From Salisapilia sapeloensis CBS 127946 (lineage: Eukaryota > Protista > Oomycota), in NCBI GenBank assembly GCA_023334545.1, contig JAADVB010000053.1, forward strand, positions 24,282 through 88,281: a stretch of 64,000 bases of DNA, in the 5' to 3' direction. Below, piece after piece: positions 1-64,000 of the stretch (positions are counted from its first letter, which is position 1; each line of letters opens with the position of its first letter). Below the pieces are notes generated by a model. That model made no database searches, was not told the origin of the DNA, and was given only the letters and a program-made list of their open reading frames with translations. The position numbers and the translations under genes were made by a program.

Positions 1-479
1 AAGATTTTCCACGCGCCATACAGGTCGAGTACCGAGTCACGGCAGCTGCGGATGAATTTGACGCAGCAGGAGGAAGTGTCTGGCTCTGCATAGGCACGTA
101 TGTTCTCCTCCAGCTCTGTTGTCAGAGGATGCAGCGAATTGGAGAGACGATAGGGAGTAGCGTAGCCTAACATGGAATGTGCATGTACTTGACGATGCTT
201 TATTTAGGTTGTGTTGACGGACGGAAGAGAGTATTAGTGCGAGAGATCACTCGATGTGTAGAATCCATGGTGATCTTCCGGCATGTCGTTTCAAGATTCC
301 ACTATCCAGACGTATCCGGATGTAGACGACTGAATCCGCCAGGTTTCCATAGGAATGGCATCATGAGAAGAAGATACATTCCTTTTGAAACGTAGGCCGT
401 CTTCGCACTGGATAGTGATTCGGCAAAATTACGGAGTCTCATTTTGTAATTCTGTTCATGATCATCTAACCGGGCAATT

Positions 480-1030
480 CGGCATTCACTGAGAATAGCC
501 GATTTTGCTTTGCCACTTACCATCGGAAACCTAGCGTAGCGCTTTAATACAATTTCCCCCTTGTCTGCAATCAGGAAGAAACGATCTTCGAGAGGACTTC
601 AAGGCACGCCTGATACTCGAGATACGCAAATGTGCAAATGTGCAAATGCGCGTGAAAGACTCAGTGAGTTCTTCGCTTTACTTGCGCTATTGAGCTCTTC
701 GCTTTTATTTCGGAACAGACAGAGTACAGTGATGGACGAAATGATTGAGCGATATTTATGATTCGCACTGTACCTCGTCCCACTAAAATGGCAAAGAGCT
801 CAATACCGCAAGTAAATCGAATAAAACTTCAACTTGAATGATATCGTCGAGAAGCCACGATATGCTCGACGCCATTCCCCACTGGAGCATGACAAAGGAA
901 CAAACGATATACGTGGAAAGCGAAGTGATAGTAGGGCGAATCGCCAGACTTGGGCATTGTTTTCTAGTACAGCCTTTGTGTTTTTGTGCATAAAATGCTT
1001 CTTATTCCTCGCATTACCCGATTATACGCT
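480..1030. repeat. Dispersed repeat copy 1 (diverged homologue of about 54005-54640); probably a decayed minus-strand gene
   Basis: Collinear shared blocks with 54005-54640: gccgattttgcttt..catcggaaacc, tcttcgctttacttgcgcta..agctcttcgct..tatttcggaacag, gcaagtaaatcgaat, gagcatgaca.aggaac. No intact ORF in either copy. Confidence 0.85.
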
Positions 1031-1235
1031 CAACGGACACGGCCTTAGTGGGTGCACTATTGTTGAGTATACCCTTTCTTCCTTGCCCGAGACACAAGAA
1101 GCTGAAGACAATAGATACCTTGACGTCCCATCTGATGGGACGTCAACTTCAATAGCGGGTACGTGACTGGTACACTATCTGATTCGTTTGCTCAACCATC
1201 TCACATTCCATTCGACTGTCGTCAATCTTCCTCCC

Positions 1236-2691
1236 ATGTCGACCTCCGATCGTACGGACGATGGGCCTCCCTCCATGGTCAAGACGGGTATCTACAAGTA
1301 TGAACGCAATAGGATGAGCGACGAGTTCTTTTCCCCCGGACCTCAGAGGTACCATTCCTACATGCTCATCAATCCATCCGAGTCTGATTACACCTCCTAG
1401 CACACTGCGCACAGCGAGTCTTTCGTCCGCCGTCTTCAATTTAGTCAGCACTATCATCGGCGGAGGTGTACTCTCCCTCCCGTACGCCTTCGACAAGTGT
1501 GGCATCGTCCTCGCCGTCTTCTTCATGCTCCTGTGTGCCGCTGCTGCCAACTTCAGTCTGTACGTCCTCGTAAGCTCCAGCCGTCGAGGCCGTGCCAAGT
1601 CATACGAAGAGGTGGTTCGAGCAGCTTTGGGGGAGAAAGCAGGCACCTTTGCGCTTGTGATCCTCGTGCTGCTCACCTTCACGACGCTCATTGCATACGC
1701 TATCTTGACCAAGGACTTTGTCACGAGTCTCGGCTCCCACTTCATCTTCGGTCGAGAGGTAACAACGAGAGAAGCGAACGTCATGACCATCGTATGCATC
1801 ACGCTCATCTCCCCCATGCTCTTCGCCCGTACGATGGACGCACTGCGGTTCACGTCAGTCATGAGTCTCCTGTCGGTGCTCATTCTAGCCATCGCAGTCG
1901 TGACTCGCGCCGTCCAGAGCGTCACAGACATGCCGATGGAGGAGAGGCAGCCTCTCAAAATCTGGCCGACCAGTTGGCTGGATGCGCTGTACGCCTTCCC
2001 GATCATCAGCGTCTCGTTCCAATGCCACTTTAACGTCCTCCCAGTCTACCGTGAGCTGCATAAGCCCACTCGTCGTCGCCTCAAGCTGGTCGTGAGTGCT
2101 ACTGTCTTCTCCTCCTGGCTCTTCTACCTTGTCGTCGGAGCGGCTGGCTATCTCTTTGCGTATCAAATGCCAGAAGGCGTCCAAGGTGACATTCTACAGA
2201 ACTTTGATGTGGACGATCTGCTTATCAACGTCGGTCGCTTCGGTCTACTCGTGACGATTCTGCTGAGCATGCCTCTGGTCATCCAGCCATGCCGCACCAA
2301 CACCCTCCACCTGATCAAGAAGCTGCTGGTGTGGTGGAAGACGCGTTCGTCCGTGACGGAGGAAGAGCGTCAGTCTCTCATGAACCACGTCCCGAACGGC
2401 GGTATCGGACGTACGAGTGCTGCGAGTATCCACGTCATCTTGACCGTCGGTATCATCGTCAGTGTGCTGGCGCTGGCACTTATCCTCCCAGGCGTCGCTG
2501 TCGTGTGGAACGTCATGGGCTCCACGGTTGGTCTCATGGTATCCTACGTCCTCCCTTGCATCTCGTACGTCTACATCCGCACGGAGAAGCCTCAGTCCGA
2601 CAGTCGAAAGGTAGCAGCATGGACGATCTTCGTCTGTAGCGCTATGCTCAGCGTCATGTGCACCGTCCAGTCGTTTGCTGCCATCTTCTAG
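1236..2691 (+). CDS. Amino acid/auxin permease (AAAP, SLC38-like) transporter; one intron at about 1348-1400
   Basis: Spliced frame gives SSAVFNLVSTIIGGGVLSLPYAF, FQCHFNVLP, GDILQNF and about 11 hydrophobic segments. Confidence 0.9.
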
Positions 2692-2763
2692 TTGGATACT
2701 CGTGATATAAAAGAACTGAAATGGAAAAAGTGATCTTTAACGACCTGTATCTCGTTTCGTTCG

Positions 2764-4096
2764 TTACGTGTCTACGTGGACACCTCTTAACGCCCCGTTC
2801 TCTTGCATTACACCTAGCAGCTCCTTGGCGTTTGTATCATGTGGGGCTGCGAGTTCTAGCCACTTGCGTGCCAAGTCGACGTCATGCGGCACTTGGCCGT
2901 AGCCACGTCGGTACATTTGCGCGAGGTTGACCATCGCCATGACAAAACCTTGATCTGCAGCTCGACGGAAGAGCGTCTCGGCCTGCAGACTATCTGGTCG
3001 AACGCCATCGCCGGTGAGGAATATGTAGCCGAGGTTGAACTGGGCGGTCGCGACGCCTCGTGCCGCTGCTTCCGTGTACAGCTCGATGGCCTTGGTCTTG
3101 TTCTGTGACACGCCTCGACCGTGGTAGTAGCGCTCTCCTAGCTTAGCCTTGGCTTGCGGGTCGCCCATCTCCGCGGCCTTGATCAGCCACCTGACTGCCT
3201 CCGTTTCATTCTACAAGAGCGTGAGGGTGAATGTAAGAGATACAGTGGACGGTACAAGTACTTTGGGAGCGCCTCGACCATCTGCATACATGTTGGAGAC
3301 GTTGAGGAAGGCAGGAGGGAGGTTCTTTTCGGCGCACTTCTTGAAGAGTTCAAACGCTCGTCGTTCATTCTTCTTTACGCCGTCGCCTGTGCTAAGAGCG
3401 TTCGCGTAGGCAAACATGCCCCAGTCATGTCCGTCGTTTGCTAGCTGTTGCATGTTAATATGATGGTTTAGAGACTCGGGAGTTGGATGAGTTTCTACCT
3501 CTCTAAAGTATTGATTGGCACGATCTACTTGTGGAGATGGAAGGCCTGTAGATGGTGCATATGGAGTTAATAAAAGTTAGAGGAGATGGGAATTTTATGT
3601 GACGCACCGATCCCCTTCTTCATGCACATGGCGTAGCTGTATTTGGCTGGATTATTTCCCTGTATGTAGATATAAGAGGTCATGGGTTTGGATATGAGAT
3701 GCATGCATTGGGAAGACACCTTTTCGATGGCTATTTTCCAAAGGTGGATGGCCTTTTGGACTTCTGTCGGATCGCTGTCCGAGTTCGAGTAGATCATGTT
3801 AGCTACTTGACAGAACTGGAAGCCATTACGCAGTCTGGCAACAAAGTCGGAGGATTGGAACTAGACCATCCGATCAACATGACAATTTCTAGCACAGGTC
3901 GACAGGTAGATAAGGTACCTGCTCCAGACTCGAGTCTCGACCAAGTGCTCTCATTTGCGATAAAACATGTCCAAATTCCTATTTCTTTGAGCTTATTCTC
4001 TTACACTGCATGCATCTAGATATCATATCCAACCTGAGCACCTTGTTGCCGCTTTGCGATCCGGCGCTGCCGCATATAGCCGACCAAGCGCTTCAT
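2764..4096 (-). CDS. Sel1-like repeat protein, multi-exon
   Basis: Exon ORFs contain Sel1 motifs: AKAKLGERYYHGRGV, AQFNLGYIFLTGDGV, AMVNLAQMYRRGYG, YANALSTGDGVKKN. The start codon at 4096 is tentative. Confidence 0.8.
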
Positions 4097-4253
4097 GCCT
4101 CGAGACCGAGATCAACTTTTGTTTTATTGTTCCTTTCTCGCGTTTTCCACCAATCCAATCTCTTCGTTTTGATTAACCACCAATGAAAGACCACCATCCG
4201 ACAGCCTCAAGCAGCCATACAGCTACTTTACAGCCTTTGCGATCGCCAGCAGC

Positions 4254-6281
4254 ATGCCGACGGTCGGTGTCAAGCGCGATGAGCTCTTCGCTGCCATGCA
4301 GCAAACGTACACGGACGACGAGTTCGACAAACTCTGCTTCGAGTTCGGCATCGAGCTCGATGACATCACGAGCGAGCGACAGCTCCTCCAGCGCGAGCAA
4401 GGCGAGCAAGCGCAAGGAGGCGAAGACGCTGTCATCTACAAGATCGACGTCCCTGCGAACCGGTACGACTTGTTGTGCGTGGAAGGTCTAGCTCGTGCCC
4501 TCCGAATTTTCCTCCAGAAGGAGTCTCCCCCGACGTTCCAGATCAAGCCTCGATCCGGTGGTAATCACAAGCTCCATGTCAAGTCTAGCACGCAGGTGCG
4601 TTCCTATCGTCTTTGTATTGCACTAGTCAGGAGATTTATGTGTTGATGAGTAGCAAGTGCGTCCGTACATGGTGTCTGCCATCCTCCGCAACGTCCGCTT
4701 CACGCAAGAGCGTTACGACAGGTGCCTTCTAGCATTCATTTATTCCTATCTAGACACATAACTGATCTCTTTCGTGTCAATGTAGCTTTATTGATCTCCA
4801 GGACAAGCTTCACCAGAACATTTGTCGTCGCCGTACGCTCGTGTCGATCGGAACGCACGACTTGGACACGACTGAAGGTCCTTTCACCTACTCTGTACGC
4901 TCTCTCTTCTGCATCTTTGTATAGAAGCATCCTAATGATACACACGTAGGCTGAAGCACCGCAGGAGATCAACTTTGTGCCGTTGGGTCAGTCGAAAGAG
5001 TTCATGTCGAAAGACTTGTTGGATATGTACAAGACCGACCCGGCGTACAAGCACTTGAAGACGTATCCGGACATTATCTACGACTCACCCGTGTACCCAG
5101 TCTTTAAGGACAAGAACGACACGGTCCTGTCCATGCCTCCGATCATCAACAGCGAGCACTCGAAGATTACGTTGGACACGAAGAACGTCTTGTTCGACGT
5201 GACGGCGACGGACATTACCAAGGCCAAGATCGTCCTGAATACGATCATCGCCATGTTCTCCGAGTACTGCGCTGAGCCTTTTAGCGTCGAGCCAGTGGAT
5301 GTCGTGTACGAAGACGCCTCGCACGGCAAGTCGGAGACGACGCCGGACATGAGCCACCGTCTCGTGGAGGTGGAAGTGAAGGACATTTTCTCCATGCTCT
5401 TCGGCAAGAACCAACCTGTTGACTTGGACGTCGATCGTATCTGTCAGCTGTGTGACAAGATGCAGTTGGGAGCCGAGAAGAAGGGAGACGACAAGATTGT
5501 TGTGGATGTGCCTCCTACGCGTTCCGACATTCTGCATCCTGTGGATGTCATGGAAGACGTCGGCATCGCATATGGCTTCAACAACATCCCACTCACGATC
5601 CCTCAGACCATGACGATCGGTCAGCCGCAGGAATTGAATAAACTCGGAGATTCGTTACGTGAAGAGATCAGTCGAGCAGGGTACATGGAGCTACTGACTC
5701 ATGGTCTGTGCTCTCACGACGAGAACTTTGCGTTCTTACGTCGGCAGGATGATGGCAAGAGTGCCGTCGTCTTGTCTAACCCCGCGACAATCGAGTTTGA
5801 AGTCGTACGAACGTCGCTTATGCCAGGCGTCCTCAAGACGCTTCAGAACAACAAGAGCATATCTGTCAAGGAAGGACTCAAGCTCTTTGAAGTGTCCGAC
5901 GTCGTGCTACTAGATGAAGACTCGGATGTCGGAGCACATAACGACCGACGCATCTGCGCTTCGTACACTGGTCACACGGACGGCTTCGAGGTCATCCACG
6001 GACTCGTCGATCGGATCATGCAGCTGCTGGACATTCGTGCCGTGGTGGAGAACCCATCCGAGGCGCAGAAGGCGGCGCAGAGCTATGAAGTCGTGCCGTC
6101 TGATCGCGAAACGTTCTTCCCTGGACGCTGTGCAGATATCATCCTGTACTCGCGCAAGGACGGGAAGGAGACGAAGCAGACGCTTGGATCCTTTGGTGTG
6201 TTGCACCCAGAGGTGTTGCGCAGCTTCGAGCTCATTTACCCGACGTCTGTGCTCGAGATGGAGCTCCAGCCATTGGTGTAA
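4254..6281 (+). CDS. FARSB: Phenylalanyl-tRNA synthetase beta subunit (cytosolic); 3 introns
   Basis: [85 protein letters not shown]. Confidence 0.97.
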
Positions 6282-6384
6282 TGAAAGAGCTATGAATAGC
6301 AAGACGGAAATAGCTGTCGAGATGCGAGTAGTCAAGAGAGAGGAGTAGAAGGCAATAAGACTACGTTTGCATTTTCAAAAGGCA

Positions 6385-7003
6385 TGTCTTCCAAGGATCA
6401 CGAGCTAGATGAACTAAATGATGCCATGGTGGTGTGCAACCCGCTTACCTACGGTCAGAAGACCAATTGGTATCTGCTCTTTTGGTCTTGTAGACACTTG
6501 TGTTAGGTCGTCTTATCGGTTCCTTTGGATGTAGGTCGTCTACCAATGCAGCGGCCAGACAGACCGCTGCTCAAGAGGCAGAGTACGCTAGTAAGCTTCC
6601 GAATCAGTTCGTACTGACGGACAAACGAGACCAGCAACGAGCTTTTGCTGCAGCTGCAGAGGCGGCGAAGCATCCGCCGAGACCATTGCGACCGGATACG
6701 CTTGATTCACCCGAACGAAAGAGTGATCGTGGAGAGCAGAGATTGTTGCCGGAGGAAGTGGTTTCAAATCAGCAGAACGCTAGGATTCCAAAGGCGAAAC
6801 GGAGTAATATGGATGGAGTCTTGAGAGGTATACCGAGAGATAGCTCGGAGCTCAAGTCGACGCAAGGTGATGCGTATGAATACTGCAACGAGATGGATCG
6901 TATGAATCGCGATAAGAATACTGAGCACTTTCGCAAGCGTGACGCGTACTCGGAATACGTCGAGGCGAGAGCTCGATTCAGTAAGATGCATAGTGTCAAT
7001 TAG
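6385..7003 (+). CDS. Hypothetical protein, about 185 aa; one intron at about 6471-6534
   Basis: ATG at 6385 (MSSKDHEL) splices in phase (TG|G) into ORF 6500-7003. No family recognised. Confidence 0.6.
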
Positions 7004-7094
7004 CATGCAGCTAGTCTCTAAAGAACTGGTACTCTACATTAAACTGCTTATGGCTATCGTTTCTCTTGCTCTATTGTCTTTACAGTTCCATAAC

Positions 7095-9560
7095 TCATTC
7101 TGCGTCTTGCACGCTTCTCGTCGCACTATGATACGATTCCTCCGCTCCACTGTCCTTGTCTTCGATGGGCTCACCTTCCGTCTTTATGGCCGATTCTTCC
7201 TCTTCTTCAGCAACACCAGGATGGACAGAGGGATCCGCCGCTAACGCAATTGAAGACAGAGACTCTGCTTGGGCAAGCTAAGAATGGTGTCCGTCAATAC
7301 TGATGAGGAACTTATGCATGGAATATAGAATCGCTACCTGCTGCTTGGCATCTGCTAACGCTGCAAAAAGAAAGTCTTGATGCTTTTCAAAGTCCTTCTT
7401 TCCACGAGAGCTGGCAAGACGATGGATACCGTTATTCATGTCCTGATTGTCATCGCTGCTCTGTAAGCCGTCCTCTCGACGTCCTTTGCCATTCACTTTC
7501 CTCGTTTGCTGTCGTTTGTCTTTTACAATGCCCCTCTTCCCCGTATGTCTTGTGCTTGCATTATTTGTCTCCGGGAGACGCTGCACGGCTGTATAAGGAT
7601 TCTTAATGGAACGCTTCATGGCGCTTGTGTCCGTTTGAGCAACTAGTTCGGACACAGAGCCGACTGCTTTACTGATCGAAGCGTCGTTGCTAGAATGAGC
7701 CAACCTGGAGATGACATCGGCTTGATGCTTCTTGGATTTTTCAGTCCGTCGTTGAGCATGCTCCAGAGCTGTCGCAGTCTCGATCATGTACTGTAGAGGA
7801 TGACCAGTAAGCCCAACTTTACCCTCAGACAGCTCTTGCAAGTATGCTTCCTCTTTGCCAAGCGTAGAACTCTGCTTTTTGATTGTCGAAGTTGGAGGTA
7901 TGTTGTCCATAGATAGAGCAGGCAGCGTCGGTGCTGATGGAAATCGATTAAGCGACAATACCTTGTCACTCACCGATAAACCTGGCAATGTTTCCCCCTG
8001 CTCATGATGAAAGTGTGATACGGGTTTCCACGCGGATGCCGGAGGTTTCTCCTTTCTCCTCGAATTGCTGAATTCAATGCAAGAGACGCTCCCATTCATC
8101 ATGTTGTTCTCTAGTGCTGCATCAAGTGGATCAAGCGGGTCTAGCATTTTGCTCCGCTCCGTGCGATGCCAAGTTGGTCGTAGAATAGCTGGCGCAGACT
8201 GTCGGATAGAATTACTTTCCAACGAAGTTGTCATGTAGTCAGAGTATACAAGGCAGCAGCGTTCACACATGTAAGCTTGTTTATGAAGGAATAGCGGATC
8301 ATATCGATGACGTTCGAGTTCTTCCGCTGTCAAGGACGGATGTAAGAATTTCAGCACGGGAGGTACCAGTAGTTCCTTTTCATCTAGTCTCGTATGCTGC
8401 GTTTTTCCGGCAATGTATGAATTCCGCTTCGCATGTTCATGAAAATGCATGATTCCAAAACCAACTCCGCCGGCGGCATCTATCAATTGCTGGTCTGGCG
8501 GCCACTCTATAGCGAGTCCGTCTTTGTCATTCACTTTCCACTTCAAAAAACGAAGAAACCGCATGAAATGTTCCAGCACTGCCTTGTACGGAACTGGCAT
8601 TAGCCTTCCATCAGATATGACTTGACCACAACTTGTGCATCTTTTCTCGTCCTCATCATTTGCTGTCACAAAGCTGTCGGAAGCTTTCATTTTCAATGGG
8701 GTGGGAATTGCTTTCGCATCGCCGACTATATCTAAAGGCTTTATCGGAGCACCTGATGCACTCGTATCCAAAAGCCTCATCGATGAGCACCATAGCAACC
8801 ACAAACGATCCTCCGAGTCGTTCTTAAGATGCAGTACCATTCGTGCTATCCTGTATTTGTGGTACGAAACTTTGGTGACATGTTCCACAACGCGCTCACA
8901 TAGCTGCTGAACATCGCCTGGTAACATGGCTCCACGGATCGGCTCCGTCCGCGCACTGACCTCATCACCGTCGAATGTAACAGCTCGTTCGAATGCGCTG
9001 TACCTTTGGTCATGAACGTTCTTGCTGTTCACGCGACGTTCAAGTAAGCACACTTTTGGTGACCAAATGACTCGGATGGATGTGTTTGTCGATCCCTTCG
9101 GAAGCACAAACTTCTGCAGGATACCATTAGGCATCTTTTGTCGATTGTAGAGAAACTCTCGAAGCATGCTTGCAGTAAAGTACTCGATGACAGTATTGAC
9201 GCTCGTACCTGGATCATCATCGAAGCCTGGCACTGGGGAAGACGCCGACGAAGATGACAGTTGAGATGGCACATTAGGATTCCCCAAGTAAATGTAGTAC
9301 GCGACAATGTCAGTGGGACTCTTGGATTTAGTGAACTCGTGCTCAATCTGGGGGTTTGTCAGGTTCGATCGGTTCTTGCGTTTAATTTTGCCCGTGCGAA
9401 GGCTGCTAAAGTACCACGCTGACGGTTGTGTCGACCGAAAGAGTATCGTAGATGGAATGAAAACACGTTCTGGCCCACCTCCAAACTCATCTTTGCACCA
9501 GAGAAAGTAAAACAAATTCTCAATGAGGCCATCTCCTTCCAGCGGTAGCGGCGTCGACAT
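7095..9560 (-). CDS. Uncharacterised protein with a possible ATP-grasp-like N-terminal region and Cys motifs
   Basis: 760-aa ORF plus a short acidic terminal exon. Motifs GILQKFVLPKG..IRVIW, CTSCG and MCERCC. Confidence 0.7.
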
Positions 9561-9671
9561 TTACACCAACTATCTGGACCCGTCCCACTGGGCCAACTTC
9601 GATCTATCTTTGTCCAAACGTTACCACCACGGGCCATAGTGGTGTTTCTAATATCAAATTGCGTCTCCAAG

Positions 9672-12174
9672 ATGTCTCTTGCTCCATTACCTTCCACGAT
9701 TCGGGAGGACAGCCCTGAAAAGGCCTCCTCTTCCAAAACTCAAAAAGAGATGGGTGTCCAACACGATCTACAGAAAGCTGCGGATCTATATCGCAAAGGT
9801 CTCGAGATCACGCATCGAGCGACAAGTTATGATGACCAAGTAAGAGCCATCGAAATGTTTAGCTTAGCCATCTCTGTCAGTACAGCTCAGGCCAGATTCT
9901 TCTTAGCAAGAGGGAACTGCTTTCGTGCGATTGGAAACTTTCAGTGTGCTGCAAACGACTACAGTCAGGCGATTACCATAGATGATAAAACTCCTGCGTA
10001 CTATGCAAACAGAGCTGCATGCCGTCGCAAGCTGAACGACTACGTCGGAGCGTTGGAAGATATGACCGCAGCCGTTGATCTAGACATGAAGAAGGGACAA
10101 CATTTTCTTACTAGAGGCCTCCTCTTCGCTGACATTGGGTTCTTACAGGAAGCAATCATTGACTTGACTAAAGCGCTGGAGGAGTCTGCAGCAGAGGAAG
10201 GTGGTAACGGGCGGAGTTCCGCCGGAAGTGGCTTGGGTCCTCGGCTTGAGAGTCGAGCACTGCAAACGCGTGGAACTTGCTTCCGAAAGATTGGCAACAT
10301 GTCCAAATGCATCGATGACCTCCAGAAAGCCATTCAACTCGACACGAGTAACCCAGCGGCATACGCTAGTCTCGGTCAAGCGTATCTTGCGACTAAGAAT
10401 TATGACGACGCTATTGTGCAATACACAGAAGCCATCCATCTCAATAGCTCTATAGCTTCTTACTTTACTCACCTTGGTCTTTGCTACTTTCACAAAGGAG
10501 ACTCGTTTGCACATCAAGCTCTCGATGAGTTTGACCATGCTATCCAACTGAACTGTAAGCCATACGTCCGCTTTTATCGTGGAGCCGTGCACATCGTGCT
10601 AGCATTGGACCTTTTAAAGACTGCTGAGCAGAAGCAGGCGCCTTCCGTGTCCACAAGTAACGCAGAACACACTGACCAGAAGAACGAAACAGCCCCTGAC
10701 AGATTATCATCGCATCCAAAGCGTCCTTCATTTCGAACTACAGCAATTAAGGCTCCGCGAGAGTATGAGGCTGCCATGGAACATCTAAACACCGCGTACG
10801 CAGACTTTAAGACCGCATGGGGGCTTGCACCGAAACAGGCAGATTACCAAGTTGGAATGGCAATCGCGTCACAACTTCTTCAAAAGTATGAAGAGGCAAG
10901 CGCCATCTTGCAGCGTGTGATCGACTCGGAGAAGCATGAAAATGTCAATTTAGTTGCGCTATATCATTCTGCATTGTGTGCTCATCTCTTGAACGATCGC
11001 GAAAGGGCCCTGACGTTGCTATCGGACGCTATTGACGCGCATCCGGACGAAGCACTCTTTTATTTCTCGAGAGGATTGATTCTGCAGGAGATGGCACAGC
11101 ACGAACTTGCGATCACAGACTATACGATCGCAATCGACCTGCACACGGATGCTCCTATAGCTACATGGTACTTTTTGCGAGCCGATAGTCTCTTGCGGCT
11201 CGGAAAGTATCAGGAAGCTGTTGAAGGGTGTACAAGAGCCATTGCAATAGACCCTCATACCGAAATTGGTGTCTACAACACAAGAGGAATGGGTTATCGA
11301 GCTTTAGGAGAACATTTACTAGCTATCGAAGACTTGACGGTATGTCAACATCCACCTATCACTCTACCAGGAAGGTCTTACATCGTCTTTGTGTAGGTTT
11401 GTCTGAAAGCTCATCCTAAATCTGATGTCTTCCACTACCATCGAGGACTGACCTACATGGACGCTCGCCAGTCTTCGAATGCCTTATTGGATTTTAAAGC
11501 TGTGCTTGCTACTCGAACGTCTGACGGCAGGTATCTCTCCATTCGATATATGCACACGAAAGATAATTGATGAATTCATACCGACCGGGTCTAGAATCCT
11601 GTACTATGTAGGTATCAACCACTTTCGGGAGCAGGAGTATGACAACTGCCTTCGGTACCTCCGTTTGTCTTTTGACAATGGACCTCCAGAAGAGCACTTG
11701 TCAGAAATGTACGTAATTGTCTGCAGCTAACGCTTTCTCATCCCTCTCCATGGTTACCACTTGAATAGGTACTACACGATGGGTTTGTCTCTCGCCATTA
11801 CGAATCGAAATGAAGAAGCTGTCGAGTACTTTACGCATGCCCTTGATCATTTACTTGAGTCAACTTTATCGAGTGAAGCACTCCAAGTAACGTACATGCA
11901 TGAACGTGCCAAAGCTCAGCAGCTAAGTAAGAGGTATCGAGAAGCCATTCAGGACTTTACCTACGTCATACGGCACAGTCCGAAGAATGCCCACGCCTAC
12001 TTTCGTCGTGGCTTTGCCTACAAGTCTCTGGGCGATCTACTTCGCGCTGCATCAGACTTGCAAACCGCCAAGCGCTTAGACCCGGAGAACAAGAGTCTCG
12101 CAGTCGAGTACAAGACGATACGACCAGTGGACTGCATCGTACTCTGTCGTCCAGGAGAAGAAAAGGAGTTCTAG
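9672..12174 (+). CDS. Multi-TPR repeat protein, multi-exon
   Basis: Repeated TPR units: FFLARGNCFRAIGNFQCAANDYSQAI, YYANRAACRRKLNDY, AHAYFRRGFAYKSLGD. Confidence 0.9.
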
Positions 12175-12281
12175 TGGAAAAGAGAGGACAAACGGAAAGA
12201 CTACAATTCGCGACTAAGCGTGTTCATTCACCCTTTCTAGACGCAGCATGAAGCCGCTACTGTTTATACTTGTGGACACTT

Positions 12282-14503
12282 TCATGCTGCTTTCTTGGCT
12301 TTGGAGGTCGCGTCGCCATCCTTGGAACTAATTCTATCAATGTACTGCAGCAGTTGGCGCTGGGAGATGCTGCCATCGAGCCCAGGGATGCCGACGCCTT
12401 CGCTCGCGACGAACTTAAAGATCGGCTCATCGCTTTCGAAGCCGCCGAGGTTGTACGGCGCCTCCGTCGGCGTGTAGATGACTCCATCAACCTCATGCGT
12501 GACGCTCTTGCGGAATTTATCGAGCAAGTACTCGGTCTTGGCGATCCGAAAGTGGTCTTTCATGCGCACTCGAAACGGTTCTTGCGTATAGTCAAAAGTC
12601 GTATCTTGCTTCCGTGCAAGAATGATTTCGTTCTGGAGACACTGCAGTCGTTTCTCGAGCTTGGTGCGCCAGATCGGTTGTCCGTCGTGGAAGACAATGT
12701 CGAACGCCAGGAACCGCGGCACTTTGCGGTTCCCGTCCTGGTCTTCCACGAGGACACCATCGATCAGCGTATTCTTCTGAGACTCTAACGGTGCGCGTTT
12801 GCGAGGGAAGTGCATGTTCACTTTGGACAGCGACATGTCGCGACAGACCACGTACGTCCCACTCGTGTGTACGTAGAGGAGACACCGTCGACCGCGTGCC
12901 CTCCACGTGGACAGATAGGCTTTCGTAAGGCACCCCTTGCGGGCTTCTGCGCCAGCGGCGACGTGTGTGGCGGTTAGAGGGATGGCTTCGCACCCAGGGA
13001 AGCCTTGGACGCCAGTGAGCTTCTGCACTGCCTCGACGATCTCACTGTACGCGTCTGATGACGTCGGGACGGTCTCACCAAACTCTAGTGGCGCGACATC
13101 ATCTACCCACGACCGGATCTTCCGGCGTTTAGTCGGACGATCCGTCGACTCGGAGCTTGGCGGCTTGTAGCTTGGCGGTTTGTAGCTCGGTGGCTTGTAC
13201 GCTGGGACTGGTGCATGCCCGGAGCCACTGCGACTACGTGTTTTGCCTGTGACGTTTGCGGTGGCAGCTTCGGGTGCGTCGGTTTTTGGTGTCGCCCTCT
13301 GCTTGCGTTCGAATGGGACTTGCTTGTCTTGATCTGTGAGGACGTCGGGGCCTATTGTCTTGCCAGCGACGTTGTCTTGTCCGACTTCCATGTCCCACTT
13401 GGGTGGAGAGGGACATGCAATCGTTGAGCCTTGTGGTAGAGTGCTATGGTACTTGCGATAGAGACGCTAGAGACATCAGGAAGGATGTGAGCGATAGGTG
13501 GATTGTAGGAGGGGTATAAAAGTACCTCTAGATAGTGGTACGAGTAGATACCAGGCGCAACCGACTGTGCGAACTCTTCCAACGCCTTGTCGAGGTTTCT
13601 GTTGCAGTACTCGACCAAGTAGCTGCAGCATATACATTAGCATCTTGCTATAGATGACAGAGAGATGGGAAATACCTAACGAGAAGGAAGCCAACGAGGT
13701 TATATCCTCGACCGGCGAAGACGGCCACGTCTCTTTCGCCATCGCTGCTACTGCTCGTGTGCTTTTGCATCCGGTCGCAGAATTCCTGTACGATAGCGTC
13801 TTCATCATGAGTGGATGGAACGCCTAGATAGATAGAATCGACGTAAAGTGAGTCCAGCGTCACGTGAAAAGATAGAAGCAGTGGAAAGACCTTCATCTAA
13901 TCGAGCTGACAGCTTGGCGTACTTGACATCCCAATCATCCCATTCTCTACAGGTAAAAAGGGTGCGTTAGAGACATATTGTACAGAGTATAGGATAGAGC
14001 GTAGGAGATATGCACCCTCGGTCGTGGAAATAAATGTCACTGCCACTTGCATCGATGACGAGACCTAGATTGACCACAGTGCCGGAACGTCCTTGCGAGA
14101 TGAGCTTCTCCACGATAGCTGATGGAGTGAAATCCTCTTCGCCTTGCTCCATGTGCACTTCGTACCTACCATACGTGCCTTGATCAGTGTCAATTCATAA
14201 AGTGTCGAGACCTCTGCACTCGTTCCACCACAGTAGACGAATGCAATGTAATCGACGAATCAAATTGGGTACGTACAAGGTAGCGAGTGGCGTGCGCAGT
14301 GGGAGCAAGTGGGGGTCCATGAGATTGCCAAACGGTGGCATCTGACGATACTTGTGCCATTCCTCTGGCGTCCACTTGAGCAGTTTTCTCCCGCCGTTGC
14401 TGGCTGACGATAGCTTTGCACTATTCTCCTTCTTCTTCATTTCCTGCTGCTTCCTTTCATTCGCTAGACGCAGCTTGGCTGCGATCTCCGAGTGCGAGCT
14501 CAT
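12282..14503 (-). CDS. mRNA capping enzyme homologue (metazoan/plant-type triphosphatase + guanylyltransferase) with degenerate catalytic motifs
   Basis: Exons align collinearly to RNGTT: LLPLRTPL, LGLVIDAS, PGIY, FPGCEAIPL, LIDGVLV (III), FLAFDI (IIIa), DGVIY (IV). P-loop reads VFAGRGYNLVG and motif I reads WRARG. Confidence 0.85.
13155..13199 (-). repeat. Three tandem YKPPS pentapeptides in the interdomain linker
   Basis: Translation PAYKPPSYKPPSYKPPSSE; 15-nt units with synonymous differences. Confidence 0.9.
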
Positions 14504-14638
14504 ACCGCCGCTTTTTAAAATGAAAAAAGCGATCGAGATGGGTGGGGTAGATTTGTCCACAGATATATTGCGGAGGGTATTCATTTACACTGTCAAAGAG
14601 CTAAACCTACGTGTGCCACCACATCTCGAAAGGTCGTG

Positions 14639-17375
14639 ATGTCGTCCACGAAGCACCCACCAAGCTATGACCAAGCTCCTACTTCGACCTGGTATCGGGA
14701 GGATGGACCACAGTCGGAGCGGTCAAAGAGACTGAAAGCTCTGACATCGGAAGATAGTCCTCCCATAACTACGAAACCAGTGGCTTCGTTACCAGAAATA
14801 CCTCCCGTCGGAGTCGAGACGTCCGAGTCGGAGCTCTTGCGTGCTCGAGCAGAAGAAGAGAAGAACTTTTTGACAGGATATGTTGAAAGGCTGCTCAATC
14901 AGCTACGTGAATTGTTGGAAAAGTATGGCGAATTAGACAAACTGCCTTCGCTAACCAACTCGCTTCATGCAGCTTTCGAAACGGATGTGGACACTTCGGA
15001 GCCACTTCCGTCCTGGATGACCGCAAAGGACTGCCTGAATCCGGTTTTCCAGGCTTATGACGGAAAGATAAAAGAGCTGGTAGGTTTCTACGTTGTTTCC
15101 ATTCTATCGAATAGTTCATTGAATCGTAAGTAGGAAGCCATGCTGGCAGATAATACCAAGTCCATGGAGAATGTATCCTCCAGAGCAGAAGCTATTGCGA
15201 AAGAGAACACGACACTTCGCCAGTACACTTTCTTGATAGTCTTAAAGACTGGATAGGTGAGGAATTGATACATGTTGGAATTAGAGAGCTGGAGGCAGCA
15301 GGAGAACGAGCTGTCTTGCAGGAGGCAAAAGGCAGAGAAGACTTTTTATCGACGGACATGACTACTCTAGCAGATGAAGAGGCGCTGCAGCAAATGGGGG
15401 AGCGAGTGGAGATATTCATGTCGGTACGCTTTGATCAGCACTCTTCTGTTTTTTCATCCAGAGTGCCTAACTGCTGAAACAGGAAAATCGAATGCTATCC
15501 GAGCAAATTTCGTTGCAAGAAGATGAACTCCAGAGCTTGCGCAAGACGATAGAAGGCAAGGACCAACGGATTCAGACGCTAGAACAACACTTCAACCAAG
15601 TCTCTTTGGCATTGCAACAACAGAAGAGTACATGTCAGTCACTGGAGCAGGAACGAGCTTCATGCGAAAACTTGCTACAACAACATGCTATTACTGCAGG
15701 ACGAGAGCATGCAGAGAAGGAAGAGCTCAAGTCTCAGATCCATGCTCTTCAGTCTGCACAGGAAAGCTCTAGCGACCATCTTCAACAGTATGAAGAGCTA
15801 CTGGCGAACGCGAAGAAGTCAGCTTCTAAAAAGGAGGATCAGTTCACGCAACGTTACCAGACCGTTTGTACTCGGTTAAAAGATTTAAACAGCCAGGTCA
15901 CAGCTAAAGAGAGTAAGATCGATGAGCTGGAGGAGAAGAACCGAGAGCTCGAGTCGGAGCTAGATACAGTGAAACAGGATTGTGAAGGCATGCTGAATGT
16001 GTTAACGAGAATGGAGAAGCAGTTGAGTCAATATGCTTCGAGGGAGGAAGCCGTGACAGAGCTAGAGACACAGAGTAAGGTGCGTGTGGAGGAAGTTACG
16101 TTGGAAAAGGAACAGATTGAAGCTCGAGAATCCTTTGCACGACAAGAGATCACGCAGCTACTGGAACGTCTAAAGCGAGAGAGCGAGCAGCATGTCAAGG
16201 AGATGCAGGAGAAAGGGGACGCCGTGACGAAGAAGCTGTCAGATAAGCTTACCCGTTCCCAAGAGAAGGCGCAGCGTCTAGAGGAAGACTGGACACAAGT
16301 ACGGACGAAATTGGATGCTGTCACGAGACAGAAGCAGCAGACGGAAAAGGAGCTCGAAGATCTTCGTCAGCACAGTCTAGAAGCGAAGAAGCAGTTTGAA
16401 TACCACTTAAAGTTGAATAAAGAGAGAGCTTTGGCAGCGGAAGAAGAACGTGATGCATTGCGTATGGGTACAGCAGAGATGGAAGAGAAGATCAAGGCTA
16501 AAGGTGATGAGCTCCAGACACTTCATGAAGAACATAAAGCTTTGGTTCGGTCGAGCGGACAGAAAGTGGTGAGGCTGCAGGAAGAAATAGGTCGACTAGC
16601 ATCCCAGGTAAAGCAGCAATCTCTCGAGCTGGAAGACAAGAGTCATCGCCTCAGTCAATGCCAAGGAAAGCTCGCCAAGGCCGAGGCAGAAGTCAACACC
16701 AAAGTCGATCGGGAGGTTGGATCGTTGCGTGACCAAAATCGACGATTACAAGCGCAGTTATCGGACGCAGAGGTTCGGCTAGCAGAAACAACAAAGCAGA
16801 CATCATTTTCATCCGATGCGAGTCGACGAGAGCTAGAGCGAACCGTCGAAAAGTGGAGAAAGGAAGTGGAAACTTTGGAACGGTCCTCTACTATACTAAA
16901 AGAAGACCGTCAACAGACTGAAAAAGCTCGGCAGGAGCTAGCAGCAAAAGCCAAGACACTGTCCTTGCAGATACTTCATATGAGCGAGGAATTACAAGAA
17001 GTTAAAGAGCAATTGAATGATCGAGACCAGGAGCTGGAAGAGAGTGAGCAGAAGATTAACGAGCTGAGCAGCCAGCTTACTGTCTCCTTTTCCAAACAGC
17101 AGCAAGCGTATCGTCAGGAACGAGAGACGAAAATCGCGAGAGAGAAACTCGTTCTGGAAAAGGCCCGAGTCGAACGTGAGCTCTCGCTTTGTCGGAAGAA
17201 ACTGGAGGCTGCGAATGGAGAACAGACAAAGCGTGGACAGTTTATGCTTAAAGATGCTTCCGTGCATCGTCAGAGTCGATTGCTATCGTACTCGCCATCG
17301 CCAAGCAGACACAAGCAAGAGGAGGCTGCACAAGTAGAGCCACTACCCCGATCTCCCAGTAGTTTACATTCGTAA
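14639..17375 (+). CDS. Long coiled-coil protein, possibly centriolar (SCLT1/CEP89-like N-terminus)
   Basis: Heptad-rich over about 600 aa. Motif LPSWMTAKDCLNPVFQAYDGKIKEL resembles LxPLxxxYD of distal-appendage proteins. Family call is tentative. Confidence 0.65.
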
Positions 17376-17454
17376 TATAGAGCAAAATCTCAACTATAGA
17401 AAGCTTGGACAGCACTACTGATCTTGTATTTCGAATTGTTTGTTATGTTCTTCC

Positions 17455-19373
17455 TTACTTGCTAAAGCACAGACTGGCGTTTGTGCCTCCAAAGCCAAAA
17501 GAATTGGAGAGCACTGCCTTGAGGTCTTTCTCCTGCGGCTCATTCGGAACGTAATTGAGCTTCAAGTCGTCCGTTGTCTCGTGCAAGTTTAGCGTCGGAG
17601 GCATCACGTTCTACGTTTCATAGACGCAATCGATGAGAGATGATCTAGTACTTATGGCTGTGTAGATAGAACTTACGTGGTGGAGAGCTTTGATAGCGAA
17701 GATGGCTTCGACAGCACCTGCAGCTCCCAAGAGATGGCCGACAGCTCCCTTTAGTATGCGATAAAGATCATGTTAGTCGAGTTAGCTGGGACTTGATGCT
17801 TGCATGCACGAACCTTGGTGGACGAAACACCGAGTGATGCTGCGTGCTCTTTGAACAACGTCTCAATGGCTTGGCTTTCGGCGACGTCACCAAGCGGCGT
17901 AGAGGTGGCATGGGCATTGATGTAGCCGACGTCTTCCAGACGGAGTCCTGACTGCTTCATTGCAGCCGCCATAGCTCTAAGTAGCACATATCAGCTACGT
18001 ACGTCTTGTACGAATCGTATGAGAGCTTACCGCCTGGCACCGTCTCCACCTTCAGGGGGTGCTGTCATATGATGACTATCGCCGCTCATGCCGTACCCTC
18101 GAACTTCTGCATAGATCCGAGCTCCACGCTGTTTTGCATGCTCATAGTCCTGCCGTCATCGATCGGATAGATAAGTTTCTACATCTTATATCAGCTACTA
18201 ACATGATTATCTACCTCCAGCACGACGACACCAGCTCCCTCGCCAATCACAAATCCATTTCGACGGCTATCAAAAGGTCGAGATGCTTCCCATGGCGTGT
18301 CATTAAACTACAGCTCAAGGATTGAGTACCACTTGTAGATAGATCAAGTCTTGGTAGTTTATACCTTGGTCGTTAACGCTTGGGCACGAAGGAAACCACA
18401 GAGAGCTATTTGATTAAGCATGGACTCAGTTCCACCAGCGATCATGACGTCTGCATCGCCATGACGAATGATCCGAGCGGCATCACCAATGCTATGGCTG
18501 CCTGTGGTGCAGGCCGTGACGGCCGAGTGGTTTGGTCCCTATGTTTCGAAGTATGTGTTAGCGCTGATGATAAGTGGACGTGTGGCTTCATATACTTTGA
18601 GCCCATGTTCGATGCTGATGTGTCCAGCAGCTAGATTGATCAGGATTCGAGGGATGAAGAAAGGGGACACACGACGGAATTTCTGTCAAGTCGAGTAAGT
18701 AGGGTAGTTTTGGATAAGCACCAGCTACTTGGTATAACAGATCAAGTACCTTGTCTCGTACGAGCTGCCCGACATCAACAATCTCTTCGATATTACCCAT
18801 CCCAGATCCGACAGCAACACCCTACATGAAGCAGGATGGATCTGTCAGCTCGACGTCAGTAGCTATAGTCACGATGTCCACATACAGCTCGTTCACTCTC
18901 CTCGTCGGTCTCGGGTTTCCATCCTGAATCCTGAATAGCCTCCGAAGCTGCACGAAATCAGTAATATACCACGTATTCATCTTAAAATGGCTCTTCAAGT
19001 ACCTGCAGCAAGAGCGTACGAGATGAAATTGACGTCTTGTGTGCGAAGACTTTTGACATCGACCCAGTCTCGGGCGTTAAACGCTCCATCTTGATCGCCA
19101 CGAGGTACGGGCGCACCAATGGTACATCCGAGACCACTTTCAACAAATTCATCGATAGACTAAGCAACTAGTATCAATAAAAACCATTGCAAGCAAGACA
19201 GGTCGAAAAGGTACCTTGATGGCACATTTAGATGCTAGCAGTGCATTCCAGGCACGATCGACTCCGACGCCAAACGGAGTTACAGCACCTAGACCTGTGA
19301 CTACGACACGTCGCGTTGGTGCCGGTGGTGGGGCTTTGAAAGCTAGCTCTGCCAGTCGCTGCGTTGGTCTCAT
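17455..19373 (-). CDS. fabF: Beta-ketoacyl-ACP synthase II (FabF / mitochondrial OXSM-type), many introns
   Basis: [15 protein letters not shown], catalytic [48 protein letters not shown]. Confidence 0.93.
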
Positions 19374-19798
19374 GTCTGCGAAAACAAAAGGTCGCACATA
19401 TCGAAACGTCAGATCTACTTCCTTCCAAACGTCGGATACAGCTAGATTGAGTAGTACTGGAATATGTAGAGGGATGGAACCGAAGCGAATGTCTCCAGAG
19501 CTTGTCACGCACTCAATCCAAAATACAGATTGATCCTGAAAGCTTTTCGCGGTTTCTGGTGCGTGACGTTTAAATCTTGAACCGTTGTACCCTGAAACGA
19601 TGCATCCATATCATGGCTGGCACTAGAGGTGTAAGCTTTCTTTGCAATAGAAGAGATATTGTACAAATTCAAGGTGGTAGAGATATGCTTTTCAGCAGAG
19701 CGACCCTAGTAACTTGCTGGAAGGAAGTTTCTTAGCTTTACGGAAGTATTTATTTTGGCGTAGTAACTAAGGAAGTTCGTCCTGCTCATGGCTCTCGA

Positions 19799-19812
19799 GC
19801 TCATTTCACAAC
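19799..19812 (+). promoter_or_regulatory. Oomycete Inr-like core promoter of 5'-nucleotidase A
   Basis: GCTCATTTCACAAC lies about 35 nt before the ATG at 19847 and matches GCTCATTY. Confidence 0.55.
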
Positions 19813-19846
19813 TCACCATCTCCAACCAACATCAAACTCCATCATC

Positions 19847-21480
19847 ATGCGCATACAAAGTGCATTCGTCTCCGTCCTTTCATTTCTTGTGGTAACTTGG
19901 GCGACAGCTGATCGCATTCCGACTGCCACGATCGATGTCCTGGCCTATGCGGATGTGTACGATATGGAGCCTTCCGAAGCGGACGGGCAACTCGTCGGCG
20001 GACCGTCTCGAGTGGTGCCTATTGTCCAGCATATGCGAGAGTCGAACCCGAACAGCCTCGTTCTCTTCTCTGGTGACACCATGTCTCCATCCCTCTGGTC
20101 ATCTCACTTCCATGGCATGCAAATGGTCGAAGTCCACAACGCCATCGGTATTGATGCTGCCTGCCTTGGTATGTCTCTGTTGATGCTATTCGTAAATGAC
20201 ATGCTGATCCACTCTTGTTTGTAGGCAATCATGACTTTGACTACGGCCTCGATGGCTTTTTGAAAGTGGCTCAAGCGTCCAAGTTTCCATGGCTCAATGC
20301 CAACGTTTTCGATAAGAAGACGAACAAGCTGATCCAAGGCACGCAAGCGAACACAATCATTAGCTTGAAAGATAAAGACGGGAACTGCTTCAAAGTCGGT
20401 ATATTCGGCGTCATGTACGAACTCAACTCGAAAAGCTCTGGAGCGTATTGGACGAACCCGATCAAGGCTGCAAAGAAGCAAGTGCGGATCTTGCGCAGAA
20501 GGGAGAAAGTGGACATGGTCATTGCACTCACTCATCAGACTGCGCTCGACGATGAGCTGCTTGCCACGTCGGTAAAAGGGATTGACGTCATCTACGGTGG
20601 TCACGATCATGTGTCGATGCTACAAGAAGGACAACTGACGCCGTACATCAAGCCTGAACAAGACTTTAGATCGATTTGGACGACCAAGCTCGAGTACTTC
20701 GCTAAGCAAAAAGGCACAAAGGCACATACGAAGATGACGCATACCTCACTTGCTATCGTGGAAGACATGCCGACGGACCCAGTGATGGATAGCAAGATTG
20801 CTGTATACGCGCAGGAAATGGAGTCTATCAACGGTGTCAAAGTTGGCGAGCTCTGTCGTGACTTGGATGTGCAAAAGACTGTCGTTCGCTACCAAGATTG
20901 CGATGCCGGACACCTCTTTGCGGATAGTTTCCTACACTTGTACGATGACGTCCAGCCAGATGCTGCGGTCATGAATGGAGGAGGTATCCGTGGTGACAAG
21001 GTCCTGCCTGCTGGAGATCTTACGATCGGTGACGTGAATGCATTATCACCATTCAGTAACCTGCTGGTGGTATGTGAGGCAAGTGGCGCATCGCTCAAGC
21101 AATTCGTCACCTATGAGATGCAAGCCAGCTGCGGTGATGGTGCTTTGAACGCAAACGGTTACTTTGTCCATCCGGGAGGTTTCAAGTACACCTTCGAGTG
21201 CACTGGTAATGACGTTGGCGAGCTGACGTCTATCGAATGGCATCTCCACCCGAGTCGAAGTGGTGCTGTTCAAGACGACGAGAGCATCATCATTGCCATG
21301 AGCGAGTTCATCTATACGACGGAGTTTGTCGAAGCGATCAGCGCCGAGTCGACACTTTTGATCGGTAGCAATGAAGCAAAGCTGCAAAACTTGGCTGTCG
21401 AGAACTTTATCAAGAACGCACCAGAGAATACGATCTGCTTTGATGAGGATAGCCGAGTTACGATTACCACGAGAGCTTGA
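19847..21480 (+). CDS. Secreted 5'-nucleotidase/apyrase-like metallophosphoesterase A
   Basis: Signal-peptide-like N-terminus. Motifs ADVY, SGDT, GNHDF (split by an intron at about 20169-20225), LTHQ, GGHDH, MNGGGIRG. Confidence 0.92.
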
Positions 21481-21848
21481 TTTTCTCATCTGCAGTCGGC
21501 TGTCTACTTACATAATACGATTTTCCTGCTACATACGCGTTCGCCAAAGATATTTATTTAAGCGTCGATAGCTAGTAATATGAGATAGATACGTTGAACA
21601 ATACGGAGCAGAGATACAGATCGTGGCACATCAATCTTGGCAGGATGTATCGCAAGGTCGTGGTAACACAATCGACAGCTGAGATCAGTATCTGGATGAG
21701 TAGGTACGTTCGTTCATCCTGAGGGCCATCTAGCGGGTTTTGGGTGGCAGAAATGAATAATCAGGCACGACCCATCAATCGGACGCTCCTTTTCGGATTA
21801 CGATCGGACCGGAGATCGGCCATTTAAGTTTTAAACTCCTCCCACAAC

Positions 21849-23468
21849 ATGCACTTTTGGGCAGCTCTCGCAGGCGTGCTGTCGATTGCCACAGCGGAAG
21901 CATCTCGCAGCTTCTCGGCCAAGATCGATGTGCTCGCCTATGCCGACGTATACGAGATGAAACCGGTCGAGAAGGATGGTATGCTCGTCGGTGGTCCATC
22001 CCGAGTGATTCCCATTGTAAAGGACATGCGAGAGAAGAACCCGAACAGCCTCGTTCTCTTCTCCGGTGACACCATGTCTCCTTCCCTCTGGTCATCTCAA
22101 TTCCACGGCATGCAAATGGTCGAAGCTCATAATGCCATTGGTGTCGACGCAGCTTGTCTAGGTGCCTCTCCTTCTACCCATCGTTTTACTACTATTGCTC
22201 ACAAGACTATTCGTATAGGCAACCACGAGTTTGATTTTGGACTAGAAGGCTTCCGAAACGTTTCGGAAGCATCCAACTTTCCATGGCTGAATGCTAATGT
22301 CTATGAGAATGCGACCGATGAGCTCTTGACGGGTACCCAAGCTAACCTCGTCCTCAATTTCACAGATGTCCAGGGAAAGCCGTTTACGATCGGGCTCTTT
22401 GGCGTCATGTATCAACTCAACTCGACCAAGACGGGTGCGTACTGGACCGATCCGATTGAAGCAGCGCGAGAGCAAGTGAAAATCTTGCGCGACGAAAAGA
22501 AAGTGGATATGGTCATCGCACTCACGCACCAGACGTACGAGGACGACAATGTATTTTCAGACCAAGTCGACGGCATTGACGTCATCTACGCCGGGCATGA
22601 CCACATCCCGATCCTCCAAACGGCATATGGCACGCCGTACATGAAAACTGACCAGGACTTTAAAACGGTATGGACGTCCACCCTCGAGTTCTTCCCAGCG
22701 CTAGGGGATGACGCTGCCGTCACGCGCATGAAACACGATCTCGTTCCAATTGTAGAGGACATGCCTACGGATCCGGAGCTGGACGAAACGATTTCAAAGT
22801 TTGCTGATGAAGTTGAAAAGATCTACAGCAAAGTTATCGGGTCGCTGTGCGTGGATTTGGACATTACCCAAAATCTTGTGCGTGGTAAGGACGCTCCTAT
22901 CGGTCACCTCTTCACGGACTCTTTCCTTGACTTCTACCAAGACCAAAAAGTGGATGCGTCGGTGATGAATGGTGGTGGGATTCGTGGTGACAACGTCCTC
23001 TCTGCTGGCGACCTCACGCTCGGAGATGTTGCTGCGCTCTCTCCTTTTGGTAACCTCGTAATGGTTATCGAGACGGATGGTGCTTCTCTTAAGAAGTACA
23101 TCGAGAGTGAGATGCAAGCGACGTGCGGCTATGGTAGCGTGAAGCTTAATGGCTTCTTCGTTCATCCAGGTGGCTTCAAGTATGAATTCGCTTGCACAGG
23201 AAATAATGTAGGCAAAATCAAGAGCATCGAGTGGTTCAATCACCCGACTCGAAGTGGTGCCATTCAAGACAGCGACACCCTTGTGCTTGCGCTCAGTGAC
23301 TTCCTTTACCAGGATGAGTTCCTTCCACTCGAGGGCACGACGTCCAAAGTCCTCGTGGACGAAAATGAAGCCAAACTCCAGGATGTGGCTGTCGAAGACT
23401 ACATCAAAGCGCTGCCAGATAAAGATGTCTGCTTGAAGGATGAATCCCGCGTGACGGTCACTTTTTAA
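21849..23468 (+). CDS. Secreted 5'-nucleotidase/apyrase-like metallophosphoesterase B (tandem paralogue)
   Basis: Same motif set (GNHEF, AGHDH) and a retained in-frame intron at the same G|NH position as copy A. Confidence 0.92.
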   Translation: MHFWAALAGVLSIATAEASRSFSAKIDVLAYADVYEMKPVEKDGMLVGGPSRVIPIVKDMREKNPNSLVLFSGDTMSPSLWSSQFHGMQMVEAHNAIGVDAACLGASPSTHRFTTIAHKTIRIGNHEFDFGLEGFRNVSEASNFPWLNANVYENATDELLTGTQANLVLNFTDVQGKPFTIGLFGVMYQLNSTKTGAYWTDPIEAAREQVKILRDEKKVDMVIALTHQTYEDDNVFSDQVDGIDVIYAGHDHIPILQTAYGTPYMKTDQDFKTVWTSTLEFFPALGDDAAVTRMKHDLVPIVEDMPTDPELDETISKFADEVEKIYSKVIGSLCVDLDITQNLVRGKDAPIGHLFTDSFLDFYQDQKVDASVMNGGGIRGDNVLSAGDLTLGDVAALSPFGNLVMVIETDGASLKKYIESEMQATCGYGSVKLNGFFVHPGGFKYEFACTGNNVGKIKSIEWFNHPTRSGAIQDSDTLVLALSDFLYQDEFLPLEGTTSKVLVDENEAKLQDVAVEDYIKALPDKDVCLKDESRVTVTF

Positions 23469-23863
23469 TTGTTGATATCCATAACTAAATTGGGTCTAAA
23501 GTTTGATTGAAATTCATGAATAAATGCATTCTCCTTCTTTTGTTTCCTGTTTAAGATACGTGGATACTGCTCAGTAGTACTGCTATGAGGAATTGGGTTG
23601 GTCTTGTGCGTTTATAAAGCACTCTGTTTTCTTTCTCGGTTACCACTTTACGAAATTGAAATGGACATCATATTCAACTTTATGGAAGCAAGCTACAGCC
23701 GATGCGTTGTGCAACTCGTAAAGTAGCGCGAATGTATATGCTTACCAGTACGTACAGACGAGTTGCGTTAAAGAGTAGCTTGCAATGACTTATCAAATCC
23801 AAACTTACAACGTTTATAAAGAAAGCGATGATGAATAAACAGGATATTGATTCATGCTACGAT

Positions 23864-24465
23864 CTAATGGTCTTTTTGCTGCCGAAGAGAGTTTATGACA
23901 GAAGAAATGCCAATGTATGAATGTAAGGGTGTCTCAATGAAGCGAAGACGATTCCAGAACGAGGTAAAAGGTAGTCCGATGCAGTGTAGATGCAGATGCG
24001 ATACGGATGCAAATGGAGGTCGGTGGAAACCAAACCTAGAGTACGGTATAGAATGGTTAGCAAGGTATGATCGGTATTGCAATTCGAAATCTAACCTGCA
24101 GTCGGATGATGGGTTGTAGCCTTCTTTAGTCATCATCTCCTTTCCTGTCTCAAGCATGTGCTCTACTACAATTGACACATCGGTCACTGCCTTGCTCCCT
24201 TGCCTAGTGCAGAGTATAGGAAGACATACACAGTTCTGTATCGTTCGCTTGGAGTGCATCCACGTTGTCGATATGCCTCTTGGGGACGATGAGCAAGTGT
24301 TTGGCTGCTCTTGGACGGCGATCTTGTATTGCAAAGACGGTCGAGTCCTGCATAATACTGTTACGAGACCTCTCATGCATCTAAAGAAGCCAAACGTACC
24401 TCGTAAAGCACGCGTTGCCGAGCTGCCAAGGCCGATAGATCACAGAATATGCATTTCGCAGCCAT
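23864..24465 (-). CDS. HINT3: Histidine triad nucleotide-binding protein, HINT3-like; 2 introns
   Basis: MAAKCIFCD, KHLLVIPKRHI, RFGFHRPPFASVSHLHLHCIG. Confidence 0.88.
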
Positions 24466-24923
24466 TTGGCGCTTGATGTCCAGAAGTTATGGCGTGTATC
24501 CGGAAAGGTTGTTATCAAATTCCGACAGCATTTTCATCTACTTTCTCACTCTACTCAACATCTTTCCGATTCTTCTTCGAATGATGCATCTCGACCTAGT
24601 ATCTCCATTTCCATCTAGATCCATTTCGGCGTAACTTGCATGAGGATATCTTATCGTTACTTCAAGAAGGAAATTTCTAATTCCAAGGAATATCTTTGCA
24701 TGCGCCTGTTCAAGCTTGTCAGTATCTTGTCCTTCTCCTTACTTCCAACCTCGAGGTCTTCATTCTAGCTGTTGCCATCGGGAACAAGCTCTCGTTTGTG
24801 CAGCAGATCCTCCTTGTGCACACTTAAGTGCCACTTCAGCGTGAAGCACATCGAAACAGCTTTCAGACGGGAGAGGACGGCTCGAGGTCACTGGGTTGGT
24901 CCATACGTTCTTGACACTCCACC

Positions 24924-27900
24924 ATGCTCTTTGGTCCGCAGTACGACGATGATGTGAATGAACGGCCGGAAGGGACTTCGACGACTGGCCCGCCTTCTCG
25001 ACGTAAGAAGACGTCGAAAGTGAAGCACACGCGGGATACCGGTGGGTCCAAGCCTGCGTCTCGTTCCAAGCGCCAGAACACGAATGGCGTCATGTCTAGT
25101 CCTACGTCCAAGACGTCCAATGGGTTCAACGCCAATGGTACTGCTCAGCACAATAGTAGCGCGACAGCCAAGCCACGGCGGCATGAAGCCAATCGACGGA
25201 CGAATATTACGTCGAGTCGAAAGAAGCACGTCGCGTCCGTCGAGCCGTTGCCGCCGACGAATAAAGAGACCATGTACGAGACCGTGTGGAAGCATCTGAA
25301 ATTCCGTAAGCACGTTATCAAGTTAGCGTGGGCGGGGAGCGAGAAACCCATTTGCGTCACGGGTGTCGACGGCTTCCTCGCGTCATGGATCGCCTGTGAG
25401 CTCTTGACAGCAGGATATAGAGTCCGAGGGACTGTGCAGAACCGCAAGGACGACGTCTCCGGACTCACATCGCTACCTCAAGCGCACAACTTTACAGTCG
25501 TCGAGACTTCGCTCCTGACGCCGGAAGCCTGCGACTTGGCTGTGCAAGGTACGGCTTTATTACGATAAAGAGATGAAACGAGTATTAAAGGTCTAGTATG
25601 TCTATAGGTTGTGAGTTTGTCATCCACACGGGAACGCCTTCGTCGTGCTCGGTGCGAGATCCTCTGTCGGAGCAGCAGGAACCAGGCGTCCACAGTATCG
25701 GCAGCCGCATGCATTGCATCATACCGATGATGACCAACTTTATCCAGGCATGTGCTCGTGCTCATATCAAGCGCGTGGTCTTGACGTCGTCTATCGCTGC
25801 CATGGCCGACTCGGTCTCCCCCACGTCGATCATCAATGATGCGTGCTGGAACACGACGTCAACTTTAGAGCGTAATCCTCACTTTCTCAGTCTGAAACTA
25901 GCAGAAGAAGCTGCGTGGCAGCTCGTGGACCAGTTGCCGAAAGATCGCAAGGTGGATCTCGTGACGATCAACGCCGGCACGCTCTTCGGTCCTGCGCTAT
26001 CCAAGTCGAAGTTGTCGCAAGGTAACCAGATCATCTTTGACCTCGTGACTGGACAGTTCTCTGCGCTCGTGGATCTCAACTGGAGTATGGTCGACGTCCG
26101 CGACTGTGCTCGAGCGCATATCCTCGCACTTGAGAATAGCGAAGCGAAAGGACGATACGTATGTGTCCACAAGAGTGTCTGGATGAAGGAGATTGTCGAG
26201 ACGCTTGCGTCGAATGGTTATAGCGGTCGAGATTTACCCTGGAAGGTAGGTCTCCCGAACTGGGTGGCGCGCCTCCCAGCGTATTCACTGCAGCTAGGTC
26301 AAGTAGGCTGCTCGCTCTACGCGCGTGATCCGACATATCCTCGAGCGTCGCCTTATTTGAACGACAAGGTCGTGGATCAGCTGAATCTGCTCTTCCGAGA
26401 CGTTCGCGAGACGATCGTCGAGACGGCGAATGATCTGCTCAAGTGGGGCTACATTAAGCCATGGGCAGAAGACCACGAGACGAGTGCATGCACGTGCTGC
26501 GGCAATACATTTACGTTCTATCGTCGTAAGCACCATTGCCGAGAGTGTGGAGAGATCATCTGCGGCGTGTGCTCCATGTCTCGAGCTGTCGTGGAAGGCA
26601 CGGAAGGCAAGGCTCGTCTGTGCGACCGGTGCGTGAAGAACTCCGTGCCTGGGCTCGTGACGATGCTCAAGGAGGATGATCCGGATAATAAGCGCAAGGC
26701 AGTCGTAGCGCTCGAGTCTCTCATGGAGAACGCTTCGAACCACGACTATGTCACTCGTTTCGATGGCATCCGCTTCTTACTCGAAGCGCTGCATCTACAT
26801 GACGAGACGACGGCAGAACATGCTGCTGGAGCCTTGTTTGCGCTTAGCACAAGCGTCTCAAGTAGTCTGCAGATGGTGCTGGAAGGTGCTGTCCTTCAGA
26901 TGCTCGAGGTGGAGGAGACGACGCGTACGTGGGCCTTGTGTCTCCAAGCACTGCGTAACATTTGGAAACAGATCAATCGCGATGACTTTCGACGTATGTT
27001 GCATGCCGTGTCGCGAGTGTCTTCGGAAGGATCGATGCGAGGAAATGTCCTCTTGACGTTTGTCCACATGATGGATCCTCGAGAGATGCCTTCTCTCCTA
27101 CCGGAAGGACTCGTGACCGTTCTCTATCAAATGTTGCAATCTCCAGATGATTTTTCCCGCTGTGCTGCAGCGCATGCGATTAAGCACTTGGTCCCAGTGG
27201 ACTATGATCCAGACCTGACGATCGAAGTGCCTCCATTCGACGTGGACAACCATGAAGAGTTGTTTTTGAATTCGTCTCTCTCCGATCTGCAGTTCCTCGT
27301 GAAAGGCCACATCCAGCCGATCAATGCACACAAGGTCGTTCTTTTCTTTCGCAATTCGTACTTTAAGAACATGGTTCGCTTCGGCTCTGCTTCGAGTCAA
27401 AAGGCCATGATCGAGATTGATAACTGCAGCTACGAAGTCTTTAGCATCCTCCTTCGATTCCTCTACACTGGTGAAGTGGACATTACGCCAGATGTCGCGG
27501 AAGAGCTGTTGCGTGCAGCATCCTTCTATTGTGTCTATGAACTGCAGAAACGAGCGGAAGCTTTCTTAAGTAGTCAGATTGATGTTGCGAATGTCGTCGA
27601 CTTGCTATCGCTTGCGGAGGAGTGTCATGCCGTCGACTTGAAGAAGAACTGCGTCCCGTTCTTGATGAAACATATACATGACGTCGTCCGCTTACCAGCT
27701 TACGAGGAGCATCGTGTGCGGTCGACGGAAGAAGTGCTCAAGGCGCTCGCAGGTATGCTCGGTCCGGAGTGGGAGGCGAGTCTGTCGGCGCTCAAGCAGG
27801 AGATGGAGGGCTCACCGGTCGAGTCGCTGGCTGGAGACGACGTCAAGGCACCGTCGTCACTTCCACGTTCCGGAGCGCCGAGGGCTGTGGAAGTGGATGA

Positions 27901-28117
27901 AGAAGGCAACTACGTCCTGTCGCCCAAGTTCCTCCTAAGTCCCGTGGCGCCTCGAAGTACCGATAGTCGCCAGCACTCGTTTGTCGAGTCGCCCCGGATG
28001 CGCGGCGTGGAGGATCCGAGCTACCTACCTCAACTGAGTCCCAACGCGTCGTTCTTCCAGCGTCCGAGGAACGTATCGAATGACTTTTCCGAAGGCATCT
28101 CGGAAGGTGTGTGTTAG
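24924..28117 (+). CDS. Fusion: low-complexity N-terminus + extended SDR (DFR/CCR-like) + FYVE + ARM-like + BTB/BACK
   Basis: CVTGVDGFLASWI..GYRVRGTV, RVVLTSS, WAED..C..C..F..RRKHHCRECG..C..CS, then an ARM-like helical region, then SDLQFLV..INAHKVVLFFRNSYFKNM. Intron at about 25550-25608. Confidence 0.92.
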
Positions 28118-28293
28118 CTCATCACGAGGGCGACGTTGCTATAATTCTTTTTTAATGCATGTATCCTTTTGCTTTATAGCTTGGAGAACCTATAGTCGTA
28201 CTTTAGTGAACTTCCAAGTTCTCTTCCGGAGGTGACAAAGAGAGAAACTGCAGTTAAGTAGGCAGTGTCCGGCAGCGAGTCGGCGTCCATAGC

Positions 28294-31087
28294 ATGAGTT
28301 TCGACAAGGATGACGCGAGAGATGGTGTGTATGTGCAGGTTGGGAATGCATCTACAGGTGCTAGTTATCGCATCTTGCTTGCTTCGAACGAGTATGTCAG
28401 TTTATTGTCTTAGCGTTTTAGCTTCCGAGCTTTTACGGCTTCTTATTGTACTTTTATATCTCGATACGATGCTTATGCATGTGTTGTGTTAGTGTGACCG
28501 TGGAGAAACTACGTGAAGAACTGTTTCAAGTCAGTAGCGTGGCACCGCGAGATCAGATTCTGCTCGGCGGACCTCCTTTTTCTCGCTTAGATCCGCGAAG
28601 AACGATCAGCACGTACGACGTCACGTCTGTACGTTGATTGCCATGTATACAGCGATTGAAAGAGGTCTTATACAGCGTGCGTAGGAAAATAAGCAAGTCT
28701 TCTTATACGACAAGCGGATGCTGTCTCAGGAGAACCCAACACCTCCAGAGACACAGCTTGCACCCACACGCGTCCAACGTATGCTGCCAAGTACAATCTA
28801 TCTTGTAACTATGCTCATATCATTTGTGCACGTAGCGGCGGAGGCTCCCGTCCAGTCGTCGGAAGGCTCGAAGCAGCTGAGTGAGTCTTCTAGTCCACTT
28901 CTTCGGGCATTAGCAGACTATGAATCTCACTTCCAGGTACAGGTGCGGCAAAGCCAAGCACTCGAACAGAGTACACATGCGAATATGGAAGCTTGTGCAC
29001 AGGCTGCAAAGGAACTCGAGGTGCAGTCCCAAGCAATTGACGCTGCCATCTCGAACCTCGAGATATTTAAAGTATCCATGACAAAGCACTTTCGACCGTT
29101 CTGGGACGACTTTACCACTGCCCAAGACCATCACAAGCATCTTTTATCCAACTTTGACACGTACTTGGAGGCTCTAGCAACTGTTGAGCTCCATCCGTCG
29201 CTCGCGACGTCCGAGAAAAAGACCTTGTACGACTGCATTCCCGTCGATCGAGAGCGAGAGTGGGCGACACAGTGTCAAAAGTCTCAGGAGCATGTTCTAG
29301 AACAAGTGGAGAAGCTTAAATCTATGCATGAGAGCGTCGAGAAGCAAGTGACGGAGCTTGTGGAAGCGCAGAACAGTGTATCTGGACATTGCTCTGGTGC
29401 GTCGAAAGCTCTAGAAGAGATGAAAGAGCATGCGAAAGTTCAGGCGGAGATCACGGCGAAGCTGAATGCGAATCTCGAGTACGTGATGCACAAGATCTCC
29501 GAGACGTCGTCAACGCTAAGTCAATCGAATGCCATGCACGCATCGTCGAATGCATTGGAAGTATGTCGAAATATTGATGAGCTCTATCGGGAGCAGCATG
29601 ACTTAGTTCCAACCTCTGAAAGTCATGCGGAGGAAGTCATCAAGCGTCTCGAGCGCGTTGCACAAGTAAAAAACTCGTTCTTTTCGACCGTCCATTCGAG
29701 TATGCGTCAAGTGTCTTCATCTCAATCTCAAATCCGAGACTTTGAGAGCTCTCTGACGATGCTCAAGGAAGCATTAGCAGCTCAGAAACGGCACTTTGGA
29801 GAGCTAGAGCACTTGGAGAAACTACCAGACGCATACGAAGCTTGTCTGGAAGAGATTGTCCGGAGAAGACGTTATGGAGTTATGTTTTCGAATCGGATTC
29901 AGACGATGGCGGAGGAGTTAGCACAGCTACGGCAGAGAGAAGTGCAGGCTCGAGAGAGTTTCCTACAGAGCTATGGACAGCACTTACCTCGAGAGTTTGT
30001 GCCTGGATTAGCCGAGAAGCCGTCGCATTGTGAGTTTCGAATGCGTCCGTTCGATCAGGATTTACCTGACGTTGGCGACGTGGAGCTGGAGGACAAGGCG
30101 GATGGGAGTGACGTGGATGCGCAGGCACTGGCGAAGAGGTGCAAAGAGTTGGAAGCAAAGGTGGCTGAGCTAGAGAGTCAAGTGCGTGCGTCTGATAAGA
30201 AGGATGTGTCGGAGAGCGTCGGGTCGGATGCGTCCAAGGCAGGAGACTCTTCCTGTGAGTTCCCGCTGGTGCTGGCGCTTGCAGGGGAGATGAGCCACGC
30301 GTCGGACGGGTCCGAAGGAGAGCACAAGTTGGATGCGAATGGAAGTAGCAGACGCGATCAGGAGATGGCCAAGCTTGTGCGGGAGAACCAAGAGTACTTG
30401 TTGAACGCTGCGGCGTTTGAAGGGGAGATGAAGGAGAGTATGCGTCGAGAGAAGAATCTGCAAGAGGCGCAGGCAAATCTGCAGCAGTCAGTCCAGAGTC
30501 TGCAGATCAGCGTCGGTGTTCATAAATCGTCACTTGTCAAGGTGTTGGACTTGTTGGAGCTGCAGGTCGAAGGAGATGTGGACGAGTACCTCAAGTATCA
30601 TATGAGTGATGTGGAGGAGAGGATCCAGACGCTCGTGACGAGTAAGGATCGAGAGCGTCAGTTGGAGCAGGAGCTCGAGGAACAGGAGCAGAAGGTGCAT
30701 GAACTATCGACAAGCGATGAGTCGTTCAAGATTTCCTTCCGTAGCTTTGACGTAAATGACCTCGCGCTGTTTCTACCGACGTCGGCGCCAGGGAGTGACG
30801 CCCAGCGTGTGTACTTGGCGTTCCACTTGGACTGTCCACATCGGTTCTTATCGCAAGAGTCGATCACGTCCTTTAGCACGAGTCTTTCGAATGGCCGAAC
30901 AAGGTACGACCTGTCGCTATCTTTTTGATATGTAGGTCTGATGATTGTATCTAGATATCCTGATTATGTGGTTGGCCGGATCGTCTTCATCGATGAGCAA
31001 GTGGCGACGGAAAGCAACAATCCGTATGCACTTCCTCTCGAAACCACGTTTTACACGCTCACGGTCGCAAGTCTGCATGAAACTTAA
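28294..31087 (+). CDS. ATG11: Autophagy scaffold ATG11/FIP200-like protein
   Basis: N-terminal ubiquitin-like segment (RDQILLGGPPF), ATG17-like coiled coil (KLPDAYEACLEEIVRRRRY), C-terminal claw (KISFRSFDVNDLALFLPT..YVVGRIVFI..NPYAL). Confidence 0.87.
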
Positions 31088-31234
31088 ACCGGATGAATCC
31101 AAGTGGCAATTGTTGGCTATTTTATAGATTGTTTCTAGTTTGGAATTTTTGTTCTTGTGTTCTTTTGGTTGGAAATATTCTAGAAAAAGAAAGAAAGCCT
31201 TCTTTCGATATCTTTATATTCGTCTAGAAAGAAA

Positions 31235-32851
31235 ATGGTGCAAGTGAAGATTAAATGGGGCAAGCAGACGTTCGACATGGACGTCGATAAGTCCCAACCG
31301 GTGGATCAGCTCAAGGCACAGATCTTTGCTCTCACGTCCGTACCGGTGGAACGACAGAAACTCATGTCCAAAGCTTGGAAAGGCATGCTCAAGGACGACA
31401 CGGATCTCAATTCGCTCGACAAACTCGTCGACGGCGCGAATGTCATGCTTATGGGATCTGCCGATACGGTCAGCAAGCCACAGGAGCCGACTGTTTTCAT
31501 TGAAGACATGGCGTCCAAGGACATCGCGGCATCCGGCGTCGTCTACCCGGCAGGACTGGCCAACCTTGGCAACACGTGTTACATGAACGCTACGCTGCAA
31601 TGTCTGCGTAAAGTCACCGAGTTCCGGGACTCGCTTAAAGAGTATAACGGAGGAGCATCGGGAGACATGGCCAGTAGCTTCACCACGACGCTACGAGACC
31701 TCTACGCGCAGCTCGAATCCAGCGTCGATGGCGTCACGCCTGCTCTTTTCGTCACTGTACGTCCTCAGCTACTCTTGCTCGTTGGTATACGTCTTACCAT
31801 GCTTTTATAATCTTACTAGGTGCTACGTCGAGCGTACCCTCAATTCGCACAGCAGTCTCCTCGCGGAGGTTTCATGCAGCAAGATAGTGAAGAGTTCTTG
31901 TCGACCTTGTTGTCTACGCTGCAACGTACGCTGACCAAGCCAGTGGATTTCTCATCTATCGAGCCAGCGAACAACATGATTGACGCTCTCTTTGGTCTCG
32001 AGATGAATGAAAAGTATCTTTGATAACAAGTAGAGAAGAGGAATGGGATCTCATGTCTGTACTAGGTTGACGTGTGCCGAGACAGATGCCGAGCCAGCAA
32101 TTGAACGCAAAGAACGAGCGTTGAAGCTTGTGTGCAATATCACGATGCAGACGAATCACTTGTCGGAAGGCATTAAGGTCGGTTTAGAAGGCACGATGGA
32201 GAAGAATTCGGAGGTGCTCGGTCGAGACGCGACGTGGAAGACGACGCAGCGGATAAGCCGTCTACCAAAGTACTTGTGCGTCCAGTTCATGCGCTTTTAC
32301 TGGAAGCCGACGCCGGATAGTCGTGACCATGCAGGTGTCAAGTGCAAGATGCTGCGTCCCATCGCCTTCCCACAGGTGCTTGATGTCTACGACTTCTGCT
32401 CGGACGAGTTGCAGAAGACACTCAAGGTGTCTCGTGATAAACACGCAGATGAGATCATGAACGAGTTCAAGGAAGACGAGAACATGGAGAAGGAAGAGAA
32501 GGAGGACAAGGACCCAGAGCTCGAAGCTGCCAAGGCGCTGTCGATGGGCGTCACGTCCCCTGGCATTGGTCTCCCGAACGACTTCCAGGGCAACTACGAG
32601 CTGTACGCAATTCTGACGCACAAGGGTCGGTCGGCTGACAGTGGCCACTACATGGCGTGGGTGCGTCAGGAAGGAGGTACATCATGCATAGCTTTTACGA
32701 ATATAGGAGGAAGCTAATGATACAACTAGATGACTGGTTCTGCTACGACGATGACGACGTGTCGCCGTGCAAGACGGAGGACATTCAAAAACTCAAGGGC
32801 GGAGGAGACTGGCACATGGCCTACCTAGCCTTCTACCGGGCCAAGAATTAA
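31235..32851 (+). CDS. USP14: Proteasome-associated deubiquitinase USP14/Ubp6; 3 introns
   Basis: UBL domain (VPVERQKLM), Cys box GLANLGNTCYMNATLQCL, QQDSEEF, His box HKGRSADSGHYMAWV, GGGDWHMAY. Confidence 0.96.
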
Positions 32852-32971
32852 GCGAATACAACGATACACTTGGTTTCCAAAGCCCGATTTGTACATGCAC
32901 TTTGTCATTCTATGGCGATGTGAAAACCTTGGAGCTCTCTACCTGCCATACGTCCTACAAAAAGAAAAAAA

Positions 32972-34442
32972 TCACATCTCAAAGCCCTTGGACGTGACAC
33001 CCGTCGACGACGTCTCGTCCACGTCCTTTGGCTGGATGTCGCTCTTGACCGACTCGGCACTGTCTTCTTCAATCTCTTCCGTTGCCTTCGTAAGGTCAGA
33101 AAGTTTCGGGGAGAATGGAGGAGAAGAGGAGAAGGAAGCGTCTGTCGGAGATGGAGGAGGCGTCTGCGTCATGCCTTCGCCATCCTCCGTCGGACTCGCT
33201 GGTGCGGGAGAGTTGAGCATGTCACTCGTGCTGCCGCTCGTGGGCGACAAGTGGACTGAGTTGCCCTCTGCAAAAGGAGACTTTTGTGCCGTGTCCGTTG
33301 CAAACCAGATACGCAGCGTCTCCTCCCTCTTCTTGGCACTCGTCGCTCGTTCATTCTCCGCTTCCTATCGTTATCATGTTACTTCTATCCTGTGAACTAG
33401 GTAGGAAAGAGAGAGGCTTACGGGACGGAACCACTCCATGTTGACGGTAATGTCTTGGCGGTCGGCTAGAACTGGCGTCAGGAGACTCGTTAGTGTGGCA
33501 CGTGACTCGGGGTCGAGTCTCGGGATCTCGATCCCTCGAACAGAGAACTCGCTTACAGGGTGCTTGAGCACTACTTTGCAAATCCATTTCGCCTATAGGT
33601 AAGAGGATGAGTATCACGAAGCTAGTGGGAAGAGGAGAGAGCGTACGAGGAAATTAAACTTGTCGATCTGACCGCGACAGACTTGAGTCATGAGTGTCGT
33701 GAAGACTTCGTCTGGCACCTTGTTACGGCAGGCTTTCATGACTGTCCGGACGGCATAGTCTTCACGCAAGGCACGAACGACTTGGCTGTCTTCAAAGCCG
33801 TGGACGCCACTCGAGTAGCAGGATCCGCACAAGTGGAAGTTTTCGCATCGAGAGCAAGAGTACATGTCTCCAACAATCGGATCCATGCCACATCCGTCGC
33901 AGAAGGAGTCGTCATTGACTTTGGAAGACGATGGTTTGAGTTGCGCCACCTAGAGATGCTTTTAGCTACGTCGCTTACGAGTGTGTAAAGGGTCTTTCAA
34001 TGTACCTTGGAGCCGAGGTAGCGTCCGGCGGAGGCCATGGGATTGGAACGCGGCTTCTCCGGCTCTTCGTTCGAAGGGGAGTCGGTCATGGAGCCCGTCA
34101 TGGACGACCGACTGTCCTTATCCATGGACAGTGGTTCCGACATGAGCCTAGAGCATATCGTTATAACTCATTCTTTCTTACTACTCAATGCATGAATCAA
34201 ACATACCAGCACTTGCGTCCGTCTTTATGAATGCGTCGTTCGCCATGGATGACGCGAGTACCGCTTCCGGAAAAGACGGCGGGTCGTGGTCCAAAGAAGA
34301 GATGGATGTCGTCGTCTTTGACTTCCTCCCCGAGTTTCTGGTTCAAGCTACTCGTGCTAGCGATAGAGGGCCGTTTCTCCTCGACATCATCATCGACGCT
34401 CTGTCTACTGAGCATACTCGCAAAGGAGATCCGTGAAGCCAT
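32972..34442 (-). CDS. ZZ-type zinc-finger protein with Ser-rich termini, multi-exon
   Basis: FCDGCGMDPIVGDMYSCSRCENFHLCGSCY. Upstream exons 34442-34206 and 34148-34016 splice in frame. Confidence 0.8.
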
Positions 34443-34608
34443 CTTCCTCTCTCCTGTCCAAATGTATTGTATGGTGCGACAAGCCTATTCGCCGACTGCA
34501 CTTGACTTTTGTATTCAACAGCTGCATCTCGACCATTCTACTGTCTATTTCCAGCATGGCGGTAGTGACGTGTAGGCGAAAACAATACAAAGTAGGTGGT
34601 AATGGCTT

Positions 34609-36135
34609 CTATTCAATGTGTTGCGGGTACTTTTTCAAGTAGAGTGGTAGGGCGAACGTCAGGACGAGTGTTCCAATTTCGAGGCAGTTGACCGTGTCCC
34701 AGCTGTGCAAGGAGGATAGTGGTGTCTGAAGCAAGCTGACGAGACCTGCGACAGCGAACGTGATGCCCGAGAGGACGCCAAAGTTCCGGAATCCAAAGAT
34801 TTCACCGAGTAGCGAGAATAACAAGGAGAAGAGGATCGTACGGAATAGTGTGTACACGATGAACGCAGCGACGAGTACCGCTGGAGACTGGAAACAGCTG
34901 AACAAGACGGCAAACGTGACGGCAGTGAGGGAAGACAGTGCTGTTACAGTCGGGTACCCGCAGACTTCCAATAGATATCCGACCAACGGAATGAAGACGG
35001 CACTTCCTGGTAGGATGATCGCGAGGTCAGATAGTAGCTTGTCCACACTCGCAGCTTCCAAGCCTTTGGCACGTAGCTGTGGTGTTAAGCTACCTAGAAA
35101 GAAATTGCACCACAAAGCTCCGATGGCAAAGTATGCGGTTAATAGCAAGTACGGTATCGACGTGACTTGTGTCTTGAACGAACGACGCTTTAGAGACCGC
35201 TTCCTGCCACCTAGTAAACGCTGACTGCTCTTGTCCCATAGGTGCTTGTCTAATTCAGGCGTGGAAATATCAAACGGATAGTCGTCTTCATGGAAGCTTG
35301 ATGGTAATCGGACTCTCGACAGTGGCTCGCGACTGGACGGAGGCGCTTCCGGATCCGGGTATGGCGCATCTGGATCGAGGACAAGGCAGCCGACGAGTAT
35401 GACACCGAGGAAGGCAGCGTAGGTACTGAAGATAGACGACCTGGATACGTTCAAGTCGTCGTATGCGTACTGGAAGATCGTGAAGATGAAGAAACTGAAC
35501 TGTAATGCACCGACGATGAGGACTGTAACGAGAGCACGTGCTTCTGGGAAAAGGTTTGCAACATGGATGTTCGTCAGTTGCACGCCGGGACCGGAGAATC
35601 CGATGAGTCCCATGCCCCACACAAGCCCATCTTCCACTTGGAGTGTGCTGGATCTATTGTAGAGTTAGGAATCGTTGCTCTATCATACGTACAAATCTAT
35701 ATACGTACTTGCTGTCAGCTGTACCCACGAGTATTGTTCCAATGATTAAGAGAACGAGTGATATCGCCTTAGTGACTCGAGGTCCGAATCTACATGGCGT
35801 CATGCGTTAGTACGACGATCATACTTGGTCGATTATGTCTACGGACGCACCTGTCGAAAGCTAGACCAAGCCCGAGGTTGGACGTAAGACTCGCCGTGAC
35901 TCCAATCGTGTAGGCATACTGCAAGTGTTTCGTTTGGGCTTCACAAACGTCTACTTCCGGCGGACAAACGTCACGGTAAAGTCCTTCAGTTTCTAGCACG
36001 GGCAGGATGGATGTCCTGTATGTGCGTCAGATCCCATTTGCATGCATGCATTTATAAGTAGTACCATCCAAATATGATGCCAGCACCAATGCAACATTGG
36101 AAAATAGCAAAGCCTGCTTCGAAATAGCGATGCAT
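34609..36135 (-). CDS. MFS transporter (SLC43/LAT3/FMP42-like)
   Basis: AGIIFGW, LGLAFDR-type loop, LTNIHVANLFP, LGEIFGFRNFGVLSG and many TM segments. Confidence 0.82.
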
Positions 36136-36222
36136 GCCTAGCTCGCCCATCTGAATTCTGCTGACTCGTTATCTTGCGGATGTAGCCATTTAAATCTCCA
36201 AACGTCGCAGATACGAGTTCGG

Positions 36223-38362
36223 ATGTCGAGTGCACTCGATAAGCTACAGGAACGCCAGGCGCAAAAGCTTTTGGAAAAGCTACAGAGAGATGTGTATGCA
36301 CACATGCGTCTGAACGATGAGGATGAAATGGTCGAGATGGAACGCCGGCGAGAAACGAGTCGACGTGAGCGACGAGTCGAACGCTTCTTGCAACCGGCTG
36401 CCCGTGAAAAGACTTGGCATGAATGCCCAGTGCCTTTACATGAAGTACGAATCAAGGCATTTTCATGAGTAGATGTAGTGTGTGGTTGTCTTAAAAGTGA
36501 GTAGGAACGGCAGATTCGTGGAATGCCCAAGTCGAGAGATTATTGGGCGACCATAGACATCTCGGCCTGGTCAAAGGTCCAGCTCGATGCTGCCTGCACG
36601 CTGCTCGATCTACCGACAATCGGCAAGAAAGAAGATTTGCTATCTAGCATACAAGCGTGGATTAATGCTCCCTCCACTTTTGCTCATCAGCAAGAGCGAG
36701 AGCGTGTCGAGCAAGAAGAGGAGAAGCTTAAGTTCCGTGCGTACCTTTTTCATGACATGACCATCACAAATTCCTCACGAATAGATGCTAGTATGCAACA
36801 GAGTTTTTGCATGCGGCCGAAATGACCATGGAGAACTTGGTCTGGGTGACCGACTCGATCGGTCGAAACCGACGGAGATTACAGATTTGAGAGGGAAAGA
36901 TGTTGTTTGTGTCCAAGCGGTTCGTATTCGTCTTCTCTCATCATTGCACAATTAAACATCTAAGCTCTTTATCTACGTACAGGGGTTCGATTCGGATTAC
37001 GCAATTGCCATCACGAGAGATGGAAAGACATTTGCTTGGGGTGGAGATGGAAGGAAGTTGATAGAGGATGATGTCAACGAATTCTCAACATCCAACCAAC
37101 GTCCATCCGTAGTTCAGTCTTCATCTTATCTACGCCCACATGAAATAGCAGTAAATATCGACACGATCCACGTCTCCTGTGCAAAAGCAGGCGGACATAT
37201 AGCCATGGTAAGTCGGAAAGGGGAGTGCTATACATGGGGCGTCGAAACCTACGGTGAGCTCGGCACAAGCCAGCAGCCTCTCTCCAAAGCAGTTAAGAAC
37301 AAATCCACTCCTTCCTCCGTCCAACGCACAAGTATGCGTCCAGCGTGTGTCTCTGCGTTAAGGAACGTCAGGCTTACGCAGACAAGCGTCGGTAGCTGTC
37401 ACACAGCAGCAATCACACGAGATGGCGCGTTGTACATGTGGGGCGCATGTTGGAGTGGGCAATTGGGTGTCGGTCTATCGAAGCGACCAGGCATTGCGCA
37501 ATCTCGTCTCCAGCGCTGCTTTCCATCGCCAACACTGGTGGAAAACTTGCGTGGTATGCAAGTAACCCGTGTCTCGTGTGGTGCTTTACACACAGCAGCA
37601 ATCACATCCGACGGTCGGTTGTATACCTTTGGATGTGGAGATGGTGGACGGCTTGGACTCGGGAGTAACGACGACGCTTTATTGCCTGAACTAGTGACAC
37701 ATTTAAACGATTGCTTTGTTGAGGACGTTAGTTGTGGTAATTGGCACTCTTTATGCATTGCTCGACCTCGATCAGAGATTACAGAGAGCTCTCGATCTGG
37801 ACATGTCTACTCCTTTGGCACATGTTCCCATGGGCAGGTACATTAGGACGCTACAAAGGACAAGTCTATTCATCTAATTGGTCTTGTATGCATGCTATTA
37901 GCTCGGTCTTGGAAAAGAGACAAAGGCTCTACTCCCTAGTACGTTCCTTAGTTACTTTATCTACCTTCTTGTATATCGAGTAACCATGGGATATGACTAG
38001 CGAGGCTACCATCACTAGATCTACGCCGCATCCGCTGTAGCTATGTGTCCGTATCTTCTTTCCATAGTGCTGCCGTCACATCCAACGGTCATCTCTTGAC
38101 TTGGGGACAGAATGCTTCTGGATGTCTAGGCAGACTCTCCAGTGGCGACGCATTCGAGCCGGACTTTGTTCCTCGATCAAGTTACCACAGCTACGGCATC
38201 CGTGCTGTAGTGTCTGTATCAACTGGTAGTCAATTCACGCTTTTTCTAACGAAGAGCGAAGCGTCTGATCAATCCAAGCACCAGTTGGATGATCAAGACG
38301 CTTTCAATGACATTGATACAGCGTCGAAGGATATGAATTGGTTGCAAAAGAGGTCAATTTAA
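36223..38362 (+). CDS. RCC1-repeat protein with an N-terminal SAP-like motif
   Basis: VSCGALHTAAITSDGRLYTFGCGDGGRLGLG-type repeats. QLDAACTLLDLPTIGKKEDLL is SAP-like. Confidence 0.85.
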
Positions 38363-38440
38363 GATTTAAAAATGAGCGTGTCCACATTGGTGGTTGTCTA
38401 CGTTCGTTGAGGCTGTCGGCAGAGTATCCAGTCAACGGAG

Positions 38441-39416
<976 letters not shown>

Positions 39417-39576
39417 GTTTGAGAAGTACCCGAATGGAGAAGGTCGAGATGGATACTTGGGTTAAGTCGAAGTGGGTTTTAAAATCCATTTCTTTATATT
39501 GACCAATCAACTGTCTAGATAGGACTTTACACCAATGAAGAGACACCGGAATGACAACAAAGCACCGACGTGAATT

Positions 39577-42427
39577 ATGCAGAGCTCTTCCTCGTCTTCA
39601 GCGGCGTACTCGACGACTGTCGAGACATGGCAGCCTTCGAGTGCTGATGAGAGACAATACTATGACCAGCTCTTTCAAATGGCTGATGAAATGCACCAGA
39701 ATGCTGTCGGTGGACGCGCTGCCGTCGCGTTTTTCATGCGATCCAAGCTAGATAAGAGCCAATTGCGCGAGGTACGGTCTCTTCCCTCGTCCTATGTAGG
39801 ATCTGGACGTGAGGCTGATGTATTGCATAGATTTGGAACGTAGCGAATGCACGTCAGCAAGCAGAGCTGTCTCGCAGCGAGTTCTATGTCGCAATGCGAC
39901 TTATTAGTTTGGCGCAGCAAGGCGAACCGGCGACGAAGGACAGCTTCTTGCAATCAGCCGGCAAGAGCTACCCCATGCCAAGGCTTACAGGAGCTCCCCC
40001 TCCGCCACAACCAAAGCCAAAGGCACCCACGCCTCCAAGTAGCACCTCTGGCAATGGATATGCAGTGTCCGAGAGCGAGAAAACCAAGTACGACGGAATT
40101 TTCCAGCAGTACGATACGGATCATGATGGGCTATTACATGGCAAAGAAGCTGTGTCTCTATTCCAATTATCCGGTCTGGATCGAGATGTATGTCGTCATA
40201 TTTAATGCTCTATTAAAGTCATTGGAAACTGATCTTGTGGTGATTCTAGACGCTCCGATCGGTGTGGAATATGGCGGATCGTGGCAAAGATGGATATCTT
40301 GATATCAAAGAGTTTTATATTGCCATGCACTTGATCGTTTGTGTGAGCAAACGCAATCTTTCGATGCCATTAGAACTTCCTCAGGATCTGCTTGACTCTA
40401 TTTTTGAGGCTTCTGTCCCGACAAACGATGCTTTTACTGGCTTCTCAGGCGATGCCATGTCCATGTCCAACTCGATGCACAGTCTAACCTCCCAATCCAC
40501 TCAAGGTCAACAGCCAAAGGTCGATCCGATGGATGCCTTTGCGTCGCTCTCGGTCACGAGTGATGCTGAACAGCCACCTGTAACTCCTACTGTCCCTGCA
40601 CCTGTACAACAGCCATCCATGAGCTCTCAGTCACTACAGCAGCAAGGAGATCAGTTCGGTGCGCAACCGAACATGATGGGCTTTGGATCTAGTATGCCAA
40701 GTGCTGAGCCACGCAAAGAGCGCTCAAACTCTGGTTCATCTCTTGGTGCCATGTCTCTCTCAAGTCTGCACGCTCCGTCGGAACAGTTCGACTTTACGAG
40801 TATGGGGCAGCAGATGTACCAAGCAAAGCCTAGTGGAATGAATATGAACGTCGCTCCTGTCGTGCAAGAGACTCCTTCACCTACGAAACCTTTTATGAGT
40901 GAAGAGCAGGAGCTACAAGCTGCAAAGCAACTTGATCGCCAGAGTAAAGCGACGATCGAAACGCTTTCGGCACTGGAGGAGCGGCAGACTATGGTCGAAA
41001 CGCTTTCGAAGCAACTGAAAGAGTTGGATCAATTGCGAAGTGACTTGGCTTCTCTCTGTCTTCGAAGAGAGACGTTGAGAGCGACGGCTAGTAGCATGAC
41101 ATCTACGACAGATTCTGATCCGAAAGAAATGTTGTCCAAGAGGACAGCGGAGAATAATCTGAAAGACCTGGTGTCGAGCACGAGGCAGCATGTCGAGGCT
41201 TTAGAGACGGAAGTTGCCGATTGTGAAGAGCAGGTGCGAGAGATGGCGATGCGGCCACCGCAAGGTCAAGTGACTCCACCGACTGCTGTGTCCGAGGCTT
41301 CTTTTTCTGCCGACCAAACACTTCAATCGTCGACTTCTTCTTTCACGAACGGACATGGCAGCTTTGTTCCTTTAAATCAGCATGAATCTCAGTCTGTGTC
41401 AGAGGACGGAATGGATGCGTCGTTTACGCCAAGTCTAAAGCCGTCAGAAGCTCCTACAAGTGATGCTTTCTCTGACTTTGGTACGTCGTACGCGACAGTT
41501 GTGAACCAGCCTTCACCTCAGAACGAAACGACCGACTTTTTCGCTGACTTTGAAGCGCCTAAAGCGTCTCCTTCATCTGTCTCGAATGACTTTGCGGATC
41601 TAGGATCGTCTGTCGCGAGTGATACAGCAAGGGAACTGCCGACAAGTGACTCGGTCGACTTGTTTGATTCTCAACCGGAGGTGTCCGTCCCTCCTCTAGC
41701 TGAAGCGTCTCAATCGTCTACGGACAACGCAAACTTCTTTCCGGTAGATGATGAAAAGGAGACAGTAGCGTCTAGTAGAGAAGGTTTAAATGTTAGCTTT
41801 GGAGCGTCGTTTACGAGTGATAACGCAGGACAGTCGTCTGCGACAGATGCACTGGACATTTTCTCGTCTGCTGAAGCTGTGGCACCACCTCGATCTGCTG
41901 TTGCCGATGACTTTGCAGACTTTGGATCATCCTTTTCATCTGATGCACCTAAGTCGTCACCAGTGAATGCAACGACTGACTTTTTCGGTACGAGTGAAGA
42001 GCCTCCGAAGCAGTCTCTAGACGATGATTTTACTTCGTCTTTTTCTTCCGAGCCGAAGCAATCGAGTTCAAACTTTGGTACTGACTTTTTCGGTCCAAGT
42101 GACGCAACGGAGAAGCCATCAGGAGACAGCTTTGCTGACTTTGGATCGTCCTTCTCGTCGGATGCACCAAAGGCATCGGATGTAAACGATATGACTGACT
42201 TCTTTGGCCCTCAAGAAGAAACACCAAAGCAGTCTGCTCTTAGTGCTGACTTTGGTGACTTTGGATCGTCGTTTTCATCCAACCCACCACCGTCATCTAG
42301 TAACGGCACAAGTAAGCCAGGTGAAGATGCGTCTACAGAGTTTGCGGACTTTGCGGACTTTGAAAGTGCTCCTGCTTCTACGTCTTCTTCTCGTCAGGAC
42401 TTTGATGCCTTTGCTGCATTTGACTAA
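39577..42427 (+). CDS. EH-domain endocytic/TGN accessory protein (Eps15/gamma-synergin-like)
   Basis: Two EH domains (YDQLFQMAD..VGGRAAVAFF..S.L..LREIW; YDGIFQQYD..DGLLHGKEA..F..SGL..L..VWNMAD), then a coiled coil and an acidic tail with DFADF repeats. Confidence 0.9.
41880..42300 (+). repeat. Internal protein repeats D[DS]FADFGSSFSSDAPK..TDFFG..E..PKQS
   Basis: Near-identical units at about 41905-42015 and 42125-42235, plus partial copies. Confidence 0.85.
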
Positions 42428-42530
42428 GATGAATAAAAAGATCAAAGTACATGTACGTGTTCGTTTTACAAGTTTCGTTCTAGCATGACGCGAGTGAAGA
42501 GTCACGAAAGTACTTTTACCAGTGCAAAAA

Positions 42531-44375
42531 ATGAGTACGGAAACTGTGTTAGAAGGTGTGCTTGAGAAGAAGGTGAGATACTTCGAGCTAGGTGGCTAGC
42601 AAGTACTAATGTGTCAAGTAGAAACAACATGGTAGTGGATGGAAGAAGCAGCGAGTTGTGCTGACACCGTCCCAGTGGATCGTGTTTAACACGTCACAAG
42701 ACTTTTGTGCACAGTCGAGTGTTGCGGCGGCCGAGATCACGAATGTCATGACAGAGCAAGAGGATCGAGTCTTCTCTGTCGTCACTGCTCATAAGAGGAG
42801 CAAGTATCGAACGATGGATAACAATGAACGAAACGCATGGCTGCAAGCGCTGGCAGAAGTCACGAACATTGCTCCAGTGTGTGCGACGACGAGTATGAGT
42901 GGACTGAGTCGTTCCCAGACCGAAAATTCAAGGTCTACCAAGACCAGCAAGACTGGTTCCAGTCAGACGGAGTTGGTTAAGCTCTGTGACCAATTCAGAC
43001 CGTGGCTCGTTCGGAATAATGCGAAGGATAGTGAAAGTTTTACAGGCCAGCAGCTACTGCACTTCTTGGAGCAAACATTTCCAGAGGCCTCAAAGGATGA
43101 ACACTCTGCTACCATCCAAGAGTTGCGCACTCGACAATTCATCAAGGCGTTAAACAACGACCGTGGAGATGATGAGTTGAGCTACCAGTTCACCAAAAGT
43201 TTTACCTGGTCCGGTAAAAAGTTTTCTGTCTTCCACAAGGGAAATAAGGAGGAGATTGATAAGGTGAGTACATGCAACCAGGTAAAGTAGTTTGACCGAT
43301 CTAGTACGCGTAAAAATGCTTACAGGGTGCATGTAGGACGATGATCCGACCGTCACTGTCGCTGCCTACCCGACATACATTCGAACCATGGAGGAAATTA
43401 CCAGTATGCACGACCGAATTAGTGATTTGCGACAGCGTGTACAAAGCTGTTCTAATCCAACAGAAGCACTTCTCTCTGCAACGAGTAAGCCGAACAAAGG
43501 TACGTTCGACCACAGTAACTTCATTAACATCAACAAACATAAGCAACTAGACATAGTTAATAACGCTACTGAGGAGGTGAACAACGCCTTGATTTATTCA
43601 CCAAATTTGGCACTACGTGATGCCGAAATCGTATTGTACGATTTGGAAGCATCTTTGGAGGAGCGCGATCTGGACCAAGTGGTCGAAAAACTGCTAGAAT
43701 GGGAGAAGAGGAAGCATGATGCAAGTGATGTATCTGATCATGTTTGTCTACTGTAACTTGCTAGTCTTCGCTCTAGCTAATGTTGCTCATGGCTAGATAC
43801 AAGACTTCCACAATCGGTTCGTTCAAGCCTTGCGTGATCAGACACAAGCGCTGACCAAAATAGCATCAACACACATCGAGGAAGTGAAAACATACATACG
43901 ATGTCTCAATCGTCTTGGTGAACGATCGATGGCATCCAGCCTTTTCCTTGACGTGTTCTCCGTCCAGCTCAAGCTCCGACTCCAACAAGTGGCAACTTGC
44001 TTAGATTCGTCCGATTTTGTCGCGTCCATCTCTAAGATCTTCTTCGCTAGCTTACTAGAGTTCCATCACACTTTCCAGCTCATGTACACCCTCTCCTTCT
44101 TCCTCTTTACAGCACAATACCAACTTCCAACAGTGTAGATGACCAAGCTGAAGCGTTCTCTCATTGGGCGCAGCGTCAAGTAGAAACCTACGTCCATCGC
44201 ATGCATCCTCACGTCCAAAACATGTCCAACACACCGCAACTAACAAAATACATCCTCCACATGGCAGACCAAGTCGACGCCGCCGTCCCCAACCTCGCAG
44301 CGACGTCTCATCTCTCAAGTTTCCACATGAAATAAACGTCAAACCTCTTCAAGATACACATGTTACGAACAGTTA
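42531..44375 (+). CDS. PH + DEP-like + Exo84-C-like helical protein, multi-exon
   Basis: VLEGVLEKK..GWKKQRVVL..ERNAWLQAL (PH); SFTGQQLLHFL (DEP-like); YIRCLNRLGE..SLFL..FVASISKIFF (exocyst Exo84-like). The last assignment is tentative. Confidence 0.65.
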
Positions 44376-44468
44376 AGTGCTGGGTTACCTGTTAAATAAA
44401 CGATTGGCTGCCGCTTGCAACGCTCTGCTAGCAGCATCCACTCGATCGTCACTTCCGAACCAGTCGCC

Positions 44469-47400
44469 ATGGTCAAGCGCAAGAAGCACGACAAGGATAA
44501 ATACTACAACTTGGCACGGCAGCAAGGCTACCGAGCTCGGTCTGCCTTCAAGCTCATCCAGTTGAACAAAAAGTATGACTTTTTGTCCACAGCCAAGGTC
44601 TGCATCGATCTATGTGCTGCACCGGGTGGATGGTGTCAAGTCGCTGCAAAGTACATGCCTGCTTCGAGCATTATCCTCGGTATCGATCTCTTGCCGATTC
44701 GACCAATCCGTGGTGTCAAGACGTTCCAGTGTGATATCACGACGCCGAGGTGTCGTCAGATTATCAAGCAAGAGACGCAAAGCTGGCAAGCGGATGTCGT
44801 CCTGTGTGACGGTGCACCAAACGTTGGTGCCCAATATGCCAAGGATGCGTACGTTCAGAATGAACTCTCGCTCGTGGCGTTGAAACTCGCCGTCGACGTC
44901 ATGGGACGTGGAGCTACTTTTGTAAGCAAAGTCTTCCGTTCGCAAGATTACAATGCCTTGCTCTGGGTCTTCAAGCAGCTCTTTAAGAAAGTCAGTGCGA
45001 CGAAACCACTGTCATCTCGTAACGAGTCTGCTGAAATCTTTGTCGTGTGCGAGCACTACGTTGCTCCTCACTCGATCGACCCGAAGCTCTTCGATCCAAA
45101 GTACGTCTTTGATCAACTGGAGAACCAAGACAAGGGTATCACGATCTTCCATCCCAAGTTTGGTGACCGAAAGCGTCATCGAGAAGGTAAATTGCGTTTT
45201 CTTGTACAAAAATCGGCTACTCTATTACTAGAGTCGCTAGCTCTCAGTCCCCCATTGGTTGCTAGTGCTCCCCGTAGCCAAGAATAAAATCAAGCCCCCT
45301 GCCTCTTATCTGCAATGTCTTCGGACGTTGCTGTGGATGTAGAGCTAGGGGGAGATCTATGACATTTCTTTTTATATGTATGTATCGGCTACTCTATTAC
45401 TAGAGTCGCTAGCTCGCATTCAACCATTGGATGCTAGTGCTCCCCGTAGCCAAGAGCAACATCAAGCCTACTGGCTCGCGCACTTAAAGCTTGTTCTTCA
45501 TTCGTGGAGAGCTTGTCGTGGGCGTGTGGTCAGGGGAGATCTATGACATTCTCTTTATATACACGACGTTCTTGTGTGAGCATTTTGCTGACAATTGGAT
45601 GCTCTCGTAGGTTACGATGAATCGCTTGGTGTCACTTTGACAAATGAAGTGAGCGTCTCGCAGTTTGTGGACTCATCCGATCCGATCCGTATGCTGACGG
45701 ATGCAACTTCGATCCACTTCCGTGACGGAGATGAAGTCTATCGCGACCACTCTGCTACTTCAGACGAAGTTGTGAATTGTCTTGGCGATCTAAAGGTACG
45801 ATTTACTTTTCATTCTTTCACGTGGGGAAAGAAATGAAGAGAAGCTGAAAACGTCCGAGCGCCACTGTTGTTCCGGCGCCGGATTCATTTCTGGTAAAAC
45901 CCTCCGGAAGCCAGTGGTTAGCGCATGATGTATAACTTGCATCCTATTGCTGTCTGATCTTTCCCCTGCATCTTTACTCTTATTGTCCATAGACGTACTC
46001 ACGTCTTCTGAACTAGGTTCTTGGCAAGTCGGACTTTAAGATGCTACTTCGATGGCGGTCTAAGATGCTCGAGTACAAGAAAGAGCTCATTCGTCAAGAA
46101 GCTGGTGACGAAGACGAGGACGAGAAAGAGTCTGACAAAGACGATGAGGAAGACGGTAGCAAGAACATGACGGATCAAGAGAAAGACGCGATGATCCGAG
46201 AGGAACTCGCTCAGCTCCGTGCCAACGTCCAAGCGAAGAAGAAGCGCGAGAAGAAGAAGGTGCGTTCACGCTGCATGCAACTGTATATTTGTTGGCGTAT
46301 TAAAGTAGTCCACATCCGCACTGCTTCCTTGGAAGTGGACTCCCGTTATTCGCCTATACGAAACCAACTCCTAATCCCGAGTGGCCTCTTTCCCATGGGC
46401 TTCAGCGGTCGATCTGGGTCGGACACTTCGTTCTGTATAAACATCGGCAGCAATCCAAAGCCCCGACCGATCCTATTCGGTCGGTTATGGTCCTTGAACA
46501 GATCGGCTATTGACGCTGCCAAGATTGAAACCCAATGCAGCCTCAGCTATCCTGAACCTTCTGAACCATGGGTTCTGGACCGTTCTTGTGCTCATACATG
46601 ACAACTATATGTGTCTCTATCTTCATGACATCCATACTTACATCTTTTCAACCTTTAGGAACGTGAACGCAAGAGGAAGCTGCGTGTACGTGCTGCTCTG
46701 GGTATGAACGAGCAAGGTATTGATCCGACGGAAGCCGAGTCGATCTTTAGCCTTTCGAGTGTCAAGATGACCAAGGGCAAGGCTGATAACTTGGAGAATG
46801 TTGATGCATCTTCGTCAGAAGAAGAGGAAGAAGAGGAGGAGGAGAAGGAAGGGGAGAGCGATGAAGAGTACCAGAAGTTGTTGGAAGGTCAAATGGACAA
46901 GTTGTACGATGAGTACTTGAGTCGTCGTGGTGACAAGGAGAAGGGTCGGAAGGCTATCAAGCGGTCCAAGGTCGCGAAGCGTGCGATTGCTGGCGATGCT
47001 GTCATCCAAGACAGCGAGATGTATGATGGTGACAAGGACCAGTACCGTCAGATGATCAACCCGGAGGAGGTATGTAGCTGCTCTTTTCTTTTGTATAGAA
47101 ACCCCCACGCAGTGTTATCTGTTCCGAGTCCACCCGTACTCTTGTTCAGTTGTCAAACGTGGGGAAGATTAACTTGGGGGTGACATTGTCTGCCCAGTAT
47201 GTCTCGTTGCAGTACACGGCATGTCGGTCCTGATTCACCCCCACATCCATCTACCTTCTACTCCTTATACTCAGTATCTTACTCTTGTGCGTTATAGAGC
47301 TCCGATGATAGTGATGATGAGACGGAGAAGCTCAATGTGTCTTTGAAGACCAAGGAGAAACCGAACGCTGCTGTTGCTCGTTGGTTCTCGGATAACAAGT

Positions 47401-48362
47401 TGTTCGATGATGTCGATGAGAAAGAGTCGTTCGACGTCACGGAAATGCCCAAGACGGATAAACAAGTCCGAAAGGAGAAGCGGAAGGCGACTCGTGAACG
47501 TCAAGAGCGACGTACCCAGCGGAAGGAGAAGAAGGAGGCTGCGGAGCTTGATCAAGAGGTCACTACTGGCTTTGACGTTGCTGCTGCGAATGACGAGAGC
47601 GACAGTGAAGATGAGCCGTCGGGCGAGTCTGCGAAAAAGAAGGCGTTGATCCGATCTGGTATGGGTGCAGCTCTCCAGTCCGAGAGTGAAGCGAAGGAGA
47701 AGCCGTTTGAAGTCGTGAGTGCCAATGAACCAGAGACGGGGGCTGGTGGCTTGCCGGTGCATGATGACCGCAAGTACGACTCGGATCATGAAGAGTACGA
47801 TGCCGAAGACCGCGCTCGAACGCTTGCTTTGGCGACGATGATGACAAAGAAGTCGCAAGCTAAAGACATGCTTGATGCTAGTTACAATCGGTATGCGTGG
47901 AACGATCCGAGTACTCTTCCCGAGTGGTTTATGGATGATGAAGAGAAGCATTACCGTCCTCAGATTCCGATCTCGAAGCAAGTTATGGCGCAAATGCGTG
48001 AGCGATTCATGGACTTGGCGACAAAGCCTGTGAAGAAGGTGGCAGAAGCACGAGCTCGTAAGAAGCGTCTGCAGACAAAGAAGGCGACTCAAGCGAAAAA
48101 GAAGGCGACAGATATTGCCAACCTACCGGATATGTCTACGCGTGAGAAGCTTAAGGCTATTGATAAGGCCATGAAGGGCGCGGAGCTCAAGAAGCAGAAC
48201 AAGGTCTACGTCGTGTCTCGACGTGGTGGCAAGTCGAATGCCAAGGGATCGACTGGCAGTGGCAAGGTGAAACTTGTGGACTCTCGTATGCGATCGGATA
48301 AGCGAGGTGCGGAGAAGAATGGGAAGACGAAGAAGAAGGGCAAGAAGAGTAAGAAGAGATAA
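44469..48362 (+). CDS. SPB1: Pre-rRNA 2'-O-methyltransferase Spb1/FTSJ3; introns 45187-45610, 45796-46016, 46260-46658, 47070-47297
   Basis: [85 protein letters not shown]. Confidence 0.97.
45214..45367 (+). ncRNA. Predicted H/ACA snoRNA copy A (SPB1 intron 1)
   Basis: Hairpin ggctac/gtagcc with upper stem gctagc/gctagt, H box AGAATA at 45281, second hairpin cccct/agggg, and ACA at 45362. Confidence 0.8.
45386..45551 (+). ncRNA. Predicted H/ACA snoRNA copy B (tandem paralogue, SPB1 intron 1)
   Basis: Stems and pocket of the 5' hairpin match copy A; H box AGAGCA at 45453; conserved 3' end ggggagatctatgACAtt. Confidence 0.8.
45824..45966 (+). ncRNA. Predicted C/D box snoRNA with a long internal hairpin (SPB1 intron 2)
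   Basis: Perfect 9-bp terminal stem ggggaaaga/tctttcccc; C box ATGAAGA (45834); candidate D' CCGA (45855); C' ATGATGT (45925); D CTGA (45954). Confidence 0.78.
46294..46428 (+). ncRNA. Predicted H/ACA snoRNA (SPB1 intron 3, first)
   Basis: ggcg/cgcc lower stem, tccac/gtgga upper stem, H box ATACGA at 46356, second hairpin, ACA at 46423. Confidence 0.62.
46446..46606 (+). ncRNA. Possible H/ACA-like RNA (SPB1 intron 3, second)
   Basis: Stems ggcagc/gctgcc, agcc/ggct and ccgaccga/tcggtcgg; degenerate H box AGATTG; second hairpin gaacc/ggttc; ACA at 46596 or 46601. Confidence 0.5.
47103..47248 (+). ncRNA. H/ACA snoRNA, snR35/SNORA13-like (SPB1 intron 4)
   Basis: ccccacg/cgtgggg stem, H box AGATTA (47166), gggggtga/tcaccccc stem, ACA (47243). 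Pocket GTGTT + GTCAAA pairs with 18S UUUGAC-U-C-AACAC, with the 3' guide starting 14 nt before the H box. Confidence 0.88.
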
Positions 48363-48508
48363 CTTGTCTCGTCGTCGTTTCTGTATAGTACGTAGATAGG
48401 GAGTGATATTTTAATGAAACTTTCTCTTTCACTGTGTGAACTTTTCGAGTTGAAAGGAGTTTGGAAGGTGAGCTGAGCACAGGAAGAGACTTGTATTTGA
48501 TAGAGTGC

Positions 48509-49460
48509 TTAGCCTCGGAACGATCGAGAGAATTGTTCGCGTGCCGATGCAAAGGCCTACAAGTTGGAGTGAGATAGAGTAGCTGTACAAGGTGATAGGA
48601 GAAACGGACTTGTGAAATCGTGAGCTCGTTCACTGGCACTTCCTGGTTGATTCCCTGTGACGATCGAGTTAGTGTTTGTGGTGTCTAGTCCGATGTAGAA
48701 CGAGGGGTATACCCGCATGAGTACGCGGTTGACGATCGAGGATGAGTCTGCTTCTAGAATGACTCTGAAAGCAGCATTGAATAGCGTGAGAAGGAGAATG
48801 GAGATTTGTAGAGCGTAGGAAGACGTACCCTCCATCGACGACCTCGTCGAACGTCAGCAAGACCATCTCAATGTTGTCTAGCATAACCATGCGTTCCATA
48901 CGGCCCCTGTTTTGTGATACAATCTCGTTAGGTCGAGTGCAGAACTGGGGATTTGATGGACGTACTTGAGCAGCGTGCTGACGGCATCGAATGCAGCTTC
49001 CAAGACATGAAGCAGGACGACTTCATTCTGTTAGATATCGAGTGAGCTTGTCTGCGTTATACCATAGCAAAGGAGTATGGCTGACCTCTGTGGAGGACCC
49101 GATGACGTGCATGGTGACATCTGCGCCACTGCGATAAACGCTGACAATGTTTTCAATCAGCACAATATCGGCTAGAGACCACAAAATAGCGTCAATACAG
49201 CAGCCTCTACATCCATACCAACATTGCAAGTCCAATACCTTCCATCCGCGGGTTGGAGTTCTTCGTTTTCGCGTAGATCTTTTTCTCGAGCGCAGCCTTG
49301 TCCTTGTTGGACCCCATAGTCTGGTCGTAGTACTTGGCATACACGCGATTGCCCTCGCTATCCAGCACAATAATACCCTTTACATTCGGTGTCGTCACCT
49401 ATGTATTCCATCAGCCTCTGCAAGTCTCCAAACAGCCATCCTAACGCCTACCTTGGCCAT
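48509..49460 (-). CDS. COPZ1: Coatomer subunit zeta, multi-exon
   Basis: VKGIIVLDSEGNRVYAKYY, ENIVSVYRS, LDNIEMVLLTFDEVVDGG.ILEAD, AFASAREQFSRSFRG. Confidence 0.93.
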
Positions 49461-49691
49461 AGCTGATCGATTTCCACGCGTTTAGTTGTTTGCTAGGTCG
49501 AAATAGCCTAAAACAACGCAATTAAAACGGAATTAGATAAAAGAACGCAATTACGATAAGAGTAACTAAAACCAAAGGATTAAATCTTATTATGCACGTG
49601 CGGCCGCCAGTACCACGTCTTCGGTCCATGTGTATCGAGCTTCGTCGTTCCAAAGGACAAAAAATTAACAATCGATCTGTTTCTACTTGCT

Positions 49692-52412
49692 TCACTCGAT
49701 GTACGCATTCCCATCATTCTCAGTCGTATTAAGCGCCGTCATCCGTCGTTCATCATTCGTTACGAATGTGTTTTGACGAGTAAAGTCACCTCCATCGAGC
49801 ACATCGATAAGTGCTGGGTGACTGCGATGGTATGCCGGAGCATTATTACGTGCGTTCAGGGCAAAGATACGGGACATTTTCTGCTGGAATCGGAACTTGT
49901 ACGGCTTTGGAGGTAACGCAGACACACCATCCGGGTCCTTTCGCTTGAAAGTGGTCTTGTAGAAACGTTCCATCTTCTTCTCAAACGTCCATTGCTGTAG
50001 AAAGTCGATGATGCCAAAGTGGTACAAGGATGGACCAGAGACGCTTGTCGCCGGTTGAGTGTAGAAAGCGTCTTCGTACTTGCCTGACGGAGGGACAAAG
50101 TCGCTCGTGTCGACAAAGTACTCGGAGCTCTGGACGCCCATGAGAAGACTATAGTCCATGATGCCTTGCTCACATAGAAAGTCGCTGTCCTTGTGGATCT
50201 GGTCGTAGATCCGATGCGCCTGACTCGGATCGATGCGGATTTTCATCATCAGGTCATTGTCCTTGAGGACAATGTCCGGTTCATGGAAGTTCATCCCGTC
50301 GCCACACTCCTGATTCCGCGTGCTACCGAAGGTGTACGAGGCATTGCAGTATCGACATGTGGTCTTGTCTCCAGGTCGAGGCACCTTGGCATTCCGATCG
50401 ACCCAGCTACCCTTGATGTCATATCGATGGTGGATGACTTGCGTGTCGGCAAACAAGTTGCCCATGACGACAAAGTAGTACATTTTCCCATACAACGAGA
50501 CTGCGTGGCAACCGTAGAAGCGTGTGAGGAGCGTATTCGGGTTGCTCGTCACATACGCTTCGTAGTTTCGAGCGATCTTACGTAGGAAATTGCATTCTTC
50601 CGGCGACATGGTCTTCACGATCAGTCGTTCGTCGGACGTAAAGAACATGAAAGCACCGCTACGACCTTCACTAAACCTCTCTTTCGTCGTTGCACCGAAG
50701 AGCTGGACATACTCTTGGTCCTGGATACCAAACGTCAGTCGGATGTTACGGAAAGCACCAGGACAGAAGGACCAGAATTTGATCGATTTGCCCTTGTTGT
50801 CACTACCAGAGATCGGGATCGTAATGAGTTCATCCGTGACAGCTCGCACAGACTCTTTGATACCGGACGTCGTATAGTACAAGATCTCAGATCGAAGCGC
50901 AGTGTTCACTTGGGGACTCAAGTCGACGTCGACGTCTGCCGAGTCCTGTCCTGCGCCATTGCGCCGATGCTCGATGCTATTGACAGCAAACCAGATGACA
51001 TAGTCCAAGTAGCCTTTACTAGCGATTAGGAAGACAACGATCTGCCGAAAGACTTGTGCGACGGCTCGAGAGTTTGGCGAGTCACTCTTGGTCGTCAAAA
51101 AATAGGCACACATGTACAAGAGAAGAAGGAGAAGCCAGTAAAAGACGTAGGCACCTGTGAAGAAAGACATGTAGTTGAGGACACGTAGACGGATGTTGTA
51201 CGTCTTAGGGACACCACGGAGGTAGAGTCTCTGCCATGCAAGAGTGAGGACGCAGACGGAGACGAAGAGAACGAGGATGACAAAGCTGTAGATGAGGATC
51301 CACGGCCATTGCTGGGTGTTCATAAAGCTACTGGATGAAGCGCAGATCTCGATGTTATCTGGACACTTGGCACCTTCGTCACAGCAGACGCGAGACGACG
51401 CGGAGCAAAAGCCGATGACAGTGTCGATGTCGCTATTGTACTTGACAGCTCTACCGTCGACAGTGAAGAAACCTCCAGCGCCGTCGATGCTCCACGTGAT
51501 GACGCCCATGACGATGCCGCCGAGCCAGACCCAGAAGTGATAAAAGCGCATGAGTCGCTTGTAGCTCGTGAAGGGGCTTGTGAGGGAAAAGAAGAGATCG
51601 CAGGCCATGACGAGACCCCAGGCTTCCGACGCGAAGAAGAAGAACTCGGTCACGCCTGCGAGTCGAGAACAGTTCTCGTTGCTTTCGTTTGTCGGATCAA
51701 AGTCCACGATGACGTTTAGGAGCAAGCAGATGGCGAAGAAGATGCCGAGGACGGCACGTAAGTGGACGATCGGATTGGGATGCTGGTGCCACGTCTTCTT
51801 TCGAAAGTACGTGACGACAACAGCCGAGCCGCAGATGATCGTGTTGGCCGAGCCGGCGATGATACCTGTCCAACGGTAGTTGTAGAGCGCGACGGAAATG
51901 CCGAAGAAGGCCATGGAGAGACAGCATCCGAGTAATTGGGACTTTCGATTCTCAAACCACTTGACCTTTGCTTGTGGCGTCGACTGCGTCGTCCCGTGGA
52001 AATCATTCGCCATGTCTTTATTAATGACACGAATAATATTATTCGTGTTCATGCGAGGCGTCGACATGAGCGGTTGCTGGTACGCTCGAGAGCTCATACT
52101 GACATCCTGTTCGTGATTCTGAGCACTCGAGATGCTTGTCTGCGATTGCTCGGCAAGAGTGTAGCCAAAGCTTTCGGCCGAGTGCATCTGGGATAGAGGT
52201 CCGCGTCGTTGCGTGTTCTGCTGCTGGATGTAATTCGAGTCGGTAAAGTCACCATCATCCATTGGTGGACCGCGAGACTGTCCCATGACGTACATGCCTT
52301 CGGCCTGTGGACTAAAGTGGCTTTGATACGGGTGCTCTTCCAAGACCGGTATGCGACGCGTGCTATCCGGGGCAGATGAATCGCTATTGGCGTGTGCCGG
52401 GCGATGGGGCAT
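49692..52412 (-). CDS. GPCR-PIP kinase fusion (7TM + phosphatidylinositol phosphate kinase); intronless
   Basis: 7TM region with C-x-x-L-A..F..ASEAW..MACDL in TM3. PIPK motifs SEGRSGAFMFFTSD..IVKT, LLTRFYG, YDIKGS, LKDND, IMDYSLL, GIIDFLQ. Confidence 0.95.
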   Translation of the reverse strand: MPHRPAHANSDSSAPDSTRRIPVLEEHPYQSHFSPQAEGMYVMGQSRGPPMDDGDFTDSNYIQQQNTQRRGPLSQMHSAESFGYTLAEQSQTSISSAQNHEQDVSMSSRAYQQPLMSTPRMNTNNIIRVINKDMANDFHGTTQSTPQAKVKWFENRKSQLLGCCLSMAFFGISVALYNYRWTGIIAGSANTIICGSAVVVTYFRKKTWHQHPNPIVHLRAVLGIFFAICLLLNVIVDFDPTNESNENCSRLAGVTEFFFFASEAWGLVMACDLFFSLTSPFTSYKRLMRFYHFWVWLGGIVMGVITWSIDGAGGFFTVDGRAVKYNSDIDTVIGFCSASSRVCCDEGAKCPDNIEICASSSSFMNTQQWPWILIYSFVILVLFVSVCVLTLAWQRLYLRGVPKTYNIRLRVLNYMSFFTGAYVFYWLLLLLLYMCAYFLTTKSDSPNSRAVAQVFRQIVVFLIASKGYLDYVIWFAVNSIEHRRNGAGQDSADVDVDLSPQVNTALRSEILYYTTSGIKESVRAVTDELITIPISGSDNKGKSIKFWSFCPGAFRNIRLTFGIQDQEYVQLFGATTKERFSEGRSGAFMFFTSDERLIVKTMSPEECNFLRKIARNYEAYVTSNPNTLLTRFYGCHAVSLYGKMYYFVVMGNLFADTQVIHHRYDIKGSWVDRNAKVPRPGDKTTCRYCNASYTFGSTRNQECGDGMNFHEPDIVLKDNDLMMKIRIDPSQAHRIYDQIHKDSDFLCEQGIMDYSLLMGVQSSEYFVDTSDFVPPSGKYEDAFYTQPATSVSGPSLYHFGIIDFLQQWTFEKKMERFYKTTFKRKDPDGVSALPPKPYKFRFQQKMSRIFALNARNNAPAYHRSHPALIDVLDGGDFTRQNTFVTNDERRMTALNTTENDGNAYIE

Positions 52413-52739
52413 GTGCCGCTTTGGCGATCAGCTTAAAAGTCAGCAGCGGTGGGAGGGAGCGGCAATGACCTGGACTCCCGATACCTCGTGCCGTGAACTC
52501 GCGATGTGCCTAAGCGCCTCTTTTGCTGATTGGGCACGAGCTCGATAGCAAAAGCCAGTTTGACGTGGACCGGTCTTTGGCGTTTTATGAAATGCCATCC
52601 AATGTACCAGTCCCTAACGGAGCGAATAAGAATGGAGGGGCGAGGGGAGGCTGGCGTCCATAGATACGCTGAACACTCTGAAACGACTTGTGGTAGTTAT
52701 GAAAAGAGCGATTAAGAGCTGGGTTTTGATCTTTTTTAC

Positions 52740-54640
52740 GAGGCATACGGAGCATGCGTGAGATTGTAGTTGAATGTTAGACGTCTGGAGTTAAAAACGA
52801 GGTTTATGGATGCGAGGTCGGATAGCTCGTGTGATGATACGAGATACTGGTCAGTAGTTTCTAGATGGGTTGCTCGGGTGCTCGATTGGACGTGTGTGGT
52901 TATATAGGCAGTCGTTTTTGCTCGAGATGAGCTTGATGAGGGGAATGGAGGCATGACATAGACATGTTGCTTTGACAAGGCTTGCATATGGTGTACTAGA
53001 AGTAGCGAAGGCTTTCCTCCGGTCCGGAAACTTCATGTAAATGTAACCCGGAAGCTTCTAAGAAATGGTGTCGAAGAACAGTTCATGAAGGATATAATCG
53101 TACAGAACTATCAAGTATGCCTCTTGCACACCTGGCATAGACACAGTGGAGGATAGCACCCTCGATCGCTTTCCAAATCACTTTTGAGCTCGAGCTATGC
53201 TCACAAGATGAGGGCCGTATCCTCTCACTAGCATACCGAGTATTCGTTTACAAAAACCATAGCTCTAATGTAGTTAGCTGCTCGTGCATGAATCGGAGTG
53301 TCGTAAGGAAGCTTGTGTGAATGATAAAGGTGGCTTTCACCTAAAGCAAACTGTATACGAAACTACTATCGAGTGAAGCCACTCAAGATGATAGGTCCAC
53401 CTTGAAGTGAGCTGGGCAAACACACGGTACAAATCTTGAAAGGTGCAATGATCAGCCACAGCTAGATGTCGTACGCCAATACGTGTCGCTCATGTTGTCC
53501 TATTCCGCAAGTGATGGCATCATCATCGCTTCTAAGAAGCTTCACCACAACTTTTACTTGCAAGATCTTTTGATAAGCCGTATAGACCGTGCCCACTTGC
53601 TTACAACAACAAGAAACAAACGCGATAAACACGATTGTGTTTCCATTTTTGCAATGCACTTTGAGGATCTAGAGAAATACTCTATTTCAGTCTCCTTGTC
53701 TAGTGTAGGTGCACGAATGAGTTTCTGATCTGCTTCAGCTACTTTAATGAGCAAAGATCTTGGTCGACATTGAAGTAGTTTACATCCGCAATATATCCAT
53801 GTAGCGCAAGACGATACATATATGTATAGCACCGAATCAAGCGGGCGAGGTTCTTCAATCGACTCTTCGTTTGAGCTATCTTGTGCATTTCAGAATTCCT
53901 TTACACCGGATTTGCGCTGAATATCGTTTCGATAAAATTGGGGATTCACCTATTGCAACTCTATTCTTGACAATCGAATCGAGCAAACTCTACGTTCGTT
54001 CATAATTGCCGATTTTGCTTTCTCACTTGCCATCGGAAACCCAACGTAGCACTTCCATATAACTTTCTTCCACTATATCGTATGCATAAGCGAGTGTTCT
54101 GTACTGCCAATGGAGATGCGAATTTAAATCATTGGTCTGTCTCTGTCTTCGCCTTTGATTGAATCAGGAGGAAGTAAGTTTGGAGAAGACCTCAAGTCAC
54201 GCTTGGTATTCTACATGTGCACATTTGAAAAAGCGCGCGAAACAGTCGCTTCACTTGGTGAGCTCTTCGCTTTACTTGCGCTAGTTAGCTCTTCGCTATT
54301 ATTTCGGAACAGGCATAGTACAGTTGTGGCCAGAATAATTGATTGATATTTGTGAATCACACTGTAATATGTCCCAGTGAATTGGCGAAGAGCTCAACGT
54401 CGCAAGTAAATCGAATGCAGCTTCAACCTGAAGGATTTTCGATGAGAAATCACGATCCGCTCGATACTAGCCTCTCTAGAGCATGACAGAGGAACGGAAG
54501 ATACATGTATATAAGAATGGTAAGGTATATATCAATGTAAAAGTTAGGCGAACCGCCAAAGACTTGGCATTGATCTCTGTTACAGCGTTTGTGTATTTAT
54601 TTTCATAGTGCCTAATGTTCCTTGCATAATTTTCGGTTAT
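52740..54640 (-). pseudogene. Decayed coding-like sequence, including dispersed repeat copy 2 (about 54005-54640)
   Basis: Homology to 480-1030; many stops and frame changes; ancestral product not identifiable. Confidence 0.45.
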
Positions 54641-54925
54641 CTGTTCAATTAACACGAGCTTACTATTCTCGCAGTGCTCCCAGTTATATGCACCTCATGA
54701 AAGAAAATGACGATCGCTTGAGTACAATTCAATGGATAGAGAAAGGATGTTTTGACGTCGTGATAGAACACCACTGTTTTAAACCAATTGTACCTGACTG
54801 GTAGTGCCATCTGCACGGTACAGAGACAGCTCTAGAGTTTTGCTTTGAAGATCCATCTCGGAGTGGATTTTATTTGGTTGTATCCATTGGAATATCTATC
54901 TCCTCTAATTCTAATCCAGCGGCAG

Positions 54926-54941
54926 TCTCATTCCCCATTTC
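54926..54941 (+). promoter_or_regulatory. Inr+FPR core promoter of the ankyrin pseudogene
   Basis: TCTCATTCCCCATTTC is one mismatch from GCTCATTYBNNNWTTY and lies about 57 nt before the ATG at 54999. Confidence 0.6.
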
Positions 54942-54998
54942 GATCTTCCGAACCCAAGTTTCCTTCTGCTACAGATCTAGTTCCTAAAAGCATCTGCT

Positions 54999-56796
54999 AT
55001 GACTACGCTTGAAATTAGAAGCGAGAAGCTGTGGGAGTACGCTAAAGCTGGGGATGTAAAAGGCGTTTGCTAGGCGATTCTAGAAGGTGGTAACGTGAAC
55101 TATAAGGACGATGATAACGGTGTTTGGGGATCGCCATTAATAGTGGCGGCGACAGGGGGCCATATTAAAGTCGTCGAGCTATTATTACAGCATAATGCTG
55201 ACGTGCATAAGCAGAGTAGAAAAGGTCATACTCCACTTCATTTTGCTGCTGCAAGAGGACGAAGAAACGGTGCAAATGTGCTATTAGAATATGGCGCAGA
55301 GATCGATATGCAGAATGCAGATGGTCATACTCCCCTTCATATCGCTGCAGGAAGAGGACATCTGCAGGTGGCATATATACTACTAGAAAAAGGAACAGAT
55401 TTTCATAAGCAGGACAAGTACGGCCGTACTCCGCTTCATTGGGCTGTCGAACTTAGACACATGAAGATAGCGAATGTGCTTATAGAATATGGATTGGACG
55501 TGGACAAACAGAGTAAAAGCGGTCTAGCACCACTTCACATCGTTGCTGAAAATGGAGAAATAGAGATAGCAGTTGTGCTACTAGAGAATGGAGCGGGTGT
55601 TGACAAGCAGAATGGAAATCTTCATACCCCACTTCATTGGGCTGCAGAGAATGGGAACGAGAAGGTTGCGAATGTCTTATTACAACATGGAGCAAATGTT
55701 CATAAGCATGATTTCAATCATATGGCTCCACTTCATTGGGCTGCCGATTTTAATGAAGTGAAAATTCCGAACCGGCGACACAAAAATGGAGCAGAAATTT
55801 GTATGCAATATAGACATGATCGTACTCCACTCTTTATCGCTGCAGAGGAAGGAAAAGTGAAGGTTACAAACTTGCTCTTACAAAATGGAGCGAAGGTTAA
55901 TCAGGGTAATAGACGTGGTTGGGCTTCACTTCATATTGCTCCCAGATTTGGACAATTGAAGGTTCCAAATGTGCTGATAGAAATGGCGCCAACGTTGATA
56001 AGCAGGATAAGTATGTATCGCTCCACTTCATGTTGCTGCCGATATAGGACAAGTAAAGGCTATGAATATGCTACTACAAAATGGTGCAGACATGGATATG
56101 CAGGATATGTGTCGTCGTACTCCACTTCATATTGCTTCTCGAGCAGGTAATGTGAGCGTCGTAAAGCTCTTAGCCGGTCGGGGAGCGAATCCAAATATGA
56201 GAGATAACGATGATCAAATTGCAATCGATAAATTGTTGACATGGACAGATTTCGCTCCAGTGGAGACGCTTTTGGAAGCATTTACAAGTCTTACAAAAGC
56301 AACGTACAGGAATAAACGAGAGGCCGTGCAAGACTTATTACATCAGTCGATCGTCCAAAAGTCAGTGGACGAGATGATATCAAGATACGAACGCATAAGA
56401 GAGGAGGTGGAGATGCTCATAGAGTGCGAGTGGAAGCGTACGCTCGCCGGTAGCATGCAGCATCATCAAGCCGAGATGCTGTACGTTGCAATTGAGACAG
56501 AGAGTGCTGAGAAAAAGGATGATATTATCAACTGGATTAGTAGCAAAAAGTGGTTTGAAACATCAACGCTCTTAAATAACTTGACCGAAATGCAGCGCGA
56601 TGAGTTGGCCAAACTATTGTCTTCACTGGCGCGTTTGCAAAGGTACGAAAAAGAAATTTGCACCAGGTTTCGTGACAAAACTCTCTTGTGGAAAGCAGCA
56701 GAGATGGAAAAGCTTAGGGAGGATGCACGAGAAAAGATCAAGGAGATCATGAAGTTCCAGGGTATAGAGTGCGCTCAGAGTAAGAACAAAAAGTAA
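54999..56796 (+). pseudogene. Disrupted ankyrin-repeat gene, paralogue of 59242-62145
   Basis: In-frame TAG at 55071; frameshifts near 55982 and 56019 break one repeat (NGANVDKQDK | APLHVAAD); N-terminus YAKAGDVKGV and the post-ankyrin domain are shared with the paralogue. Confidence 0.8.
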
Positions 56797-57406
56797 GGAG
56801 GCATCAATTTAAGGCCGAAGACAGTACCCTCAGCCCTCACTTTTCGTTTTATCACCCATACATCACACTAGGAGGCTCAAAAAGTTTCAATTTTCACAAA
56901 ACTTATCAAGAGTCTATTTCTATGGTTATTGTCGCCAGTATGCATAAGCACTAAACCTTTGGCAGTTGAACTCTCCTTTCCTCAACTCTAGTAAAACATT
57001 TATATCATTCAGGCTTAAAATACATAAAGCGTGAAGTTATTGTTGGTTTTACTCAAACTTTCCTACAGCGGTTCATTGAATCGCCAGACCTTTTAAATGT
57101 ACATTTTAGACTGCCAAAAATGAATTACCGAGAAATAGAATACAAAGAGGAGTTTGCGGAGCAGTTCTCGGAACGGTATCAATAAGAAAATCTTTTTAGT
57201 TTCTCAATATATTGTGAAGGGCAATATATGGAAGAGGAATATAGCTGCAGTGTAGAGACTTTTCGCGTTGGACAGTGCTGATTCTTGGATATCTTAAATC
57301 TTCTCTTCTTTATCTGCATCTATCCATAGTAGTCGTCTCGGACCTTTTGGCTACCTTTCAAGCCTAATGTCACACCCGCTCTTACTTTCAAGCCTTGAAC
57401 AAAACT

Positions 57407-57422
57407 GCTCATTCTCCGATTC
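57407..57422 (+). promoter_or_regulatory. Perfect oomycete Inr+FPR motif with no intact downstream ORF
   Basis: GCTCATTCTCCGATTC matches GCTCATTYBNNNWTTY at every position. Confidence 0.5.
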
Positions 57423-59241
57423 CCCACAGTGCGCGCAACGGATAACCAGCAACCCACGCTCAACGTGCAAGATCTCCGGGGAGGCCGGTTCTTCCTCGAG
57501 GTCACTCTTTCGTCAACGAGTGCCGGTCAACCGGACGGAGCTCGAAGTATGACTGAAATGTCTTGCATATGACAAAACTGGCAAGGCAATCGGAAGGAGT
57601 CGACATACAAAGGCAGCTGACAATTGACGTTTCGACGACCGAAATGAACTGAAATAGATGCACGGAGTGAAGATATGCGAGCCCTAAGGTGGGACGGTTG
57701 AAGATATAAATATGAAAAAGGAGACGTCGGCGGTATTGTGAGGGATTCATGTGGGCGAAAAGCTATACGGCGCATGTGCTGCAGATATGCGTAGTCGTCT
57801 ACACCCATATACTGTTGAGCACATACGGGAGACCAGTACGAATGTCAGTGCTCTTTCTTTTTCGCTTAGAATAGCCGGTAGTCGGTAAATTTAAGCGGAA
57901 ATGACAATATAAGCCGATGTTCGAAGTCTTTGAACAGCCTACATAGATTGATTTTATGTTTCCTTTCTTATACAGTTCACTTCATGTCGACACGATTACC
58001 AGAAGATTAGATCAGAGGTCACTCCTACACTTGGGACTACCTCATAGCTGGACATGTCTTTACGTTTACTTGATGTCGTTGCTCGTATTTGATAGGTGCC
58101 ACGGATGAATGATACATACGCAAGATGCTGACCATGAAATAGTACGCATTTGGCACCGTCTCATAGATCTTATGATGACATTCTGCAAAATTGCCAACGG
58201 TGATCAGCAGCGACTACAAGGCCAATCTATTTAATATCTACGAGTAGATTTCCATTGGGATGGAAGTCTCCTATAAGAATGCTGCAGCATTGATTCGCTT
58301 TTAAATTCTTCTATTCAAGTACTATACAGCACTGCGACAGCGGCTTCATGAGCTATTCGCCTCATTCCTTTAATGCGTCATCGTACACGTCTATAATGCT
58401 GCAGATTTATTTGTCGATAACTTTAAAATTAATATCAAACTGCTCACTTTAGCTAGAAAGGCATAATAACTGTTTTTGCTTGAAGAGAAAGTTGATGGTG
58501 GCTAATACAACCTTGTAGAGATTACGATTTGGGTTCAAAAATGGATCTGGTAGTTAGTGTTGACGAGAGTAACATTTGAATTCAACTAGCCCTTCAAAAC
58601 CACTCAGCAGTACCACATATCTGCTTAGTTATTCACTTCTTTTTTCGGATGTGTACAACACCATTTACGATCTTTTCTAAATCGATGACGTGGAGCGTTG
58701 GAATCTCGTAGACAAAATCTATCCAAAGCCTCAAGCCGCTTGCGTACCCATGAGCTACTCCTGTTCTAAGCCGAAATAGAGCATTTCGATATAACGATGC
58801 CTGACGACATGTTCGCCGTCTATGCATGAAGCAACGTCTTCCGGTATCTATCTCTAGGAACTGATCTGCATCGCTGATACCACGGTACTCACACGTCTTT
58901 GCGTCTCATATAGACGCTTTCGTCTAGTCGGTTCGCACGCCAAGGTACAAATTTCCATGCTACGCGTTATTGGTGGCTATGAAGTATCAGCACATCTGCA
59001 TGCTCTTTCAGTATTAAAACTACTCGAATCAAACTTTATCTGAACTGTGATATGAATTTCAGTATGTGATAGTGCTTGAAGCACAACTTCAAATATCTGA
59101 CGACACTTTCGAATATCCTAAATCTTCTTATTCGAAATTCGATCGCAGCCATGCACCATTTTGCAAAATCTTCTCCCTCGTGACAGTGAACTCATCTGTC
59201 CTGTACTTACGTCGTGACTAGTTTTCGATTATCTTCCCTGA

Positions 59242-64000: not shown

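Follow-up and report, generated by a model that had tools for sequence, protein, structure and literature searches.

An Oomycete Protein That Joins a Conserved Reductase-Type Domain with an Altered Catalytic Pair to FYVE, ARM-Like and BTB Domains

Gene Structure and Transcript Integrity

The locus is a single gene at 24924-28117 on the + strand of the window, which is the whole 64,000-nucleotide stretch of Salisapilia sapeloensis CBS 127946 DNA that was analysed. It has two exons and one 59-nt intron (25549-25607) and encodes a protein of about 1,044 residues. In order, the protein contains a basic disordered N-terminus, a CCR/DFR-type extended SDR (reductase) domain, a FYVE finger, four to five ARM-like repeats, a BTB domain with 3-box/BACK helices, and an acidic tail; all features described below lie on the + strand. 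Translation begins at the ATG at 24924 (MLFGPQYDDD) and stops at 28115-28117 after ...SEGISEGVC, and sequence comparison places both ends in agreement with the invariant N- and C-termini of orthologues. A previous sequence-only reading of this DNA had given one span between these two points. Its ends are correct, but the frame is not uninterrupted, as a GT..AG intron of 59 nt lies inside.

Exon 1 (24924..25548; 208 codons plus one base) is defined by its ORF, its sequence and the N-termini of orthologues. It encodes the invariant MLFGxQ N-terminus, a variable region rich in basic residues and in S/T/K/R, the conserved MYETVWKHL helix (25272-25298), and strands β1-β3 of the SDR domain. The intron (25549..25607) runs from GTACGG to CTATAG, is in phase 1 and splits a GGT codon; it contains an in-frame TAA at 25566-25568, so its retention would truncate the protein. 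The spliced junction, ...DLAVQ-G-CEFVIHTGTP, equals the orthologue protein sequence DMAVQGCEFVIHTGTP. Exon 2 (25608..28117) is one uninterrupted frame of 836 codons that passes from SDR β4 through the FYVE, ARM and BTB/BACK regions to the stop. The C-terminal tail (27811..28114) is variable, acidic and predicted to be disordered, and it ends in an invariant E-G-[VIF]-C carboxy-terminus (28103-28114).

The fusion of SDR, FYVE, ARM and BTB parts that the sequence-only reading proposed is a real single gene. Exon 2 alone spans the protein from the middle of the SDR domain to the BTB tail, and the whole ORF is present in transcript contigs of two related species, from four sequencing runs in all. 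One of these contigs has a terminal run of at least 26 A and another opens with sequencing adapter. The possibility of separate transcripts was thus checked against contigs with poly(A) or adapter ends that hold the complete ORF in two relatives, and the fusion stands.

Fold and Retained Motifs of the Reductase Domain

The SDR domain shares its fold with the CCR/DFR/CAD2-type and bacterial "aldehyde reductase" extended SDRs (PDB 4r1s, 4qtz and 2c29), with TM values of up to 0.88. The fold was modelled by AF2 on the domain of the closest orthologue (P0001:140-520; pLDDT 80.5, pTM 0.85), in which a Rossmann fold and a C-terminal substrate lobe are present. Top Foldseek matches of this model are CCR, CAD2 and DFR at target-normalised TM 0.82-0.88. 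Against CCR the target-normalised TM is 0.86-0.88 (E 6.6e-29), and the value of 0.88 for Petunia CCR agrees with the DFR/CCR-like Rossmann domain recognised earlier. The domain is 24-30% identical to structures already solved, and the closest free-standing proteins share 37-40% of its residues. Its Epimerase/SDR Pfam score falls under the cut-off on each exon piece searched separately because the intron splits the domain; PF01370 is on record for full-length orthologues.

The domain has in common with CCR/DFR-type SDRs a TGxxGxxG-type motif, basic residues after β2, a TSS motif, an NP-x-x-x-S-x-x-x-AE helix frame, NPG..GP and DVRD. In alignment, the domain keeps the glycine-rich motif, the basic residues after β2, HxxxP, TSS, NPG..GP and DVRD. 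The glycine-rich dinucleotide-binding motif reads TGVDGFLAS (25359..25385); its first two glycines are invariant, and its third position is Ala in 13/17 and Gly in 4/17 fused sequences, a variation also found in free relatives. The segment RGTVQNRKDD (25425-25454) places basic residues at the 2'-phosphate-binding position of CCR/DFR. The catalytic serine belongs to LTSSIAA (25781..25801; LTSS at 25781-25792) and is invariant in fused and free SDR sequences.

Two further features set the fused family apart. In ETSLL (25503-25517), the adenine-contacting Asp that follows β3 is replaced by a Ser that is invariant in all 17 fused sequences of the alignment (17/17), so dinucleotide binding is not assured. 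An insertion of 11 residues, GVHSIGSRMHC (25685..25717), follows β4 and by alignment is specific to the fusion family; the stretch of CCR/DFR in which it falls lines the substrate/nicotinamide pocket. Within the insertion, S-R-x-H-C is invariant, and AF2 confidence is below 50. Together with the pocket-lining segment HTGTPSSCSVRDP, this insert is almost invariant across orthologues.

Loss of the Catalytic Tyr/Lys Pair

The helix that carries the YxxxK motif in active SDRs is altered here (NPHFLSLKLAEEAAW, 25874..25918). His300 (25880-25882) occupies the Tyr column and Leu304 (25892-25894) the Lys column, and Lys305 (25895-25897) stands at +1. The register was set by HMMER against the solved Medicago CAD2/DFR-like protein 4qtz, by MAFFT and by a motif tally, all gap-free and concordant. 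The gene's product reads NPHFLSLKLAE, and nearly all of the nearest free-standing SDRs follow the pattern NPY..SK..AE. The arrangement His...Lys(+5) is found in 45/45 oomycete orthologues that cover the site, and Tyr...Lys(+4) in 94/95 of the nearest free-standing SDRs within the same NP...AE frame; as a comparison of sequences, this split is far beyond chance. Within the aligned fused set, His is present in 17/17, the Lys column holds Leu in 16 and Phe in one, and the invariant Lys lies one residue on. One free SDR (P0346) has His on the Tyr column and keeps its Lys. The helix begins at the His in the orthologue AF2 model.

An alternative register, in which the Phe serves as the Tyr equivalent and the Lys is kept (F-x-x-x-K), was considered and rejected. 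The N-P...A-E spacing is the same in the nearest free SDRs (NPYYYSKTLAE against NPHFLSLKLAE), so the alignment calls for no gap. Hyaloperonospora reads NPHYLSLK, with Tyr at the Phe spot, and in the Phe register the Tyr is still missing in 44/45 sequences. The earlier claim that both Tyr and Lys are replaced while the glycine-rich motif persists is therefore upheld by the gap-free alignments and the orthologue counts.

The reductase domain is well preserved but apparently inactive. Changes from Tyr to His and from Lys to Ile reportedly abolish activity in Drosophila ADH, in mutagenesis attributed to Chen and colleagues in 1993. The closest solved homologue also exists as a K169A mutant, according to the title of PDB entry 4quk. 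The invariant His, the shifted Lys and the kept Ser would also be compatible with an unusual live active site.

Unlike CCR, DFR and CAD2, the domain has the Tyr-to-His and Lys-to-Leu changes (with Lys at +1), the adenine Asp-to-Ser change, the 11-residue insert after β4 and a multidomain context of 1,044 residues. Orthologues carry database names such as "dihydroflavonol-4-reductase", "cinnamoyl-CoA reductase 1" and epimerase. The DFR and CCR1 names are misleading because the catalytic residues are changed and the SDR is embedded in a multidomain protein. The current names, DFR and CCR1 (which suggest a flavonoid or lignin enzyme) and epimerase, would mislead oomycete metabolic reconstructions.

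FYVE Finger

The FYVE zinc finger (26462..26641) is recognised by Pfam (PF01363; 1.1e-15, 57.9 bits against a cut-off of 27.8) and by invariant alignment columns. It contains WAED, RRKHHCR and RLC, with a hydrophobic FTFY stretch ahead of the basic motif. The signature motifs are invariant in the orthologue alignment, and each of the eight Zn-binding Cys is either invariant or reaches at least 90% conservation, which confirms the finger as canonical. These motifs suggest that the finger would bind PI3P and have an endosomal location.

Oomycete FYVE proteins comprise 111 domain types, with classic FYVE motifs in only 16.4% (10.1101/2021.12.02.470886, preprint), and P. sojae has 272 FYVE proteins (PMC8233823). 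The protein belongs to this large expansion of multidomain FYVE proteins, which includes PsFP1 (FYVE-PX), PsAF5 (ANK-FYVE) and PsFYVE1; its finger is of the classic type, unlike most of the oomycete set. The SDR-FYVE-ARM-BTB arrangement is not named in 10.1101/2021.12.02.470886 or PMC8233823, and the terms "BTB", "epimerase" and "reductase" are absent from both. No description of the protein was found in literature on FYVE domain architectures and bigrams or on FYVE with BTB or dihydroflavonol reductase in oomycetes.

ARM-Like Repeats, BTB Domain and 3-Box/BACK Helices

The ARM-like region (26642..27196) consists of about 13 helices in four to five repeats and was delimited by Pfam, AF2 and Foldseek. 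Its Pfam Arm score is just short of threshold (19.2 bits against a cut-off of 20.6), as is its HEAT score, and the Pfam search of the protein gave no match to ARM_ARMC5. The AF2 model is all-helical with pLDDT of about 90, and its Foldseek matches are designed ARM proteins, importin-α and Vac8. Model and matches both support the ARM-like assignment.

The BTB/POZ domain (27257..27577) has a Pfam E-value of 1.6e-21 (77 bits against a cut-off of 20.5), and the N-terminal third of it is modelled by AF2 at low confidence. It is followed by 3-box/BACK helices (27578..27810; pLDDT of about 95) that align with SPOP to about residue 343. The SPOP/BPM MATH-BTB CUL3 adaptors provide the best solved match to the BTB and 3-box/BACK regions (E 2.2e-16). 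SPOP carries its client-binding domain on the N-terminal side of the BTB domain, and the same arrangement is taken for this protein. Unlike SPOP, it has no MATH domain, its BACK_BPM_SPOP score lies under the Pfam cut-off (19.3 bits against 27.4), and S-A-S replaces M233-E234-E235.

This replacement falls in the α3-β4 loop of the BTB domain, FGSASS (27380-27397), which occupies the place of the φ-X-E CUL3-contact motif. No orthologue in the alignment has a Glu in this loop, and the φ-X-E motif is missing. The loop also carries indels among paralogues. The nearest ARM-BTB kin, which are ARIA-like, read Y-R-E or Y-F-E at the same place. The BTB/BACK region had been described as being of Cullin-3 adaptor type; its closeness to SPOP agrees with that description, and the absent motif does not. 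Loss of φ-X-E, though the nearest ARM-BTB kin keep Y-R-E, weakens the case for a CUL3 adaptor.

Homology to ARIA/ABAP1/ARMC5-like ARM-BTB proteins is collinear over the last ARM repeats, the BTB domain and the next helices. It extends over about 350 residues at 25-29% identity in single HMMER stretches (query 59-410; targets of about 700 residues). Arm, ARM_ARMC5 and BTB are all present in the matched proteins, and a Phaseolus protein in one of the clusters bears the name ARM REPEAT PROTEIN INTERACTING WITH ABF2-like. Unlike these proteins, which have about 9-10 repeats, the oomycete protein has four to five, lacks an ARM_ARMC5 match, has lost Y-R-E and has gained an N-terminal FYVE finger and SDR domain. 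Three cullins are encoded in the same genome: a CUL3 orthologue (G000:C402), which scores 441 bits to human CUL3 and 382 bits to CUL4B, a CUL4-like cullin and a third.

Distribution and Conservation

The same architecture is found in Phytophthora, Peronospora, Bremia, Plasmopara, Hyaloperonospora, Globisporangium, Pythium, Aphanomyces, Achlya, Saprolegnia and Thraustotheca. The order of the domains is identical in more than 40 orthologues, and every oomycete sampled retains the protein. Outside the oomycetes, no intermediate architecture emerged from an exhaustive HMMER search; the relatives that come next are plain ARM-BTB proteins or have FYVE or SDR alone, and the domain combination appears to be confined to oomycetes. 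Within its own genome, a search for paralogues of the SDR and ARM-BTB parts returned the gene itself and distant BTBs only.

Between Peronosporales and Saprolegniales, the deepest split sampled, SDR identity is 63-67% in both paralogue groups. The corresponding ranges are 58-72% for FYVE, 47-64% for ARM, 44-68% for BTB and 27-49% for BACK. Conservation is most even in the SDR, and among the folded parts it is lowest in BACK. Since its conservation equals or exceeds that of the other domains, the SDR is constrained rather than decaying; by these identities, the domain is under strong purifying constraint.

Proposed Function and Alternatives

The favoured reading, held at a little under even confidence, is that the protein is a BTB scaffold targeted to PI3P membranes that probably acts as an adaptor for CUL3, its SDR domain binding a ligand without catalysis. 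The FYVE finger would place it on PI3P-rich endosomal or autophagic membranes, the BTB-BACK region would dimerise and probably recruit CUL3, and the ARM repeats, the SDR domain or both would hold the client. The SDR domain would bind a dinucleotide or some other small ligand in a pocket without catalytic function and would in this way gate or specify activity. This is close to the sequence-only proposal of an endosomal CUL3 adaptor that senses NAD(P) or a metabolite; the sensing of NADP(H) and the binding of PI3P and of CUL3 are all putative.

A sensing role for the SDR domain may be framed as a working analogy with atypical SDR sensors. NmrA and HSCARG/NMRAL1 are atypical Rossmann-type SDRs without the catalytic Tyr that sense NAD(P)(H) and control partner binding. 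The likeness, which is one of functional analogy only, lies in the lost catalytic Tyr and the kept dinucleotide fold. The families differ, as the SDR domain here derives from the CCR/aldehyde-reductase type. PF05368 (NmrA) is not on record for any fused protein and gave no match in the Pfam search; it is present in free relatives.

A rather doubtful alternative retains the membrane scaffold and dispenses with the ligase: BTB-BACK would do no more than form dimers or oligomers on PI3P membranes (in trafficking or autophagy, for example), and no cullin-RING ligase would form. Many BTB proteins are not CUL3 adaptors. Loss of φ-X-E in every orthologue where ARIA-like kin have Y-R-E, the loop indels among paralogues and the low conservation of BACK are consistent with such a role. 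On the other side, the BTB and 3-box regions align best with SPOP, the 3-box helices are well conserved against SPOP, and the genome encodes a CUL3 orthologue. ARMC5, an ARM-BTB protein, has itself been reported as a CUL3 adaptor.

It is unlikely that the SDR domain is instead a live reductase with a non-canonical catalytic set, in which the Ser acts with the His as general acid, the shifted Lys orients the nicotinamide ribose, the FYVE finger tethers the domain to PI3P membranes and the ARM-BTB part scaffolds it. The protein would then be a localised enzyme and not a sensor. His is a general acid in other oxidoreductase families. Every orthologue has the Ser, the His and the +5 Lys, the HTGTPSSCSVRDP segment and S-R-x-H-C insert are almost invariant, the SDR domain is the most evenly conserved, and His likewise occupies the Tyr column of the free SDR P0346, which retains its Lys. 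Against this, Tyr-to-His and Lys-to-aliphatic changes reportedly inactivate classical SDRs, as in the Drosophila ADH mutagenesis. The Tyr, the Lys and the adenine-binding Asp are all changed together here, the Tyr/Lys pair is kept in 94/95 of the nearest free relatives, and the gene context suggests no substrate.

It is extremely improbable that annotation or assembly produced the fusion as an artefact, or that the SDR domain is a decaying relic on a FYVE-ARM-BTB gene: the sole support is the sub-threshold SDR Pfam scores of the two exon pieces, while the artefact is effectively ruled out by the 836-codon frame of exon 2 from SDR β4 to the stop and by the complete ORF in poly(A)- or adapter-ended contigs from four runs of two other species, the relic is effectively ruled out by the 63-67% SDR identity across the deepest split, and more than 40 orthologues share the domain order.

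Each domain is familiar by itself; it is their combination that appears restricted to oomycetes. The protein is a clean natural case of an enzyme domain that is missing its catalytic pair and yet strongly constrained inside a signalling-type scaffold, and its retention is universal among the sampled oomycetes, from Saprolegnia to Phytophthora. Should it sense dinucleotides, the protein would connect redox state with PI3P-membrane biology in a lineage whose FYVE proteins have expanded massively. A more specific form of the favoured reading, for which confidence is low, is an oomycete-specific cullin-RING (or BTB) scaffold on PI3P membranes in which the presence of NADP(H) or a metabolite in the retooled, non-catalytic SDR domain gates either activity or the choice of client. 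Such gating would form a direct redox or metabolic link to endosomal or autophagic ubiquitylation with no plant, animal or fungal counterpart. Because it is restricted to one lineage, the protein is also a sensible choice for basic work on its function.

A functional link to the downstream ATG11-like gene was also considered and set aside. The two genes are adjacent in P. ramorum and not in Saprolegnia, so their adjacency is most simply explained as synteny.

Gene Structure

The fusion gene contains two forward-strand open reading frames (24924-25568 and 25598-28117) that lie in different frames. A 59-nt stretch opening with GT (25549-25550) and closing with AG (25606-25607) lies at their boundary, and its excision unites the two frames, with a GGT codon split across the junction. 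The spliced junction, ...DLAVQ-G-CEFVIHTGTP..., agrees with the orthologue proteins (DMAVQGCEFVIHTGTP in P0001, the closest database orthologue). The splice sites and shared junction therefore define exon 1 (24924-25548, +), an intron (25549-25607, +), and exon 2 (25608-28117, +). The encoded protein of 1,044 aa (208 + 1 + 835) begins with MLFGPQYDDD and ends in SEGISEGVC-stop, both matching the invariant family termini. The sequence-only reading of one gene at 24924-28117 stands, as both termini fit the family, with the correction that its span includes an intron.

The M-L-F-G-x-Q N-terminus (24924-24941) is as fixed across orthologues as the C-terminus, where E-G-[V/I/F]-C (28103-28114) is invariant in every full-length orthologue past a variable acidic tail. 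Neither a CaaX box nor a myristoylation signal matches these termini; they could carry a degron, redox, or palmitoylation signal or serve as an intramolecular ligand.

Domain Architecture and Distribution

In Pfam and homology searches with each exon queried on its own, FYVE (1.1e-15) and BTB (1.6e-21) are recognized by Pfam. Arm, HEAT, and BACK_BPM_SPOP score below threshold, as does Epimerase/SDR for either exon piece because the intron splits that domain. The SDR part on exon 2 matches solved CAD2/DFR-like, CCR, ANR, and Gre2 structures (best E 6.6e-22). An AF2 model of P0001:140-520 (SDR alignment A1), standing in for the window's own domain, has a pLDDT of 80.5 and a pTM of 0.85. Its Foldseek matches are Petunia and Medicago CCR, Medicago CAD2, kavalactone reductase, and Vitis DFR (target-normalised TM 0.82-0.88), so the SDR domain is structurally complete.

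The FYVE finger contains WAED, RRKHHCR, RLC, and eight Cys, all invariant or nearly so in the family. In a model of the FYVE-to-C-terminus region (26462-28114, alignment A2), about 13 confident helices (pLDDT about 90) separate FYVE from BTB. Foldseek relates the helices before BTB to designed armadillo proteins, importin-α, and Vac8, and the BTB-BACK part to SPOP. SPOP is also the best alignment for BTB and its downstream helices (E 2.2e-16), extending through the SPOP 3-box/BACK region. The DFR/CCR-like Rossmann domain, canonical FYVE, ARM-like repeats, and BTB/BACK proposed from sequence are all borne out. The first third of the BTB (27269-27415) has a model pLDDT below 50, yet the Pfam match spans the entire profile; a shallow 20-sequence alignment or an indel-rich α3-β4 loop may be the cause.

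SDR β4 through the BTB tail forms a single frame within exon 2, and domain order is identical in more than 40 database orthologues from Phytophthora, Peronospora, Bremia, Plasmopara, Hyaloperonospora, Globisporangium, Pythium, Aphanomyces, Achlya, Saprolegnia, and Thraustotheca. The top identity to the window's protein is 74%, so S. sapeloensis itself is absent from the sequence collection. The ORFs of the oomycete orthologues P0002 and P0024 are present in full, with little flanking sequence, on Logan contigs (3.26-3.47 kb, four runs); one contig terminates in at least 26 A, and another starts with an Illumina adapter immediately 5' of a 12-nt leader. The contigs are assembled transcripts that cover the entire fusion in two relatives, crossing the domain junctions rather than representing separate genes. 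On these three lines of evidence the fusion is real, as first claimed, and an artefact is essentially excluded.

Database names for these proteins include dihydroflavonol-4-reductase, cinnamoyl-CoA reductase 1, NAD-dependent epimerase/dehydratase, and FYVE-type domain-containing protein. A literature search found no description of an SDR-FYVE-ARM-BTB protein, and two surveys of oomycete FYVE proteins mention no BTB, epimerase, or reductase. When 1.84 billion representatives were searched exhaustively by HMMER with the FYVE-to-C-terminus query, the top matches were exclusively oomycete full-length relatives and fragments. The next tier comprises proteins of about 700 aa from green algae, a haptophyte, and plants, which match in one stretch over query residues 59-410 and contain Arm, ARM_ARMC5, and BTB; one from Phaseolus is named ARM REPEAT PROTEIN INTERACTING WITH ABF2-like. 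Matches restricted to the FYVE finger fall in RhoGEF-FYVE, TBC-FYVE, and similar proteins, and those restricted to BTB fall in MATH-BTB or RCC1-BTB proteins. This search returned no FYVE+BTB or SDR+BTB protein outside oomycetes, to which the architecture appears confined.

Putative Adaptor Function

The classic FYVE finger would direct the fusion protein to PI3P membranes, the BTB-BACK region would dimerise and probably recruit CUL3, and the ARM repeats and/or SDR domain would hold a client. CUL3 recruitment is plausible because the protein has a BTB and 3-box and the genome (22.4 Mb, 1,365 contigs, at least four cullin loci) supplies a partner: one cullin is clearly CUL3-like (441 bits against human CUL3, 382 against CUL4B), and another is CUL4-like. 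The case is weakened because the CUL3-contacting φ-X-E motif, M233-E234-E235 in SPOP (counted on the alignment) and Y-R-E in ARIA-like relatives, is replaced by S-A-S, and its loop varies by indels among oomycete paralogues. With this contact altered and a partner cullin present, a CUL3-independent scaffold is unlikely, though a serious contender. A third full-length cullin (L002, G000:C542:14827-16698) has similar bits to CUL4B (398), CUL3 (368), and CUL1 (341).

Catalytic Site of the SDR Domain

HMMER places n-p-H-f-l-S-l-k-L-A-E-E-A-A-W opposite l-w-Y-v-v-S-K-t-L-A-E-E-A-A-W of 4qtz, and MAFFT yields the same columns at the YxxxK site. In a tally of 17 fused and 9 free (stand-alone) sequences, the Tyr position is His in 17/17 fused and Tyr in 9/9 free, and the Lys position is Leu in 16 fused, Phe in one, and Lys in 9/9 free. 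The next position is Lys in all 17 fused sequences, and the adenine-contact position after β3 is Ser in 17/17 fused and Asp/Glu in free. N-P-H-[FY]-x-x-x-K occurs in 45/45 oomycete sequences spanning the site. The nearest free-standing SDRs (about 345 aa, 37-40% identity, some named bacterial aldehyde reductases or epimerases) read N-P-Y-Y-Y-S-K-T-L-A-E, sharing the N-P...A-E frame, and 94/95 have both Tyr and Lys. This leaves no ambiguity in the alignment, and the loss of Tyr and Lys beside a persisting glycine-rich motif was correctly observed. Fused SDRs also keep the basic residues after β2, HxxxP, TSS, NPG..GP, and DVRD.

New to the fusion family, and invariant within it, are the pocket segment HTGTPSSCSVRDP and an insert of 11 residues carrying S-R-x-H-C, both with AF2 pLDDT below 50. 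This stretch (25625-25717; insert GVHSIGSRMHC) holds several invariant Cys/His absent from free SDRs and might conceivably form a metal, redox, or new ligand site.

NmrA and HSCARG are models for a non-catalytic, ligand-binding SDR role, and by analogy the fusion SDR would be such a binder; unlike them, it falls outside their family because it lacks a PF05368 match. A live enzyme working through His and the shifted Lys is unlikely: the Lys one residue on is fixed, but both canonical catalytic residues are replaced. Two natural variants are useful for probing whether catalysis can employ His: P0346, a free SDR from an ENA metagenome (251 aa) reading NPHYLSK, has His on the Tyr column with Lys kept, and P0035, a Hyaloperonospora fusion reading NPHYLSLK, re-forms Y-x-x-x-K spacing one residue out of register.

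A relic SDR is rejected by its 63-67% identity between Peronosporales and Saprolegniales in both Saprolegnian paralogue groups; the corresponding values are 58-72% for FYVE, 47-64% for ARM, 44-68% for BTB, 27-49% for BACK, and 19-38% for the tail. Together with the family-wide invariance of the substituted catalytic-site residues, this conservation supports a conserved role for the altered pocket. Saprolegniales have two paralogues, which lie head-to-head in Saprolegnia parasitica (L018 1914-5235, -; 6001-9167, +) and adjoin in Aphanomyces stellatus (locus tags 20106/20107). BTB identity falls to 44% and BACK identity to 27-32% in one of the paralogue groups, with SDR still at 65-67%.

Genomic Neighborhood

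The next downstream gene (28446-30928, +) is co-oriented and encodes an ATG11/FIP200-type autophagy scaffold (ATG17_like 8.6e-33, ATG11 5.8e-14), with which the fusion protein has PI3P/autophagy biology in common. Phytophthora ramorum (L017) shares this neighborhood and S. parasitica (L018) lacks it; the adjacency is probably plain synteny. Upstream, an ORF at 23864-24376 (-) matches DcpS_C weakly (1.3e-06) and includes the histidine-triad motif HLHLHCIG; it probably represents one exon of a gene of the HIT family or of scavenger-decapping-like type.

Follow-up and report, generated by a model that had tools for sequence, protein, structure and literature searches.

The window, that is, the whole stretch of 64,000 nt that was analysed, carries the SPB1/FTSJ3 gene (44469..48362, + strand), which encodes an AdoMet-dependent rRNA 2'-O-methyltransferase and was recognized by its ORF, Pfam domains, and spliced RNA contigs. 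The five exons (44469-45186, 45611-45795, 46017-46259, 46659-47069, and 47298-48362, +), with joints found in the RNA contigs, together formed a single uninterrupted ORF of 873 aa. The product possessed the Pfam domains FtsJ (E 1.9e-52) and Spb1_C (E 6.3e-56), and its nearest named relative was that of Thraustotheca clavata, with 89% amino acid identity over exon 1.

The four introns of SPB1 (+), all GT..AG, were located at 45187..45610 (424 nt, two tandem H/ACA RNAs), 45796..46016 (221 nt, one C/D RNA), 46260..46658 (399 nt, two H/ACA RNAs with 12 nt between them), and 47070..47297 (228 nt, one H/ACA RNA). The original prediction had called these introns enlarged, and its limits proved exact. 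It had also described most introns as short, which held in the one neighbouring gene checked: the six introns of this minus-strand gene in the same stretch were 53, 58, 64, 59, 58, and 67 nt long. Furthermore, contigs assembled from four RNA runs and representing two organisms joined the exons across all four SPB1 introns exactly, so that the splicing agreed with the gene model.

Six RNAs within the introns of SPB1

The introns had been predicted to contain five H/ACA-like structures and one C/D structure, and this was borne out by five conserved hairpin-hinge-hairpin-ACA units and one conserved C/D unit of 140-169 nt each. All six RNAs were wholly intronic and on the sense strand, with at least 25-30 nt between them and the 5' splice site and 47-58 nt left to the 3' splice site. 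Each SPB1 intron is a usual short intron frame into which one or two snoRNAs have been inserted, and the introns are enlarged because each houses one or two of these conserved RNAs. A natural control was offered by the related locus L004, where intron 2 was without the C/D RNA and was 68 nt long.

The first H/ACA RNA of intron 1, RNA 1a (45212..45368, +), had the H box AGAAUA at 45281-45286 and the ACA at 45362-45364, and the arms of its 5' pocket were 45227-45235 and 45267-45270 (+; family A1, 10 sequences). The second, RNA 1b (45384..45552, +; H box AGAGCA at 45453-45458, ACA at 45546-45548), shared the 5' pocket with RNA 1a and differed from it in the 3' hairpin. The two copies lay in a direct repeat (45212-45305 and 45384-45477) of 88% identity. 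In the relatives, intron 1 was 212-325 nt long with a single RNA copy, and these orthologues were closest to copy 1b rather than 1a, indicating that RNAs 1a and 1b are a tandem duplicate specific to the lineage. The 3' hairpin of RNA 1 was non-canonical, with the ACA 9 nt from the stem, no lower stem, and invariant single-stranded flanks.

In intron 3, RNA 3a (46290..46429, +; family A3) possessed the H box AUACGA at 46356-46361 and the ACA at 46423-46425, and its 3' lower stem changed across the relatives from CCAAC/GUUGG to CCGAC/GUCGG and UUAAC/GUUGA. RNA 3b (46442..46602, +; family A4) had a near-consensus H box, AGAUUG, at 46522-46527, the ACA at 46596-46598, 3' pocket arms at 46541-46548 and 46581-46587 (+), and a branched 5' hairpin. 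The single RNA of intron 4, RNA 4 (47099..47250, +; family A5, 7 sequences), had the H box AGAUUA at 47166-47171, the ACA at 47243-47245, and 5' pocket arms at 47112-47116 and 47152-47157 (+); its 3' hairpin differed in the window from that of the relatives. The consensus folds of A1, A3, A4, and A5 all showed the box H/ACA layout, with two hairpins, an H box in the hinge, and a 3' ACA. The H box fitted ANANNA in 10/10 members of A1, and the deviations were a G at the final position in 3b (the window and the related locus L001) and in the relatives' 3a.

The C/D-box RNA of intron 2 (45822..45968, +; family A2, 7 sequences) carried a C box AUGAAGA at 45834-45840, a D' box CCGA at 45855-45858, a C' box AUGAUGU at 45925-45931, and a D box CUGA at 45954-45957 (+). 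The D box was invariant, the C box was xUGAxGA in every member, and the canonical form GUGAUGA/AUGAUGA was present in L009 and L005. The C and D boxes were joined by a terminal stem (45824-45832/45958-45966), an 8-bp stem with 6 compensatory pairs. Moreover, the sequence was present in RNA runs X4 and X10, which are RNA assemblies of organism A. Judged from its boxes and stem, this is a genuine C/D-type RNP RNA.

Conservation and covariation

Introns were found at the identical four positions in 8 related Saprolegniales-type loci, whose exon-1 DNA was 73-81% identical to the window. The intronic RNA blocks were detected in these relatives by nhmmer (E 1e-9 to 1e-25), and the profile searches reached E values down to 1e-53. 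When intron 3 was compared among five species, invariant columns made up 43% and 57% of the two RNAs and 0-5% of the flanks and the spacer. Within the introns, conservation was confined to the predicted RNA blocks.

The covariation in orthologous introns that had been proposed as a check was observed in the 8 related loci, where compensatory changes exceeded the controls. The controls were 500 shuffles together with slid alignments, and for most measures all or nearly all shuffles were exceeded. Pairs with compensatory change numbered 13 in A1, 11 in the C/D family A2, and 9 in A4, with 0/500 shuffles as high in each case, and 6 in A3 (5/500 shuffles as high). In the 5' hairpin of A5, 8/17 pairs were compensatory (0/500 shuffles as high). 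For the terminal stem of A2, the value was 6/8 pairs, matched by 0/500 shuffles on 4/5 measures. The stems thus covaried, and the pocket strands were invariant. Conservation and covariation across the orthologous introns show that the intronic elements are not chance hairpins.

Predicted rRNA targets

The pockets were compared with the rRNA of an oomycete-like organism, L021, in place of this genome's own rDNA. Three of them (RNA 1 5', RNA 3b 3', and RNA 4 5') were canonical, at 14-15 nt from the box, and the top matches of all three fell on sites identical across six diverse eukaryotic rDNAs. At 14 nt from the H box, the 5' pocket of RNA 1 formed 13 Watson-Crick bp with the LSU segment GAGC-UU-GACUCUAGU, and 2/200 shuffles were as good. 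The 3' pocket of RNA 3b, in the window and 4 relatives, fitted LSU GGGAACG-UG-AGCUGGG at 15 nt from the ACA with a score of 12-13 (14-18/200 shuffles as good). The 5' pocket of RNA 4 fitted SSU UUUGAC-UC-AACAC(GGG) at 14 nt from the H box, scoring 13 with the relatives' arms (11/200 shuffles) and 11 with the window's own arms (45/200). For RNAs 3b and 4, the complementarity by itself was only moderately significant.

The predicted target of RNAs 1a and 1b would correspond to yeast 25S pseudouridine 2416, guided by snR11, and that of the 3' pocket of RNA 3b to yeast 25S pseudouridine 2944, guided by snR37. These equivalences were judged by identical conserved context and by the pattern of neighbouring modified nucleotides, for which the list of yeast rRNA modifications in Table 1 of PMC5699541 was used. 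The RNA 1 target has U at +1 and +5, as in yeast Um2417/Um2421, and the RNA 3b target has A at +2, C at +4, and UGU at -23..-21, equal to Am2946/Cm2948/Um2921-Gm2922-pseudouridine 2923 (PMC5699541). The likeness lies in the coinciding target uridines; sequence orthology to snR37 and snR11 was not demonstrable, and the targets alone are common to them and to RNA 3b and RNA 1. The U equivalent to 2944 sits 22 nt from G2922, the substrate of the Spb1 protein.

Yeast snR35 is an independent gene. The predicted target U of RNA 4 would be the m1acp3-pseudouridine 1191 of 18S rRNA (yeast numbering) in helix 31, the same universally conserved uridine as that of yeast snR35 and human SNORA13 (ACA13), with U at -4 and -10 as in yeast pseudouridines 1187/1181 (PMC5699541). 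This hypermodified nucleotide is conserved in all Eukarya, and SNORA13/snR35 start its formation (10.1101/840132). Because its pocket fits this universally conserved U, RNA 4 is predicted to be the functional counterpart of snR35/SNORA13. Like RNA 4, human SNORA13 is intron-encoded (10.1101/2025.04.08.647803). The hosts differ, however, RNA 4 being in a protein-coding ribosome-biogenesis gene and human SNORA13 in a lncRNA, and neither snR35 nor SNORA13 showed significant sequence or CM similarity to RNA 4.

Among the H/ACA hairpins, 3/10 had a solid target and one more a tentative one, the 5' pocket of RNA 3b, which matched the A-loop strand at 13 nt spacing. The 5' pocket of RNA 3a, as it stands in the relatives, fitted SSU UAACGGG-UA-ACGGGGA, whose target may be equivalent to human 18S pseudouridine 406; no support for this equivalence was found in the literature searched. 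For RNA 3a, LSU helix 69 was rejected as a target (scores <=8, at non-canonical offsets only), as was SSU AAUAACAGG-UC-UGUGAUGC for its 5' pocket, where both arms were mismatched and shuffles were equally good. The same held for the 3' hairpin of RNA 4 on several sites. The 3' hairpin of RNA 1 had no canonical pocket at 14-16 nt from the ACA, and a match of RNA 1b, CCCUG-UU-GAGCUU, was specific to the window, absent from 1a and the relatives, and treated as chance. A further candidate rRNA uridine was noted four nt ahead of GGAUUGUUC.

All six RNAs had originally been taken for modification guides. That claim was supported for the three H/ACA pockets with solid predicted targets and was not borne out for the C/D RNA, an orphan which has no conserved antisense element: no duplex of at least 10 bp common to the orthologues was found in oomycete-like 18S, 5.8S, 28S, IGS/ETS, and ITS. 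Conservation in the alignment was lowest in the stretches preceding D and D'. Because its internal domain (~45860-45920, +) is conserved, being nearly invariant, and its antisense elements are not, the C/D RNA is probably not a conventional methylation guide. The RNA lacks the motifs of U14 domain A, of U3, and of U13, and a likeness to these was dropped for that reason. In some relatives, the D-guide is partly complementary (9/10) to CUGCGCAAGG, presumably a conserved segment of U6, and this match was not used.

SPB1 as a probable snoRNA host gene and the alternatives

Taken together, it is very likely that SPB1 is a protein-coding host for six intron-encoded snoRNAs, five H/ACA and one C/D. 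The reading as a multi-snoRNA host, which had been put forward before these analyses, gained support from the covarying stems, the invariant pocket strands, and the three pockets falling on known sites at canonical spacing.

Genuine H/ACA and C/D RNAs might still include several that are decaying or retargeted, in which case the six guides would partly be relics; this could apply to RNA 1a, to the 5' pocket of RNA 3a in the window, and to the C/D RNA. RNA 1a is the lineage-specific duplicate with a 3' hairpin unlike that of any orthologue, and the 3' guide arm of RNA 1 in the window was unlike that of every relative. Moreover, the 5' arm of RNA 3a reads UUAAAGU in the window versus UCCCAGU in the relatives, so that the window copy has lost this arm of the pocket and keeps 2 bp there, and the antisense regions of the C/D RNA drift. 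However, the copies 1a and 1b have kept identical pocket strands and boxes, and all six blocks differed between organisms A and B by 4-6%, comparable to the coding exons. This reading as partial relics is very unlikely.

The structures could also be elements that act in cis within the SPB1 pre-mRNA, for instance in autoregulation of splicing or intron retention by Spb1 or another ribosome-biogenesis factor, and not guides acting in trans. The host product is an RNA-binding, rRNA-modifying enzyme, and RNA 3b can pair with the A-loop strand modified by Spb1 and could mimic it. In addition, a contig spanned the whole of intron 3 at ~20-25% of exon depth, and the intron-covering RNA contigs extended over the exon-intron borders, resembling unspliced precursor rather than mature snoRNA ends. 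A cis element, however, needs neither the full two-hairpin H/ACA layout with boxes in place and pockets 14-15 nt from them, nor C and D boxes closed by a terminal stem that covaries, nor pockets on three independently known pseudouridine sites, and these features weigh against it. Furthermore, every eukaryote must have some guide of the snR35 type. Such a cis role is thus very improbable.

No family was returned at gathering score when the proposed Rfam check was applied to the window, introns included. In E-value mode, the introns gave at best generic H/ACA matches (E 0.23-7.5), and the weak matches of four relatives were mutually inconsistent. S_pombe_snR35 scored 15.5 bits against RNA 4 (gathering score 35) and TtnuHACA1 24.9 bits (gathering score 100), so that none of the RNAs could be assigned to the snR35 clan (CL00028) or to any other Rfam snoRNA family. 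This lack of a significant match would suit chance features of long introns or mobile-element remnants, a reading with practically no chance and already refuted by the block-restricted conservation in 8 relatives, compensatory changes far above the shuffled and slid controls, and a profile search in which neither the window nor the flanks of the related loci yielded additional copies.

As a host of six snoRNAs, SPB1 resembles known systems in several respects. Genes for ribosomal proteins and for ribosome biogenesis host one snoRNA per intron in animals, plants, and fungi. As in other multi-snoRNA host genes, the SPB1 RNAs lie in introns on the sense strand, no intron is empty, and both H/ACA and C/D types occur. 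In contrast to the vertebrate rule of one per intron, two SPB1 introns hold two snoRNAs each, 12-15 nt apart. Oomycete snoRNAs are essentially uncatalogued; the sole earlier report in the literature searched was a SnoGPS prediction of intronic pseudouridylation guides in 5'-proximal introns of ribosomal-protein genes of Phytophthora infestans, made without comparative or covariation support (PMC4696810). Those predicted guides are likewise oomycete, intron-encoded, of the H/ACA type, and in translation-related hosts, whereas the SPB1 RNAs have another host, belong to another order (Saprolegniales-type), and covary across 8 relatives.

The literature searched did not name SPB1/FTSJ3 as a snoRNA host. 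The six RNAs are previously undescribed, although the intronic arrangement itself is familiar in other eukaryotes, and the general picture of snoRNA biology is unaltered. The locus provides the first supported oomycete snoRNA families, six with comparative backing, including a predicted form of the expected and so far missing oomycete guide for the universal 18S m1acp3-pseudouridine. It also accounts for long introns in a short-intron genome, and enlarged introns of ribosome-biogenesis genes are good places to search for snoRNAs.

In other eukaryotes, core proteins bind the nascent intron, and after splicing and debranching, exonucleases trim it to the RNP. By analogy, core proteins would assemble on the nascent SPB1 intron, and exonucleases would trim the spliced and debranched intron to the protected RNP; for the introns with two snoRNAs, endonucleolytic cleavage or some other processing route would be required as well. 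The RNAs may also be coordinated with the function of SPB1, the rRNA-modifying enzyme being co-transcribed with predicted guides for the same rRNA neighbourhood, a case of co-expression. A further, rather unlikely, proposal joins two parts. RNA 3b would act on the 2944-equivalent and, with its other pocket, pair across the A-loop strand UUGGAUUGUU holding U2921/G2922, the substrate of Spb1. One transcript would then supply enzyme and RNA in a fixed ratio, and the RNA would have to bind and then leave the enzyme's substrate, a delivery that would set the order in time of the two modifications. The C/D RNA would at the same time be a non-guide RNP with a new domain, an undescribed chaperone- or processing-type snoRNA with a nearly invariant internal domain of ~55 nt. 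If this were true, the host and its guests would share one stretch of rRNA as their site of action.

The SPB1 gene and the RNAs in its introns

The rRNA 2'-O-methyltransferase gene SPB1 had been proposed as a multi-snoRNA host, and each of its four introns was indeed found to carry one or two conserved snoRNA-type RNAs, as judged from architecture, covariation and predicted targets. SPB1 occupies 44469-48362 (+), and its five exons (44469-45186, 45611-45795, 46017-46259, 46659-47069 and 47298-48362), defined by the open reading frame and RNA joints, join into an uninterrupted 873-residue protein. A domain search placed the FtsJ methyltransferase domain in exon 1 (E 1.9e-52) and the Spb1 C-terminal domain in the last exon (E 6.3e-56). 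The best named match to the exon 1 protein was from Thraustotheca clavata, with 89% identity. The reading frame and RNA joints reproduced exactly the intron limits of the original prediction: 45187-45610 (424 nt), 45796-46016 (221 nt), 46260-46658 (399 nt) and 47070-47297 (228 nt) for introns 1 to 4, respectively, all GT..AG on the + strand. All four splice joints were present in assembled contigs of four RNA runs; two of the runs come from an organism whose sequence matches the window exactly, the other two from a relative with about 95% identity. The claimed size difference from other introns was real for the single neighbour gene compared, on the minus strand, whose six introns measured 53, 58, 64, 59, 58 and 67 nt. 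In the window, 25-30 nt separate the 5' splice site from the first RNA and 47-58 nt the last RNA from the 3' splice site; each SPB1 intron has the appearance of an ordinary short intron into which RNA has been inserted.

The neighbour is a small gene at 48555-49460 (-), and RNA joints confirm all six of its short introns. The first exon resembles a small adaptor/coatomer sigma-zeta subunit, and a Pfam search with the 63-aa first-exon piece gave no match. Downstream of SPB1 lies a GPCR-PIPK gene, a 906-aa ORF at 49692-52412 (-) with a PIP5K kinase domain (E 4e-74) preceded by a weak 7TM-receptor match, an architecture typical of oomycetes. This gene and the T. clavata match of SPB1 both agree with an oomycete of Saprolegniales type.

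Intron-bearing contigs were also present in the RNA assemblies, at lower depth than the spliced exon contigs (in run X1, 57.8 for intron 3 and 21.5 for intron 4, against 145-386 for exon contigs). Since the depth was zero upstream of SPB1, these contigs came from RNA and not from contaminating DNA, and since they span exon-intron borders, they represent precursor and not mature snoRNA. In addition, the C/D sequence of intron 2 was detected in two further RNA assemblies. Between the two organisms behind the runs, the intronic blocks differed by 4-6%, similar to the coding exons. By analogy with established intronic snoRNA biology, core proteins would assemble on the RNAs co-transcriptionally, and release would proceed through splicing and debranching, followed by exonucleolytic trimming. 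The two-RNA introns would need either one more cut or transcripts that are used alternatively.

Conservation and covariation in orthologous introns

Eight orthologous SPB1 loci were compared with the window: L001, L003, L005, L006 and L007 from Logan assemblies, L002 from a JGI metagenome, L004 from ENA, and L009 from T. clavata; the L007 contig recurs as L008, from a JGI metagenome. The orthologues shared all four intron codon positions with the window, and their exon-1 DNA was only 73-81% identical to it. According to our own splice-site search, introns 1-4 measured 320, 272, 530 and 264 nt in L001; 313, 282, 524 and 256 nt in L002; 301, 282, 555 and 247 nt in L003; 325, 318, 551 and 301 nt in L006; 212, 196, 449 and 210 nt in L005; and 233, 68, 615 and 210 nt in L004. 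Neutral intron sequence would be expected to be unalignable at this exon identity, and the intron flanks indeed were, but the RNA blocks were not. With the window introns as nhmmer queries, the orthologous introns gave block hits with E values from 1e-9 to 1e-25, and profile searches went down to 1e-53. In a five-species alignment of intron 3, invariant columns made up 43% and 57% of the two predicted RNAs, against 3% of the 5' flank, 0% of the spacer and 5% of the 3' flank. A natural control was provided by L004, in which intron 2 (L004:7146-7213) is an ordinary 68-nt intron without the C/D RNA. The 615-nt intron 3 of this more distant orthologue may hold other RNAs, and the family 3a profile matches there only weakly.

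In the stems of the alignment families, pairing was kept through two-sided changes, and the pocket strands and boxes were invariant. For RNA 1 (ten sequences), 89.5% of the cells were paired and 13 pairs were compensatory, a number that none of 500 shuffles reached (best slid control 7); such controls leave some relatedness effects, and the slid controls, which keep relatedness, were far lower in every case. For the C/D RNA (seven sequences), the values were 94.1% and 11 pairs (0/500 shuffles), and six of the eight pairs in its terminal stem were compensatory. RNAs 3a and 3b (five sequences each) showed 6 and 9 compensatory pairs, reached by 5/500 and 0/500 shuffles, respectively, and the 5' hairpin of RNA 4 (seven sequences) showed 8 of 17 (0/500). 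Conservation and covariation in orthologous introns, the check suggested with the original prediction, were found for all five families (A1-A5). At the sequence level, the structures and the pocket sequences of these intronic RNAs were shown to be under selection.

H/ACA RNAs and their predicted targets

Five of the RNAs, all on the + strand, are of the H/ACA type. Intron 1 holds RNA 1a (45212-45368; H box AGAAUA at 45281, ACA at 45362) and RNA 1b (45384-45552; AGAGCA at 45453, ACA at 45546), intron 3 holds RNA 3a (46290-46429; AUACGA at 46356, ACA at 46423) and RNA 3b (46442-46602; AGAUUG at 46522, ACA at 46596), and intron 4 holds RNA 4 (47099-47250; AGAUUA at 47166, ACA at 47243). The spacers in the two-RNA introns were 12-15 nt in the window and 50-90 nt in relatives. 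RNAs 1a and 1b form a tandem pair of duplicates, with 88% identity in the 5' hairpin, an identical 18-nt tail, identical 5' pocket strands and unrelated 3' hairpin interiors. The duplication (45212-45552) is lineage-specific, the RNA being single copy in 8/8 relatives; the relatives' copy resembles 1b. The 3' guide arm reads GCUCCCC in both window copies (45267-45273 and 45439-45445) versus GCUACUU in 8/8 relatives, and the window arm extends the pairing with the LSU target by one base (GAGC versus AGC). The 3' hairpin of RNA 1 (45290-45368 and 45462-45552; columns 90-204 of alignment A1) is unusual: its stem varied from 25 to 90 nt, with compensatory change in 9 of 11 pairs, a lower stem is absent, and in all ten sequences two invariant single strands, AUCAAGC and GAGAUCUAUG-ACA, border it. 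The UCAAGC beside it could pair with GCUUGA in the LSU, a stretch that includes the target U of the 5' pocket.

An Rfam scan found no rRNA in the window. References were obtained by scanning a metagenome collection with an oomycete-type 18S 3' end, which gave five complete rDNA units from diverse eukaryotes and a sixth, L021/L084, with an oomycete-type ITS1 start. The 28S D1-D3 of the latter was 85-87% identical to two Pythium/Phytophthora-like fragments versus 65-69% to the others, and this unit served as oomycete proxy. This repeat (L021:4095-7839, and L084) contains, in its intergenic spacer, two 5S rRNA genes on the same strand as 18S and 28S. The target search required bipartite complementarity that leaves a central U-N unpaired; the 3' arm had to begin 13-17 nt upstream of the box.

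Three solid sites, identical in 6/6 rDNAs, were obtained. The 5' pocket of RNA 1 is predicted to pair with LSU GAGC-UU-GACUCUAGU (L021 LSU 2687) through 13 Watson-Crick bp, 14 nt from the H box (score reached by 2/200 shuffles). For the 3' pocket of RNA 3b, the match was LSU GGGAACG-UG-AGCUGGG (L021 LSU 3224; 14 bp with 3-4 G-U, 15 nt from ACA, 14-18/200 shuffles), present in the window and four relatives. The 5' pocket of RNA 4 matched SSU UUUGAC-UC-AACAC(GGG) (L021 SSU 1208), 14 nt from the H box, with 11 Watson-Crick bp in the window (45/200 shuffles) and 14 bp in relatives (11/200). By complementarity alone, the case for RNA 1 is strong, and the cases for RNAs 3b and 4 are moderate. In yeast, 18S rRNA carries pseudouridines 1181 and 1187 and m1acp3-pseudouridine 1191 (snR35), and 25S rRNA carries pseudouridine 2416 (snR11), Um2417, Um2421, Um2921, Gm2922 (Spb1), pseudouridine 2923, pseudouridine 2944 (snR37), Am2946 and Cm2948 (PMC5699541 Table 1). 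The RNA 4 target has U at -4 and -10, that of RNA 1 has U at +1 and +5, and that of RNA 3b has A at +2, C at +4 and U-G-U at -23 to -21. These neighbour patterns fit only if RNA 4, RNA 1 and the 3' pocket of RNA 3b address the equivalents of 1191, 2416 and 2944, respectively, which raised confidence in the three predicted targets. The modification of helix 31 is conserved across all Eukarya, and in humans SNORA13 starts it (10.1101/840132); hence a guide of the snR35/SNORA13 type must exist in oomycetes. The RNA 4 region gave a weak Rfam match to S. pombe snR35, which agrees with this assignment but lies far below threshold. Apart from the co-expression of a guide for a U 22 nt from G2922, any functional link to the Spb1 protein would be speculative.

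A tentative target is the A-loop. In the register AAUCCAA / AGCC...GGCU / AUUG, the 5' pocket of RNA 3b pairs with UUGGAUUGUU, the A-loop strand containing the U2921/G2922 equivalents, and the pocket would then hold a U that lies 4 nt before GGAUUG; with a spacing of 13 nt, the score was 13.5 in the window (3/300 shuffles) and only 10 in most relatives. In relatives, the 5' pocket of RNA 3a fits SSU UAACGGG-UA-ACGGGGA (7 + 6 bp), which by our own count we take to be the position of human 18S pseudouridine 406. Three bases are changed in the 5' arm of the window copy, and only 2 bp are left there. LSU helix 69 as an RNA 3a target was not supported by the search. The other H/ACA hairpins scored no better against rDNA than shuffled guides.

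The C/D RNA and comparison with known systems

The C/D RNA of intron 2 (45822-45968, +) has a 9-bp terminal stem (45824-45832/45958-45966), boxes C (AUGAAGA), D' (CCGA), C' (AUGAUGU) and D (CUGA), and a long internal hairpin domain. Its boxes and its terminal stem follow the pattern of a C/D snoRNA, with canonical C boxes in the distant L005 and L009. Conservation was lowest in the 10-20 nt preceding D and D', and no pairing with rDNA or its spacers was common to the orthologues. Between D' and C', about 55 nt form a nearly invariant domain, whose inner hairpin covaries, T. clavata and L005 included. Because the antisense stretches drift, no rDNA duplex is shared and the internal domain is nearly invariant, it was called an orphan C/D-type RNA; possibly, it is a non-guide RNA. 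The proposed "six modification guides" were retained as six snoRNA-type RNAs with three solid predicted targets, and guide status was not upheld for the C/D RNA.

Intron-encoded snoRNAs in ribosome-biogenesis genes are textbook knowledge for animals, and plant and fungal cases are known as well. The literature searched contained nothing about snoRNAs of Saprolegniales or about SPB1 hosting snoRNAs. In the window, the introns and the relatives, no Rfam family covered the six RNAs. A weak SNORD104 match at L001:3329-3391 (-), antisense to SPB1 intron 4 (23.3 bits, E 0.11), is probably noise. Sequence comparison established the architecture of the RNAs, their position inside spliced introns and their complementarity to known sites. 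The SPB1 set is well supported as real, and it adds RNAs to an already known type of system. Intronic pseudouridylation guides have been predicted in P. infestans ribosomal-protein genes (PMC4696810); these are likewise oomycete and intronic, but the host here is SPB1.
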